This document shows positions 1 through 64,000 of a stretch of 64,000 nucleotides of DNA, one piece after another (within the stretch, counting starts at the first letter, position 1; each line of letters starts with the position of its first letter). This DNA comes from Lama glama. Taxonomy: Eukaryota. A program made the translations under genes and the position numbers. Under the pieces are notes generated by a model. It ran no database searches. It saw only the letters and a list, made by a program, of their open reading frames with translations, and was not told the DNA's origin. Where the stretch lies: NCBI GenBank assembly GCA_028534125.1, contig CM052816.1:16804001-16868000 (forward strand). The letters run 5' to 3'.

Positions 1-1178
1 TGCTGGACAAAACAACCAGTGTATAGTGATCACTGGTGGACATATTACACATCCTTGAAATAAAGAGAATTCAAAGAAAATAAGATAGAGGCGTTTAAAA
101 TTATGCACACACATAAGACAAACTTATATAAAGCACCTGAGTGCCTGAAAAACTCAACAGTGGCTCAATGTTTCAAAAACAGACCTCCTGTTCTAAGAGG
201 AGAGTTAGGATGAAGAGGCGCTTAGAGGGCCTCACACATAAACATTATGTATTCTTTTGTACCACCTTATTCTTATTTAAAGTTCTCTAAACTGTACACT
301 GATCCACAATAACACATTCTACTTACTTTGATAAACAGAGCATATGATATCACAGTATTATTCAGATTTTTATTTAATTTTTGGAATTATAGGAAAAAAA
401 GTAAGGATAATCATTAAAAGCCATTAACTCCCACTTCAATTAGGGCTGAAGTTCTATGTCTGAATACAGGTTAAGAATAAATAATGTTGGATTGTACATA
501 AGAAACATGGTACCATCCTGGACCTGACTATTATTATTACATTATCTAGAAACAAAGTAGAGAGGTATTTTAAAGCTAACCTGAGACAAAAAGAAAAGGT
601 TGGAGGAGGACTTTTTTAAAAAAAAAAAAGGCAGATATGCTTTCACTCTTCTGGGAAATTTATCATATTATTCCAAATCAAAGGAAAGAAGTATTTTAGA
701 TATATTTAGCCCACCTTTCCCCCAAATAAGGATTAAGATTAAGGGATTTAAAAAAAAACACACAAAAACAAGGCAGATATGTTTTCACTCCTCTTGCAAG
801 TTCTTAACAGCTGAGATTGCTAAGGTACACATTTAAAATAAATCAGTGATACTAAAAGCATCATTTAATTCTACCATACAGCAAGAATGGCTTATTCAAT
901 AAAATTAGTGCTGCCACAAATAGTTACTACTCAGTAGGAAAAGTTAGATCCTTCACCACACACAGCATTTATAAAAGTATTCCAGATGGATCAGAGATCT
1001 AAAGTTAAAAAAAAAAATTAGACAGAAAATTTGAAGAATATTTGTATAGGCTCAAGGTCTTTTCCCAAGCAAGTAAACCCAGAACCAATTAAGAATAGTT
1101 TAAGGGATCTGATGATATAAACATTTTGTTTTTCTGTGTAGCAAAGCACCCAAATACAAAGTTAAAAGACAAACAAGA

Positions 1179-1290
1179 GGGGGAAGGGTATAGCTCAGTT
1201 GTAGAGCACACGCCTAGCATGCACGAGGTCCTGAAGTCAATCCCCAGTACCTCCTCTAAAAATAAGTAAACCTAATTACCCCCCACAAAA
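1179..1290 (+). mobile_element. tRNA-derived SINE (Vic-1-like)
   Basis: gggtatagctcagttgtagagcac...gcatgcacgaggtcctgaagtcaatccccagtacctcc with A/B boxes and shared acctaattacc tail. Confidence 0.8.
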
Positions 1291-1439
1291 CTTAAATAAT
1301 ACAGTAACAAATTAAAATATTTTAAAAAGGACAAATTACAGAAAATACACACTTGACAGGTAAAGGGGTTAATATGCCTAACTGCACAGAACTTGTACAG
1401 AGTAAGAGAGCTCCTGCTTTTTTCAAATAGGCAAAAGAT

Positions 1440-1990
1440 TGGCATAAATAACCCATAAAAAAATAAAAGGCCAATAAACAGAAAAAGATTAGTAGTCATG
1501 GAAATGCTAGATAGTATTTTTTACCCATCAGATCGCCAAAAATGACAAAGACTGACGACACCAGTGACAGCAAGGGTAAAGGGAAACAAGCACCACCTGC
1601 ATACACTGCTGGTAGGAGTATGAAATACTATAATCTCATAAGAAAATAACCTGGCATTACCTAATAAAATAATACATACATGTACTTCCTTAACCCAACA
1701 ATCCCGCTCCTAGATGGCTAAACTACAGAAATGAAACCATGATTACAAAGATACAAGTACAAGTATATTAGCTGCAGCATTTGTTGTAAGTGCCAAAAAT
1801 TTTTAAATAACTTGAATGCCCATCATAAGGGGAAACGACTTAATAAATTATGGTACATCCATGCTATGGAATATAATATAGTTACCTAAAAAGATGAGTA
1901 AGATCTTTAGGTATTGATGCCCATGGTCGAATGTTAAACAGAAAACAGAAAAACAGAGCAGGTTGCAGATACTGTGCAGTATGATACTAC
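1440..1990 (+). mobile_element. Old L1 3' fragment
   Basis: Degenerate ORF2-end motifs (tacactgctggtaggagt, aacttgaatgcccatc, aaattatggtacatccatgctatggaata). Confidence 0.65.
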
Positions 1991-4379
1991 TTGCTAAAAA
2001 AAAAGAAAACTTTTGTATACATGTTTTTACACTTTTTTGTACCAGTATTAAGAAAGATGCATAAAGCTTTCTTTGGCAAGTGGAAGCTGGCGAAGGATGG
2101 AGATTGTTGGCTTTCCTGTGTCAAAATTTTTTTTGACATTCTGCAAAATTTAAGTTTTGCTTTTAAAACAACAAAAAAGAAAATCCACGGGTTTTTTTGG
2201 TTTGTGTGTTTATCTACCGTATCTACAAATGTAACAGTCCTAAGGTCTCTGCCACTTACACAGACCAATAATGATTCAAAAACACAAAGAGGACACTGAA
2301 TTAGAAAAGAATTAGAGATAAAGACATAAAAATCCATTAAATTTATTCCGCAATGAGACTTAAAAAAAATAAAAAAACCCGAAACTGGCCTGTTTTGAAA
2401 CACAAATAAAGCTACTAATCCATGGGGGGGGGCAGGGGCTGCTTTTCTACATAATCTAAAAATCTCAATAGTTACTTGTCAGCATAGGTTTGGTGAGGAA
2501 GATGTTCACCTATCAAACCCTTATCAACAAAACTCTGTATCAACAGGCTCCTCCTAAGTTTTCTTATTTCATATTTCATCTTAAGGTAGCACATGGCTTT
2601 TGGTATTTTTTAAGGGTTCATTAATGGATCAGGACTACATTTTGAAAGATTTCTGGATCAAAAAGTATTTACAAAGAGGATATTAATGGAATCTAAAATT
2701 GTGAAATGTTTTTAAACACTTCAAAAACTCATTCATTCAACCCTCAATTACTCATCCTTAACAGGGGGCGCCCTGCTATGCCTTACTCAAAATCAAGCAT
2801 GCCTGAAAACATCTTAAACTTAAGTGAATGAAAATCTGCCCAATCACAAGCCAGCTGCTTGCAAACTCCACCCTTGAGTACAGGAAGAGCACTTTTGATT
2901 GGAAGACGGTTGTGTTTACCACCGTGTGTGGTGCAAATTGGAAAGGCCCACATGCCTAGGGTTCAAAGGAAATCTCTTAAATGAAAAAGGAAAACAATGG
3001 CCAGTTCTGATCCTATACTAGTTACAGTCATTAAAAGAACCTCATCATCGCAATAGCAATTCTTGAGCAATTCTGCAAGCTGGTAAAAAAATTTTTAAAG
3101 CTCTGAGTTTTGTTGTGGCTGTTTTCTCATCTATGTCCCTTGATTATATGTACAAGACAAGCATAAGTGTATTCTTAAAACCCAGAACTGCCTTTGCTTC
3201 TAGATGCATACAGCTCCATGCAAGACCTCAACACAGTTAGAACGTACACTTAGTCTTCCAAGAATCACTGCAACTTTTTACTTGGTTTGAGAAAACAATT
3301 CCATGGGCCCAGTGGTAAAATTATTCAGTACTTAGCTTAATAGGTGTCCAGCAACTCACTGAGCTTCAGAAACCTCGGCCCTTAGGGAGCCCAGCAAACA
3401 ACAAAGTGAATGAGTAGCTATTTCAGGTGCAGAGCTCATTAGCGATTCATCTGATGCAGGAAACAACTAGAATGTAAAATTCCGACTGAAAAGCTAGGAC
3501 TACGCCTTCGGTCAAAATATGCATATAATGGTGGATCTTAAGAATGTTCTGCATTCAAGGGGCTAGAGTAAATTACTGGATCTCAGAAGGAGAACTCTCC
3601 CCCAAGCCAATCTAAAAGCAATCTTCCAAAGAAAGCGCAAAAGAATTTAAATTCAAGTCCCCTTTCTTAATCATCAACCTCACTCCATTATATTCCTGGT
3701 ATCTTTTTCACAAATTCCCCCCATTGAAGCCTCATAAATGTCCAAGCAGCCTTTTCTTATACAGCATAAAGATCAAAGCAAAGTAAATGAACTCTAGTAG
3801 CAGAAGCATAAGCCAGCCACAAGCTAAACAACCCATAAAGCTTACATATCAGAATAATAAGCCTAACACCAATGATCAAAAAGTAGACAAGTGAGTGTCA
3901 GAAACCTGCATTTTTAATATCAAATCTTACAAAATACGTTCCCATTTACAGCGAATACAGTATCTGCAGAAGCAAATTCATCAAAAAAAAAAAAAGTTCC
4001 TTCTGCCTACGGATCTATCACATTCCAAAAGAATCCCATTTTTCATAGCCTTATCTCAACAGAGAAACTAGGGCCGCTATCAGAATGAGGAACTTAGGAG
4101 GCTTGCCGAAGCTCAAAGGCAATATTTTGCCGCCACATTAACAAAAACAACACATCATGGTCCTGGGTGCTAGTTAAGTTCTATTACTGAACAACTTTAA
4201 TCACAAAACACACCAATGCAAGTATTCAAAAGCGGCCAAGCCTCAACACAAAGTTTCAAAACAAAACCTCTTCGAAGGCTTGGGGGAGTAGCCCAGGTAG
4301 AAGCAAAAAAGCACCACCCAACAGCCCCATTTAGCTGCTAAGATAGATCTCAAACTTATCAAAAACAGCCACAACGGCA

Positions 4380-5617
<1,238 letters not shown>

Positions 5618-8261
5618 TCAGTTTATCCACCTCGGACACCAAAGACTTTTACTGGGGTGGGGGGCTGAGGCACAAGGTACCTAGAGAGTTGATGTTTTGA
5701 GCTAAGAAGTTAGCACTCCAATACCCTATTGATTTCCTAGCCTGAATATATGCACTACACTTCCTGTCATCCTTTAGGAAACTTTCTTCCCATTGGTCCA
5801 TGGGACACAATAGTTTTCTTCTCACTGGCCCATAACATGATACCATACCATTCTATACTGCCAGTACTTCATAGGTTCCTTTCCAACTGGCCAATGTGTT
5901 ACATCCATTGTATGCAATAATGTCACTCCATTGGCTGAAGGCCAACGTGCTTCCAACATCTCGGTATTTTGACATAACCCCATGGAGCTTCTTCCCCTTC
6001 CAAGTCAGCCAATGTTATTAAGTAAGTCCAGGTGTTTCTCAATTCAACTTTTAGGGGAATTGGAAAGAGACCAGAAGAGATTCTTTTCTCTGGTTCAGTA
6101 GTATCTCATCTTACCATGGAAGTAATGGGGCTTGGTGCAAAGAAAACCCCACCACTCCTATCTGAATTCACAAGCATGGGAGATTGATACTCCTATTAGA
6201 AAGGAGCTGCAAAGAAGGAGAGATACTGAATAATTTTTTGCCAAGGTTTTTATTCACACTAGGCCATGGGAAACCTGTCATTAACGTTGGTCACGTTAGA
6301 GACAAGCACAAGTTCCATGGTCTTCTGGATGCAGAGTACATGAGGAAGCAGATAAAAACCAGGAAAAGGTCTAATATTAATCCACTGCTATCCTAAAATT
6401 GCCCATTTCTTTCACCTATCTGACCTACAGATAGTTAAGAGTAGTAGTTAGTTCTTTCTTCAAGACCTATAAGCCTACCCAGAAATCTATCCATAACCTT
6501 CTTTACTGTTGATCTACTTGTCTTGTAGCAAAGGTTGGGGATGAGAGTCCATTGTTGACTTTAGTAAAAGTACAACATCTAGTCATTCTAGAACTAACTC
6601 TGTGGAGCACCAAGGAAATATTTCCCTGGATTTTTTCTCTCCCTATTCCTTAGAACTTCCATTTTCCATAGCCGACGTGAGGCCTGACTCAGTGTTTTTT
6701 TGGGCACAAGGTCTGTAAGTTGTAGTTGGTAGGAGGGGAACAAGGGTAAATCCATACAGAACCTAGCTGCCTTGCAGCTTTTCTACCAAAATTCACTGCT
6801 GGGATTTTCTCCCATATGGGTTCTAATTACTGCCCCAGCAACCGAAGCTGGCTTCTCACAGCACCAGAGACAGAAATGTGCCTAAGCTCAAGGATGGGAA
6901 GGCAAACATGAGAAATTCATTCAACAAATATGGCAGGTACTTTTCATATGCTGGTAAAGTTTCAAAGTGTTGGTGACACAACAGTGATTAAAACAAAACC
7001 TTTGCCCTCATGGAGTTTATATTCTTTCCTATGCTTCAGGAATGGAAAATGAAATCACACTTGCCTTCACAGAAAATAAACAGAAAAACCCAACAAAAAA
7101 ATTGAACAGAAAGGAAAAAAAGGGGGGAGGGAGTAACTTTAGATGCTCAGATTTTACCCCTGCTCAAACAGGTGAAGTGAAACAGCAGTTTCAAAAAACG
7201 AACCTCTAATTCTGAGCTGCTTTAACCACGTGCTGTTGGCCCACCCCCTCAAAGCCCTGTCTTTGTTTCCAAGGGAGGCTGACAACTCCCACTCCTTTTA
7301 GAGTATAGTTTCATCCCTTTAAAGGTTCCTGCTCCAGGTAGTCAAGCCAATCCTGTCCTCTTGCACACTTCATTGGTATTCAACAATGAGTGCCACCAAT
7401 TTGAAGCAGGAAACTGGGACGGAGGCTGAGCAACTTGACTCTTCTTGCCGCCTGACAAGTCAGCACAACTGGTAAAGAAAGGCTATGGCTTAGGGACAGA
7501 GGCTCCTGCCTCGCTCTCTAAGCAACTACACTTCACCCACACACATTGGGAGAATGCTAACATAGGGAGAAGAAAGGGTGGAATAGAAAGGTCTAAAGAG
7601 AGAGTGAGCCACACAGCTTCTTTCAGCAGACGAACATTCCAAATTGAAGCATTAGGAAAAATACCACCTTTTAGAGTAAAAGAAAAGCTCTGCTGCTAGG
7701 ATAACTTTCCAAAATCAGTTATTTTCAGAATGGAGAAACTGCTCAAGTCTTTGGAATCTGAATTCTGACGACTGTATCTCCCATCTCTCCAGGACACAAC
7801 ATGTGAAAACTCTTAGAAGAAATTCCTGGTCAAGTCTCCTATCCTGCCTTCTCCCCAAAGCCTACAACCCAATCTAGACAAGTTTCTTAGTGCACCATCA
7901 AGCATTTCTCAGGGAGCAAGAATGTATTAAAACTTGACTTCAGCCTGCTGGAAGTGAGAGTGACAGGAGGGAAGAAGAGATGCCTATAAGTACCAAGGAA
8001 ACCAGAGACCAAATCAGACTGCCAGAAATAACCAAGGCCTTAACAGATGCCTGGGCCATAGGATGTAACTGCTGTGGCCACAAAAGCCCAGGGACCAAAT
8101 ACTACTCTCAAAGGGCAAAGGCCCAGCCACATTATAGAGGAAGAGGCTGGAAGAGTTAGGTGGCCTTCTCCCCGCTTCCTCCTTGCCTTTCTTTGTGGAG
8201 AAAGGAAGAAGACACTGTAGTACACAAGGCTGCTTGGGAAAATGGATTATTCTAATAAAAC

Positions 8262-8267
8262 TTTATT
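8262..8267 (-). terminator. FAM53C: Candidate FAM53C polyadenylation signal (AATAAA), implying a ~2.7 kb 3' UTR
   Basis: tttatt on plus strand at the distal end of a repeat-poor stretch downstream of the stop; alternative tttatt at 8764-8769. Confidence 0.6.
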
Positions 8268-10979
8268 TTTTCAAACACAGCCACAGAGGCAGAACCTCAT
8301 GTTTAACACACACAGACTTAATGGATTTTTTTTAATATAAAACAAAGTTTACGAAAAAAATTTTTTCCACTTCTTGTATTTGTAATCCCATTAGCACAGG
8401 GACTTTGGCAGCAGGTGGGAGTGAAGGGCAGCTGGAGCTGCCACTGGGCAGTCACCGGGCACAGGAGGAGAGCACCAGCCTGGGAGTGGCTTCACTCACA
8501 CACGCAGGAATACTCACCTACTGATCAGCCACACCACACACACAACACAAATGCAGATGTCTACCCAGTGTTAACCACAGCCCTGTAGAGTGTGTTCCAC
8601 TCTGGATAAGCCCAATATGTGAAAATCCAAATAGTCAAAACAGCTAAAGTAGAGGGAGGTTGCTTGCTTTACAAAAGAAGCAATCACAGGCTGCTTTTAA
8701 ATGGTCAGCAGTCCAAATGTGTTGAAAAATAGCATTTGGTTTACACAGAACTGTTGGAACAGATTTATTGTGTAAAGCGAAATGAACCACTTCTCATAAA
8801 GGCTTGTCCCAGGGCCACAGGCGCTTAGACTGGGAAGCTCCAGCTAGTTTAACTTCCCAGATCTTAAAGTAATGGAATTCAGATATGGAATCTATAGACC
8901 TTCTCCCCTAAGGGTGGTGCCCTATAGCTTTAGGGAAGCCAGGGTGGAGGCAGAATTATTGCCCTCACATCTTCAGCTTAGGGCTTGCAGAGACCCCACT
9001 GGCATTCCAGTGGCCTACTGGAAGCTGGCACAGCCAATCTGTAACCGAGAGCCCAGGGATGAGGATGCCCCAGGAGGAAAAGAAGCTGTCACTAGGGAAA
9101 TTATGGCCTAATGAGGGAGAAGAGCCAGGGGGAGGGAATAAAACCAAGGATGGGCAACTCCTGGGCTCACAGTTTCCCTGGATTCTCCAGAGAGCCTCTC
9201 AGGCCCCTACAGACCTGGCAGCTCACTGATATGTGGTAACTCGCAGGAGAAAGGAAGGAGTCCTGGAAGGGTAGAACCTCTGAGGGCTGGAGACTGGAGA
9301 AGAAACAACCACCTCCTCCCAAGGAGAGGTGAGGAGGCTGGAGCCTCACTGATGCTCCTATCCGACATGTGGGAGACCTAGAAAATGACAGGTTCAATTC
9401 CATGAGGAAGAAAACACACAGACTTTTGTTTTCTTCCCTAACATGAGCAACTGGTTCCTACGGCACCCTGGAAAAATGCCCTTCTTCCAATAAACAGGAA
9501 GGGCAGGTCCAATTTGGTCTTGCAGGGTCTAACCGAAGCTGGACAAAGCCTCACAAACTATTCTGGCGGCAGCTTCAGCAGGCCTCTCGGCTGGAGCCAG
9601 CCCTGCCGGGGCTCCTGCAGTCCTTACACCTATCACTATGGCCACCAGGACCTGCTGTCCTGACTCAACTTGTGGGTGTAAAACAAAAAAGGAAACTTAA
9701 TCCAACAACAAAAAACTTTCAGCTGCTTCTCACAGCCTTTGCTTTACATATCCTCAGCCAGTCCCTCAGTGAGCCTCAACCTCCCTGAGGTCTCTAAGGG
9801 CTAATTAGAGGCAAATAAACATTTCCTGGCAGGAGTGGAAGACAAGCAAACTGGTAAATGCTGACATCCCCTTCCTCCTTCTCAAGCAGGTCAGAAAAGA
9901 GGTCGGGCTTGGATCTTATAACAGGTTTCTCCACAGTCTGCTTCCAAAGGGTAGTGCTGGGGTGAGCTCACCCATGCCTGCTGGTGACTGAACACCACTT
10001 CTGCTGCAGGTCAGCCTCCATACAGGGCCATCCTTCCTTGTTCTGGATCCTCAAAGGTTAGAGGGTGAGGGGGAAAAGGTCCCATCAGCAGAGAGAGATG
10101 GAGCCCTTCAGTGCTGCCTGTTGCCCACATGTGCTTGCATCCACTTAGAGAGTAAGAGAGGCAGGTTGTATACAGCCTAGGCAATCTGATGGGCAAAAAA
10201 GGCCAGCTCAGAATCAATGTGGAGAGCACTCTCCAGCCAGTACTAGATCTATGTAGGGGAGGGTGTGGGCCTGAGGAAAAGACTATTAGCTGAGGTCACA
10301 GCACTTAAAAGACCCTGCTGTACCCCAGAACAGAATCCTTTGCAAAGCCATCAATGCTAATGGATTACAAGCCTGGTTCCAGAGCTACGTAGAAAAAAAG
10401 AAAAACTTGGTGCCTTGCCCTTGACGTCTTGAACAAGCCCCCTGTCCTTTGAAAACTCAAGATCCTGGGGGTTCCATGATGCTTGGCTGTTAAGGAGCAA
10501 CTGCCTTCCTTCCCTAAGGCTACCCAAACAGACCTTTCCTCAAGTACACTCTCATGCACGCACACACTCTCACACAATTTCTCCGGGGAGGCTGAATTAA
10601 CCCCCCACCCTGGCCAAATTCTAAGACACAAGTGCCCTTTGAAGCAAAGGGGCTAGTGAAATTCCCCGAGCTGGGGTCAGCAGACCCCCTCCTTCCCTGC
10701 CCATTGCTTTCTCAGTGGCAGGGATACTCACACTCAGGGCCGCCATGGGAAGGGTCTGCTCTGGGGCTGTCCCTCCCGCCATCAGCTCCGTTTATCTTGT
10801 CCCGGCCAGTCTCTCGGCATGGTCGAGCTTCCTGGAGCGAGAAGATTTCCGGCTGCCCTGAGTCGGAGCCCTCCACTCACCCCTATTCCCAGGCTAGGCC
10901 CCCGGCCTTGGGGCCTCGACACTTGTTAGTAGCCATAAGAGAGTCAGTCTGTGTGGCCCCAGGAAGTAGCCTCTCAGTT

Positions 10980-11240
<261 letters not shown>

Positions 11241-12131
11241 TCAAACAAACAAAGAAAATTAAGGCAAAGAAAGATGCTAACTTCCCAAAGAACCCTGGCC
11301 CAAGCTGTATTTCAAAGTGTCCTTTGTGGTTACCCTTGAAGGCAGGAGTTCTCAGCTTTAGAGTAAGGTTGTGGACTTCCTGATAAAATTTGGAAACTTT
11401 ACTGTACATGTACATTTTGAGGAAATAGCCCATAGTTTCTATGAGATTCAAGACTAGAAGCTCATATATAAACTTCACATGGGCAGGAATACTGTCTAGT
11501 GTTTCACTACTGTATTGCTAGTGCCTAGTCTGAGCCTGCTGCGCAGTAGGTATTCAGTAATGTTTGCTGACTGGTTGAATGAATGACTCTATCAGTAAGT
11601 GAGTGAGTTCTCAAAGAGGTTTGTGACCCAATGGTCTAGAAGGCAGAATAAGAAAAAAGTGGGCAACTGCATATAACAACTGCACTCACAATGGGAAGTC
11701 AAAAAACATTTGTTGAGCAGATGAATGATGCAACAGCTTATTTTGCTTAAGCCCTCACAGACCCACTTGAAGCAGCGAAGGGCAAGTGGCAAAATCAGCT
11801 CTGAGCATGAGGAGGGGTGGGGCACAGATGATGGGGTTTCTGTGGTTCATGTATTCTCAGAGAGGAGGGAAAGTGCCTCTAGCAGGACAATCTAGGATCT
11901 CTATTGGAAGGTTTAACATGGGTCTCACCCTAAGTTTCTCTGAAACCCCCAGGACTGAGGAATTTCATAGGACACAGAATTTCAGTGCTAAAACCAGGAT
12001 AGTTCTAGGCAAATTGGGATGGTAGAATACCTTAGCAAAAGCTCAGACAGAAAGGAGCTCTAGGGGAGACCCTGCCAGGAGGGAATGGAGCTAGAGGACA
12101 GCATAAAGGTGAAAAGAGGAGTGTCCCCCTA

Positions 12132-13210
<1,079 letters not shown>

Positions 13211-13895
13211 ACTGTAAGGAACCACTTGAAATTGAAAATATAGTCTCATATACTGCCTGCTACTCCCCCTCAAAGGTGGAATGAGTCAAGAGAAACAAAA
13301 GCCTGTGTGTGCCATGCTCATTCCTCACTCCACTCCACCAAGCTCTACTTTGCTCCTCCACCCACCAGCCCCGAGTTGGGAAAAGAAGGCTTATGCTTTC
13401 CTTCTTTTGCCTTTTCCCTTCCTATGTGTCAACAAGACTAACACAGGAGTTAGGTGACCAAGCAGGTAAGAGATCATTTGTATTCCTAGGGAGAGCAAAT
13501 ACAGTGGGGAAGGCCTTTCTTTGATGGTAGAACTCATGCTTGGGAAAACCCTAAAACTGCTCATGTTCCTTTGGGTCTGGCCACCCACAAGGAAATGCTC
13601 AATGTAACATACTGATATATATTATAGTTAGTTTAAAAAAAAAGTGTCAAATAACATATATAGAATGAAACCTTTTGTGTTAAAAGAATGGGTATAAAAA
13701 ATTTACATTTATATTTGGTTCTATTTGTATAAAGAAACTCTTGTTGGATAGATAGGAAACTAATAAAAGGAGTTACTTTTAGGGAGCTCGGTGGATAGGA
13801 GATAGGAGAGGAAGGGAGGCTTTTCTCAGTATAAACTTTTTGCTATTTAAAAAATTTTGAAACATGTGACTATATCACCTATTCAAAAATTAGAT

Positions 13896-14046
13896 CGGGG
13901 AGAGTACAGCTCAGTGGTTAGAGTACACACTTAGCATGCAAGAGGTCCTGGGTTCAATCCCCAGAACCTCCATCAAAATAACTAACTAAATAAATAAACC
14001 TAATTACCTCCTCCACCCCCCCAAAACCAAACCAAACCAAAACAAA
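13896..14046 (+). mobile_element. tRNA-derived SINE (Vic-1-like)
   Basis: Same head and tail as the other copies; perfect TSD caaaaattagat at 13884-13895 and 14047-14058. Confidence 0.88.
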
Positions 14047-14267
14047 CAAAAATTAGATTATTAAAGTCCCCACAAGGCTAGACTAAGAGCAAACTAAACA
14101 GAGAACTTCTATGCTAGTGCAGTAGAATGGAGACAAGTGTCAGTCTCAGGTGACCCTGGCAATAAAGTTGCGGAGGCAGGCTACCTAACCTGGTTACTGG
14201 AAACCAGTAAAAGAAATGCGTGGATGGAGGCATGGGCATACACACAAATATACACACAATGTCTTAC

Positions 14268-14325
14268 CAGACACAAGCTGGAAAGGGTTCCCACAGTTGG
14301 AGATGTCTGCATGATCAGGCAAAGG
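14268..14325 (-). CDS. FAM53C: FAM53C 58-nt coding exon
   Basis: cttacttag|CCTTTGCCTGATCATGCAGAC...GTGTCTG|gtaag = PLPDHADISNCGNPFQLVS. Confidence 0.93.
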
Positions 14326-14507
14326 CTAAGTAAGAGAGAGAGAACATCCACTATGATTCTGGATTAGGACACAGACCTCCAGAAAGCCCTCTTTAGCTCA
14401 CCCCTGCATCTCATGGGCTACAGGGATGTTAGGGATTCCTAAGTGTTCTCTTTTGCTTGTCTTCTCAAAGTTAGTGAGTAAAATAATCCACACCTTCCAA
14501 TATCTCA

Positions 14508-14870
<363 letters not shown>

Positions 14871-17479
14871 TCACTCGTGAGCCGTCTTCTGCCACTGCAG
14901 CACCATTCTAGCACCATTGGGACTTCCCTCTCCAGTCATGCCTGCTGAGTCTGCCAATTACAGGGGGACCAACCCCAAGTGATATTAGAGATGTACCTAG
15001 TCCAGAGATGGAAAATGCATGGCACACATACCACAGCATCCCCATGTCAGGCCTCTGGCAGACATCATTAATTGATCACAGCTCTTTCCTGGTAAGCCTA
15101 AACATAACCTCAGAAACATTCTGAACTTTACTGGATAACTAGTAAAATGAAATGGTGTTGGCAAACAAGTTGAAACCTATTTGCCGCTCCTAACCTGGTT
15201 CATACTCTGCTCTGTCTAACCAGAATACTAGTACCACTTAGAAAACAGCTCAAATGAGGGAAAGGAATGCCCAAATTGTCATTTCTATCCTGGTTAGTTC
15301 AATATTTACCTTCCAGTCAGAAGCAAAAAGAGGTACCCTTTTCCTAAACTACAGAAATAGTAATAAAGAACAGAGAGGAACAGTGGTCATAAGAATGACT
15401 TTCTGCTTCAAACCAGAGTAAACAAGGTATTATGTTCCCCTTTAGCCTAAACAGCTGATATGTTATTGTTCTCCAATAGATACTGTACATATTCTCCTAT
15501 AAAATGATAAGAGGATAAAGAAATAGTACCAGGATAATTCCCTACTACATTCAACTACAGATGTTAAAAACAACTCTGACTTTGTTCAACCAAGTTTTTA
15601 GCCTGATCTGACTCAAAGACCAGGGATACAATTAATCAAAACTCTTTCTCATAGTCTCCAGTAGAAGCAAACTAATTATATCAAGGAGGCAGCTTCAAAC
15701 CCACATAATTGCCTGAAAGGTCTTGTTCAAGGGAGAAGGGGAGGTAAATCTAACATTTCCATACTGTTCTGCTTGTTCCCAGAAATGACCAGCAGGCAGA
15801 CAGCTCACCAGAAGGTTTTTTGCTTTTGCTAGCAGAGAGAACAAACTATCAAGAATCAAATCTGGATCTGCTGTGATGGTCTTGGCAAATCATTTAAGCT
15901 TAGTCTCAGTTTATCCATACGTAAAATGGGCAGAATAATCTTAATCTGTCACAGGGACAACATAACGCAAAATATCAAAATGTAAAAAGTATACCATCTG
16001 GCCTATACAAATCAGGAGTCCATACAGACTGCCGTTTCTCACCCCTCCTATTTGTTGCTCTGCAAAGCCTCAGAATGCCATAAGTGATACTATAAAGATG
16101 AAGAAGGCAACTGGGTTGATCTATTTGGCTGGATGCCAACCTCCCTCACTGGCATTAGATCAGAGGCCCAAAAGGGCTCTTCTGTGACCTTGAGGGCAGA
16201 TCACTTTTACTTATGCAAAAAAAGAGAATGGTCTCTACCCCATTCCCACCTCAGAGGGAGGCAGGCCAAAAGGAAAAGCAAAGACATACACCTCGATGTA
16301 CTTGGAGTTGGGAAAAAAAGGTGTGGGAGAAGTCAATCATCACTATAGTCAAATAACATTTTCATGCACAATTATTATTACCACACTGAACAAAGTTCCA
16401 GCTTCCTGAGAGCTCCCTTCAGTGGCTTCCCCTATGTTCTTGCGGGGAAAGCTAAAGCTTATAACACTTCTGCTCTTGGTTTCTTAACTCTGCCCTCAAA
16501 GATCAACCAGAGGGAACCTAACTGCAGGCTTTTCCCTCATAGATCCCAGGCCTCAGGCTGACCAGCCATGAGGCGCAGGGAGTGAAGCAAACTCTTTCAA
16601 GCTTTTCATGGGGCATTTGGCCAAACAGCAAACTCCCAGCTCTCTTTGGGATCAAGTGAAGAGAGTGATTTCGTGTTTTTCTGCATTTTAATTGTTGGGA
16701 TGTGGCCACACACGGCGGTAATTGGAACAATGCAACTACCACTAGGCAACTGTTACTCTCAGTCTGAGTTTCCTAAAACAGGCCAGGCTGAGAGGGGGAA
16801 CAGAACGGAAGCCATAAGGAATCAAACCAGGACACAAAAGAAGGCAAACCAGCTCCGCGAGGGGCCTCCTCTTTCTTAGGCAGGCATAGAAAAAAGTATA
16901 AGAAGCCCTCTCTTGCCGCCTTCCTTCCCCCTTCCATTTTGTACATCTGAGAGGCAGAGACAGCCCTGAACGTTCACTAAACAAGTTAAAACTTCTCAGC
17001 TTAACAACTGGCACGGGGCTCAGCCCTATATAAAGCAGCAGGCCGCTAGGCCCTCCCCAAAACACCACCAGGCCCAAACTCTCAATCCAGGCTTTCTCTC
17101 CACCATTATCCCCCTAAAATAAAGGTTAGACCCTCACCCCTGTTGGGTGGCAGTAACCCTTGACATTCGGGTTTAGGGATGCTGAGGTTGTGTTGAAACC
17201 TGGAGAACCTAGGATCAAGTCAGGCCAAGGGGGAGGAGAATCACATATCCCCTGGGGACCTTCCCCCCAGGTCCCAGTCCCACAGCTCTGGGGGATACTG
17301 AAGGAAAACATGAGAGAGGCAGGGAGGTGCACGAACAGGTAAGTGGAGATCTGACCGCTCTTCCTCCATATGGCACTGGAGGGGACAGGGGTGACAAGAG
17401 GGGAGCACCCCTCCCCCCACTCCAATGAAGAAGCAAAAAACTAGGCCCCCCCTCCAATCTTCAACCTCTCCCTCGGTTG

Positions 17480-18560
17480 CCCTGTCTGTCCCCACGGGGT
17501 GGGGCATGGGGCGTCCGCTGGCCCCTGGTTGGGGGGGTGCCGGAGCACGCTCAGGGAGGCTGTCGTTCGCCTTTTCCCAATCAGCTTCCATCATCTGGCC
17601 GCGGGAAGCGAACTCAGGACGCAGGGGATGGAGAGGGTCTGGGACTTAGCACTCCGCCACCCCCTCCCCCACTGGGTCCCGTGCTCTCCCCGCGGAGGCG
17701 GCCAGCGAGGCCCTGCCTCGCGGGCGGCAGGACTGGGGGAGGGGAAAAAGGGAAGGAGGGAGGGACGGTCGTGGTACCCGCCCCGAGGCCCCAGCGCCAC
17801 CTGCCCTCCGCCACCTACCGCGGCTCCTCCAGCTCCCAGGGCCGCGGCCGGAGCAGCTCTGAGCGCTCGGTTCGCCCCACGGTGCCCTTAAAAGGCGCCG
17901 GAGCGAACCAACGGGTCCTTGAGGAGAGTGGGCAGATAGCTCCGGTTCGCAGAATCCGCCTGAACCGTCCGCGGAGGCTTGAGCCACGCGTCGTTTCTCC
18001 CGAAAAGTCTTTCTTGGATAGCGCTGTCGGGAAGAGGCCTGCCTCTTTGACTAGGGATTAGGGTCGTTTCCTCACTATCTAGTCACCCCCTCCAAAACAG
18101 TGCAGAAGGTGAACTGGCCCAGTTGGAGGCAAACCTCGAAACCCGCGGGGGAGGCCGTGTCGGATGAAGATAAACAAAGCTATCGCTCCCGCCCTCCATT
18201 ACTACATCTGTCTACTTACAGCCCCCAGCTCGGTTCGAGCGGCGTAAGAGAATTAGCCAAGGTTCCTCTCACCTGCTCTCCTGTCCCGCCCTCCACGGCA
18301 GCCTCTTTGAAGGAATCCCCCTTCCCCCAGCAGAGGACCGGTCCGCGGCGCGAAGGCTTCTGGGAAGTGTAGTCCAAGCGCCGATTAGGGCCTGCTCTGA
18401 GTCCCAGGAGCCCCTTTTCCAGTAGCCGGATCCGCTCGAACCTTATAAACCAAGGACTTATAACGGTTGCGGGGGTGTTCCCACTTGGTTCTATAACTAG
18501 GTATCACCCAAAACGCTGTAAAGCTGACGAGGGCCCAGTGCTGTTCACGTCTCCTCCCTC
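17480..18560 (-). promoter_or_regulatory. FAM53C: CpG island / FAM53C promoter and non-coding exon 1 (candidate donor after 17819)
   Basis: CpG-rich; minus-strand GCCGCG|gtaggt donor; ACTACAnnTCCCA-type motif at ~18355-18375. Confidence 0.75.
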
Positions 18561-19903
18561 TACGCCCCCCTCCCAGCAGGATGAGGTAATGGGATTGTGA
18601 TTATGACATCATAGGCGGTTCAGTTGCTTGCGTGGGGGGAGGGGGGCCAGTACGGTGGTTACAGCTGGACCACTTTTCTTTAAGAGGGAGGAAACAGGCC
18701 GATGGAGGGAAAGATGATGATGGCACTGTATTTCCTCTTAAGGAAGAGAAAACCACCTTTTATTAAATCTCCACTACTACCACCACCTCCCACCTCAGCC
18801 AAAGTTTAAGTCCTTTTTGAAGAGCCTGAATATAGCAGTTAATAGGTGAAGAAGTTGTGGAACAGCTAGATTGATTTCTGGCTCTTATGTAAATTTGCTT
18901 CTGAGCTATCAAGGTTTTAGGGAGAGGGGGAAAAGATGGGAACAGGAGAGATTTTAAACAATGCCTTCGTGTTATGATCTCTTTGTAGGAGAGTTTTAGA
19001 TTTCTTTTTAAATTGATTGGAAAGTAGAAGTAATGCAAGTCATCTTCACTATTACATTCAGAAACAAGTCCCCCGAAAGACATGTTTTCCCTATTTTGTG
19101 CCCTACTCAAGTCTGGGACAGATAAGTAGTTGTGATCAGCTAGAAAGTACAGCCAGTGGTGGGATCTTCAACACAGAGCCAGGGAAAGGAGGGGGCAGGA
19201 GCCACCAAATCTGCAAACTGAAAAAGAAGAGTGAGGTACTTATCAAGAAAATGGGAGTGGAAGGAAGATGCACTTCACATTTGCTTGTCTTGTACATTTC
19301 CCCTTGGCAAAAGAAGGGGCAGTGACCATGCAGGACAGGAGACATGGATTCCAATAATTGCTGTTGTGGAACACTTATGTGCCAGGCACTGTGCTGCATA
19401 CTTTAAATATGTATTCTCATTTTTGCCTCCAATCATCAAGTGAGACAAAATCTCCTTATCTGACATATGAAACAGCAGGAGAGGTTAAGTGACTGCTCAT
19501 ATGGTGGGCAAAGGTAATATTAAAAAGCAGTTTGAGGCTCTAAAGCCCTTGTTCTTCACCACTAGGTGATCTTCCTTTTTATTTAGTAATAAAATACCAT
19601 GCTTATTAAAGTTAAGTGATTGAGTATAAGAAGTTAAGTTAGCATTGGTACATTTGCAAAACAAAGACATTGAGACACTTAAAACCACCAAACCTTGCAA
19701 GTCAGGTTTCAGTTCTCATTTCAAAGGAAGATTACACCCATTTTCATCAAGTATAAAATAGCCCCTAGTGAAGCCCAACTTTTCCTCCATTACTAATTAA
19801 ATATCCTAATGTTTTAGTTCAAAGTTTTTTACTCATGTCCTGCCATTTTTTCCTGCTGTCGCATTTTTCTTCTTTTGTTCTTGGGCTACTACCTTGAACC
19901 CCA

Positions 19904-20072
19904 TCAAAATTGTAACCTCCTGAGCCAGACCTCATCTCTGACCCTGCTCCAGTGGATTCCAGCAGAGGCTCCCTTCTGTTTCTCATCCAGATTCTCTGAG
20001 GGTTCTATGGCCTGAGACAAGTCCTCCAAAGGGGTGGGATCCATTGGCTTTAAGAGACTCTCCATTTCCTGC
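19904..20072 (-). CDS. SLBP2: SLBP2-like coding exon 5 (3' boundary uncertain; alternative donor after 19943)
   Basis: cctccctag acceptor in the phase required by exon 4; QEMESLLKPMDPTPLEDLSQAIEPSENLDEKQKGASAGIHWSRVRDEVWLRRLQF*. Confidence 0.6.
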
Positions 20073-20214
20073 CTAGGGAGGCAACAGAGTCAGAAGAACA
20101 TGCACCTCATTCAAACTCTCCCTTTTCAGCCAGTGAAAGCTAAACTTCTGCAAAGTGGGGAGAGGTAGGGCTCAGTCCACCACTCAAGGAAGTAACCAGG
20201 AATAATGCACGTAC

Positions 20215-20367
20215 CCCTCAGCCCCCCTGCCCTGCAGAGGCTGGCTAGGGGGGTCCCATGAATGTAGAGCTCTTCTCCATTGCCTGATCTGGGCATCCCA
20301 GGAGCGACGACTGTACCTCCTGTTCTTGTTTGGTGTTTGAGGGTGAAATCCTGGCTGTCGCTGTGCC
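20215..20367 (-). CDS. SLBP2: SLBP2-like coding exon 4, second half of the SLBP RNA-binding domain
   Basis: ttgccag acceptor, gtacgt donor; (K)[51 protein letters not shown] aligns to SLBP [38 protein letters not shown]. Confidence 0.93.
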
Positions 20368-20757
20368 CTGGCAATGACAAATGTGTCAGACTAAGGTCAA
20401 GGTGATGGAGCACAGCTCACTGCTTATCACAGTGAATCAGGAGACTCATTAGGGTCTCTGAGAATAAGATAGGATCAATTCTCTCAATCCAAAGAGATCT
20501 TTAAACACCAAACTTCCCAACTCCCTAATATTCTTTCTTCTGAGAAGGGTAAATTAGATATTCTAATTCTCTCAGAAATCAAGATAGATAGAAAAGACAG
20601 TATTTGACATGTCTTTAAAATAAATTCTACCTTCTTATACATTAGTTTGTATGTATTCATATAAGCTTACCTGTAATTAGGCAAGTATATCATAATTAGC
20701 CAAGTCAGCTGGAGGTATGAGGTGAAAATGGATGGAAGTAAAAAAAACTTCATTAGC

Positions 20758-21592
20758 TTTTCCACCTGCTCCCCCAAACCCCTCCCCTCCCCCAGAGCCT
20801 CTCCCAGCTCCTGCTAATCTAGCGCCTCAGCCATCATCAGCCGCCATCAAGATCATCTACTGGGATCTCATCAGCCATGATGAGATGTTCCCCTGACATC
20901 TACAAGATCCAGGAGATTGAAGACAGGCTGTGTCTGGAGATGGAGGGGAAGTTGGCCAGTAAGACAGGGGGTAACAATGATGACTCGCTTATTGGTGAAA
21001 ATGCCTCCACTGAATGCCCTGAGGGCAAAGGCACGAAACCACAGTCATCACTGGTGTCGATATTGTCATGAACCATAACTTGCAGGAAACCAGCTTCACA
21101 AAAGAAACCTACAAGAAGTATATCAAAGGCTACATGAAGTCAATCAAAGCGAAGCTTGACGAACAAAGGCCAAAAGGAGTAAAAACCTTTTATAATAGGC
21201 ACTGCAGAACAAATCAAGCACATCCTTGCTAATTTCAAAAACTATCAGTTGTTTATTGGTGAAAACATGAATCCAGATGGCATGGTTGCTCTGCTAGACC
21301 ACTGTGAGGATGGCGTGACCCCACACATGATTTTCTTTAAGGATGGTTTAGAAATGGAAAAATGTTAACAAATTTGGCTGTTACTTTGGATCTATCACCT
21401 GTCATCATAACTGGCTGGCCCCTGCTTTTCATCCACGCAGCACCAGGTCTTAGACAAATGGGACTGATGTCATCTTGAGCTCTTCATTTATTTTGACATT
21501 GATTTATTTGGAGCAGAGGCATTGTTTTTGAGAAAAAAAAAGACATGTCATGTAGGTCTTCTAAAAATAAAATGCATTTAAACTAAAAAAAG
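20758..21592 (+). pseudogene. TPT1: TPT1 (TCTP) processed pseudogene, inside the SLBP2-like intron
   Basis: Intronless TPT1-like sequence (..[20 protein letters not shown] ending 21368); start codon reads AAG at 20849-20851; frameshift near 20891; AATAAA 21566-21571; A tail; perfect 18-bp TSD aaaaaaaacttcattagc at 20740-20757 and 21593-21610. Confidence 0.95.
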
Positions 21593-21844
21593 AAAAAAAA
21601 CTTCATTAGCAAATATGGGTAGAGCTTTAAAAAGTCTTATGGACCAAATATTATTTGTTCCACTTGAAAAAAATTTTAGAAACTTATTTTTGGGGCTAGA
21701 TTGCAGGATAATTCATTTTAGTAATGCTGCAAAGTGAGATCACTTTGTGAGAGCACTCAGATTCTAGTATCTTTCCATCATCTGACATTGAATAAAAGCC
21801 ACTTGGTTGACACTTTTGTTGTGACTGTCCACAATTACACTCAC

Positions 21845-21949
21845 TTGGGAACCTGCTGCAGAAAGCACTGGTAACCAGGCGTGCACTTGCCATAATCTAT
21901 CTGCTTTTGCCGCCGTTGTAGGACAATTTCATCTGTCTCTACCTCCCAC
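21845..21949 (-). CDS. SLBP2: SLBP2-like coding exon 3, first half of the SLBP RNA-binding domain
   Basis: cttcttcacag acceptor, gtgagt donor; WEVETDEIVLQRRQKQIDYGKCTPGYQCFLQQVP(K) aligns to SLBP ETDE.[26 protein letters not shown]. Confidence 0.93.
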
Positions 21950-22055
21950 CTGTGAAGAAGTAGATAGTGGCCCCATAAAGTGTGATTATAGTCATCAAAG
22001 CAGAAACCAATTCATCCCATATTCCCTTAATCCCCAGCCTGATTTTCAAACTCAC

Positions 22056-22136
22056 CTGGCATGGCAGGGCTCTGTGCTGACTCCCACACTCACCATCTCT
22101 ATACTATAGGATAAAGACTCCTCACACACCTCCATT
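22056..22136 (-). CDS. SLBP2: SLBP2-like coding exon 2
   Basis: acttccccag acceptor, gtgagt donor; 81 nt, phase 2-2, open: MEVCEESLSYSIEMVSVGVSTEPCHA(R). Confidence 0.75.
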
Positions 22137-22484
22137 CTGGGGAAGTAGATTCTACAGATAAAAAGGGTATTAGGATAAAACCCTGCTAATTACATTGTAC
22201 CTCTCAGCCACTACTACTACTACTAAAATCCTGACACCAGATAAATGTTGTATTTGTGACTTACTGTCTCTCAAAGATAAAGGTTGCATTTCTGATTTGT
22301 TTTTCAAACTGTGCTCTGCAAGCCATCTTCATGGGTAGCACCTGGAGGCCTTGTTAATTCCTGGGGCCCACTCTAGACTGAATCATCAGTTTGGGGGCCT
22401 GTATTATAAAGAGCTTCTGAGGTTATTTTAAACACTTTTTATTATGGAAAATTTCAGATATACAAAGAGAATAGCATAATCCTC

Positions 22485-22648
22485 TGCTGCTCAAAGTATG
22501 GTCCAAGGACCAGCTGCATCAGCATCAGCTGGGAGCTTTTTAGAAGTGCAGGCTCTTGGGCCCCAACCCACATCGACTGAATCAGAATTTACATTCTAAC
22601 AAGATTCCCCAGGTGATTAGTATGCTGGTTAAACTTTGAGAGCATTGA
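22485..22648. mobile_element. MER5A-like hAT DNA transposon remnant
   Basis: ctcaaagtatggtcc..cagcatcagctgggag..actgaatcagaa..ccccaggtgat..tttgagagcattg; related copies at ~35455-35632, ~41800-41960, ~47455-47625. Confidence 0.72.
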
Positions 22649-22994
22649 TAAAATGGACCAGTTACACATCACCCAATACTCACGGCCAATCTTGTTTCAT
22701 GTATACCCACCACTACTCCTACAGGATTTTTTAAAAGTAAATCCCCAACATTAAGAATAAATTCTTAATATCACCTAGTCAATGTTCACATTTCCATAAA
22801 CAACCACAGTTTGAGATCCTTTGGACTGTGGTAAGAATTAAGCGAAGAGATGATTCAACCCTCCTATTTTCCTTGAAAAGGAATTTCCTTTACCCCACAT
22901 AACCTAGAATCTCAGATATTGCGCGCTTAAAAGGGACACCGACCAAGGAAAGCTCTTGGAAGGGGCCAATGCCGATCATCAGAAATGCACACAC

Positions 22995-23038
22995 CTGTCT
23001 CGTTGCAACATCTGCCATCCCGGCGGCAAATGTTCCAT
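22995..23038 (-). CDS. SLBP2: SLBP2-like candidate first coding exon
   Basis: cttctgctgtag|ATGGAACATTTG...CGAGACAG|gtgtgt; 44 nt MEHLPPGWQMLQRD(R), phase-compatible with exon 2; a possible upstream non-coding exon ends at 23281 (TAG|gtaagc). Confidence 0.55.
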
Positions 23039-23219
23039 CTACAGCAGAAGGCTAGCAAAACGTAATGACACCAGAAAGAAGCAGGGAAGAAAAAAAATAG
23101 TTTGAAACACGGTCCCACATAAATTAGGTAGTATCCTAAGGAGTGGTGATCTCTAGCAAGGTGCGATTTAAACATCCCGGGGCTTGAGGGTCTGAGGGAC
23201 CGGTGGGCTCAGAAAGGGT

Positions 23220-23500
23220 GTGATGATTGGCCAGAGGGAGAGCCAATGACGCGCCAAGCTCCTTGTGGGGCGGGGCTTACCTAAGCTTTTGCTGAAATCT
23301 GGTGAGCCAATTGGCAGCCTGCTCTGGTGGAGGGGCGGGGCAAATATCGCTCCTTCCGGAGTAGATCACGCCCCGGGTGATGTACGAGTCAATCGATTGG
23401 CCGAGGCTGGGATGGGTCTGGGCAGGCACCCGGAGATTGGCTGACTCAGCTGAGAGGCGAGCGGGATAGGCTATTGAGAGGGCGGAAGGTTTGAATGGTC
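23220..23500 (+). promoter_or_regulatory. CDC25C: CDC25C core promoter: CCAAT (NF-Y) boxes, GC boxes, CDE/CHR
   Basis: ATTGG/CCAAT at 23226, 23243, 23307-23314, 23396, 23436; GGGGCGGGG at ~23267 and ~23332; CDE GGCGG 23481-23485, 4-nt spacer, CHR TTTGAA 23490-23495. Confidence 0.9.
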
Positions 23501-24142
23501 AAGGCCTGCGGCTGGCTGTTGATCTTCTTTCTCTGAGGATGTAACTTTGGCCGTCTGCTGAGAGAAGCGGCGAAGCCGGACCCCCGCCTATCCAGTCGAG
23601 AAGTATGATTAAATTGCTTCCTTTCCCTAGATTTCCTTTAATTCTGCTGGAGTCTTCGTTTGGATCCGATTCCCACTTACTTCCCTTTCTCCTGAAGGCA
23701 CGTCTCAGATTCAAACTTGAGGTAAGCCCAAAGCCGCCTCCTCCGCGGAATCAGGGCCTGTGCGAAAGGTTAGAGGGACCTAATGGGCATTATTGTGAGT
23801 TAGGAGATCTGAACCCCTTCCTGTCAGGAGTCATGAGCTGTGTGGCCCCTAACAAGTCAAAGTCCTCTTTTTATTCCATTTTTAAGGTCCTGAGGTTGCC
23901 TTGGGGTAAGTTCAGTTTCCGACGGAAAGGCCAAGCCAATTCGGGCAAGTACTATTTAACCTTCAAGCCAAGCTGTGATTCACCGTTTGGGAATGCCTCC
24001 TTCTCCAATATTGATCCGCTTGGCCGCTGCTGGAAAGGGTGGAGGAGGTTGTGAAAGCTGGACCCTCCGTGGTGTACCTGTGTAGATGACGTTCTCCTTT
24101 CTTAGTTAGGTTTTATGTTTTCTTAGAGAGAACTCGGAGACC

Positions 24143-24336
24143 ATGTCTGCAGAATTCTTTACATCTACAAGAGAGAAGAGAAGCACTGGCTCAGGACCTA
24201 GTTTTAGGTCTAATCAGAGGAAGGTATTAAACCTGCTCCTGGAGAGAGATACTTCCTTTACCATCTGTTCAGATCTCCCTAGAACTCCAGTGGAGAAACT
24301 TTTTGGTGATTCTGCAGACTCAAGCATTTTGTCTGG
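24143..24336 (+). CDS. CDC25C: CDC25C first coding exon
   Basis: [39 protein letters not shown]...SILSG; 194 nt; gtaaat donor. Confidence 0.95.
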
Positions 24337-25071
24337 GTAAATCCACTTTTTCTGCTCACACCTTATCTCCTTCGCTCTTCTAAACAGATTTTGGTTTTTA
24401 AAAATGATTCTGGCTCAAAGATCAGGGTTTAAGTCTTAGGTGTGCCTTGACTAACCATTTTGACCCTTTAGAGTCTCAGGCTTCTTTTCTGTAGCATAGA
24501 GATATCAATTTCTTCCTATCTTATTAGAATCTTGTGAGAATCAAATGATATGATGTCTGGAAAAAGTCTTTGAAAACTCTGTTGCATTATATGAATTTTC
24601 ACTTTATTAGTGTTACAATTAGTGTTATTGTTATTGTACTTTAAATTCTAGTCATGCCATTCACTGCTGCCTCAGCTAGCCAACAAAGTTGGAGAATCAC
24701 AATGCCTGAGAAGTACTAGAGACTCCCGGGAGAAATCAAATCTGTGTGCTCATGGTGCAAAGGGCAAAAGATGTGGGGTCAAGACCTTCTATGAACAATA
24801 AACTTTGGTTCTCAATTTAAAAAATATTATCTTCTCTCAGTATGTTGGTGAGGAGAAAATTAGGTACAGGTAGTTGGAGTAGAGAAAAGGTGGGAGATTT
24901 TTCTCAGCCTAGTCTGAAATATTTCCAAGAAACAATCAGATTTATTTGGACACTGTTCGCATTATATGATAGTCACTGAGGGATGTCTCAAATGAAGAGG
25001 ATAATGTGATCTTTCCTTTTAAGGATATTACAGTCTAATGGGAATCTTGATGTACTATTATGTCTCAACAG

Positions 25072-25166
25072 AGGAACTCCAAAGCGTTGCCTTGATCTTT
25101 CAAATCTTAGCAGCGGGGAGATGTCTGCCACTCAGTTTACCACTTCTACAGACCTTGATAAAACTG
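25072..25166 (+). CDS. CDC25C: CDC25C coding exon 2
   Basis: [35 protein letters not shown] flanks; 95 nt. Confidence 0.93.
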
Positions 25167-25852
25167 GTAGGAAAAAGGAAAACAAAGGCCTCAAGGAAAT
25201 AACTTTTAGGGGAGAGGACAGGATACAAGGATAGAGACCGAAGGTGATAAAAGTAGATAGAGAACCTTGAAATTTGAATGCATTGGGTACCTAGAGGATT
25301 TTTGAGTAGAATGAATCAGCCAATGGGAGGAGAATTGACCCTAATAGGGGTCACTTTGCATTGAAAAAGTTAGACAGGAAGGAATATTTTGTTGACTGAT
25401 TGTGAATTAAATTGGTAGTTAAGATGAGAAGTTTTATACCCTAGTCTACTCTCAGTAGAGGCAAAGAAACCAACACAAAGAAATACTTTGTCAGCTAATT
25501 CTTATGTGTTTTATAAGGTGTGTGCCCAAAAGGAATGTGTTTTACTAGTCAACCATTTTAATATTTGTTCTAATTTGATTTCCTGAATGATAAGCTTTCC
25601 TTTCTACTTATGAAAAAAAATCTCTGTAGATTAGTATAGTGCACTTCTTCTCAATATTTTTTTTCTTTCAGTGACACACGTAAATTCTTATATTGCCATG
25701 AACTTATACCTTATACAATGAAATTGGCACCTGTTAAGAGCCTTTGTGTTCAAAAGGTCAGCTTTTGACATTAATATGACTCACTGGTAATGAAGAAAAT
25801 TAGAGGGAAAGACAGAATGCATGGACAAAAATAACTCTGTATCTGATTGCAG

Positions 25853-25898
25853 GTCCCTTGGATTCTTCAGTACCTGAGGAAATACAGTTAGCTGGAAT
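25853..25898 (+). CDS. CDC25C: CDC25C coding exon 3
   Basis: (G)PLDSSVPEEIQLAG(M); tgcag acceptor, gtaagt donor; 46 nt. Confidence 0.88.
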
Positions 25899-27071
25899 GT
25901 AAGTTCTTTTTCTAAATGAACCCCATGCTAAAGCCTTTTCAGCACGGGCATGGGGATAGTATATTCTGTAGACTCTGTAGAGAATGTTTCACTTTGGATG
26001 TGAGTGGGTGTGGAGGCCTAGATTGTTCCCTTAAAAGGTTTTTAAGTTTCCCAGATCTAAATTGTGTTGTGAAAATGAAGGCTGTTCATTTTAACCATCA
26101 CACAAGTAGTATTGTCTTTAAAATACAGGAAAATGATATACTGAACTTAGGCATAGGCTGTTATCTGCATGTGAGTAGTACTGTATTTTAGTGGTTAAAA
26201 GTGCAGAGTGCAGACTGGAATGAGTATGTCTGGGTAAGAGTGGCTTACTACTTTACCAACTCACTCTGACAAGTTTTTTAGCTTCAAGGGACCTCAGTTT
26301 CTTATTTGTAATAAAGAAATAATAATAATAATGGAGATAATAATAGTACTTTTCATAACTGGCTCCTGTGAGGATTAAATGAAAATGTGTACCCAATGCT
26401 TACCAAGCATTTTATGTTTATTATTATTACTATTGAAGGTTCTTTGCTGACAATCTTACAAATATTTAGTCAGAGAGTATTCAAGGAATGAAGAGTAATT
26501 TTAATTCACTTCTTAAACTTATCGCAAGTTTTCCGTTTGACTGTTTTAATTATGTATAACTTTATCCTTCAATGCTTAGATGAATTAGATGCCACTTTTG
26601 TGCACTAGGGAAGGCTTTCCATGAGGTATTTTTATCAATACATGTGAAGATTTTACTTTGTATTGCTTTTTTTTTTAATTGCTTAATATGTCCTAACCCA
26701 TGTAGACTAGGTAAAATCTGGGAAGGGAAAATAGAAATTCATAGAAAGTAAATATTGGCTCCCAATAGCAATGCTGAAAAATTGCTAAATTGTAAATTGT
26801 GTCTATATAAGATATAGGACAAACTTGTCACCTTTGACGTGAATCTATATATATGGTTATGCAAGTGAAATGAAGTCCTTATATACAGGATTTCACTCAA
26901 TGTCTTCATACTTACCACAGAGAACACCCTACATTTTGTTATTAAAAGAGACATATCAACTAGGGATAGGGCTCCTAGAATGGAACAAAGGAAAAGTTGG
27001 GATGCCTCAAGTCACTTAAGAATAACCAAACTGTATTTGGGGTTTAACTGATAAGTTTTTTTAATCTACAG

Positions 27072-27105
27072 GAATTATCATCAACAACTTATAAAATGCA
27101 GCTCA
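27072..27105 (+). CDS. CDC25C: CDC25C coding exon 4
   Basis: NYHQQLIKCSS; ctacag acceptor, gtgagt donor; 34 nt restores phase 0. Confidence 0.87.
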
Positions 27106-27219
27106 GTGAGTAACTCATCTTTCTTAGATTTGGGTTTGTTTGTCGGTGGGAGGCAGAGGATTTCCAACCTACCTGTGGCTTAAGGATTCTGGATGTTCTC
27201 AGAAAATTATTTCTTGTAG

Positions 27220-27309
27220 GCACACCTGCTTTGCAGCACCCCGAATACCTTGAACTGTGGCTACAGGAAGAAAGCTACTGTATGCAGCTCATCTGCAAAT
27301 AAAGAAAAT
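27220..27309 (+). CDS. CDC25C: CDC25C coding exon 5 (ends in the KEN box)
   Basis: AHLLCSTPNTLNCGYRKKATVCSSSANKEN; ttgtag acceptor, gtgagt donor; 90 nt. Confidence 0.92.
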
Positions 27310-28274
27310 GTGAGTGTTTAATATAAAACTAGATTCATTAGCAGTTTTCTTCCTTTGAGTGAAGCAACTCACTCATCTGTATCCATTATGAGACCTAGAG
27401 CTGTCTGTGCCTCAGTATGCTAGACAAGCAAATTGCATCACTGTAGGGAAAAAAAAACCTCTTTTTGTTTTTTTCTCTTGAAGGTTTGATCCTAGGACTG
27501 AAACTTAGCTCCAAGTCTTCACTGCAGGTCATCATTATTATTCATGTTCAGTTGATTGTAGTGTAAGGAATCTAGGACTTTTTTTTCCCAAAAAATAGGT
27601 ATAACTTACATAACTTGTTCACATATTCTTTGCATGGCTTCAAATACAAGTCTGGATTTCTTCATTTCTTCTGTTTTTCCCCTCAGCCTAGCTTCTTAGC
27701 CCCTCTTCTGAGGAGGCCATTGTCCTTTTTGGTCTGAGCCTCAGGCCATCCTTCAGTTCCAAGTTGAAACTGTCCTCTCCAGAGCCACCTAAGATAATTC
27801 TCTAACTAATCCCTTCAACTAATCCCCTTTTCTAGCTATCTTTTTCTTTTCCCTGCCTCCCATCCTTTCCCCCAGGTCAGTGTCTATAAAAGATAGCTGC
27901 TGCTCTTCCGCTCACATTGATTAAGTTATACCCATATTTGTGGCTGTTCTAATCAGCTTTTTCTTGAATTAATACAGTCCTTCTAATCTCCCTTTACAAT
28001 CACTTTTTAAAAATCTCATCATTTCCACCCCTCTCAGGTTCCTTTTTCCCTCTCTTCCTTTGGCTTGTGATCATAAAATTAGTATCCTCCAAAGCAAATC
28101 TAAATATCATACAACAAATCCAAACCATAATTTGCATTTTCAGGATATATAGTCAACCTTGATTACATACACTGTGTTTCGTGACGGTTATTCATGGCTT
28201 CATCAGATGAAAAGTTTTTGATAAGGGCTGCTGACTCTTCTCTTCTTGCAGCCAACGTAGCTTTTCTTACGCAG

Positions 28275-28373
28275 GAAAACAGTACTTCAAAGCCCTTGGA
28301 GTGGTGGACGCCCAGGAACCTGAGGTTTCAAAAGAGACCACGGGGACCTTACATGTCTCCTCTTTCTCTACTG
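28275..28373 (+). CDS. CDC25C: CDC25C additional in-frame 99-nt exon
   Basis: cttttcttacgcag acceptor, CTG|gtgagt donor, phase 0-0, open: [33 protein letters not shown]. Confidence 0.75.
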
Positions 28374-29524
28374 GTGAGTCACTGGACATCATCCTCAGGA
28401 GTCATCTGAGGTGTTGTGGGATAGAGGATGGCAGATCTGGATTTATGCCCCTTTGAATTTTGCTAAGCTGACTTGAGTGAGAAAGGGGTTGGAGAAGTAA
28501 CCTTTGAGCAGGCAAAGGGAGGAGGAGACATGTCCTCTGATCTCTGTTTGTTTAAATTTAAAGAGAAGAAAAATTTCTTAGGCATTTAACATTTTTTCTG
28601 CTTTATTCTTTAAGTGTATCCCCTCCTCTGATTTTAAAAGTACTATGTGCCCATTGTGAAGATTGTAAAAAAAATATAGTAAACTATAAAAAAGAAAATA
28701 TCTACCTCATAGAGAAAAACCACTATTAACATTTCACTTTTTTTCCTCATTTTTTAAACTGTGTGTAAAGTCAAGGCCATATCATATGTATATATATATA
28801 AAACTTTATGTCTTGGTTTTTTAAATTAATATTAAAACTCTTAGTAAACATTATTTTTCTAACGGATATTTTTATTCCAATAAGTGGACCATAATATGTG
28901 TAAATACTTCTCTGTTGTTAGACACTTAGTGTATTCATGTTTTACTTTTATAAATAAAGCTATCTTGTAAGTTCTTGAGCACAAATCTTTGCCTATGTTG
29001 CAGAGGGTTTTTTTCCTTAGGATTAGTACTATGAATTATAATTACTAGATTAAGACGTATAAATATTTTTAAGATATTTGATACATATTGCCAAATTCCT
29101 TTCCAAAAAAAGTTCTAAGAATTTACATTTTCATGAGCAATCCAAGACTCATTTGGATAAGTGATTTATTATCACTTTTAAAAATTTGCTAATTAGATGA
29201 GTAAAATGTTTTATTTTATGTTAAAAGTAATTAGTAATGATTTCATGTGACTCTTAGCCACATATTTTTCCTCTAGTGAATGATTGTGTCCTTTGTCCAT
29301 TTAGCTGCTGGAGTTTAAAGTTACCCAGTCACTCATTTACTTTTAATAGACTATGGACTCAGATACTCCAGAGATATGGATTCTAATGTCAACTCTATGG
29401 GAAAACCATTTTAACGTATCTCATACTAAGTAGATAAAGTTGATCATGTTTCAGATTTTTGATTTCTTGGAGTAAGAGAGAACTTGCAGATAGTATTTGT
29501 ATATGTGTGTATGATTTTTTAAAA

Positions 29525-30712
29525 TATAGTAATATTTACATAACATTTACCATTTTAACCATTTTTAAGTGTACAATCCATTGGGATTAAATACATTCAC
29601 AGTGTTGTGCAACTATCACCACTATCCTTTTCAGAATGTTTTCATCATTTAAAATAGAAGCTCTACTCATTAAACAATAATTCCTCCTTTCTCCCTCTGG
29701 TAATCTCTAGTCTACTTTCTGTCTCTGTGATTTTGAGTACTTTACGTACTTCGTGTAAGTAGAATCATATGGTATTTGTTCTCTTGTGTCTGTGTTGTCT
29801 CACTTAGCCTAATGTCTTCAAGGTTCAACCATATTGTAGCATGCATCAAAATTTCATTCCTTTTTATGGCTGAAAAATATTCCATTGTATGTATCTGACA
29901 CAGTTTGTTTATTCTTTCACCTGCTGATGGACATTTGGGTTGTTTCCACCTTTTGCCTATTGTGAACAATGCTGCTATGAACATTGATATACAAATATCT
30001 TTTCAAATCCTTGCTTTCAATTCTTTGGGGTATATACCCAGAAATGGAGTTCTGGGATCATATATGTTAATTCTGTGTTTAATTTTTGGAACAACCACCA
30101 TACTGTTATCCGTAGCAACTGAACCATTTGACATTTCCCACAGCAATGCACAAGGGTTCCAATTTCTCCATATTGCCAACACTTGTAATTTTCTGGGTTT
30201 TGTTGTTGTTTGTTTGTTTTAATAGTAGTACCCATTAGGATTAATAGGTATAAAGTGGTATCATTGTGGTTTTGATTTGTATTTCCCTAATAACTAGTTA
30301 TGTTATATATCTTTTCATGTGAAAATTGGTCATTTATATATCTTTGGAGAAATGTCTATTCAAGTCCTGTTTGTTTCTGTTATTATTGTTGCTGTTGTTG
30401 AGTTGTAGGTGTTCTTTATATATTCTAAGTATTAATCCCTTATCAGATATATGATTTGCAAACATTTTCTCCTATACTGTCAGTTGCCTTTTCACTTTCT
30501 TGATAGTGTTCTTTGATGCACAAAGGTTTTTAATCCAGTTTATCCATTCTTTCGTTGCTGTGCTTTTGTGTCATATTTGAGAAATCATTGCTAAATCCAA
30601 TGCCATGAAGATTTCCTCCTGTTTTCTTCTAAAAGTTTTATAGTTTTAGCTCGTACATATAAGTTGTTGGTTCATTTTGAGTTAATATTTGTATATAATG
30701 TAAGGAAGGGTC
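29525..30712 (-). mobile_element. L1 3' fragment (ORF2 end plus 3' UTR)
   Basis: ORF 29742-29984 [33 protein letters not shown] is the L1 ORF2p C-terminus. Confidence 0.88.
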
Positions 30713-30748
30713 CTGGATAATTTTTAATATTGTCAATATACTTCATAG

Positions 30749-30907
30749 GACAATGGAAACTTGGTGGAAAGTGAAATGAAACATCTGGGCAGTCCCATTA
30801 CTACAGTTTCAAAATTAGATCAAAATCCAAAGCTAGGAGAAGACCAAGCAGAGGAGATTTCAGATGAATTGATGGAGTTTTCTCTGGAAGATCAAGAAGA
30901 GGCCAAG
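30749..30907 (+). CDS. CDC25C: CDC25C coding exon (NES region)
   Basis: [53 protein letters not shown]; 159 nt. Confidence 0.94.
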
Positions 30908-33034
30908 GTAAAGTACTCTCTGGTAGTATCTTTACATTTTTCAAATTCCTTCATTCTTGAATAAATAATATTGTGTATCTAATATGTTGCAGCCATTGTA
31001 CTGTGTGGTAGGTCTGCAGAGATCAAGAAGACATGGTCTCTATATCTAAGGGTTACCAGACTGAGAAGATGTCAGGTTACAATGGGACACTCATCACTGC
31101 TGGTGAGAAGGTTTCTGTTAGTAGTTTGAGTAGATTACCACCAGTGTAATCTGGTGTAAGTGATGCCTCCAGAATAATAGTAATATGGAATATACTTAGT
31201 ATGACTTTTCAGGTATTTTAGAATATATACTTTTGCCTTCTTTTATCTTCCCTGTACCACTGAGAGGAATATCTGAAGCTTTTGGCTTATTGGCAACGTA
31301 CTGATATGTCAAAGATCGTTTCTGAGGCATTTAGATTTTCTGAATCAATGTCACTTCTTTGAATCAAATATGTGTGGGGGTGTATTTTTTAAATTTATTC
31401 ATTTTACAGGCATATATGATATAGCTGAGTTAGAACCCTTGGTTTCTAGTCCTCACTCTCTTATTTAGTGTTATGACCATGAGCAAGACATTTAACCACC
31501 CTAAGGCTCAGTTTCTCAATTGTAAAATGGAGAGCATAATAATGAAAAAAAAAATCCTTCAAGAGGATTTTTGTGAATATGATAAAGTATTAAGAACAGT
31601 TTATGATAGTCTATGTACTTTATTATTGTTAATAAAAACTAGTATAAGCTGTAACAACATTCAATAAATATTATGAGGCTGATTATGCCAGGTGCTGTAC
31701 TAGAACTGAGGACAGAGTCATGATTAATATGGACAAAATTCCTAATTTTCATGGAGCTCCTGTTTATATTTTTTCTAGTCAAGAAGATAGACAATATAAG
31801 TAAGTAAGTCAATACTCAAGATAATGAGAGATTGTCAGAAGTATTGTGAATGACAGAATGATATGAAAAAAGGGCCTAGGAGTTTGGGAAGGTACTATTT
31901 TTAACTTTAACCCAAGTAACTGGAGAAAGGTGACACTGTAATGAATTTGAAAAGAAGGGTGAATTCAAAGGGAATAAGATGGGTTCTGTTTTGCACTTTT
32001 GAATTAGAGGTGGTAACAGGAAACTTAAATGGAAATACTGAGGAGTTGGAGCCATCAGGACTGGAAATGTATGTTTCAGGACCACTGCATAGAAGAGAAA
32101 ATGAAGGCTAATGACTCCAAGTTTAAAAACAGAGAGGAAGAGCTTGTGAAAAAGGAGTGATAGCCTCTGAAGAGACTAATAATGAGGTAGATATAAACAA
32201 GAATAACATCATTCAAGGATCAGAAAGGAGAGATCTAGGACACAGCGGTGTCAGTTTTATATATTTACTCATTTTATACATTTCTTTATGATGGTAAAAT
32301 ACAATACACTAAAATTTATCATTTTAATAGTTACGTGTACTATTCAGTGGCGTTAAGAACCTTCATATTGTTACAAATGTACTTATTCATCTCTAGAACT
32401 TTTTCATCACCCCAAACAGAAACCCTTTGAAGAGTTTTATCATTGTAGCTCTTAAATTTGGGTCTTGTTCCATTTTAAATTTTTTGTGTATCTTGTTAGG
32501 TAAGGGTCCAGTTTCATTCATATGCATGTGAATATCTGGTTTTCCCAGATCCATTTTGTTGAAAAGATTGTTTTTTCCTTATTGAATGGTCCTGGCACCA
32601 TTGTCAAAATTCATTTGACTGTGTATAGGAGGGCTTATTTCTGGATTCCCTATTCAGTTCTGTTGGTATGTGTGTGTCTTTATGGTACTGTAGTTCAATT
32701 ACTGCAGCTTTGTAGTGACCTCATTTTATATATATTTTTATTTCACAAGGTATACTTAAATATATTCTCCTTGAAAGGAAATTAGGGCTAATTAGCCTTA
32801 GCTATTATGTTTATCTCTTTGAAGGATGACTTTGAAATTATTTGTTGCTGTGGAAAAGTCAAGAGCATAGGAGTCAGTAGAGTATATTGATCTAAAAAGT
32901 ATAGACTCTACAGCCAGACTGCCTGGGTTCATAGGTTGGCTCTGCCACTTTTACCTGTATGTGTAGGTCATATGCTCTCCTTATGTTTCAATTTAGTAAT
33001 CTATAAAAAAGATTAAAGAATCTTTTTTAAAAAT

Positions 33035-33930
33035 ACAACTTTATTGGAATACAATGCACATTCTATACAATTCACCCACTTAAAGTATACAAATATAATG
33101 GTTTTTAATATATTCAAAAATCTGTACCACAATCAATTTTAGAACCTTTTATCGCTCAAAAAGTATCTCACAACCTCTAGCAGTCATCCCCCATTCTCTG
33201 CATTTCTTCCGACCCTAGGCAACCAGAATGGACATTTCATATAAATGGAATCATACAATGTGTAACATTTATGACTGGTTTCTTCCACTTAACATAATGT
33301 TTTCAAGGTTCATCTATGTTTTAGCATGTGTCAATACCTCTCTCCTTTTAAAAAATTTTTTGATTGAATTTATGTGATTTACAGTATTGTGTTAGCTTCA
33401 GGTGTACAGCATAGTCATTTCGTTTTTTGGGGTTTTTTTGCAGAATATATTCCACTGTAGGTTATTACAAGATAGTGGGTATAATGCCTTGTGCTATACA
33501 GTAAATACTTATTGCTTACCTATTTTATGTATAGTGATTTGTATCTGTTAATCCCATACTCCTAATTCCCTGCCCCCCATCATTCTCCCCTTTGGTAACC
33601 ATGAGTTTGTTTTCTGTCTGTGAGTCTGTTTCTGCTTTATATATAAGTCATTTGTATTATTTTTTAGATTCTGCATATAAGTGATATTACCTAGCATTTG
33701 TCTTTCTCTGCCTGACTTGTTTCACTAAGCATAATATTCTCTAGGTCCATCCATGTTGCTGCAAATGGCAATATTTCATTCTTTTTTATGGCTGGGTAAT
33801 ACTCCATTGCACATATATATCACATCTTCTTAAACCAATTGTCTGTTGGTAGCCACTTGGGTTTCTTCCATGTCTTGGCTATTGTAAATTTTGCTGCTAT
33901 GAACGTTAAGGTGCATGCATCTTTTCATGA
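33035..33930 (-). mobile_element. Two adjacent L1 3' fragments (older ~33035-33345, younger ~33355-33930)
   Basis: Typical reverse L1 3' motifs (ccatccatgttgctgcaaatggc, tcttggctattgtaaat). Confidence 0.78.
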
Positions 33931-35254
33931 AATTGCTTTAGTAACTATTTCATGGGGTTGTTGTGAGGACTAAATGAGTAAATTACACACAAAACATTTA
34001 GAACAACACTTGACAATTAATGGTGCTTAATTATTATAGTGTAGCATAGTGTACATACTTAATTAGCATAAGGACCAAAATGTGTGGAGTTATGAAGAGT
34101 GAGCCAAGTGAGAGTTGAAGTAATCTTATGACTCAGAGGAGATTATTAGGTGAGGGCCTTGAAGAATATGGAGAAGGTTATAAGCAACTTCTGGAAACTG
34201 CAGAAGGGAATTATTGAAAGACTAATAAAATGATATTTATAAGGTCCTATAAGATAGACCTGCATGCATAGTGTCTTCCTATAAGAATACTTTTGCCTAG
34301 AAGCAAGATTGGAGACTTTGGAACTCCAGAGTTGGTTAAGTGAGGGTTGCAGGTTGTCGATGATAGATGAAAAAGTGGTCAAGGTAACCTAGATGATAAT
34401 GAAGGCAACAGAGAAGTAGATGAGGATGAATCAAAGCCTGGATAAGGAGCCACATGTCCCTGGATAAATAGTAAAATAAGAACAGTAATGTGATTGGAAG
34501 TTGCTGAGGGGGAACAAAACAGCTGGTTTAGAAAGTTCTGAGAACTAGAGGAGATTTTGGTCAGTTTGAGGACATGTCAAGTTTGCATTCTTGGTGGTAG
34601 CGTAATAGAGGATGGTTGCAGATTTTTTTTTTTTTTAAATCCCAGTTTGTTGAGAAGCTAATGTGGAATGCAGGAGAAGGTTGATGCAAGTGTTTCGGGG
34701 TTATGAAGGCCTAGCCCTCAGAGGGTTGTCAGTGAACATTGTGTGAGTGTTGGGAAAGAAGTAGCATGGGTTTCAGTATTTTAGGTAGTAACAGGGACTA
34801 GAGTGGAAAGGGAAAATGAGAGCCAGGTAATAATAATAGCTCCCATTTATTGAGTAGAATGTACTAAGCACTGTGTGCCAAGCAGTTTACATCCATCATC
34901 ACATTTAATTCTCATATCAGTCCTGAAAGATGAGTATTATCCCCTGCCTTTTTTTTTCCTTTATTATTATCCTCTTTTGAGAGGAGAACATGAGGCCATG
35001 AGGTAAGGTCTCTTACCCAAGTTTGCAAAGTTAGCAAATGGCAGAGCTACAACTTAAATCAAGATCTACCTGACTCCAGAGCCTAGGTTTTTGGCAGTAT
35101 TATGGTGTCTTCTACTGAAAATACCTGGGAGGTAAAAATTGTACTAGTGACGTGTGAAAATGATAGTTGCTTTTTGTGTAGGGTTGGTAAAATTGAAAAT
35201 CCAGAATTTGAATGAACTTAAGTGTTAGGAAGGATGGTTAATCAATTATCTAGA

Positions 35255-35632
35255 ATAATGCTGTTAAGTAAAACTTTCTGAGATGATGGAAATATTTTGT
35301 ATTTGTCCAGTATAATAGCTTGTGGCTATTGAGCACTTAAAATGTGACTAGTGCAACTGAGGGACTGAATTTTTTTTTTTTTTGAGTTTTAATTCATGCA
35401 AATAGTCATGTGTGGCTAGTGTTACTATAATGGGTACTGCTGGTCTAGAACCCTCTATAAAGTATGGTCCCCAGAGCAGCAATATCAGTATCAGGTAGGA
35501 ACTTGTTACCTTTGCAAATTTATGGGCCCCACCCCAGACTGGAATCAGAAACTGAGGGTAGGGCCCAGCAATCTGTGTTTCAACAGTTCCTCCCAGTGAT
35601 TTAGCTGCATACTAAAGTTTGAGAGCCACTGT
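35255..35632. mobile_element. MER3-like plus MER5A-like DNA transposon remnants
   Basis: gatgatggaaatatt..tgtggctattgagcacttaaaatgtgactagtgcaactgagg followed by MER5A motifs. Confidence 0.65.
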
Positions 35633-36662
35633 GCTATAAACGTATTAAGTCTTGTTTTGTTTTAATTTCCTTGGTTTGTGGGAAAACCACAGAACCAAGT
35701 TACTAACTGAAAGGAGCAGGATGGTTATTGGGAGAATGGACAGCGACCTTCCTGAAGTAAATGTTTCTGAGGACTTGCTGATAATGCAGAGTAGATCTGT
35801 GGAAAAACAGCAAGCAGTTAGGGATAGGTAGCGTGGGGAAAATGTTACTGGGGCTTCTGGAAAAAAAAGAACTATATAAAATGAACATTTAGTGTTGCTC
35901 TTACAAATACACATTAGTCTTCATATTTGTGAAATGTTGTAGTTAATATAGTCAAATCTCAACTGGTATTAACTTAATAAAGTTGAGTTTAGTGTTGATT
36001 AAAAAGAAAGTCCTTCTGTTTTCAATTTTATTGTTGGAAATTTGTCTAAGGTGTTTAATCTGCTTTTATGAAATTATGAGTACAGTACAATGAACATAAC
36101 TGAATCTTTGCTGTTTGAAGATCTTTCATAGTCTCAGAAACATCATTCATTCTGAATTGTATCATATAGACATTATAGGACGGTGGATTTGAAGTAGACT
36201 GACCCCAGAAAATACTCTGGAAGTTTTGTTTGTTTACAGAGAAGAATAGTATGTAGCTATTAGGTATTTACTTTGTTGGTTTGTAATAAATATTAAGTCC
36301 CTCTATGGGCTCTTTTTCTTAAATTGTGACTTATAAAGTCATTTTCATTTGACAGCCCATTGTATAAGAATATGCATAGTAGTAGATTTTAGGTTAGAAA
36401 AGGTATAGGAATTTTTTCTTATTGGTTTACCTCTTTGATGCTAAATGGAAAAAGATATCTTATACAGTAAGGAGATTGTTGTAATCGTAGTGATTTCTGA
36501 CTCATTTTAAAAAAAATATTTATTGGCACTTAAGTGTCAAGCACTGTGCTAGGCTCTGATGATACAGTGATGAACAAAACAGACTATGTTTATGCCCTCC
36601 TGCAGTTTTCATTCTTGGCACAGAGCTATCAAAAAACAAATGCATGTTTATCAAGTTCTTAG

Positions 36663-37180
36663 GTGTTCTAGTTAGAATTCTTGGTTGCAAATAACAGAAA
36701 CTGATTCTAGTTACCTCAAGCAGAAAAGGGATTTTCTGGAAGGTATTGAGAAACTCAGAGAATTACCAGGAAGGCTGGAAAATAAGGTAAGGCCCAGCCA
36801 AAGTGCTACTACAGGAACATTGTGCTCAGGATGCCACCACCTGCTGGCTGGACACTCAGTGCCATCATTACTGGCCTCCTGCCATGGAACATAACCCGAC
36901 CTGCTGCTGGACTCTGCTGCTGAGGGATGCTTGCTGCCACCCACCATATTTTCCACTGTGATGCAGCAACCATAAAAAAAAGTCTTAGCCAACCCTGTAC
37001 TTTTGTGTTGCTCTTTAAGTTTCAAAATCCAGGCAGGAATATCAAGTCCGCTACAAAAGAATAGAAAAGGAAATATCTATCCCCCCTTTTGCTTCCTTAT
37101 CAGGAGGCAGGGCTGCCTCCCATCTAATCTGAGATTTTACTAAAATAGGATGCTTAGTAGCCAAATTGCAAATGACTGCC
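36663..37180. mobile_element. Probable old MaLR solo LTR
   Basis: tgttctagttagaattcttggttgcaaataacagaaac..aagcagaaaaggg terminus typical of MLT1 LTRs; subfamily not assigned. Confidence 0.5.
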
Positions 37181-38553
37181 ATAGAGACAAAATAATTTAA
37201 CTATTGCAAATTGTCCAAGTGTAATGAAAGAAACAAAATGGGGACTGATATAGAGACTAACAGAAGGGGACCTTCAAATGGAGGTAATTAGGGAAGGCCT
37301 TTTAAGCAAGAGATATTTAGTTGAGAACAGACTGATGAACTATCCCAGTTTGTCTGAAAATGAGGAGGTTCCTAGGATATGGGACTTTTAGTGCTAAAAC
37401 TGGAAAAGTCCTAGATGAATTGGGGTGAAGCTCTGGTTGTGAAGGAACCATACATGACATGAGTAGAGGCAAGAGCATTCCATAAAGCAGGAATATTGTA
37501 GATGCAGAGTTTCCAAGATTGAAGAGATCTTGGTGTGTTTAAGGAACTGAGAAGCCAGGATCAGTGAGGGGGAAAGTTGCCTCAAGTGGGAAAGAAGAGG
37601 TAGGCAGGTGAAGGATTATACGGGGTCTTCAGGCTATGAGTGTTTAAATTTTATTCTAAATGTAGTGGGAAGCTGTTGGAGGGTTTTAAGCAGGGGAATA
37701 ATATGACCCGATTTGTTTTATGAAGACCACACTTGTTGCTGGACGAGGAATAGATTAGAGAGGACTAATATTTGGAAGGAGGTGAGAAAAAAGGAGTTGG
37801 GAGGAGGTGAGATTAGGAAGCTATTGCAGTAGTCCTGGGGGAGAATTGGTGATAGCCTGAACTCAGGTGGTGGCTATGAGACAGAGAGAAATAGATGAAT
37901 TTAAAATGTGTTTTGGATACAAATCAAGTGTTTTGTTTCATAGAGAAAACAAACAATCAGAAGAAAACTACCTTTTCTCACCAAATATTGCAACCTATCT
38001 GCTCCGATATCTATATAATCTGTCATCCCTCTTGATACAGGACCAAACTATGTAAAGTCTTGTCCTGCAACAAGAGGACTACATAAAGTGTCCCTGCTCC
38101 AATCTAAAGCCCCATCCCACCCCTTCACACTGCATCTCATTCATTCATTCAGTAATGCTGGGGATATAGTAATACAACAAAATCTCTGCTCTCATGGAGC
38201 TTTCATTCTTGTCTGGAGGAAACAAACAATTACATTTATAATTGTTAGATGGTAAAAATACTTTGGTAAAAAAGTAGGGTCAGGAGAATAAGAACCTGGA
38301 TTGGGGTAGGGTAGAGGGGGAGTTGGTATTTTCAGTTTGTTGCAGATGTTAAAGAAGATCTCTCTGAGAGTGACATTTGAGCAGACATCTGAAGTGACAA
38401 GGGAGCCAAACAAAGAGTTACCAGAGGAATGAGTTATTCAAGGCAGAAGGAAATGCAAGCACAATGCCTTTGAGATGGGAGTGTGCTTGGCATGTTCATG
38501 GATACACAGATGTTTATTAGGTCTAGTTGGTTTATAGTATTGCTTAAGTTTTT

Positions 38554-38715
38554 TTTTTAAATTGAAGTATAGTCAGTTTACAATGTTGTATCAGTTTCTG
38601 GTGTACAGTATAATGTTTCAGTCATACATATACATGCATGTATTTGTTTTCATATTCTTTTTCATTATAGGTTACTTCAAGATATTGAATATAGTTCCTT
38701 GTGCTGTACAGAAGA
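38554..38715 (-). mobile_element. Short 5'-truncated young L1 3' end
   Basis: attgaagtatagtcagtttacaatg...; TSD tgcttaagttttt 38541-38553 / tgcttcagttttt 38716-38728; same family as 49453 and 58388 copies. Confidence 0.8.
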
Positions 38716-39849
38716 TGCTTCAGTTTTTGAACTTTCCTATCTTTTATTCTTAATTTTTTTTTACAGCACTTATCACTACATAAAAGTACAGAGAGTATTT
38801 AGTTGTTTGTCTCTTCCACTCTCTTATTCATTGCCATGTCACCTAATAGGTACTCAGAAATTGTCAGGCCAGGTATATAAATGTGGAAGTCTGGAAGTAA
38901 GAGCAGAGATCTTGACTGGAGTCAAGAAATTTGAGAGTCATCATCATAGAGGGAAAATTTAAATTCATGGGTAGAAAAAAATCACCTGTGGCAAGAGTGA
39001 GCAGATAAAAATGAGTCAGGTCCTATCCCCGAATCCAACATCTACTAGAGGTTCGTAGGTGAGGAAGCCTGACAAAGACTGAGAAGGAGCGACAGAGAGG
39101 TAGAAGCATCATAGTTCTTTTAGTATAGGGGTTGCCTACACTAGGACTAAACTATGAAATTAAGAGGTGCCATTGAAGCCAAAGAACAAGGGAGTAGCCA
39201 GGTCAATGGAAGCCACAGTAAGATACATGGCCATAGTAAGATACATGGCTAAAGAAGTGACTATCAGATATGACAATATGAAGATTGTTCATAACCTTGA
39301 CAAGAGCAATAGAGTGGTACAGACAGAAGCCAGGTCTATGTGTGTTTGAAAAGCATACAGCTCTTGAGGAACTAGTGGTGCCTCCTCAGTTTACAGTTTA
39401 TAAAACCTGTAAGTGGATTCAAGCTGAGCAAGCTTCCTTGTCGTCTTTCTGGCCTTCTCAGTGCTTAAAACTCCCATATTTGAAAAGTGTTCTGTGATTC
39501 CTTAAGCAAAGAAAATTACTAATTGATAGATGTTGAATAGAATCTAAGCCAGCTGGTCCTGGGATTGCCCCACACCAGCTGCTGGGAACTGGGAAACTTC
39601 TGACTAGCTAGACAAAGCTAAAGTATCATCATCATTCCTCCATGACCTAGCACTTAACACTCTTTGCAGTAAGTGGCCATTTATTTGTATATAAATAGTG
39701 GAAAGCATCTTTCAGAACAGTAGTGGCTCTTTCTGTCTGTTAAAGTAGTTTTCTGCTATCATTTATTTCTTATCCTTGGACTATATGAAATGCAAAAAGA
39801 TGTTTATCACCTTCATTATCACCATCATAATAGCTACCAAGAACCTAAA

Positions 39850-40170
39850 GCTTGAATGCAACAGAATAGAGATTCGAGAAATAGGCTCATGCATATATGG
39901 TCAACTGATAATTGACCAAGGTACAAAAGCAATTAAATGAAGAAAGCATAGTCTTCTCAACAAGTTGTGCTGAAGCAATTGAAAATCCATATGAAAACAA
40001 AAATCTCAATCCATACTTCATACCATATATAGAAATTAGCACAAAATAGGTCATGGACCTAAATATAAAACTTAAAACCATATAACAGCTGAAGAAAAAA
40101 ATACAGGAGGAAATGTTTGTAACCCTGTGTTAGGCAAAGATTTCTTAGATATAATACTAAAAAATGGGTG
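39850..40170 (+). mobile_element. L1 ORF2 internal fragment
   Basis: atatatggtcaactgataattgaccaagg..agtcttctcaacaagttgtgctg..gacctaaatataaaac. Confidence 0.75.
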
Positions 40171-41164
40171 CATTTCACTTATTAACTAATTAATCCAAAG
40201 TCTTCAAAATGAGGCCTTAGCTTAATAATTACAGTGTGTTTTAGAGAGGCTCTTTTGGTTAAAAGAGACAAAGATTTCATTAAGGCCAGCAAATTTGAAA
40301 TTCTGATCTGGCTTCCCACTGCCTTCTTCTCAGGGCAAACTTGAAGTTATATGAAGGAAAGTCTGTTGTGGAGGCTGGGTAGCCAGCTCCTCAGTCCTGC
40401 ACCACATCTCCTCTTCCACTGTACCTTTGGGTCATCCATCCATTCATCATTGGCCTCATGGCCTTGACTGTATCTTTTGACTTCTCTCTTTTAATAAAGC
40501 TTTGGCTTCTGCTGCTGCCTAATTATTTTGACATTTTCTAAGTTTAACTGTCAGAACCTGATTGGCCCAGATTATGTTTACATTTTCTTGACCATTAAAT
40601 AGGGGTGTTCAACCAGCAATGTGGTCCAGTCATCAGTGCCTTGGGGTAGGCTTATGAAGACATAGGGTAATGACTGGCAAGGGTCCACTGGAAAAAATAG
40701 GTATGGAATGTTGCTATGCCAGATGTGAACTGCACTTTCTGCTGGTACCATGAGCACTGGAATTTCCTTTAGACAGGACCACGGATGTGGCAAACACTGT
40801 AATAGATTTAGTTATTGTAAAGTGAAATATTGACATCTTCTCCCAGAAACCATTGACCATCAATGTGTGTTCTAATTTGGCTCTCTTATGGTCTAGTCCT
40901 TTCCTAAATCAATGCATGGCAGTAGTGAGGTGGGCGTATGGAGAAGGAAACAGTGGATAAAAATCTTGGACTAGCTGAAAGTTGTCATCAGATTTCATTT
41001 AATATATCCCCCTGCCTCTGGGTATATAACACCCATATTCTAGTGTTTTCTTTTCCCTTGCATGATTCTTATTTTGCTATTTTCTTCCTCATTAACCCCC
41101 TTTAAGAACACTGAATGATATTTTTTCTCTGCCACTCAAAGAAACTAACAAAAAAAATGGTATG

Positions 41165-41473
41165 CAGTAAGATCTCCATGTCCACAGTTTCTGCATCCAC
41201 GGATTCAACAAACCACAGATTGAAAATATTAAAAAAATAAAATTTCAGGAAGTTCCAAAAAGCAAACTTAAATTTGCCCATGCAGGAAACTATTTATATA
41301 GTATTTACATTGTATTATAAGTAGTCTAGAGATGATTTAAAATATGTAGTAGGATATGCATAGATTATATGCAAATACCACATGGTTTTAAATAAGCAAC
41401 TTGAGCACCCTGGATTTTGGTATCCGTGGGGGTCCTGAAACCAGTCCCCCACAGATACCAAGGGACAACTATA
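41165..41473. mobile_element. MER2/Tigger-like DNA transposon remnant
   Basis: ttctgcatccacggattcaac..ttccaaaaagcaaa..ggattttggtatccgtgggggtcctgaaaccagtccccc..gataccaagggacaact. Confidence 0.72.
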
Positions 41474-41995
41474 TACTCTTGCGTCTCAGCACTTTTTCAC
41501 CCAGGCTAACTTTTTTGGCTCATCATCTTCAGTTTTGTTGGGGTTCTTAAATATTGATTGTCAGGGTCTTAGGACCCCATAGAGAAACTATGGGATTAGG
41601 TTTTTGGTTTTTTTTTTACCATATAACTGGGAAGAACTGAGCTTGCATTTGCTTTCTCCTACAAGAATTGGTACATGTAAGATGGTCAGGTTGAGAATCT
41701 GGCTGGAGTTAAAACATCTAGGAGAGATGGAACATCGTGCAGTCTGAGGAGAAAAATGTAAATGAGGAAGAGAAGACAGGTTGCTTACCCTGGGGCATTG
41801 TTTCTCCAACTTGAGTGTTCCTAGGACTTATCTGGGCATCTTATTAGAGTGCAAATTTTAATTCAGCAGGTGTGGGGTGAAGCCTAGCATCTGGGATTCT
41901 GCATTTCTAAACAAGCTCCCAGGAGATGTTCATGATGCTGGCCTGCAGACACACTTAAAAGAATAAGAACCTTGTGGTTTCATATTTCCAAACAG

Positions 41996-42148
41996 GCATC
42001 TCTGAACAGAAGCTGCCTGTATCGCTCCTTTTCATTGCCAGACAGTTTGAACAGTCCAAGACTGAAGCAGGTGGTAAAATTCAAGGACAACACAATACTA
42101 GATAAAGTGAAAATGAAGTATTGTTCTAGCCAGAAAGAGCTCGGGAAG
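41996..42148 (+). CDS. CDC25C: CDC25C coding exon (14-3-3 site / NLS region)
   Basis: [51 protein letters not shown]; 153 nt. Confidence 0.93.
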
Positions 42149-42565
42149 GTAAGAATGTTTTAAAGATTAGAATCTTTAATCTTGCATATTACTGTCTTCC
42201 CTGCTTTTGTGACATGGGGATTGCTTTAGTTGTCTTTTGGTCTTCTTCCTCATTACTTTACTTTTATCTCTTCTTTCCATTGTCCTTTTTGTCTTTTCTA
42301 CATCTGCATCCATATATCTAAAATATCTAATAATAAATACACATGTTATATTATAATTTTGGAAGATATTTTGTTGTACTCTCTTCGCAACCTTTTTTAA
42401 GATCTGAGAGAATACAAGGGAACTTTGATTAGTAAGGACATTTATTGCTGCTTTCCATGTATTCTGATAGAAATAACATCATAGAGCACACTGGTTTGGT
42501 GGAAGGCAACTTCTGAAAAACTTAACCCTCATCCCCTATCTCTTCTTTAAAAAAAAGAAATCTAA

Positions 42566-42650
42566 GAGGGAGGGTATAGCTCAGTGGTAGAGTGTATGCC
42601 TAGCATGCACAAGGTCCTGGGTTCAATCCCTAGTACTTCAATTAAAAAAA
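42566..42650 (+). mobile_element. tRNA-derived SINE (short copy)
   Basis: gggtatagctcagtggtagagtgtatgcctagcatgcacaaggtcctgggttcaatccc; flanked by aaaa..aaatcta repeats. Confidence 0.82.
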
Positions 42651-43198
42651 AATCTAGATACATTTGGCTATTTTGTAAAATCAGTATATGATGTAATAGA
42701 AAAATGGAAAATGCAAATAAGCAAAAAGAAGCCATTGCAAAATGCCCATAACCCCTAGGCTATAGATAATTACTGTTAATACTTGATGTATATTCTTTCA
42801 AACATTTTGTAATGCAAATATATTTTTGCTTTTAGTAAAGTGGCATTACAAAGTACATTCTGTCTAACCTACTTAATGATATCATGTCATTTTCATGTCA
42901 ATGGACATACTTATTTCTTAATAGTAATCTATAATGTATGGAATATGATTTGTTTAATCAAGACCTTGTTATTGAACATTTAGTTTATTAGTAATTTTTC
43001 TCTTTTGTAAACGTGCTGGGGTATCCATCCTTATAGCCAAATCTTTGTGCATGTCTTTATTTTCTTAGGAAAACAAATGGAATTATTAGATCAAAGGGCA
43101 TGCATATTTTTAATGAGTCTCCCTCCACTCCGTCCATCCCTGGGTATCTGAATCTTTAACATGAGGATTGGGGGTGGGGGGACTCTTGTTGTCTTTAG

Positions 43199-43300
43199 GG
43201 CTTAGGTTTAAAGAAAATGGCCTCTCTCTGTGACATTAATATGACTCAGATGCTGGAGGAAGATTCTAACCAGGGACCTCTGATTGGTGATTTCTCCAAG
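43199..43300 (+). CDS. CDC25C: CDC25C coding exon
   Basis: [34 protein letters not shown]; 102 nt. Confidence 0.94.
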
Positions 43301-43980
43301 GTGAGTTTGGTTACACACATCCTATATTTCATCCTGTATTTTGGATGTGAATCTTCTCTTTTCTGCTTGCAGAGGACACTAGGTATAATTATGCATCATC
43401 ACTGTGTTCTCATTGATAACCTGAAGATGCTGTAGTGGTAGATCTAGGCCCTAAGCTTTCCAAGTGAGAAAGTAGTCCTTATTCATTCTGGGAAAATCCA
43501 GAGCAGTGGAGAAAGTATGAGGCTTTCTACTTTCTTTTTAAATTATGTAAATAATACTCCATCACTACAGAAAAGATAGAAAATGAAATCTACCCCAAAT
43601 CTTAGCAATCAGTATTATTGCTTTTTTTTTTTTTTATTTTCTTGGTGTGCATTCCTCCAGAATTTTTTTTTTTTGGCTGCCTATTATTTCTTAATAAATC
43701 CCTTCTTGTAGGATATTTACTTTTACAATTTTTCCTTATGAGCTATACCAAGATAGACATATTTGTAGCTAAATCTAAAACTTTGCATATATCCTTAATT
43801 AGTTCCTTAGGATCAGTTCATAGAAATGGAATTGCTGCATATGCACATTATAAAGACCATTGATTTCTGAGGGCATCTGGCGTTTTAAAGGTTGTTTGGA
43901 AAGAAGGACAGTATATGGGTCATGATCTCAAATTTGGGTATAGAAAACTTGCTGTTATTTCAGCTCTTGGGTATTTCTAG

Positions 43981-44043
43981 GTATGTGCACTGCCAACCGT
44001 GTCAGGGAGACACCAAGATCTGAAGTACATCAACCCAGAAACA
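43981..44043 (+). CDS. CDC25C: CDC25C coding exon
   Basis: [21 protein letters not shown]; 63 nt. Confidence 0.94.
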
Positions 44044-45320
44044 GTAAGCAGATTTCTGGAGATGGTAACTGGTTACATAAGCTACCATCTGGTCTATTCT
44101 GTCCCTAAAATCTCCACTTCTATTTGTATTTCTTTCACTGAGTTCACCCACATAGGCTTCTTATTCAACTAGAGCTGTATTAAAGGACTGTCTTTTAGGT
44201 CACCTTTTTAAAAAATTAAACAAATAATATGTAATTATGAAAGAAAGAAGGAAGGAAGGAGAAAGGAAAAAAAGTAAAAATTACCCAATTAGGGTGACCT
44301 TACATCTTGGTTTACACATTACAGTTCCATATATGCCTATTAGTGAAGGGTAATTATTAATAGTATTTTCTTTCACTCTTGAAAGTGTCCCAGTTTGTGC
44401 AATAATTATTTGGTCACTCTACCCATAATCTCACCACCAGGGATAACCACTAGTAATACTTTCCTTATAGACTTCCAGATTTTATTCTGGCATAAGTTGT
44501 CTAAAAATAGGATCATAATTAACATGTAATTTTGCAAATAGTTAGTGAGACATTGTAAACATCTTTCTATACCTGTAAAAAGATATCTATATTACCCTTT
44601 TAATGGCTATATAATATTTTGCTATACTGATAATGTATAATTTATTTAATGAAACCCCTTATATTGAATATTTAAGTTATTTATTATATCTTCATAACCT
44701 AAAACAGTGGTGAGGTGAATATTATTGTGCCCTTTCTTTATGTACTTCTCTGTTTACTTAAGGTGTTAGGAAAGAAATTGCTGAAAGTGTAGTTACGTTT
44801 ATTTTTGTATGTATTGACGACGTTCCCTCCAGAAAGGCTGAACCGAATTACACAATTACAAGCAGCTTAAGTTTCCTTCTGTGGATATCAACCATTTCCT
44901 TCCATATCCCTTTCTGAAAGACTTGCTTTCTTCCTTTTCAGTGGAGGGTGGGGACCCATTTCACATTTCTACTTGTAAATCAGGACCTCTGGCTACTACT
45001 TGTGTCCTTGCAGAAGTCCTCGGGTATCTTCTGAGAGACTGAATGAGCCATGCCTGCCTCCAAATAAGTAGCCTGAATATGGGTTTCCCTGGTATCCTGG
45101 CAATACCAGCTATTTTGGTTCTCCAAAGAGATCATTTCCTATTTTATCCTCTTATGTGGGGTGGGGCTGAACCATTGCCATGTTTCAAATGTAGGGGGAC
45201 TTTGGAGGCTGGGCACACAGTGGAATCCTGGGTAACTAAAGGGAGTCAAATCAGGAAATGTATGACTGGCTCTTCTGTCTCTCAAAAGAGGCAGGGTATT
45301 CAACCATAGTTTCTGTGCAG

Positions 45321-45419
45321 GTGGCTGCCTTACTGTTGGGGAAGTTCCAGGGTCTGATTGAGAAATTTTATGTGATTGATTGCCGCTATCCATATGAGTA
45401 CCTGGGAGGACACATCCAG
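45321..45419 (+). CDS. CDC25C: CDC25C coding exon (rhodanese domain, IDCRYPYEY)
   Basis: [33 protein letters not shown]; 99 nt. Confidence 0.96.
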
Positions 45420-45953
45420 GTAAGATTACTCTGAGGGCTTAGCAGGGGAGGGGCTGGAGAGAACACTTTATTTAGAAGACTCTGGACAAAGGGTCCTGTG
45501 AATGCTAGAACCAGGACAGACATACATTTGGAGCACATCACAGCTGTCAGTCCTCATTCCTGTTCTAATTCTGTATGCCTTGAGTAGTTTACTTTCCCTC
45601 TCCCTCCTAGATCAATCTCCCTCTTTTCTATAGGAGCCAAGAGCTCCTACCTGGAAATAAAAACATTAATCCAAGGGCTGAGTAGCACTTTACAAACATT
45701 TAATACTTACAGACATTCCTCACAGTGATCCCTACACTTCAGGTGGTTTAGTTCAGGAGCATTTACTGAGCACCTACTACATACCAAGCTCTATGTCAGA
45801 CCCTGAGGATAGATACAGGTAGATTTCTGCTCTGAAAGTACTTATAGTCTATCCTTCCTAACCCAAATATCCCGAGATGGTATTCTAGTAATTTCTAAGT
45901 GTTGGCACTGTTCACAGACCCTTAAGGAAATACTTATTAAAATTCTTCTACAG

Positions 45954-46087
45954 GGAGCCATAAACTTGTACAGTCAAGAAGAACTGTATAAGTTCTTTCT
46001 GAAGAAGCCCATTGTCCCTTTGGATAACCAGAAAAGAATAATCATCGTGTTCCACTGTGAATTCTCCTCAGAGAGGGGTCCCCGAAT
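45954..46087 (+). CDS. CDC25C: CDC25C catalytic exon ([11 protein letters not shown]5R)
   Basis: [44 protein letters not shown](M); 134 nt. Confidence 0.97.
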
Positions 46088-46449
46088 GTGAGTGTCTATA
46101 TGGGGTAGGGTGAATGGTAGAAATAGAACTTACAACCAGGGAATCTTCCCAAATCAGTTCAGACAGAGACTGAATGAATGAATGCTTTCCACTGTGGTTT
46201 GAATGTTACCAAGGTGGAAGAAAGGGGTTTCTACAATTCAAAAGTTTGGAGCAGTGAAGTAAAAAGGATTGGTAATTGGGTACCAATGGAAGAAAGCTTC
46301 TTAGACCTTGTTTTGCAAGAATAGTGAGATCTGGATCTCCTTTTTAGCATTAGCAATAGTCTGTTCTTCCTCCCCCTCCCCAGTGAATGGCTCATGGAAT
46401 CCTGACCTTGCTTCTTTCCACCACACCCATCTCTGGGTTTTCTCTAAAG

Positions 46450-46561
46450 GTGCCGCTCTCTGAGAGCAGAGGACAGAGCCCTGAACCGGTACCCTGCACT
46501 GTACTACCCAGAGCTGTATATCCTCAAAGGGGGCTACAGAGACTTCTTTCCAGAATATATG
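46450..46561 (+). CDS. CDC25C: CDC25C coding exon
   Basis: [37 protein letters not shown]; 112 nt. Confidence 0.96.
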
Positions 46562-46761
46562 GTAAAGGACGGGGCATGTGGGGCAATGGGGGAACCCAGA
46601 CTTAGGGGAGCCAACTTTAGCATGCACCTCCCAGGGCCTGCAAAGCCCTCTGAGAAGAAACCGTCCCTCCTTTATTGCCACTACCTCCAGCAGCTCCATT
46701 ATACTTAGCAGGCTGACTTCAGGCATCAAGAGGATCCCTTACTCTGCCCCCTGCCTTTCAG

Positions 46762-46911
46762 GAGCTGTGCGAACCACAGAGCTACTGCCCTATGCATCAC
46801 CAGGACCATAAGGCTGAGCTGCTGAGGTGTCGAAGCCAGAGCAAAGCATGGGAAGGGGAGCGGCATCTGCAGGAGCAGATTGCCTTACTGGTGAAGGACG
46901 TGAGCCCATGA
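46762..46911 (+). CDS. CDC25C: CDC25C last coding exon
   Basis: [49 protein letters not shown]; the 14 exons sum to 1530 nt = 509 aa plus stop. Confidence 0.96.
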
Positions 46912-47307
46912 TATCAGATTAGCTGCTGGTGCCCAGGAATTATCAAAAAACACTGTAGAAACCCTGAGCAGAAAGAGACCATCTTCTATGCAGCTAAACC
47001 CAAGATGTTAAAAGATGTCTGCAAACCAACAGGCTGCCAAACTAGTGAAATCCCAGGCCTGAAGATTGCTAGGTTTCCATAGAGCTACTGGCTGATGGTG
47101 AAGCCCTGGAGCTGGCTCTCTGAGGCTGTAGTCTTGGGGTGCATAGAGATTTGTGTTGCTTCAGGGAGCTGTTGCATTCCTCTTCCTAACTATATGCCGG
47201 ATCCTTCTCTTCCTCTCTTCTGGCTATTCACGAGAGAGTTGCCCATCTTCTTTCTCTATATTTTCCTTCTTTGTTTCCCTCTCTCTCCTTTTTTTTTTAA
47301 ATGGGAA

Positions 47308-47313
47308 AATAAA
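47308..47313 (+). terminator. CDC25C: CDC25C polyadenylation signal AATAAA
   Basis: First AATAAA ~400 nt after the stop, preceded by a U-rich tract. Confidence 0.75.
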
Positions 47314-47844
47314 CATTGCAGAATGAGAAATGTGGTGAGTGCAGTCTGCTTCTAGAAGATCTGTATAAGGAAGTAATCACCAAATTGAACTCCCTTCAGA
47401 CAAACGCGAAGCCATCTCTTTTCATAGCTGAGGCCAAGGGGCTTTTCTCCAGATCATGGTTCTCAAAGTTTGGGCCCTGGTCCATCAAGCATTATCTGAA
47501 CTTGTTTGAAATGCAAAATTTCATGGCCCGCCCCACACCTACTAAATCAGAACATTTGAGGTTAGGGTTTAAAAATCTACCTTTCAGGTGATTCTGATTC
47601 CTGCCAAGCCTTGAGAACCGCTGCTCAGGAATTAAGGAAAACCTTTTAAACTGCATTATTCAGCAATATTCCAGGCTCTTCTTTCCTAGACTGTTCCATG
47701 GTATGAGTTGCTTAAGAATGCGCCCTAGACTCAGCACTCTGGTATCTAGGTTCAGAAAACCAAAATGATCAGCGTTCTCTAAGGTTGGTGATGGGTCTGA
47801 GTTCAGCTCCAAAGTTCCTTGTCTACAGCCTCAGTGGAGTTTTG

Positions 47845-48493
47845 TTTTTTGTTTTTTGTTTTTTGTTTTTTGCTTGTCAGATAACCCTTTGTTAAATCAT
47901 TTTTCTTTGTAGTTCTTAACTCGCTGGGCATTCCACCACACCACTGTTGATGTCATCTATGACATCGTGAGGGTGGCAGCCATCAATATTGCAGCCCACA
48001 GACTGGGCAGTCCCCAGGACCTCTTTAATGGTTCCAGAGAGTTCTCTAGCTAAAGATCAGTGCTGCATCTGTTGGGTAATGTTGACAATCCCATCAAAAG
48101 AGATGTTTCCACTGTTCTTAATGTTTTTCTGCTTCTTTCCATCTCTTGGTTCCTTGAAGGCTTTGATGATCAGGGCAGAGGCAGAAGGTACCACCTCAAT
48201 CTGGGCCTGAATGGTCAGTTTCACTGTCATCCCAGACCCTTCCAATCACCAGTTGCCTTGGCAATGTCATCACCAAACTTTTTTGAAGACAGACCCAGGG
48301 GACTGATCTTGGGGGCCAAGGCAGATGTGGCACTGACTTCCCCACCAGTGCACCTCAGGTGTACGACTTGGATCTCATTGGGGTTGAGCTTAGGTGGCAT
48401 GGTGGAGGCAACTGGCGTCAGATGAACCTGGATTCAGGACGACCAAAGAAAGTTGCTCCTTGACCTCCTCTGAGCCAAAAATCAAAAGACCAG
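47845..48493 (-). pseudogene. RPL12: RPL12 processed pseudogene
   Basis: ATG 48400 [32 protein letters not shown]... to ..VECPAS* at 47916; intronless, with frameshift and deletion; degenerate A tail; TSD ctcagtggagttttg 47830-47844 vs ctcagaggagttttg 48494-48508. Confidence 0.94.
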
Positions 48494-49452
48494 CTCAGAG
48501 GAGTTTTGATCTTTCTCATTTTCCAAAGTTTTTTCTCTCACAAAAACATCTTTAGAATTTAATATGGTTTGAGGTAGAGATTTGTGCTATATGAAGATAG
48601 GAATAAAAGAAAAGTACCAAGCAAAGATCAGTTAGACTTCAGAGAGAGTTTTAAAATTGCATTCTTCAGTATTATCCCAGGCTTTCCTTCCTTAGAGCTC
48701 ATTAGGGTGAATAGGCTTTTATCTGCGTAGTAAGATACAGCCCTACTTGGCCTGGGTGACAGTGGAATTGACTAAACATTGTCATTCTCTGGCATTAACT
48801 TAGTAGTAGTGACAGCTCTGGACCAGAAAAGGACAAAGGGTTCTGAAGCCTAGAACGAGACAGAGTAGAAACAAAAATGACATCTTCCCAGGTTCTACAG
48901 CAGGGAGACTTTTTAAAAGTGAGTGGGAGGGAGGGAAGGAGGACACTAGCCATAGGGCAGCCCACCAGTGTGCCTGAGTGACTCACTGGACTGATTTTCA
49001 CAAGGTTCCCAAGTGCTCTTCTCCAGGAGTGTCACGTGCATGCCTCACAGCAGAGGGCACTGCTGTATTCTCTAAGCCAGCAACCAGAGCCTGCAGCCTC
49101 CACTCCTAGCTTGTCCATCTGTCCAGAGGGAAGCTGCCTCTCTGGCCTTCTCCCTGAGTCCTTGAGGTCAGAGCTCAGAAGGGCTGGGGCGGGGGGGGAG
49201 AGAAATGCTGCTGCTACATTAGGTAGAGATGCTGTTTCTCTTTCCCACTCCACACACTTACCCCCACCAAGCAGCACTCCTAGTTTCCAGAGGAGGAAAC
49301 TGCTTAAAGCACCTCCACTGCCAAGTGTGAGGAGGGGTCCCCACTCACTGCCCACCCTAGTGGGTCATTTCCTAATAATTCTCTCCAGAAAGATAGAACA
49401 AAAGCCCTCTCCTGGGAAGACTGGTGCACATGTGTTCACAGTTCAGTAATCT

Positions 49453-49834
49453 CTTTTTTTGTATATGTATTTTTATTGAAGTACAGTCAGTTTACAATGT
49501 TGTGTCAATTTCTGGTGTACAGACAATGCTTCAGTCATACATGAACATACATATATTCGTTTTCATATTCTTTTTCACCATAAGTTACTACAAGATACTG
49601 AATATAGTTCCCTGTGCTATACAGTATAAACTTGTTGTTTATCTATTTTGTGTATAGTAGTGTGTCGAACTCCCAATTTATCCCTTTCCACCTCCTTCCA
49701 CCCCTGGTAATAATAAGTTTGTTTTCTATGTCTGTGAGTCTGTTTCTGTTTTGTAAATAAGTTCGTTTGTCTTTTTTTTATTTTTTTAAGATTTCACATA
49801 TAAGTGATATGGTATTTTTCTTTCTCTTTTTGAC
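49453..49834 (-). mobile_element. Young L1 3' end
   Basis: Perfect 16-bp TSD cacagttcagtaatct at 49437-49452 and 49835-49850. Confidence 0.88.
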
Positions 49835-50084
49835 CACAGTTCAGTAATCTTAAGTGGAAGTTCGGAGTTACAAAACACAAAACTAGAGCTTAATCAGATA
49901 CCTCTTTTGTGGAAAATTATATTTACCTAAAAGGCAACATTTTCCCATATAATTTTTTGTAATATCTTCCAACTGTATAGGTATAGTGTGATGTGATTCA
50001 TATTATTTTCAAAAACAATAATAGTAGCTAACACTTTTCAGTTGTGTACTGCATGCAAGACTTTATGAACTTTATGAACTAATG

Positions 50085-50155
50085 TATATAATTATATATA
50101 TATACTATATATAAAATTAGTTCATATATATACACACACACACATATATACACAC
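50085..50155. repeat. (TA)n/(CA)n imperfect microsatellite
   Basis: tatataattatatatatatactatatata..atatatatacacacacacacatatatacacac. Confidence 0.8.
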
Positions 50156-50854
50156 TAGTTTTCACAACAGTCCTTTAAGGCAAGTACTCATTATGCATGT
50201 TTTACTGATAAGGAAATTGATGAACAGAGGGACTGAGTAACTTGCTTAAGATCCCACAACTAGTGAATGGTGGAGTTGAGATTTTGAACCCAGGCAATAT
50301 GGCTTCAGAGTCTGTGCCCTTAATGGATTTTGCTGTTACTAAATCCTCATCAATGAACAATGTGTCTTTCTAAGTTGGTACTGTATTAGGTGTTAAATTT
50401 GTAAAAGTCTCAATTATAGGTTCTTGAGAAGTCAGGACCACAGGGTAGCTTGGGTTGGGAAATGAGGCTAAGGGCAGAACTAAGGCCCCAGCCCAGGAAC
50501 ATCCACACAAAGCTATGTAAGGGTTATCACTGCACGGATGGGTGTTCATTCATCATGAAGTCAGGTAATAAAGAATGGAAACCTTTCAATCTGAAAACTG
50601 CTTCTGGTTGCAGTCTCAGCCCCAGGACCTAGCTGACTTCTTCAAGAGGGAAGAAGTATTTCCCTTTCCTTATTAGGCATATAAAGTGGGAGGCATGGAG
50701 GATTTCCTTTCCCTGTTTGGTTCAGGCAAATGTTAGGGAAACACCAATTCCTTTCTATGGTTGTCAGTTCTAAGTAGCACAGATATTTAGATAGGACACA
50801 GTCCTCTGCCCTCAAGAAACTAAGGCATGAAACTGAAAGAAAATTATTCTCTTT

Positions 50855-52257
50855 CCTTAAAAAACTAAAAATAAGCTTACCATATGATCCAGCAATCCCA
50901 TTCCTGGGCATATATCTGGAGGGAACTCTAATTTGAAAAGGTACATGCACCCAAATGTTCATAGCAGTGCAACTTACAATAGCCAAGACATGGGAACAAC
51001 CTAAATGTCCATCAACAGATGACTGGGTAAAGAAATTGTGGTATATTTATACAGTGGAATACTACTCAGCCATAAGAAGAATAAAATTATGCCCTTTGCA
51101 GCAACATAGATGGACATGGAGATTGTCATTCTAAGTGAAGTTAACCAGAAAGAGAAAGAAATATACCACATGGTATCACTTATATGTGGAATCTTAAAAA
51201 AAAAAGACACAAATGAACTTATTTATAAAACAGAAACAGAAAGGGGAACCCTCCTACACTGCTGGTGGGAATGCAGTTTGGTGCAGCCACTGTGGAAAAC
51301 AATATGGAGATTCCTCAAAAGACTAAGAATAGACTTACCGTATGACCCAGGAATCCCACTCCTGGGCATATATCCAGAAGAAACCGTACTTCAGGATGAC
51401 ACATGCACCCCAATGTTCATAGCAGCACTATTTACAATAGCCAAGACATGGAGACAGCCTAAATGTCCATCAATGGATGACTGGATAAAGAAGAGGTGGT
51501 ATATTTATACAATGGAATACTACTCAGCCATAAAAACCGACAACATAATGCCATTTGCAGCAACATGGATGCTCCTGGAGAATGTCATTCTAAGTGACGT
51601 AAGCCAGAAAGAAAGAAAAACGCCATATGAGATTGCTCATATGTGGAATCTAAAACAAACAAACAAACAAACAAACACACAAACAAAGCATAAATACAAA
51701 ACAGAAATAGACTCATAGACATAGAATACAAATTTGTGGTTGCCAGGGGGGTGGAGGGTGGGAAGGGATAGACTGGGATTTCAAAATTGTAGAATAGATA
51801 AACAAGATTATACTGTATAGCACAGGGAACTATATACAAGATCTTATGGTAGCTCATGGAGAAAAAAAGGTGACAATATATATATGTTCATGTATAACTG
51901 AAAAATTGTACTCTACACTGGAATTTGATACAACATTGTAAAATGATTATAAATCATTAAAAAATTAAAAAAAAACAACACAGAAACAGACTCAGAGACA
52001 GAAAACAAACATGGTTACCAGAGGGGAAGCATGTGGGAAGAGATAAGTTGGGAGTTCAAGAAGGGCAGATACTAACTTCTGTATATAAAATAGATAAATA
52101 AGTTTATAATATATAGCACAGGGAACTATATGCAATATCCTATTGTAATCTATAATGAAAAAGAATATGAAAAGGAATATATGTATGACTGAAACATTAT
52201 GCTGTACACCAGAAATTGACACAATATTGTACACTGACTATACTTCAATTAAAAAAA
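50855..52257 (+). mobile_element. Nested L1-in-L1 (outer 50855-51240 plus 51980-52257; inner 51241-51979)
   Basis: Two successive ORF2 C-termini and 3' UTRs; inner TSD acagaaacaga 51230-51240 / 51980-51990; outer TSD aaattattctcttt 50841-50854 / aaataattctcttt 52258-52271. Confidence 0.88.
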
Positions 52258-54789
52258 AAATAATTCTCTTTGTTCCCATCCCTACAAGCACTCTGGCTCA
52301 CTAGTATATTCAGCAAAAGGAAGAACTGTAGCCTCCAGCTGCAAAGCAGCAGGTTGAGTCATGGGGGCTGGCCAAGTTCACAGAATTATTAACTCAAGCA
52401 TACCACCCGGGATGATATTATTTGTGCCAGACACTAAGCTAAACCCTTTACTCAATGTATACTTATTTAATCCTCACAACTGTTATGTGGAGTAGATATG
52501 GTTAGTAATTTTACACATAAACTGAAGCACCAGAAAAATTAAGTGACATGCCCAAGATCACCCAATGTGTATTGGAAATGGCATTTGAACCCAAGCAGTC
52601 TGTAAATCTCGTTCTGTCAACTGTTACTCACTACATTGCTAACATCCTGGATTAGCTAAGGATAGCAGCAAGAATTTAAGCTCAACAGTGAGAGAGGGCT
52701 TGATAGAAGGCAGAAAACCAAGATTACACATGAAAATGGAGTAAAATACAGAGTCTTTGGACCTTTGAGCCCCAGTCAGTGGATTACAGGGCCCTCCCAG
52801 GGCAGAGTTTGTGTTTTAATCATTTTTGCACCTGGCACAAAGCTGGACCCATAATCAGTCTCAAAAAACATTATTGAATTGAATGATGGCTGAGTAACAT
52901 CATCTTTGTAGAAAGGATTGGCTCATTTGTCATTATCCACAAGGTTCCCAACGGCAATGCTGCTTATCTAGCAGGTGTTGGCAGTCACAGAGGACATGGT
53001 TGGTAGGGAGAGAGTGTGCTGGAGGAGCTGTCAATATTAGTCTTGGAGTCATATTTATTTGCATAGGCTTCCTCAACCCTCCCCTAGCCTTGGTTACCAA
53101 TCCTCATTAAAAGCCCAATGATGTCAAGCTCTCCACCTCAGTGCCCAGACAAATATGCTCCAAGCATCTCTTTTACTCTCAGAAAGAGGCTGGCCTTTTA
53201 CAGGTGAAGTTGGGCATTGCTCTCAGCCCATCAGCTTGACTTGTTCCTGCCTTCCTTGTCCATTACTTGGGGACAGTGTTGAGTAGTAACACTGAGTAAA
53301 CACTGTCAGCAAATGCTTTTTCCCAACCTACCCTCCTACCCCAAACTTGATTTGCCTTGGTTGCTGAAGGAGAGGAGAGCAGAGGTAATACTACCTGAGC
53401 ACCCCACATCTTTGTTGATGCATAGGTCTCAGCCCCTTCCTAGCATCCCAACCACCTGAGATTGTTACCTTTTTCTTTATAAATCCCATTTTGAAACTAT
53501 TGCCAGAGTGAAGCAGAAAGTGGGGGCCATCAGCTCCCCAGCCACAGGTTTCCTAACCTTACTGGAGAGGGGGCCTTGGGAAGCATACATAGGAGTAGGG
53601 TGGAGCTGGGGGAAACAGGCCCTGTACAAAAGCTGAGTAGCCAGATGTTCACTTTCACATCTCTCCTGTAAGACTGGCAGGGCAGATATAGATTAAAACC
53701 AAGCACAAACTCCATTTAAAGTGCATTATAGCTCAGGAATCAGCTCCCCCTGGGCAGGAGAAGGGAGGAAAGGGCGCAAGAGGCCACATCAGTCTCCTTC
53801 CTTATCTAGGGCCGCATGTCTCTCTCTTAGCTTTTTGAAGGGTGATTTACACCCCTGGCTGGAATGACTCTCTTTCTGGGCTGATTACATCGGTAAATGC
53901 CCCCCAGAGGCCACAGCAGGATGGCCATATTCAGAAGCAGCAGCCAGTAAATCTCAGAGGTTTATATTGCACTTCTCAGTACCCTCCCTCCTGGCCCTCT
54001 GCCAGGTGGTCTGTGGACGTAGAGGAGGGCTTGGTTGGAGGGTTAGGGGAAGAAATCTTTTACTTCCTTTTATTATCTTCTGCTCTCTGTAAGTACTGCT
54101 TAGTTCTCATTCTTCCAAGTCATTCTGCCTGTCTTTATCTTGGGAGCAGGTGGGAGTCAGCTCCAGGTCCAACAATTACCCTTACCTTTATGGGTAGAAA
54201 TCCTGGGTTTCTCCTATCTGTTTAATCCTGGTAGAGTAGCTTGCTCTCTAATGCATCATCTGAAGATGATGAGGCTCCTAAATGGCTTCTCCAGCCACCT
54301 TCCTCATTGATCTTGTCTTTTGTCCTGGGAAATCTCCGTAATTTAGTCTGAGAGAAGTTTAATCCTTGGATCATCCTTCATGATACTGACGGGGCTGAAT
54401 TTTGAGAGGAGTCTGGTCTGGCAAAGGTCCTGGGATCTAGTTTCAGGTCTGCTCCCAGCAAAGCCATTTCACCTCTCTGGGGCCCATCCTTGCAGAATCT
54501 TGGGGTTAATGACAACCGAACCTCACCCTTGAAGATACTTATGAGGGGAAATGAAATCATAGATGGGCAAATATAAGAGAAAAAAATACTAGAAACGCAA
54601 GTGCCTTGTACGTATAACTTGGACATACGTATTTATTACAAGATTTCATTGGGGTGATTCCTTAGTGGCAGTGGGGAGAGGGTTCCGGAAAGTGAGACAA
54701 GATGATTTTTTAGGTAAATAGCTGGACCCTGGAGATGGCGAATCTCCAGCAGTAGCTTCCACAGTGTCTTGAATAGAAAGCCTCCTCAA

Positions 54790-55430
54790 AGCGAAGCTGG
54801 CAGGCGACAGCAGGTGGGCAGGTCAGGGTGGAGCACGCTTTCGCGCCCAAGCCCAGGCTGCTCCTGAGCGCGCGCCCTCTCTCGCCCCCTCCCCCGCCGC
54901 TGTCGCCGTCCAGTAGAAGACGCGGCGTGGTGCGTCCGTCCGCTTCGGAGTTGGAGGGCGGCGCCCAGGACCCTGGTGGGAGAGTGTCGGCGCCGCGCGC
55001 CCGAGGAGGGGCAGGAGGCAGCGGTGGGAGGCGCAGGCTGAGGAGCCCCTCTCAGAGCTCCAGCGCGAGGTGCCAGAGAAGCGCCCCGGACACCCGGCGT
55101 GCGCCCCCCGCCATGGTGCGCCCCCGAAGCCCGCGACCGCCGCCGCTGGCGCTCCTGCTGCTGCTGCTGCTGCCGCCGCCGCTGCCGCTGTCGCTCGGAG
55201 CAGGTGAGTGTCGTCTGTGAGTCCGCGGAGACCACTTCAGCGGCTGCCGGGCCGAAGGTGGAGGGGGTGCATGAAGGGGAGCGTGTAGGCGGGGCCCGCG
55301 TACTGCTGCCCTGAGAGGGCTCAGTCCCCACACCGCTGCCTGGGGCCGGGCGACGGTCTGTCCGAGACGAGGGAACTAGAGGAGGAAGACCAGAGTGCCA
55401 CAAAGAGGCCGGGTTTCACGCCTAGTCCCG
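54790..55430 (+). promoter_or_regulatory. GFRA3: CpG island / GFRA3 promoter
   Basis: CpG-rich segment around exon 1. Confidence 0.8.
55113..55203 (+). CDS. GFRA3: GDNF family receptor alpha-3 exon 1 (signal peptide)
   Basis: gccATGG Kozak context; MVRPRSPRPPPLALLLLLLLPPPLPLSLGA(G); CAG|gtgagt donor; 91 nt. Confidence 0.93.
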
Positions 55431-57704
55431 TGTCTGAACCTGTAGACTGAGTGCCAGACATGGCCAGGGCACCCAAGCATCCCTTCATTCCCGGTTCCCC
55501 CACTTCCCTCTTTTGAGGTGCATCTACACAGCCACAGAACAACTCGCATCCAGGCAACTACCAAGACAGTATCTCTAGGAGGCTGGGAGAATCAGAAGCA
55601 GGACTGCCGTTGCTTCACAGGGGCTTCACCTCTTCACTACCTGTAAGGACTGGGAAGGGGGCACTAGGTACGCATGAAGATAGAGAAGTTTTTGTTAAAA
55701 CTGACTTGTCACAAATTAGGGTTGAAAACTGCTGCCCAGAACTTAGCAATATCATTATTTAGTTGTGTTGTTGAGAATATTGCTCACCATCAACAAACCC
55801 CACTCTTTAGGATCTATTCTATTATTATTTTAATTGGAGCAAAAAGTCGTTATTGAGCAAGATAGCCTTTCTAGAACCACAAGCTTCTCAGCATAGTGCC
55901 TTGCCCTGTTACAGATCCACAACAGCTGTTTTGTGGAACATAGTTCAAGCCTGGTTTTAGAAGTATGCCATTCCCCCAAGGAACATGCCTTTGCGGGTGG
56001 GATTGGTACATGAAATATCATTGTAGGGCTCCTGTCCAGAGCCTGACTGGAGTGAGTCCTGAGGCAGAGACCATCAATCTACATGTGAGCTCAGTCCACA
56101 AGGTAGTAGTACTGCAGAAATGCAGTCCTGGCTGAGAGACAGATATGAAAGGAAAGTGAGAAAGGACTGGTCGGTCCAGACTGGCTTCATCAGTAAATCA
56201 GGGCAGCAATACATCACTGATCTGATTTGACTGCCTAGGAAATTTCACTAACCCTAACAGTATGGTTGCATGTCAGGACTAGGGGTAAACTTTAAACACC
56301 TTCCTCATAACCGGTTTAAAGGAACAAGTTCTACCCTATTATGATGAAATTTAACATGACACCCACCTTCTTTTGTTGAGCTGCAGTGCCCCTAATCTAC
56401 CACTGTTCGCTCCAACTTGGTGAACTATCAGCTAAGAAATTAGAGAGGTTTCCTTTCGAAAAGGATTATGACTCAGTATTTAGTCCAGTTAAAGCAGTGA
56501 GACTCGGACCCGCTACATTTCTTTCAGCAAGCACTTTATTGGGTACCTAACAGCAGTAACATCTTAAACATTTAGCATTTCTCAAACTGTTTAAGTCCAT
56601 GTACCCTTTTTGGTAAAGATAAAAACCTCATGCTTTCCCTGAGTAACATTTGAAATTTCAGAAAAAATTTTTTCATCTTCTACATATAAAATTGTCATAT
56701 ATGCTTTTTTGAACCACATATTCCCTTAGAAATTCTGATATACCCCCAAAAAGGGCCTATACTCTCTCTTCCCCATCCCTTGCAATGAGAAACTCTGGTT
56801 TAATCCAATCCCTTCATCTTACATTTGGAAAAATAAGGTCCAGAATGTGAAGTAAATTGTCTTAGGTTGGGCTGGGACTAAGGTGAGATGAGTAAAGTGT
56901 TGGGGGAAGGGGGGGGTCCCAAGAAACTCAGCAGTTAATAAAGAATATTTTAATGAAATACTTTTAAAAATCAAAATTAATGCCAAAGAATCCATGGTGA
57001 ACAGAATATGAAAGTTTTTAAGTAAAAGGATAACTATGTCATGCTGAGGCATATTGGAGCCTGAAGCAAAGGGAGAAAACAGTACTACTAATCTTGTCTT
57101 TGTTTACACATTGGATATGGCATCAATCTTCAAACTTCAGAGTGCCTCTCCAGTGATTCCCAGGCTTTATCACCAGAGATTCTGATTTCGGTAGTTTGGG
57201 GCTGGGGCTCAGAAGTCTACATTTTAAAGACTCTGAAGAGGGAGAGAGAGAGGGACCTGGAACTCTTTGATTGTAAGTAGAGGGAAGGGGCCCAGAAGAA
57301 GTGATAGTGGTGGCTCACAGAATGCCTCTGTTATCTGGTTGTTTTTTAAATGTTAGTAGGAGCTTACAAAGAATAAGCACTAGGTACTGGCAAAAGAGTA
57401 TTGGTAAGATAGCCACCAAGTCTAGCTGGAGAGATAAAAAAAATCAAGTTAAAAAAAAAATCAAGTAGTGATAAGTGCTATGCAGAGAATTGGAGTAACA
57501 ATGTGTTAGAGTACCTGGGGGCTATTTTACATTTGTTGGCTGGGGATGGCCTTTCTAAGATGACATTTAAGCTGTGAACTGAATTACCAAAAGGGGCCAG
57601 CCACGTGAAAATCAGGCGAAAGAGCATTCCAGGCAGAAAGGCTAGGGCAAAAACCCTAAGGCGAACACAAGCTTGTCTATTCAATGGCAACCAAAACGAA
57701 GGCC

Positions 57705-57846
57705 GGGGAGAGGGTATGGCTCAAGTGGTAGAGTGCACGCTTAGTGTGTACAAAGTGCTGGGTTCAATCCCCAGTACAGCCTCCAAAAATGAGCCTAATT
57801 ACCTCCTCCACAAAAAAAAAAAACAAGTTAAAAAAAAAAAAAGAAA
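57705..57846 (+). mobile_element. tRNA-derived SINE (Vic-1-like)
   Basis: Same family; A-rich tail; flanking gaaggcc direct repeat. Confidence 0.82.
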
Positions 57847-58387
57847 AGAAAGAAGGCCAGTGCAGATGGAGGGAAGTGGGAGAGGAAGAGAGAACCAGGA
57901 GGTAAGGTTAGAGAGGTGGGCAGGGACCAAGTCTTTACAAGCCTTTGTAACCAGGGCACATAAACTGTATCTTAACCTAAGTGCAGTATAAGTTGTTGGA
58001 GGGACTAAAGCAGAGACATGAGATGATATGATTTATAATTCTTAAGAGGTGATCCCATATAATGTTAATCAGCATTAGAATTATGTTAGATTCACAATGA
58101 AACGCTATAAAGCAATGAAAATAAGCTTTACAACTATACTTAACAGTGTGGATATATTTCAGAAACGTTAATATTGAGCAAAAGAAGCAAGACACCAAAA
58201 GCACATGTTGCATGATTGAAAAATAGGCAAAACTAATCTCTCATGCTAGAAATCAAGATATTGTATTGGCTTTGTTGGGAAGATAGTGACTGGCAGAAGG
58301 CTTCTGGGACGCTGATAATGTTCTGGTCCTTTATCTGGGGTCTGGTTACACATATATATATAATTTGAAATTCGTTGAACTTAACAT

Positions 58388-58572
58388 TTTTTTAATTGAA
58401 GTACAGTCAGTTTACAATGTGTCAATTTCTGGTGTACAGCATAATGTTTCAGTCACACATATGCACACATACACTCGTTTTCATATTCTTTTCCATTATA
58501 GATTACTACAAGATGTTGAATATAGTTCGCTGTGCTACACAGAAGAAATTTTTTAAAATTTATTTTATATAT
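58388..58572 (-). mobile_element. Short young L1 3' end inserted in an older L1 fragment
   Basis: Same family as 38554 and 49453 copies; gttgaact flanks both sides. Confidence 0.72.
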
Positions 58573-58649
58573 GGTTGAACTATGTATTTTTGATTCATGT
58601 ATTTTTCTATATGTTATATTTCAGTTAATTTATTATCAAACATGATATA

Positions 58650-59860
58650 TAAATGACTAAAAATACATGAAAATATGCTCAATACCTTTAGTTATTAGGG
58701 AAATGCAAATGAAAACCACAATGAGATACCACTTCACACCCAAGAGGATGGCTATAGAAACAGAGCAAAAAACAGAAATCATGAGTTGGCAAGTGTGTAG
58801 AGATATTGGAGCCCTCGTGCATTGCTAGTAGGAATGTAAAATGGTGCAGCCATGGTGAAAAACAGTTTGATGGTTCATCATAAAGTTAAATATAGAATTA
58901 CCATATGACCTAGCAATTCCACTCCTAGGTATATACCCCAGAGAGATGAATATAGGTATTCAAGCAAATACTTGTACATGAATGTTCCCAATAGCACTAT
59001 TCACAATAACCAAAAGGTGCAAACAACCCAAATGTCCATCAACTAATGTATAGATCAATAAAATATGGTATGTATAGCCATACAATGAAATATTATTCAT
59101 AAGAAAGAATGAAGTACTGATATATGCTACAATGTGTTTGAACGTCGAAAACAGTATGTTAGGTGAAAGAAACCAAATGCAAGAGTGTATATTTTATGGT
59201 TTCATCTACATGAAATATCTAGAATAGGTAAATCTGCAGACACAGAAAGCAGACTAGTAGTTGCCAGAGTCTAGGGGGAAGGGAGAATGGAGAGTGACTG
59301 TTTAATTGGTATGGGATTCCTATTGGAGTGATGAAAATGTATTGGCATTAGACAGAAGTGATGGTTGTACAACATTGTGAATGTACTAAATGCCATATAA
59401 TTGTATCCTTTAAGATGGTTAATTTTATGTTGCATATATTTTTTTCTTTTTAAAATAATTAAAGTATGTACCTTTTGACTGCTTTCATCCAGTTCTCCCT
59501 CCCCCTCCCCCCTGCCTCTGGTAACCACCTTTTCCTATGAGTTTGTTTGCTTGTTTTTGAAGTATAATTGATTTACAGTATTATGTTCCTGGTGTACAAC
59601 ATAGTGATTTGCTATTTCCATACATTTCAAAACGATCACCAGGTGTGAATTTTACCTCAATAAAAATGTTTTCCAACCTAAAAAACTTTTCTTAAAAAAA
59701 GATAGATGTAACAACTAAAAAATGGTAATTATGTGAAATGAAGTTAACTAGTCTTACTATAGTAACATTTTATAATATATACATGTATCAAATCATCACA
59801 TTGTACACTTAAAACTTAAACAATGTTACGTGTCAGTTATATCTCAATAAAGCTGGAAAA
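58650..59860 (+). mobile_element. L1 3' fragments with an inverted L1 piece at ~59440-59640
   Basis: agggaaatgcaaatgaaaaccacaatgagataccacttcacacc..ccatatgacctagcaattccactcctagg..tatatctcaataaagctg. Confidence 0.82.
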
Positions 59861-60087
59861 CAAAAGATGACTGAATGGTATGGAAGAATGAATTTGGAAG
59901 ATGGAATCAGGGAGACCAATAAGGAGTCTTGGCTAGTTCAGACAAAAGTTAATGGTAGCTTAAGCTAAGGAGGTGGTGATGGATGTGTAGAGAAGTGGAC
60001 AGATTCCAGATATGCAGTGTAGTTGACAGGACTTGTTGGATTGAACATAGGATGTGAATGAAAGAGAAGAATTAAGAATAACCCCTA

Positions 60088-60245
60088 AGAGGGGAGAGTA
60101 TAGCTCAAGAGGTAGAGCATACGCTTAGCATGCAAGAGGTCCTGGGCTCAGTCCCCAGTACCTTCTCTAAAAATAAATAAACCTAATTCCCTTCCCCGCC
60201 CAAAATAACCAACACAATAATAAATAAGTAAAATATTTTTTAAAT
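60088..60245 (+). mobile_element. tRNA-derived SINE (Vic-1-like)
   Basis: Same family head and acctaatt tail. Confidence 0.8.
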
Positions 60246-60861
60246 AATGAATGACTCCTAGACTTTCTGCCTAGAAAAACCGTTACCCCTTGATAGGAAT
60301 CCTAAGTCCTAGGATGCAGGGCCTTTCTCCAGGGCTGAGCTATAACCAACCTTGATTTCCCTGAGTAAGTGAAAGAAGCAACAAACACTCCCCACCCCAA
60401 CCCCAACTAGTTTCCACTGTAAGGTGTCTTTAAGTGCCTTTTAGTAGAAGACTCAGAGTTGTTGCTGACCATCATTTAGCACCCCCTGTGCACATTCTCA
60501 GCTCTGGTTATGATGCTAGCCCTGCCCATGGCATAGCTCTGCTCAGGCCTTCTTGCCTGTGCCTGACAGAGTCATCAGGCTCAGCTTCAAACAACTTTCT
60601 CCTTCCCCCTCCCAGGAGGCTAAGCAGCCTCTCTCACCTCTTCTTGAGCCTGATCTGTTCTGTCCAGATTGTGACAGCTGCAGACTCCTCCCTCCTGCTG
60701 GACTTCTTTCTCCCCACTTCTTCCTAAAGGCCTTTGTGCTACCCTAAGCCTTTCCTGCTAAAGAGTTCATTCAGAACCCCTCTCCCTGCCTTATGACTTG
60801 GTACTCCCAGACAGCTACTCTGACCTTATGTGAGCCTCATCTGGTCCCTCTCCCTCCACAG

Positions 60862-61152
60862 GGGACCCTCTCCCCACAGAAGGCCGGCTCATGAACAGCT
60901 GCATCCAGGCCAGGAGGAAGTGCAAGGCCGATCCCATCTGCAATGCTACTTACCACTACCTGAATTCCTGTGCCTCTAGTACAAGCATCCCATCACCTTC
61001 TGAAGAGGAGCCTTCAATATCTGAAGATTGTATGGAGGCAGCACAGCAACTTAGGAATAGCTCTCTAATGAGGTGTACCTGCCACCGGCGCATGAAGAAC
61101 CAAGCCTCCTGCCTGGACATCTACTGGACTCTTCACCCTGCCCGCAGCATTG
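60862..61152 (+). CDS. GFRA3: GFRA3 exon 2 (first Cys-rich GDNF-receptor domain); gene continues beyond the window
   Basis: DPLPTEGRLMNSCIQARRKCKADPICNATYHYLNSC...CTCHRRMKNQASCLDIYWTLHPARSI(G); ccacag acceptor, gtgagg donor. Confidence 0.96.
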
Positions 61153-61654
61153 GTGAGGCCCCATCCTAGAGTGGGCTAAGATGGCTGTTGGGGGTTATAT
61201 TTAAATTCCGTTGGATCTGGGCCACATAGATTTTTTTTTATAGGGATGATAATGAAACTCTGCATTTGACATCAGTAAGAAGTAGAAGGAGGAATTGACA
61301 GTATCCTTTTGGGCCCCCACAGCAGTGCCCTCCCTTCTTGCTACTTTCCCCTTTCTTACCTGGCAATGTGTAGCTGCCTTTTGGCAGAGCTCTGAACCAG
61401 GCTGAGGCCCAACCTGGTGAGCTCTTGAAACAGAAGAGTATAGAGAGCAAGCAAATGGAGGGAAATGGTCTTAACCCATAAACAGGCTGCAAATACAACA
61501 TAATCCATAAGTTCAGAGAAACTGGGAGGCAATGTCCTGGTCCAGCCTTTAATGGAGAGGGTACTCATTAACCAGACAGGAGATGATAAGAGAGAGAAGG
61601 CACTGGAAGAGCCAAAAAGAGGAGTTTCCTCTGACTCTAGAGATCCCTTTCTGG

Positions 61655-63790
61655 ACGAGTCAGGTTTTACTAGACTATGCTGCAATGACAAAACAGGGAC
61701 TTGTAAAACAAAGGTCAAGTTCTTGCTGATGTTCCATCTTGGCTGTGTCATGTGTCCTCTTCATTCTGGGATCCGGTGCAGCCTCTACCTGGGATGTTCC
61801 TTTCTCATGGCAGAGGGAAATAAGCAATGGCAGAACCATGTGGTGCCTCTAATTGCTTCTGCTCAGATGTTACATAAAATACTTCTGCTCACATTCCATT
61901 GACAAAGCAAATTGCATGACATCAGTAGGAAGGAGAAGTATACTCCTCTCACAGAACACACTGAAAATCACATGGTCATAAATGAGGATGTGTACTTTTA
62001 CAGAGAAGCCAAAATGATTGGAAACAATAATGCAATCTACCATAGTCCATCTCTTGGTCAAAACATTCATTTTCCTCCCTTCCACAAGCAAAATATACCA
62101 ACCCACTTTCTAAGGAAGGTGCCCTAAGAGTTCTGTCCAAGCAGGACATCGGGCTCCAAGTCTAGGATCTTGTGATAATTTCTGTATCGGGTCTGGATGT
62201 GGTTCCTCTTAATCTGGAAGCCTGTCGACTGAAAAGTCACCTACATCCCATCTGTACTTAATATACAGTAATGAAACAGGGACAGGAGAAGCACAGCAAA
62301 CTCTCTCAGTTAGAAAGGGGAGTAATTGGAGGCACACAGCATTGATTCATAGCAGTTCTGAAGTCCTGCTACATGAATCCTCCCTGGGAGTAGGGATTAC
62401 TCTCTAATAAGGACCTGCTTTTGCTCCACTGGGGAGCAAAAAGCCCAGGAGCTTACCAGCCCCTTGGGATGTCCTTTCTTTTCCATTATTTTCTTGGGCT
62501 ACATCTGAAAGGGGCACTGGAAATAACAACCTCCTTAGGGACTGAGTAGCATTCTCAGCTTGCTTCCTACCTGAGGAATGTTGGAGCATCTTAAGTCTCA
62601 AATAGTCAGAAGCTCTTTTAATCCAGGCTGGTGGCTGCTAGCAATACAACTCTCTCAAAACATAATTGCTTTTTATACCTTTGACTGTCACCTCATGTGC
62701 CAGTAGCCTTTCCTATAATCCCTTCCAAGACATGCGTCTCTTTCGAGACCTAATTAAAAGTACCTTACCCTTATCAGGGTTCTGCGAGAGAGCCACTATC
62801 TTAGTCTTTTTCCCTAAGCACATTTATCCAACTGGCAGGATTTATTGGATACCATTTTAATCAATAAGAGATCTCCACAAAGGGCATGATACCACAAACT
62901 TGAATTGGTCTTTACCCCCAAGGCTGAATTGTAATCAACCTTATTACTCAAAGCATTTTTCAGTTTTCTCTTTTACCATTTGAATATGAGAAGCAATTGC
63001 ATCTCTAGGACCCTGCAAGTCCTAGAATTTCTATATTTCTCTTTTATGTTTCCTCCCTATTGTAAACTCGTCAGTTCTTCTCTGAGCTTGCTTCTTTCTT
63101 GTAGCACCTTGCCAAATGTAGCCATCAGCAGTCAAGACATACTAGTAATCTTCAGCTTCTTGCTTTCTTCCCTTTAAGGTATAAGCTCACTCAGTACATC
63201 ACCTTCCTTCCAAATTACTGCAGACAACAATTTTACCAAATGCTTTGCCACTGCATAATGAGGGCTGCCATCTTCCCAGCCCCCAGTAACAGTTTATTCA
63301 CCACCCACTGCCCAATCCCAAAGCCAAATACCATTTATTTTAGATCTTCATTTGTTACTTCAGCACTCCATTTCTAGATACCAATTACATTTTTGGTAAG
63401 AATTTGCTAAGTTATGGTGTAGTAACAACCAACCCCCGAATCTCTGGCTTTCAACAACAAAAGATGTATCTTTTGTTCATATTACACATCTGCTGCAGGC
63501 TTCCCTGAGTTAGCTTTGTATTTGCGCCACTGTCTTCTTCAGAGCCAGGATAGTAGAGGGAAAAGGGCTGCAGCAGGACCATGTGATGGTTCTGAAAGCT
63601 TCTGTTCAGTTATGATTTGCATCTCTTCAGCTCACAACTCACAGGCCAAAGCAAGTCACATGGCCAGGCCTTGCAGTTGGGTGGAAAAGTAGAGTCTTCT
63701 CACAGGGGGCCCGAAAATCACATGGCAACTGACGGGGATGTATAACCCTCCCACAGCAAGCAACTGGAAACACTAATAGAGTTCACCATA
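61655..63790 (-). mobile_element. MaLR (MLT1-type) element, LTR-internal-LTR
   Basis: Two diverged ~390-bp direct repeats (~61655-62044 and ~63392-63790) sharing accatgtg, gcttctg, gctcaca, caaagcaa, gaaaatcacatgg, ggatgt and terminal accata, around a ~1.35 kb interior. Confidence 0.7.
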
Positions 63791-64000
63791 CTCTTTGTTC
63801 CCTGCTTCCCACACCTCATCCTAATACCTCTCTTTCAGAACTTCCTGTGAGACATCTCCCTGAATCCACTTGTCTCCCCCCTCCTTTTCCCTTGGGAGCT
63901 CCCAGGTTTTCCCAAGTATCCAAACCATCCTTTCCTGTTTGCTTGATATCATCCATATCCCTTCCCTCCTAAACATACATTCACAAAGGCCCATTGGGTG

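What the first reader, a model, noticed from the sequence alone, without database searches (positions are those of the whole stretch)
19904..23038. Hidden spliced SLBP paralogue (SLBP2-like histone-mRNA stem-loop binding protein) between FAM53C and CDC25C
Seen: five minus-strand exons (23038-22995, 22136-22056, 21949-21845, 20367-20215, 20072-19904) with canonical AG/GT sites and consistent phase-2 junctions splice into a 183-aa [136 protein letters not shown]... The ORF track misses it. The core is a complete, stop-free SLBP RNA-binding domain ([27 protein letters not shown]). Known: an oocyte-specific SLBP2 stores and represses maternal histone mRNA in Xenopus, and I recall an oocyte-preferential homologue reported in cattle and apparently degraded in human and mouse, so the family is not new but is little studied in mammals. 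Inference: an apparently intact copy in this lineage.
Basis: partly seen in the sequence, partly recalled or inferred. Interest (0 to 1): 0.9.

Follow-up and report, generated by a model that had tools for sequence, protein, structure and literature searches.

The report
Known camelid SLBP2 gene, intact

Summary
The five minus-strand exons exist as described: AG/GT at every junction, phase 2 throughout, 552 nt, 183 codons plus TGA. Exons 3 and 4 separately match the two halves of Pfam SLBP_RNA_bind above its cut-off. The gene is not hidden.

The same genome holds a separate canonical SLBP. In a tree the window protein sits in a mammalian clade (100/99) inside sauropsid SLBP2s, apart from a canonical SLBP clade (97/86). 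Literature passages report mammalian SLBP2 in cow, rat, dog, horse and pig, and a pseudogene in human, mouse and rabbit.

It misses a conserved sixth exon (19217-19140) and an alternative exon-2 acceptor. Camelids carry a 1-nt deletion in exon 6 and lack GT at the ancestral exon-5 donor. Verdict: real, intact, already known; low interest.

The parts
22995..23038 (-). Coding exon 1. The ATG is at 23038-23036 and an in-frame TAG lies immediately upstream. The donor is GT.
   Evidence: The N-terminal residues are shared with whale, bat, lynx and other models.
22056..22151 (-). Coding exon 2, with two in-frame tandem acceptors. The one at 22151 is the alpaca RefSeq model's and adds 5 residues.
   Evidence: Both forms occur among other species' models.
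21845..21949 (-). Coding exon 3: the first half of the SLBP RNA-binding domain.
   Evidence: Pfam PF15247 positions 1-30 of 70, 39.6 bits. The phase-2 intron falls at the same codon as in the genome's canonical SLBP.
20215..20367 (-). Coding exon 4: the second half of the RNA-binding domain. It holds the TPNK threonine (codon 20336-20334) and the arginine that aligns with human Arg181 (codon 20306-20304).
   Evidence: Pfam positions 33-70 of 70, 55.5 bits. Alignment to 4l8r_C. Codon mapping.
19904..20072 (-). Coding exon 5 with three possible ends. (b) GT donor after 19943: the Bactrian camel model P0067. (c) Non-GT (GC) donor after 19964: the alpaca RefSeq model P0001.
   Evidence: Logan-derived protein P0068 (168 aa, on a 1147-nt contig) carries the read-through end.
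19140..19217 (-). It is the conserved C-terminal exon. In camelids a 1-nt deletion in a C run shortens it; the ancestral continuation is still readable in another frame.
18759..18764 (-). AATAAA downstream of exon 6: a candidate poly(A) signal for the six-exon form. A second AATAAA at 19583-19578 could serve the read-through form.
   Evidence: pattern only; usage not shown.

Best explanation
[quoted passage not shown] It is a small spliced gene on the minus strand between FAM53C and a CDC25-family gene.

Shown here: the protein is a short, probably disordered N-terminus, a complete three-helix SLBP RNA-binding domain, and a disordered, fast-evolving tail. The domain keeps the TPNK threonine and the arginine that makes the only base-specific contact with the histone stem-loop.

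[quoted passage not shown] The canonical SLBP, encoded elsewhere in this genome, then takes over.
For: - Exon structure and open frame.
- Both halves of Pfam SLBP_RNA_bind score above the cut-off.
- The window reproduces the 194-aa RefSeq alpaca protein named SLBP2-like exactly.
- Sequence match to human SLBP in PDB 4l8r/4qoz, E 7.3e-30.
- Predicted model: block-mean pLDDT 76-94 over residues 51-120, with helices 53-68, 71-79 and 102-117.
- Foldseek's top 7 of 14 matches are all SLBP-RNA complexes.
- T93 and R103 align with human Thr171 and Arg181. Their roles come from passages of PMC10388802.
- The own-genome search gave 7 matches: 5 in this locus and 2 in one other locus. The RBD of that other locus is 99% identical to primate SLBP.
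- Tree of 50 rows and 78 columns: canonical clade 97/86, mammalian SLBP2 clade with the window 100/99, nested among turtle, gharial, kiwi and lizard rows, mostly named SLBP2 or SLBP2-like (91/91).
- RBD identity to Bactrian camel is 78/78, to whale 75/78 and to platypus 65/78. The flanks fall to 21-32% in platypus.
- A short motif just N-terminal of the RBD is shared with X. laevis SLBP2.
- Literature passages on the function and on the mammalian distribution.
Against:
- Tissue specificity in camelids is therefore not shown.
- The C-terminal exon carries a lineage-specific frameshift, and the ancestral exon-5 donor position reads GC, not GT. These could be early signs of decay.
- No dN/dS could be computed, since no coding DNA of other species was available.
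- The RBD-only tree does not resolve amphibian, fish and amniote SLBP2s into one clade.
Confidence: 0.87

Rival explanations
1. The gene is a camelid SLBP2 in early decay, a unitary pseudogene in the making as in human, mouse and rabbit. It may still be transcribed but would no longer be needed.
For: - A 1-nt deletion in exon 6 removes the conserved C-terminal tail.
- The ancestral donor of exon 5 is not GT.
- The three database models disagree on the 3' end.
- Loss of this gene has happened in other mammals, according to passages.
Against: - All five core exons are open with canonical sites.
- The RBD is 78/78 identical between the window and Camelus bactrianus, and 5 of 196 residues differ overall, all outside the RBD.
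- The exon-6 lesion is shared by the alpaca-type and camel proteins, so the rest of the frame has stayed intact since it arose.
- A 168-aa product lies on a 1147-nt Logan contig, whereas exons 2-5 span 2.2 kb in the window. This implies a spliced RNA in a camel-type sample (inference).
Confidence: 0.1
2. It is a copy or retrocopy of canonical SLBP, not SLBP2.
For: The RBD is 60% identical to the genome's canonical SLBP RBD, and the RBD intron falls at the same codon and phase.
Against: - It has four to five introns, so it is not a retrocopy.
- A starred branch (97/86) separates every canonical SLBP from it.
- Its RBD is 69% identical to X. laevis SLBP2 (54/78; 73% by BLASTP), against 60% to canonical SLBP.
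- Only the RBD aligns with primate SLBP.
Confidence: 0.02
3. It is a chance open frame assembled from fortuitous splice sites.
For: None beyond the general fact that AG and GT are frequent.
Against: Pfam E-values of 5.3e-10 and 5.8e-15 for two separate exons, and 63 of 70 candidate proteins matching exon 4 at E <= 0.001.
Confidence: 0.01

Closest known systems
Mammalian SLBP2 / 'SLBP-like' (bovine; Thelie et al. 2012, Mol Reprod Dev 79:380, seen only as a reference and as cited in passages of PMC7226043 and PMC6239174)
   Same: - Same family and same mammalian clade.
- RBD 93% identical to the reindeer model and 96% to the whale model.
- Same short N-terminus and same start residues.
   Different: - Camelid-specific 1-nt deletion in the last exon.
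- No GT at the ancestral exon-5 donor.
- Expression in camelid oocytes is not shown here.
Xenopus laevis oocyte-specific SLBP2 (xSLBP2; P0108)
   Same: - RBD 69% identical (54/78; 73% by BLASTP).
- Shares a short motif just N-terminal of the RBD.
- Lies on the non-canonical side of the tree.
- Its function, histone mRNA storage and repression, is taken as the model (passage).
   Different: - The frog protein is 283 aa with a roughly 100-residue longer N-terminus.
- The tails are almost unalignable: 9 of 56 identical.
- Passages report that bovine SLBP2 and xSLBP2 differ in expression and localisation.
Canonical SLBP (human SLBP RBD in PDB 4l8r/4qoz; own-genome locus G000:C2:807880-808911)
   Same: - Same RBD fold.
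- Same TPNK threonine and Arg181-equivalent arginine.
- Same intron position and phase inside the RBD.
   Different: - 60% RBD identity.
- Nothing outside the RBD aligns.
- The window protein has about 46 residues before the RBD; the primate SLBP isoform compared has about 130.
- That canonical SLBP carries its translation-activation and cell-cycle degradation motifs in that N-terminal part is recalled, not tested.
Zebrafish slbp2 (PMC6239174)
   Same: It is an oocyte-specific maternal factor needed for histone storage (abstract and passages). Named fish slbp2 proteins (gar, Fundulus) lie outside the canonical clade.
   Different: The fish slbp2 rows do not join the tetrapod SLBP2 rows in one supported clade in the RBD-only tree.

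Membership tests
SLBP family (Pfam PF15247 SLBP_RNA_bind) | Match to the RNA-binding-domain profile above the gathering score | tested here: met
   Exon 3 scores 39.6 bits (positions 1-30 of 70) and exon 4 scores 55.5 bits (positions 33-70 of 70). The cut-off is 27.
SLBP family (Pfam PF15247 SLBP_RNA_bind) | The arginine that makes the base-specific contact with G7 of the stem-loop (human Arg181), and the threonine of the TPNK motif (human Thr171) | tested here: met
   Both are conserved in the alignment to 4l8r_C. They are R103 and T93 of P0001. Their roles come from passages of PMC10388802. The numbering is mapped by counting from TPNK.
SLBP family (Pfam PF15247 SLBP_RNA_bind) | Three-helix RBD fold | tested here: met
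   AlphaFold2 model with helices 53-68, 71-79 and 102-117, and block-mean pLDDT 76-94 over residues 51-120. Foldseek finds 4qoz_C at E 2.9e-6 with TM(target) 0.83, and 4l8r_C with TM(target) 0.85.
SLBP family (Pfam PF15247 SLBP_RNA_bind) | Binds the histone mRNA 3' stem-loop | not testable with these tools
   This needs an EMSA or a similar assay.
SLBP2 (oocyte-type paralogue) | Groups with named SLBP2 proteins and apart from canonical SLBP | tested here: met
   Careful tree of 50 rows and 78 columns. The branch separating the canonical clade has support 97/86 and appears in 99% of 200 bootstrap trees. The window lies in the mammalian clade (100/99), nested among sauropsid rows mostly named SLBP2 (91/91). 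The quick tree of 135 rows agrees. The SLBP2 side is not resolved as a single clade.
SLBP2 (oocyte-type paralogue) | Coexists with a separate canonical SLBP gene in the same genome | tested here: met
   A second locus lies on contig C2. Its RBD is 99% identical to primate SLBP.
SLBP2 (oocyte-type paralogue) | Conserved neighbourhood beside FAM53C | tested here: inconclusive
   FAM53 exons lie about 4-7 kb downstream on the same strand. A figure legend of PMC7255616 lists Fam53c and Slbp2 among the genes drawn at teleost loci. The figure was not seen, and no other genome was compared.
SLBP2 (oocyte-type paralogue) | Oocyte-preferential expression | tested here: inconclusive
SLBP2 (oocyte-type paralogue) | No similarity to canonical SLBP outside the RBD | tested here: met
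   BLASTP against the 275-aa gelada SLBP isoform aligns only residues 39-157. Beyond the RBD the identity is weak and gapped.

The most novel reading that the evidence does not exclude
Before the camel and llama lineages split, camelids lost the conserved C-terminal tail of SLBP2. The causes were a 1-nt deletion in exon 6 and loss of the GT at the ancestral exon-5 donor. The RNA-binding domain nevertheless stayed invariant. Camelids would then be a natural 'tail-less' SLBP2, showing that the conserved tail is dispensable for whatever keeps the gene under selection, or that the gene's role has narrowed to RNA binding alone.
Probability: 0.5. Interest if true: 0.3.

Novelty: already known. Interest (0 to 1): 0.12.

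Why it matters
SLBP2 is one of the oocyte genes that some mammals kept and others lost (human, mouse and rabbit). That makes it a case study in how control of maternal histone mRNA differs between species, and a reminder that the mouse is not a model for this step in livestock. Finding an intact copy in a camelid adds one more lineage to a pattern already visible in Ensembl and NCBI annotation, and it opens no new question. The camelid-specific remodelling of the 3' end is a minor curiosity. It could be used to ask what the conserved C-terminal tail does.

Tried and rejected
This was the unnumbered call. Exon references and the stored protein P0001 were used instead.

No junction reads, strand or expression level were obtained.

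They are not counted as evidence. The stretch also holds a TPT1 pseudogene and repeats that could contribute words.

4. CDC25C as a neighbour:
   - An own-genome search with PF06617 gave 5 matches, none in the window.
   - An own-genome search with PF00581 gave 14 matches, none in the window.
   - A Pfam scan of 150 of the 181 plus-strand open frames of 40-74 aa between 23 and 58 kb gave 0 families.
   - Only a recalled active-site motif search hit, once, at 46053.

5. The search of earlier findings returned nothing for this genome.

6. A first attempt to join the two canonical-SLBP exons in a script was off by one base and failed. It was corrected.

7. A Pfam call on the TPT1 pseudogene frames was rejected because of stop codons. 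A script translation replaced it.

8. dN/dS was not computable, because no coding DNA of other species is reachable with these tools.

9. Paper searches for SLBP2 with 'camel' and with 'alpaca' found 0 papers each.

10. PMC12803260 mentions SLBP2 only in its reference list.
Full report
**Observation**

- Exons 2-5 are each preceded by AG, and exons 1-4 are each followed by GT.
- The running length is in phase 2 after each of exons 1-4.
- The join is 552 nt, which gives 183 codons and a TGA at 19906-19904.
- A TAG lies in frame directly before the ATG at 23038, so the frame cannot start further upstream in that exon.

Chance is excluded by Pfam.
- Exon 3 alone (34 aa) matches positions 1-30 of the 70-position SLBP_RNA_bind profile at 39.6 bits.
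- Exon 4 alone (50 aa) matches positions 33-70 at 55.5 bits.
- Both are above the 27-bit cut-off.
- Exons 2 and 5 match no family.

**It is an annotated gene**

A search of the large protein collection with exon 4 found 63 proteins at E <= 0.001 among 70 candidates.
- The best hit, P0001, is 100% identical. [quoted passage not shown]
- Its 90% cluster also holds models from Camelus ferus, C. dromedarius and C. bactrianus, plus a Logan-derived product.
- A six-exon model built from the window equals P0001 exactly. The exons are 23038-22995, 22151-22056, 21949-21845, 20367-20215, 20072-19964 and 19217-19140.
- The window therefore comes from a camelid of the alpaca/vicuña type.
- The gene is already in public annotation, so "hidden" applies only to a naive ORF track. 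No stop-to-stop frame of 110 aa or more covers the locus.

1. Exon 2 has two in-frame acceptors 15 nt apart. The one at 22151 is used by the alpaca model. Both forms occur among other species' models.

2. There is a sixth coding exon at 19217-19140, behind a good polypyrimidine tract and AG. It encodes a tail that is conserved from marsupials to whales.

3. Exon 5 has three candidate ends.
- Read-through to the TGA. It has the same exon structure as the 183-aa dromedary model P0065, which differs from it at 6 of 183 residues. It is also the end carried by the Logan product P0068.
   - A GT donor after 19943, used by the Bactrian camel model P0067.
   - A donor after 19964, where the intron begins GC in a poor context, used by P0001.
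   - In other mammals the junction follows a glutamine at the position of the 19964 site. That they have a GT there is my inference; their DNA was not seen.

4. Exon 6 carries a 1-nt deletion in a C run relative to the whale protein. The ancestral continuation is still readable in another frame at 82.6% identity. The deleted form is shared by the alpaca and camel proteins.

AATAAA motifs at 19583 and 18764 could serve the short and long forms. Their usage is not shown.

**Which family**

- Sequence: P0001 matches the human SLBP RBD in PDB 4l8r/4qoz at E 7.3e-30, and Drosophila SLBP at about 1e-21.
- Structure: an AlphaFold2 model built from a 20-sequence alignment is confident only over the RBD. 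Block-mean pLDDT is 76-94 over residues 51-120, with helices 53-68, 71-79 and 102-117. The rest is low-confidence.
- Fold: Foldseek's first 7 of 14 matches are all SLBP-RNA complexes.
- Key residues: the threonine of TPNK (T93) and the second arginine of the YSRRSWD stretch (R103) align with human Thr171 and Arg181. [quoted passage not shown]

**SLBP or SLBP2**

Two loci in the genome. A six-frame search of the window's own genome with P0001 gave 7 matches: 5 exons of this locus and 2 exons of one other locus on contig C2. The RBD of that second locus is 99% identical to primate "histone RNA hairpin-binding protein" (P0189, P0187) and 60% identical to the window's RBD. Both genes have an intron at the same codon and phase inside the RBD, as expected of an old duplication rather than a retrocopy.

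Sequence set for the trees.
- I collected 263 sequences. These were the listed hits, cluster members, and the own canonical RBD.
- 243 of them had a near-complete RBD.
- 20 representatives were named through cluster look-ups.

Trees.
- A quick tree of 135 rows put the window in a starred set of 14 rows.
- For a careful tree I hand-picked 41 labelled rows and 10 unnamed ones. One of these, P0204, was dropped for an incomplete RBD, leaving 50 rows and 78 columns.
- All 11 rows named canonical SLBP, including the own C2 locus, form one clade (97/86), which also holds one unnamed bird row. The labelled SLBP2 rows lie on the other side of that branch in 99% of 200 bootstrap trees.
- The window lies in a mammalian clade (100/99), nested among turtle, gharial, kiwi and lizard rows, mostly named SLBP2 or SLBP2-like (91/91).
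- X. laevis SLBP2 lies on the same side but in an unresolved polytomy. The fish and chimaera SLBP2s branch nearer to the canonical clade. With 78 columns, monophyly of all SLBP2s is therefore not shown.

Outside the RBD, the window protein shares a short motif with X. laevis SLBP2. It aligns with primate SLBP only weakly and with gaps.

**Constraint**

No coding DNA of other species could be fetched, so dN/dS was not computed. At the protein level:

| Species | RBD | N-terminus | C-terminus |
|---|---|---|---|
| Camelus bactrianus | 78/78 | not listed | not listed |
| Whale | 75/78 | not listed | not listed |
| Rat | 73/78 | not listed | not listed |
| Platypus | 65/78 | 12/37 | 15/69 |

- The window's reader-type and GT-donor models differ from the camel models at 5-6 residues, all outside the RBD.
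- The two colobine monkey models are the most divergent mammals in the RBD, at 79-83%.

**Context**

- Pfam FAM53 matches at 12132-12992 (199.7 bits) and 14508-14870 on the minus strand place FAM53C just downstream.
- A CDC25-type active-site motif lies in a plus-strand exon at 46053.
- A GDNF/GAS1 domain lies at 60834-61166 on the plus strand.
- This fits the human order GFRA3-CDC25C-FAM53C-KDM3B as I recall it. Which CDC25 paralogue it is was not tested, and three Pfam-based looks found nothing in the window.

**Literature**

| Paper | What was seen | What it says | Call |
|---|---|---|---|
[quoted passage not shown] The first mammalian orthologue was characterised in cow. A protein-coding gene exists in most Laurasiatheria, and a pseudogene in human, mouse and rabbit. 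| 5 |
[quoted passage not shown] Maternal slbp2 is required for histone storage in zebrafish. | 37 |
| PMC10998374 | passages | SLBP2 rises late in bovine oocyte growth. | 6 |

The 2012 primary paper (Thelie et al.) was seen only as a reference. Searches for SLBP2 with "camel" or "alpaca" found no paper.

**Expression**

- Indirect hint: the Logan-derived product P0068 (168 aa, camel-type residues) lies on a 1147-nt contig, while exons 2-5 span 2.2 kb in the window. That contig must therefore be a spliced transcript. This is an inference.

**Verdict**

The gene is already annotated and its family already described, so novelty and interest are low. The only camelid-specific points are the remodelled 3' end and the truncated tail. 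Their effect on the protein cannot be decided without RNA data.

Noticed in passing
window 20870-21400, plus strand (inside SLBP2 intron 3, antisense): A processed pseudogene of TPT1/TCTP. There is a Pfam TCTP hit at 20823-21068 (24.6 bits). The reading frame hops between frames and has several stops, and A-rich sequence follows at about 21530-21600.
   Followed up: partly
window 12132-12992 and 14508-14870, minus strand: FAM53 family exons (199.7 and 25 bits). This is FAM53C-like, on the same strand as SLBP2 and just downstream of it.
   Followed up: partly
window 4001-6000; 4892-5617 minus strand: A GC-rich block (61.8% GC) with many long open frames on both strands and a sub-threshold DUF7030 match (23.8 bits; cut-off 27). 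It is possibly the CpG-island first exon of the next gene; KDM3B by recalled synteny, not tested.
   Followed up: no
window 46053, plus strand (open frame 45813-46088): A CDC25-type active-site motif at the end of an exon that is followed by GT. Pfam did not report the exon at E <= 0.001.
   Followed up: partly
window 60834-61166, plus strand: A GDNF/GAS1 domain exon (35.9 bits), consistent with a GFRA-family receptor gene. GFRA3 by recalled synteny.
   Followed up: no
window 22136-22153, minus strand: Tandem in-frame acceptors 15 nt apart at exon 2 of SLBP2. Annotated models of different mammals use one or the other.
   Followed up: partly
alignment A1, rows P0048 and P0047: Old World monkey SLBP2-family models have changes at otherwise near-invariant RBD positions: the arginine pair before QKQI and the arginine pair of the YSRRSWD stretch. 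This fits relaxed constraint in primates.
   Followed up: no
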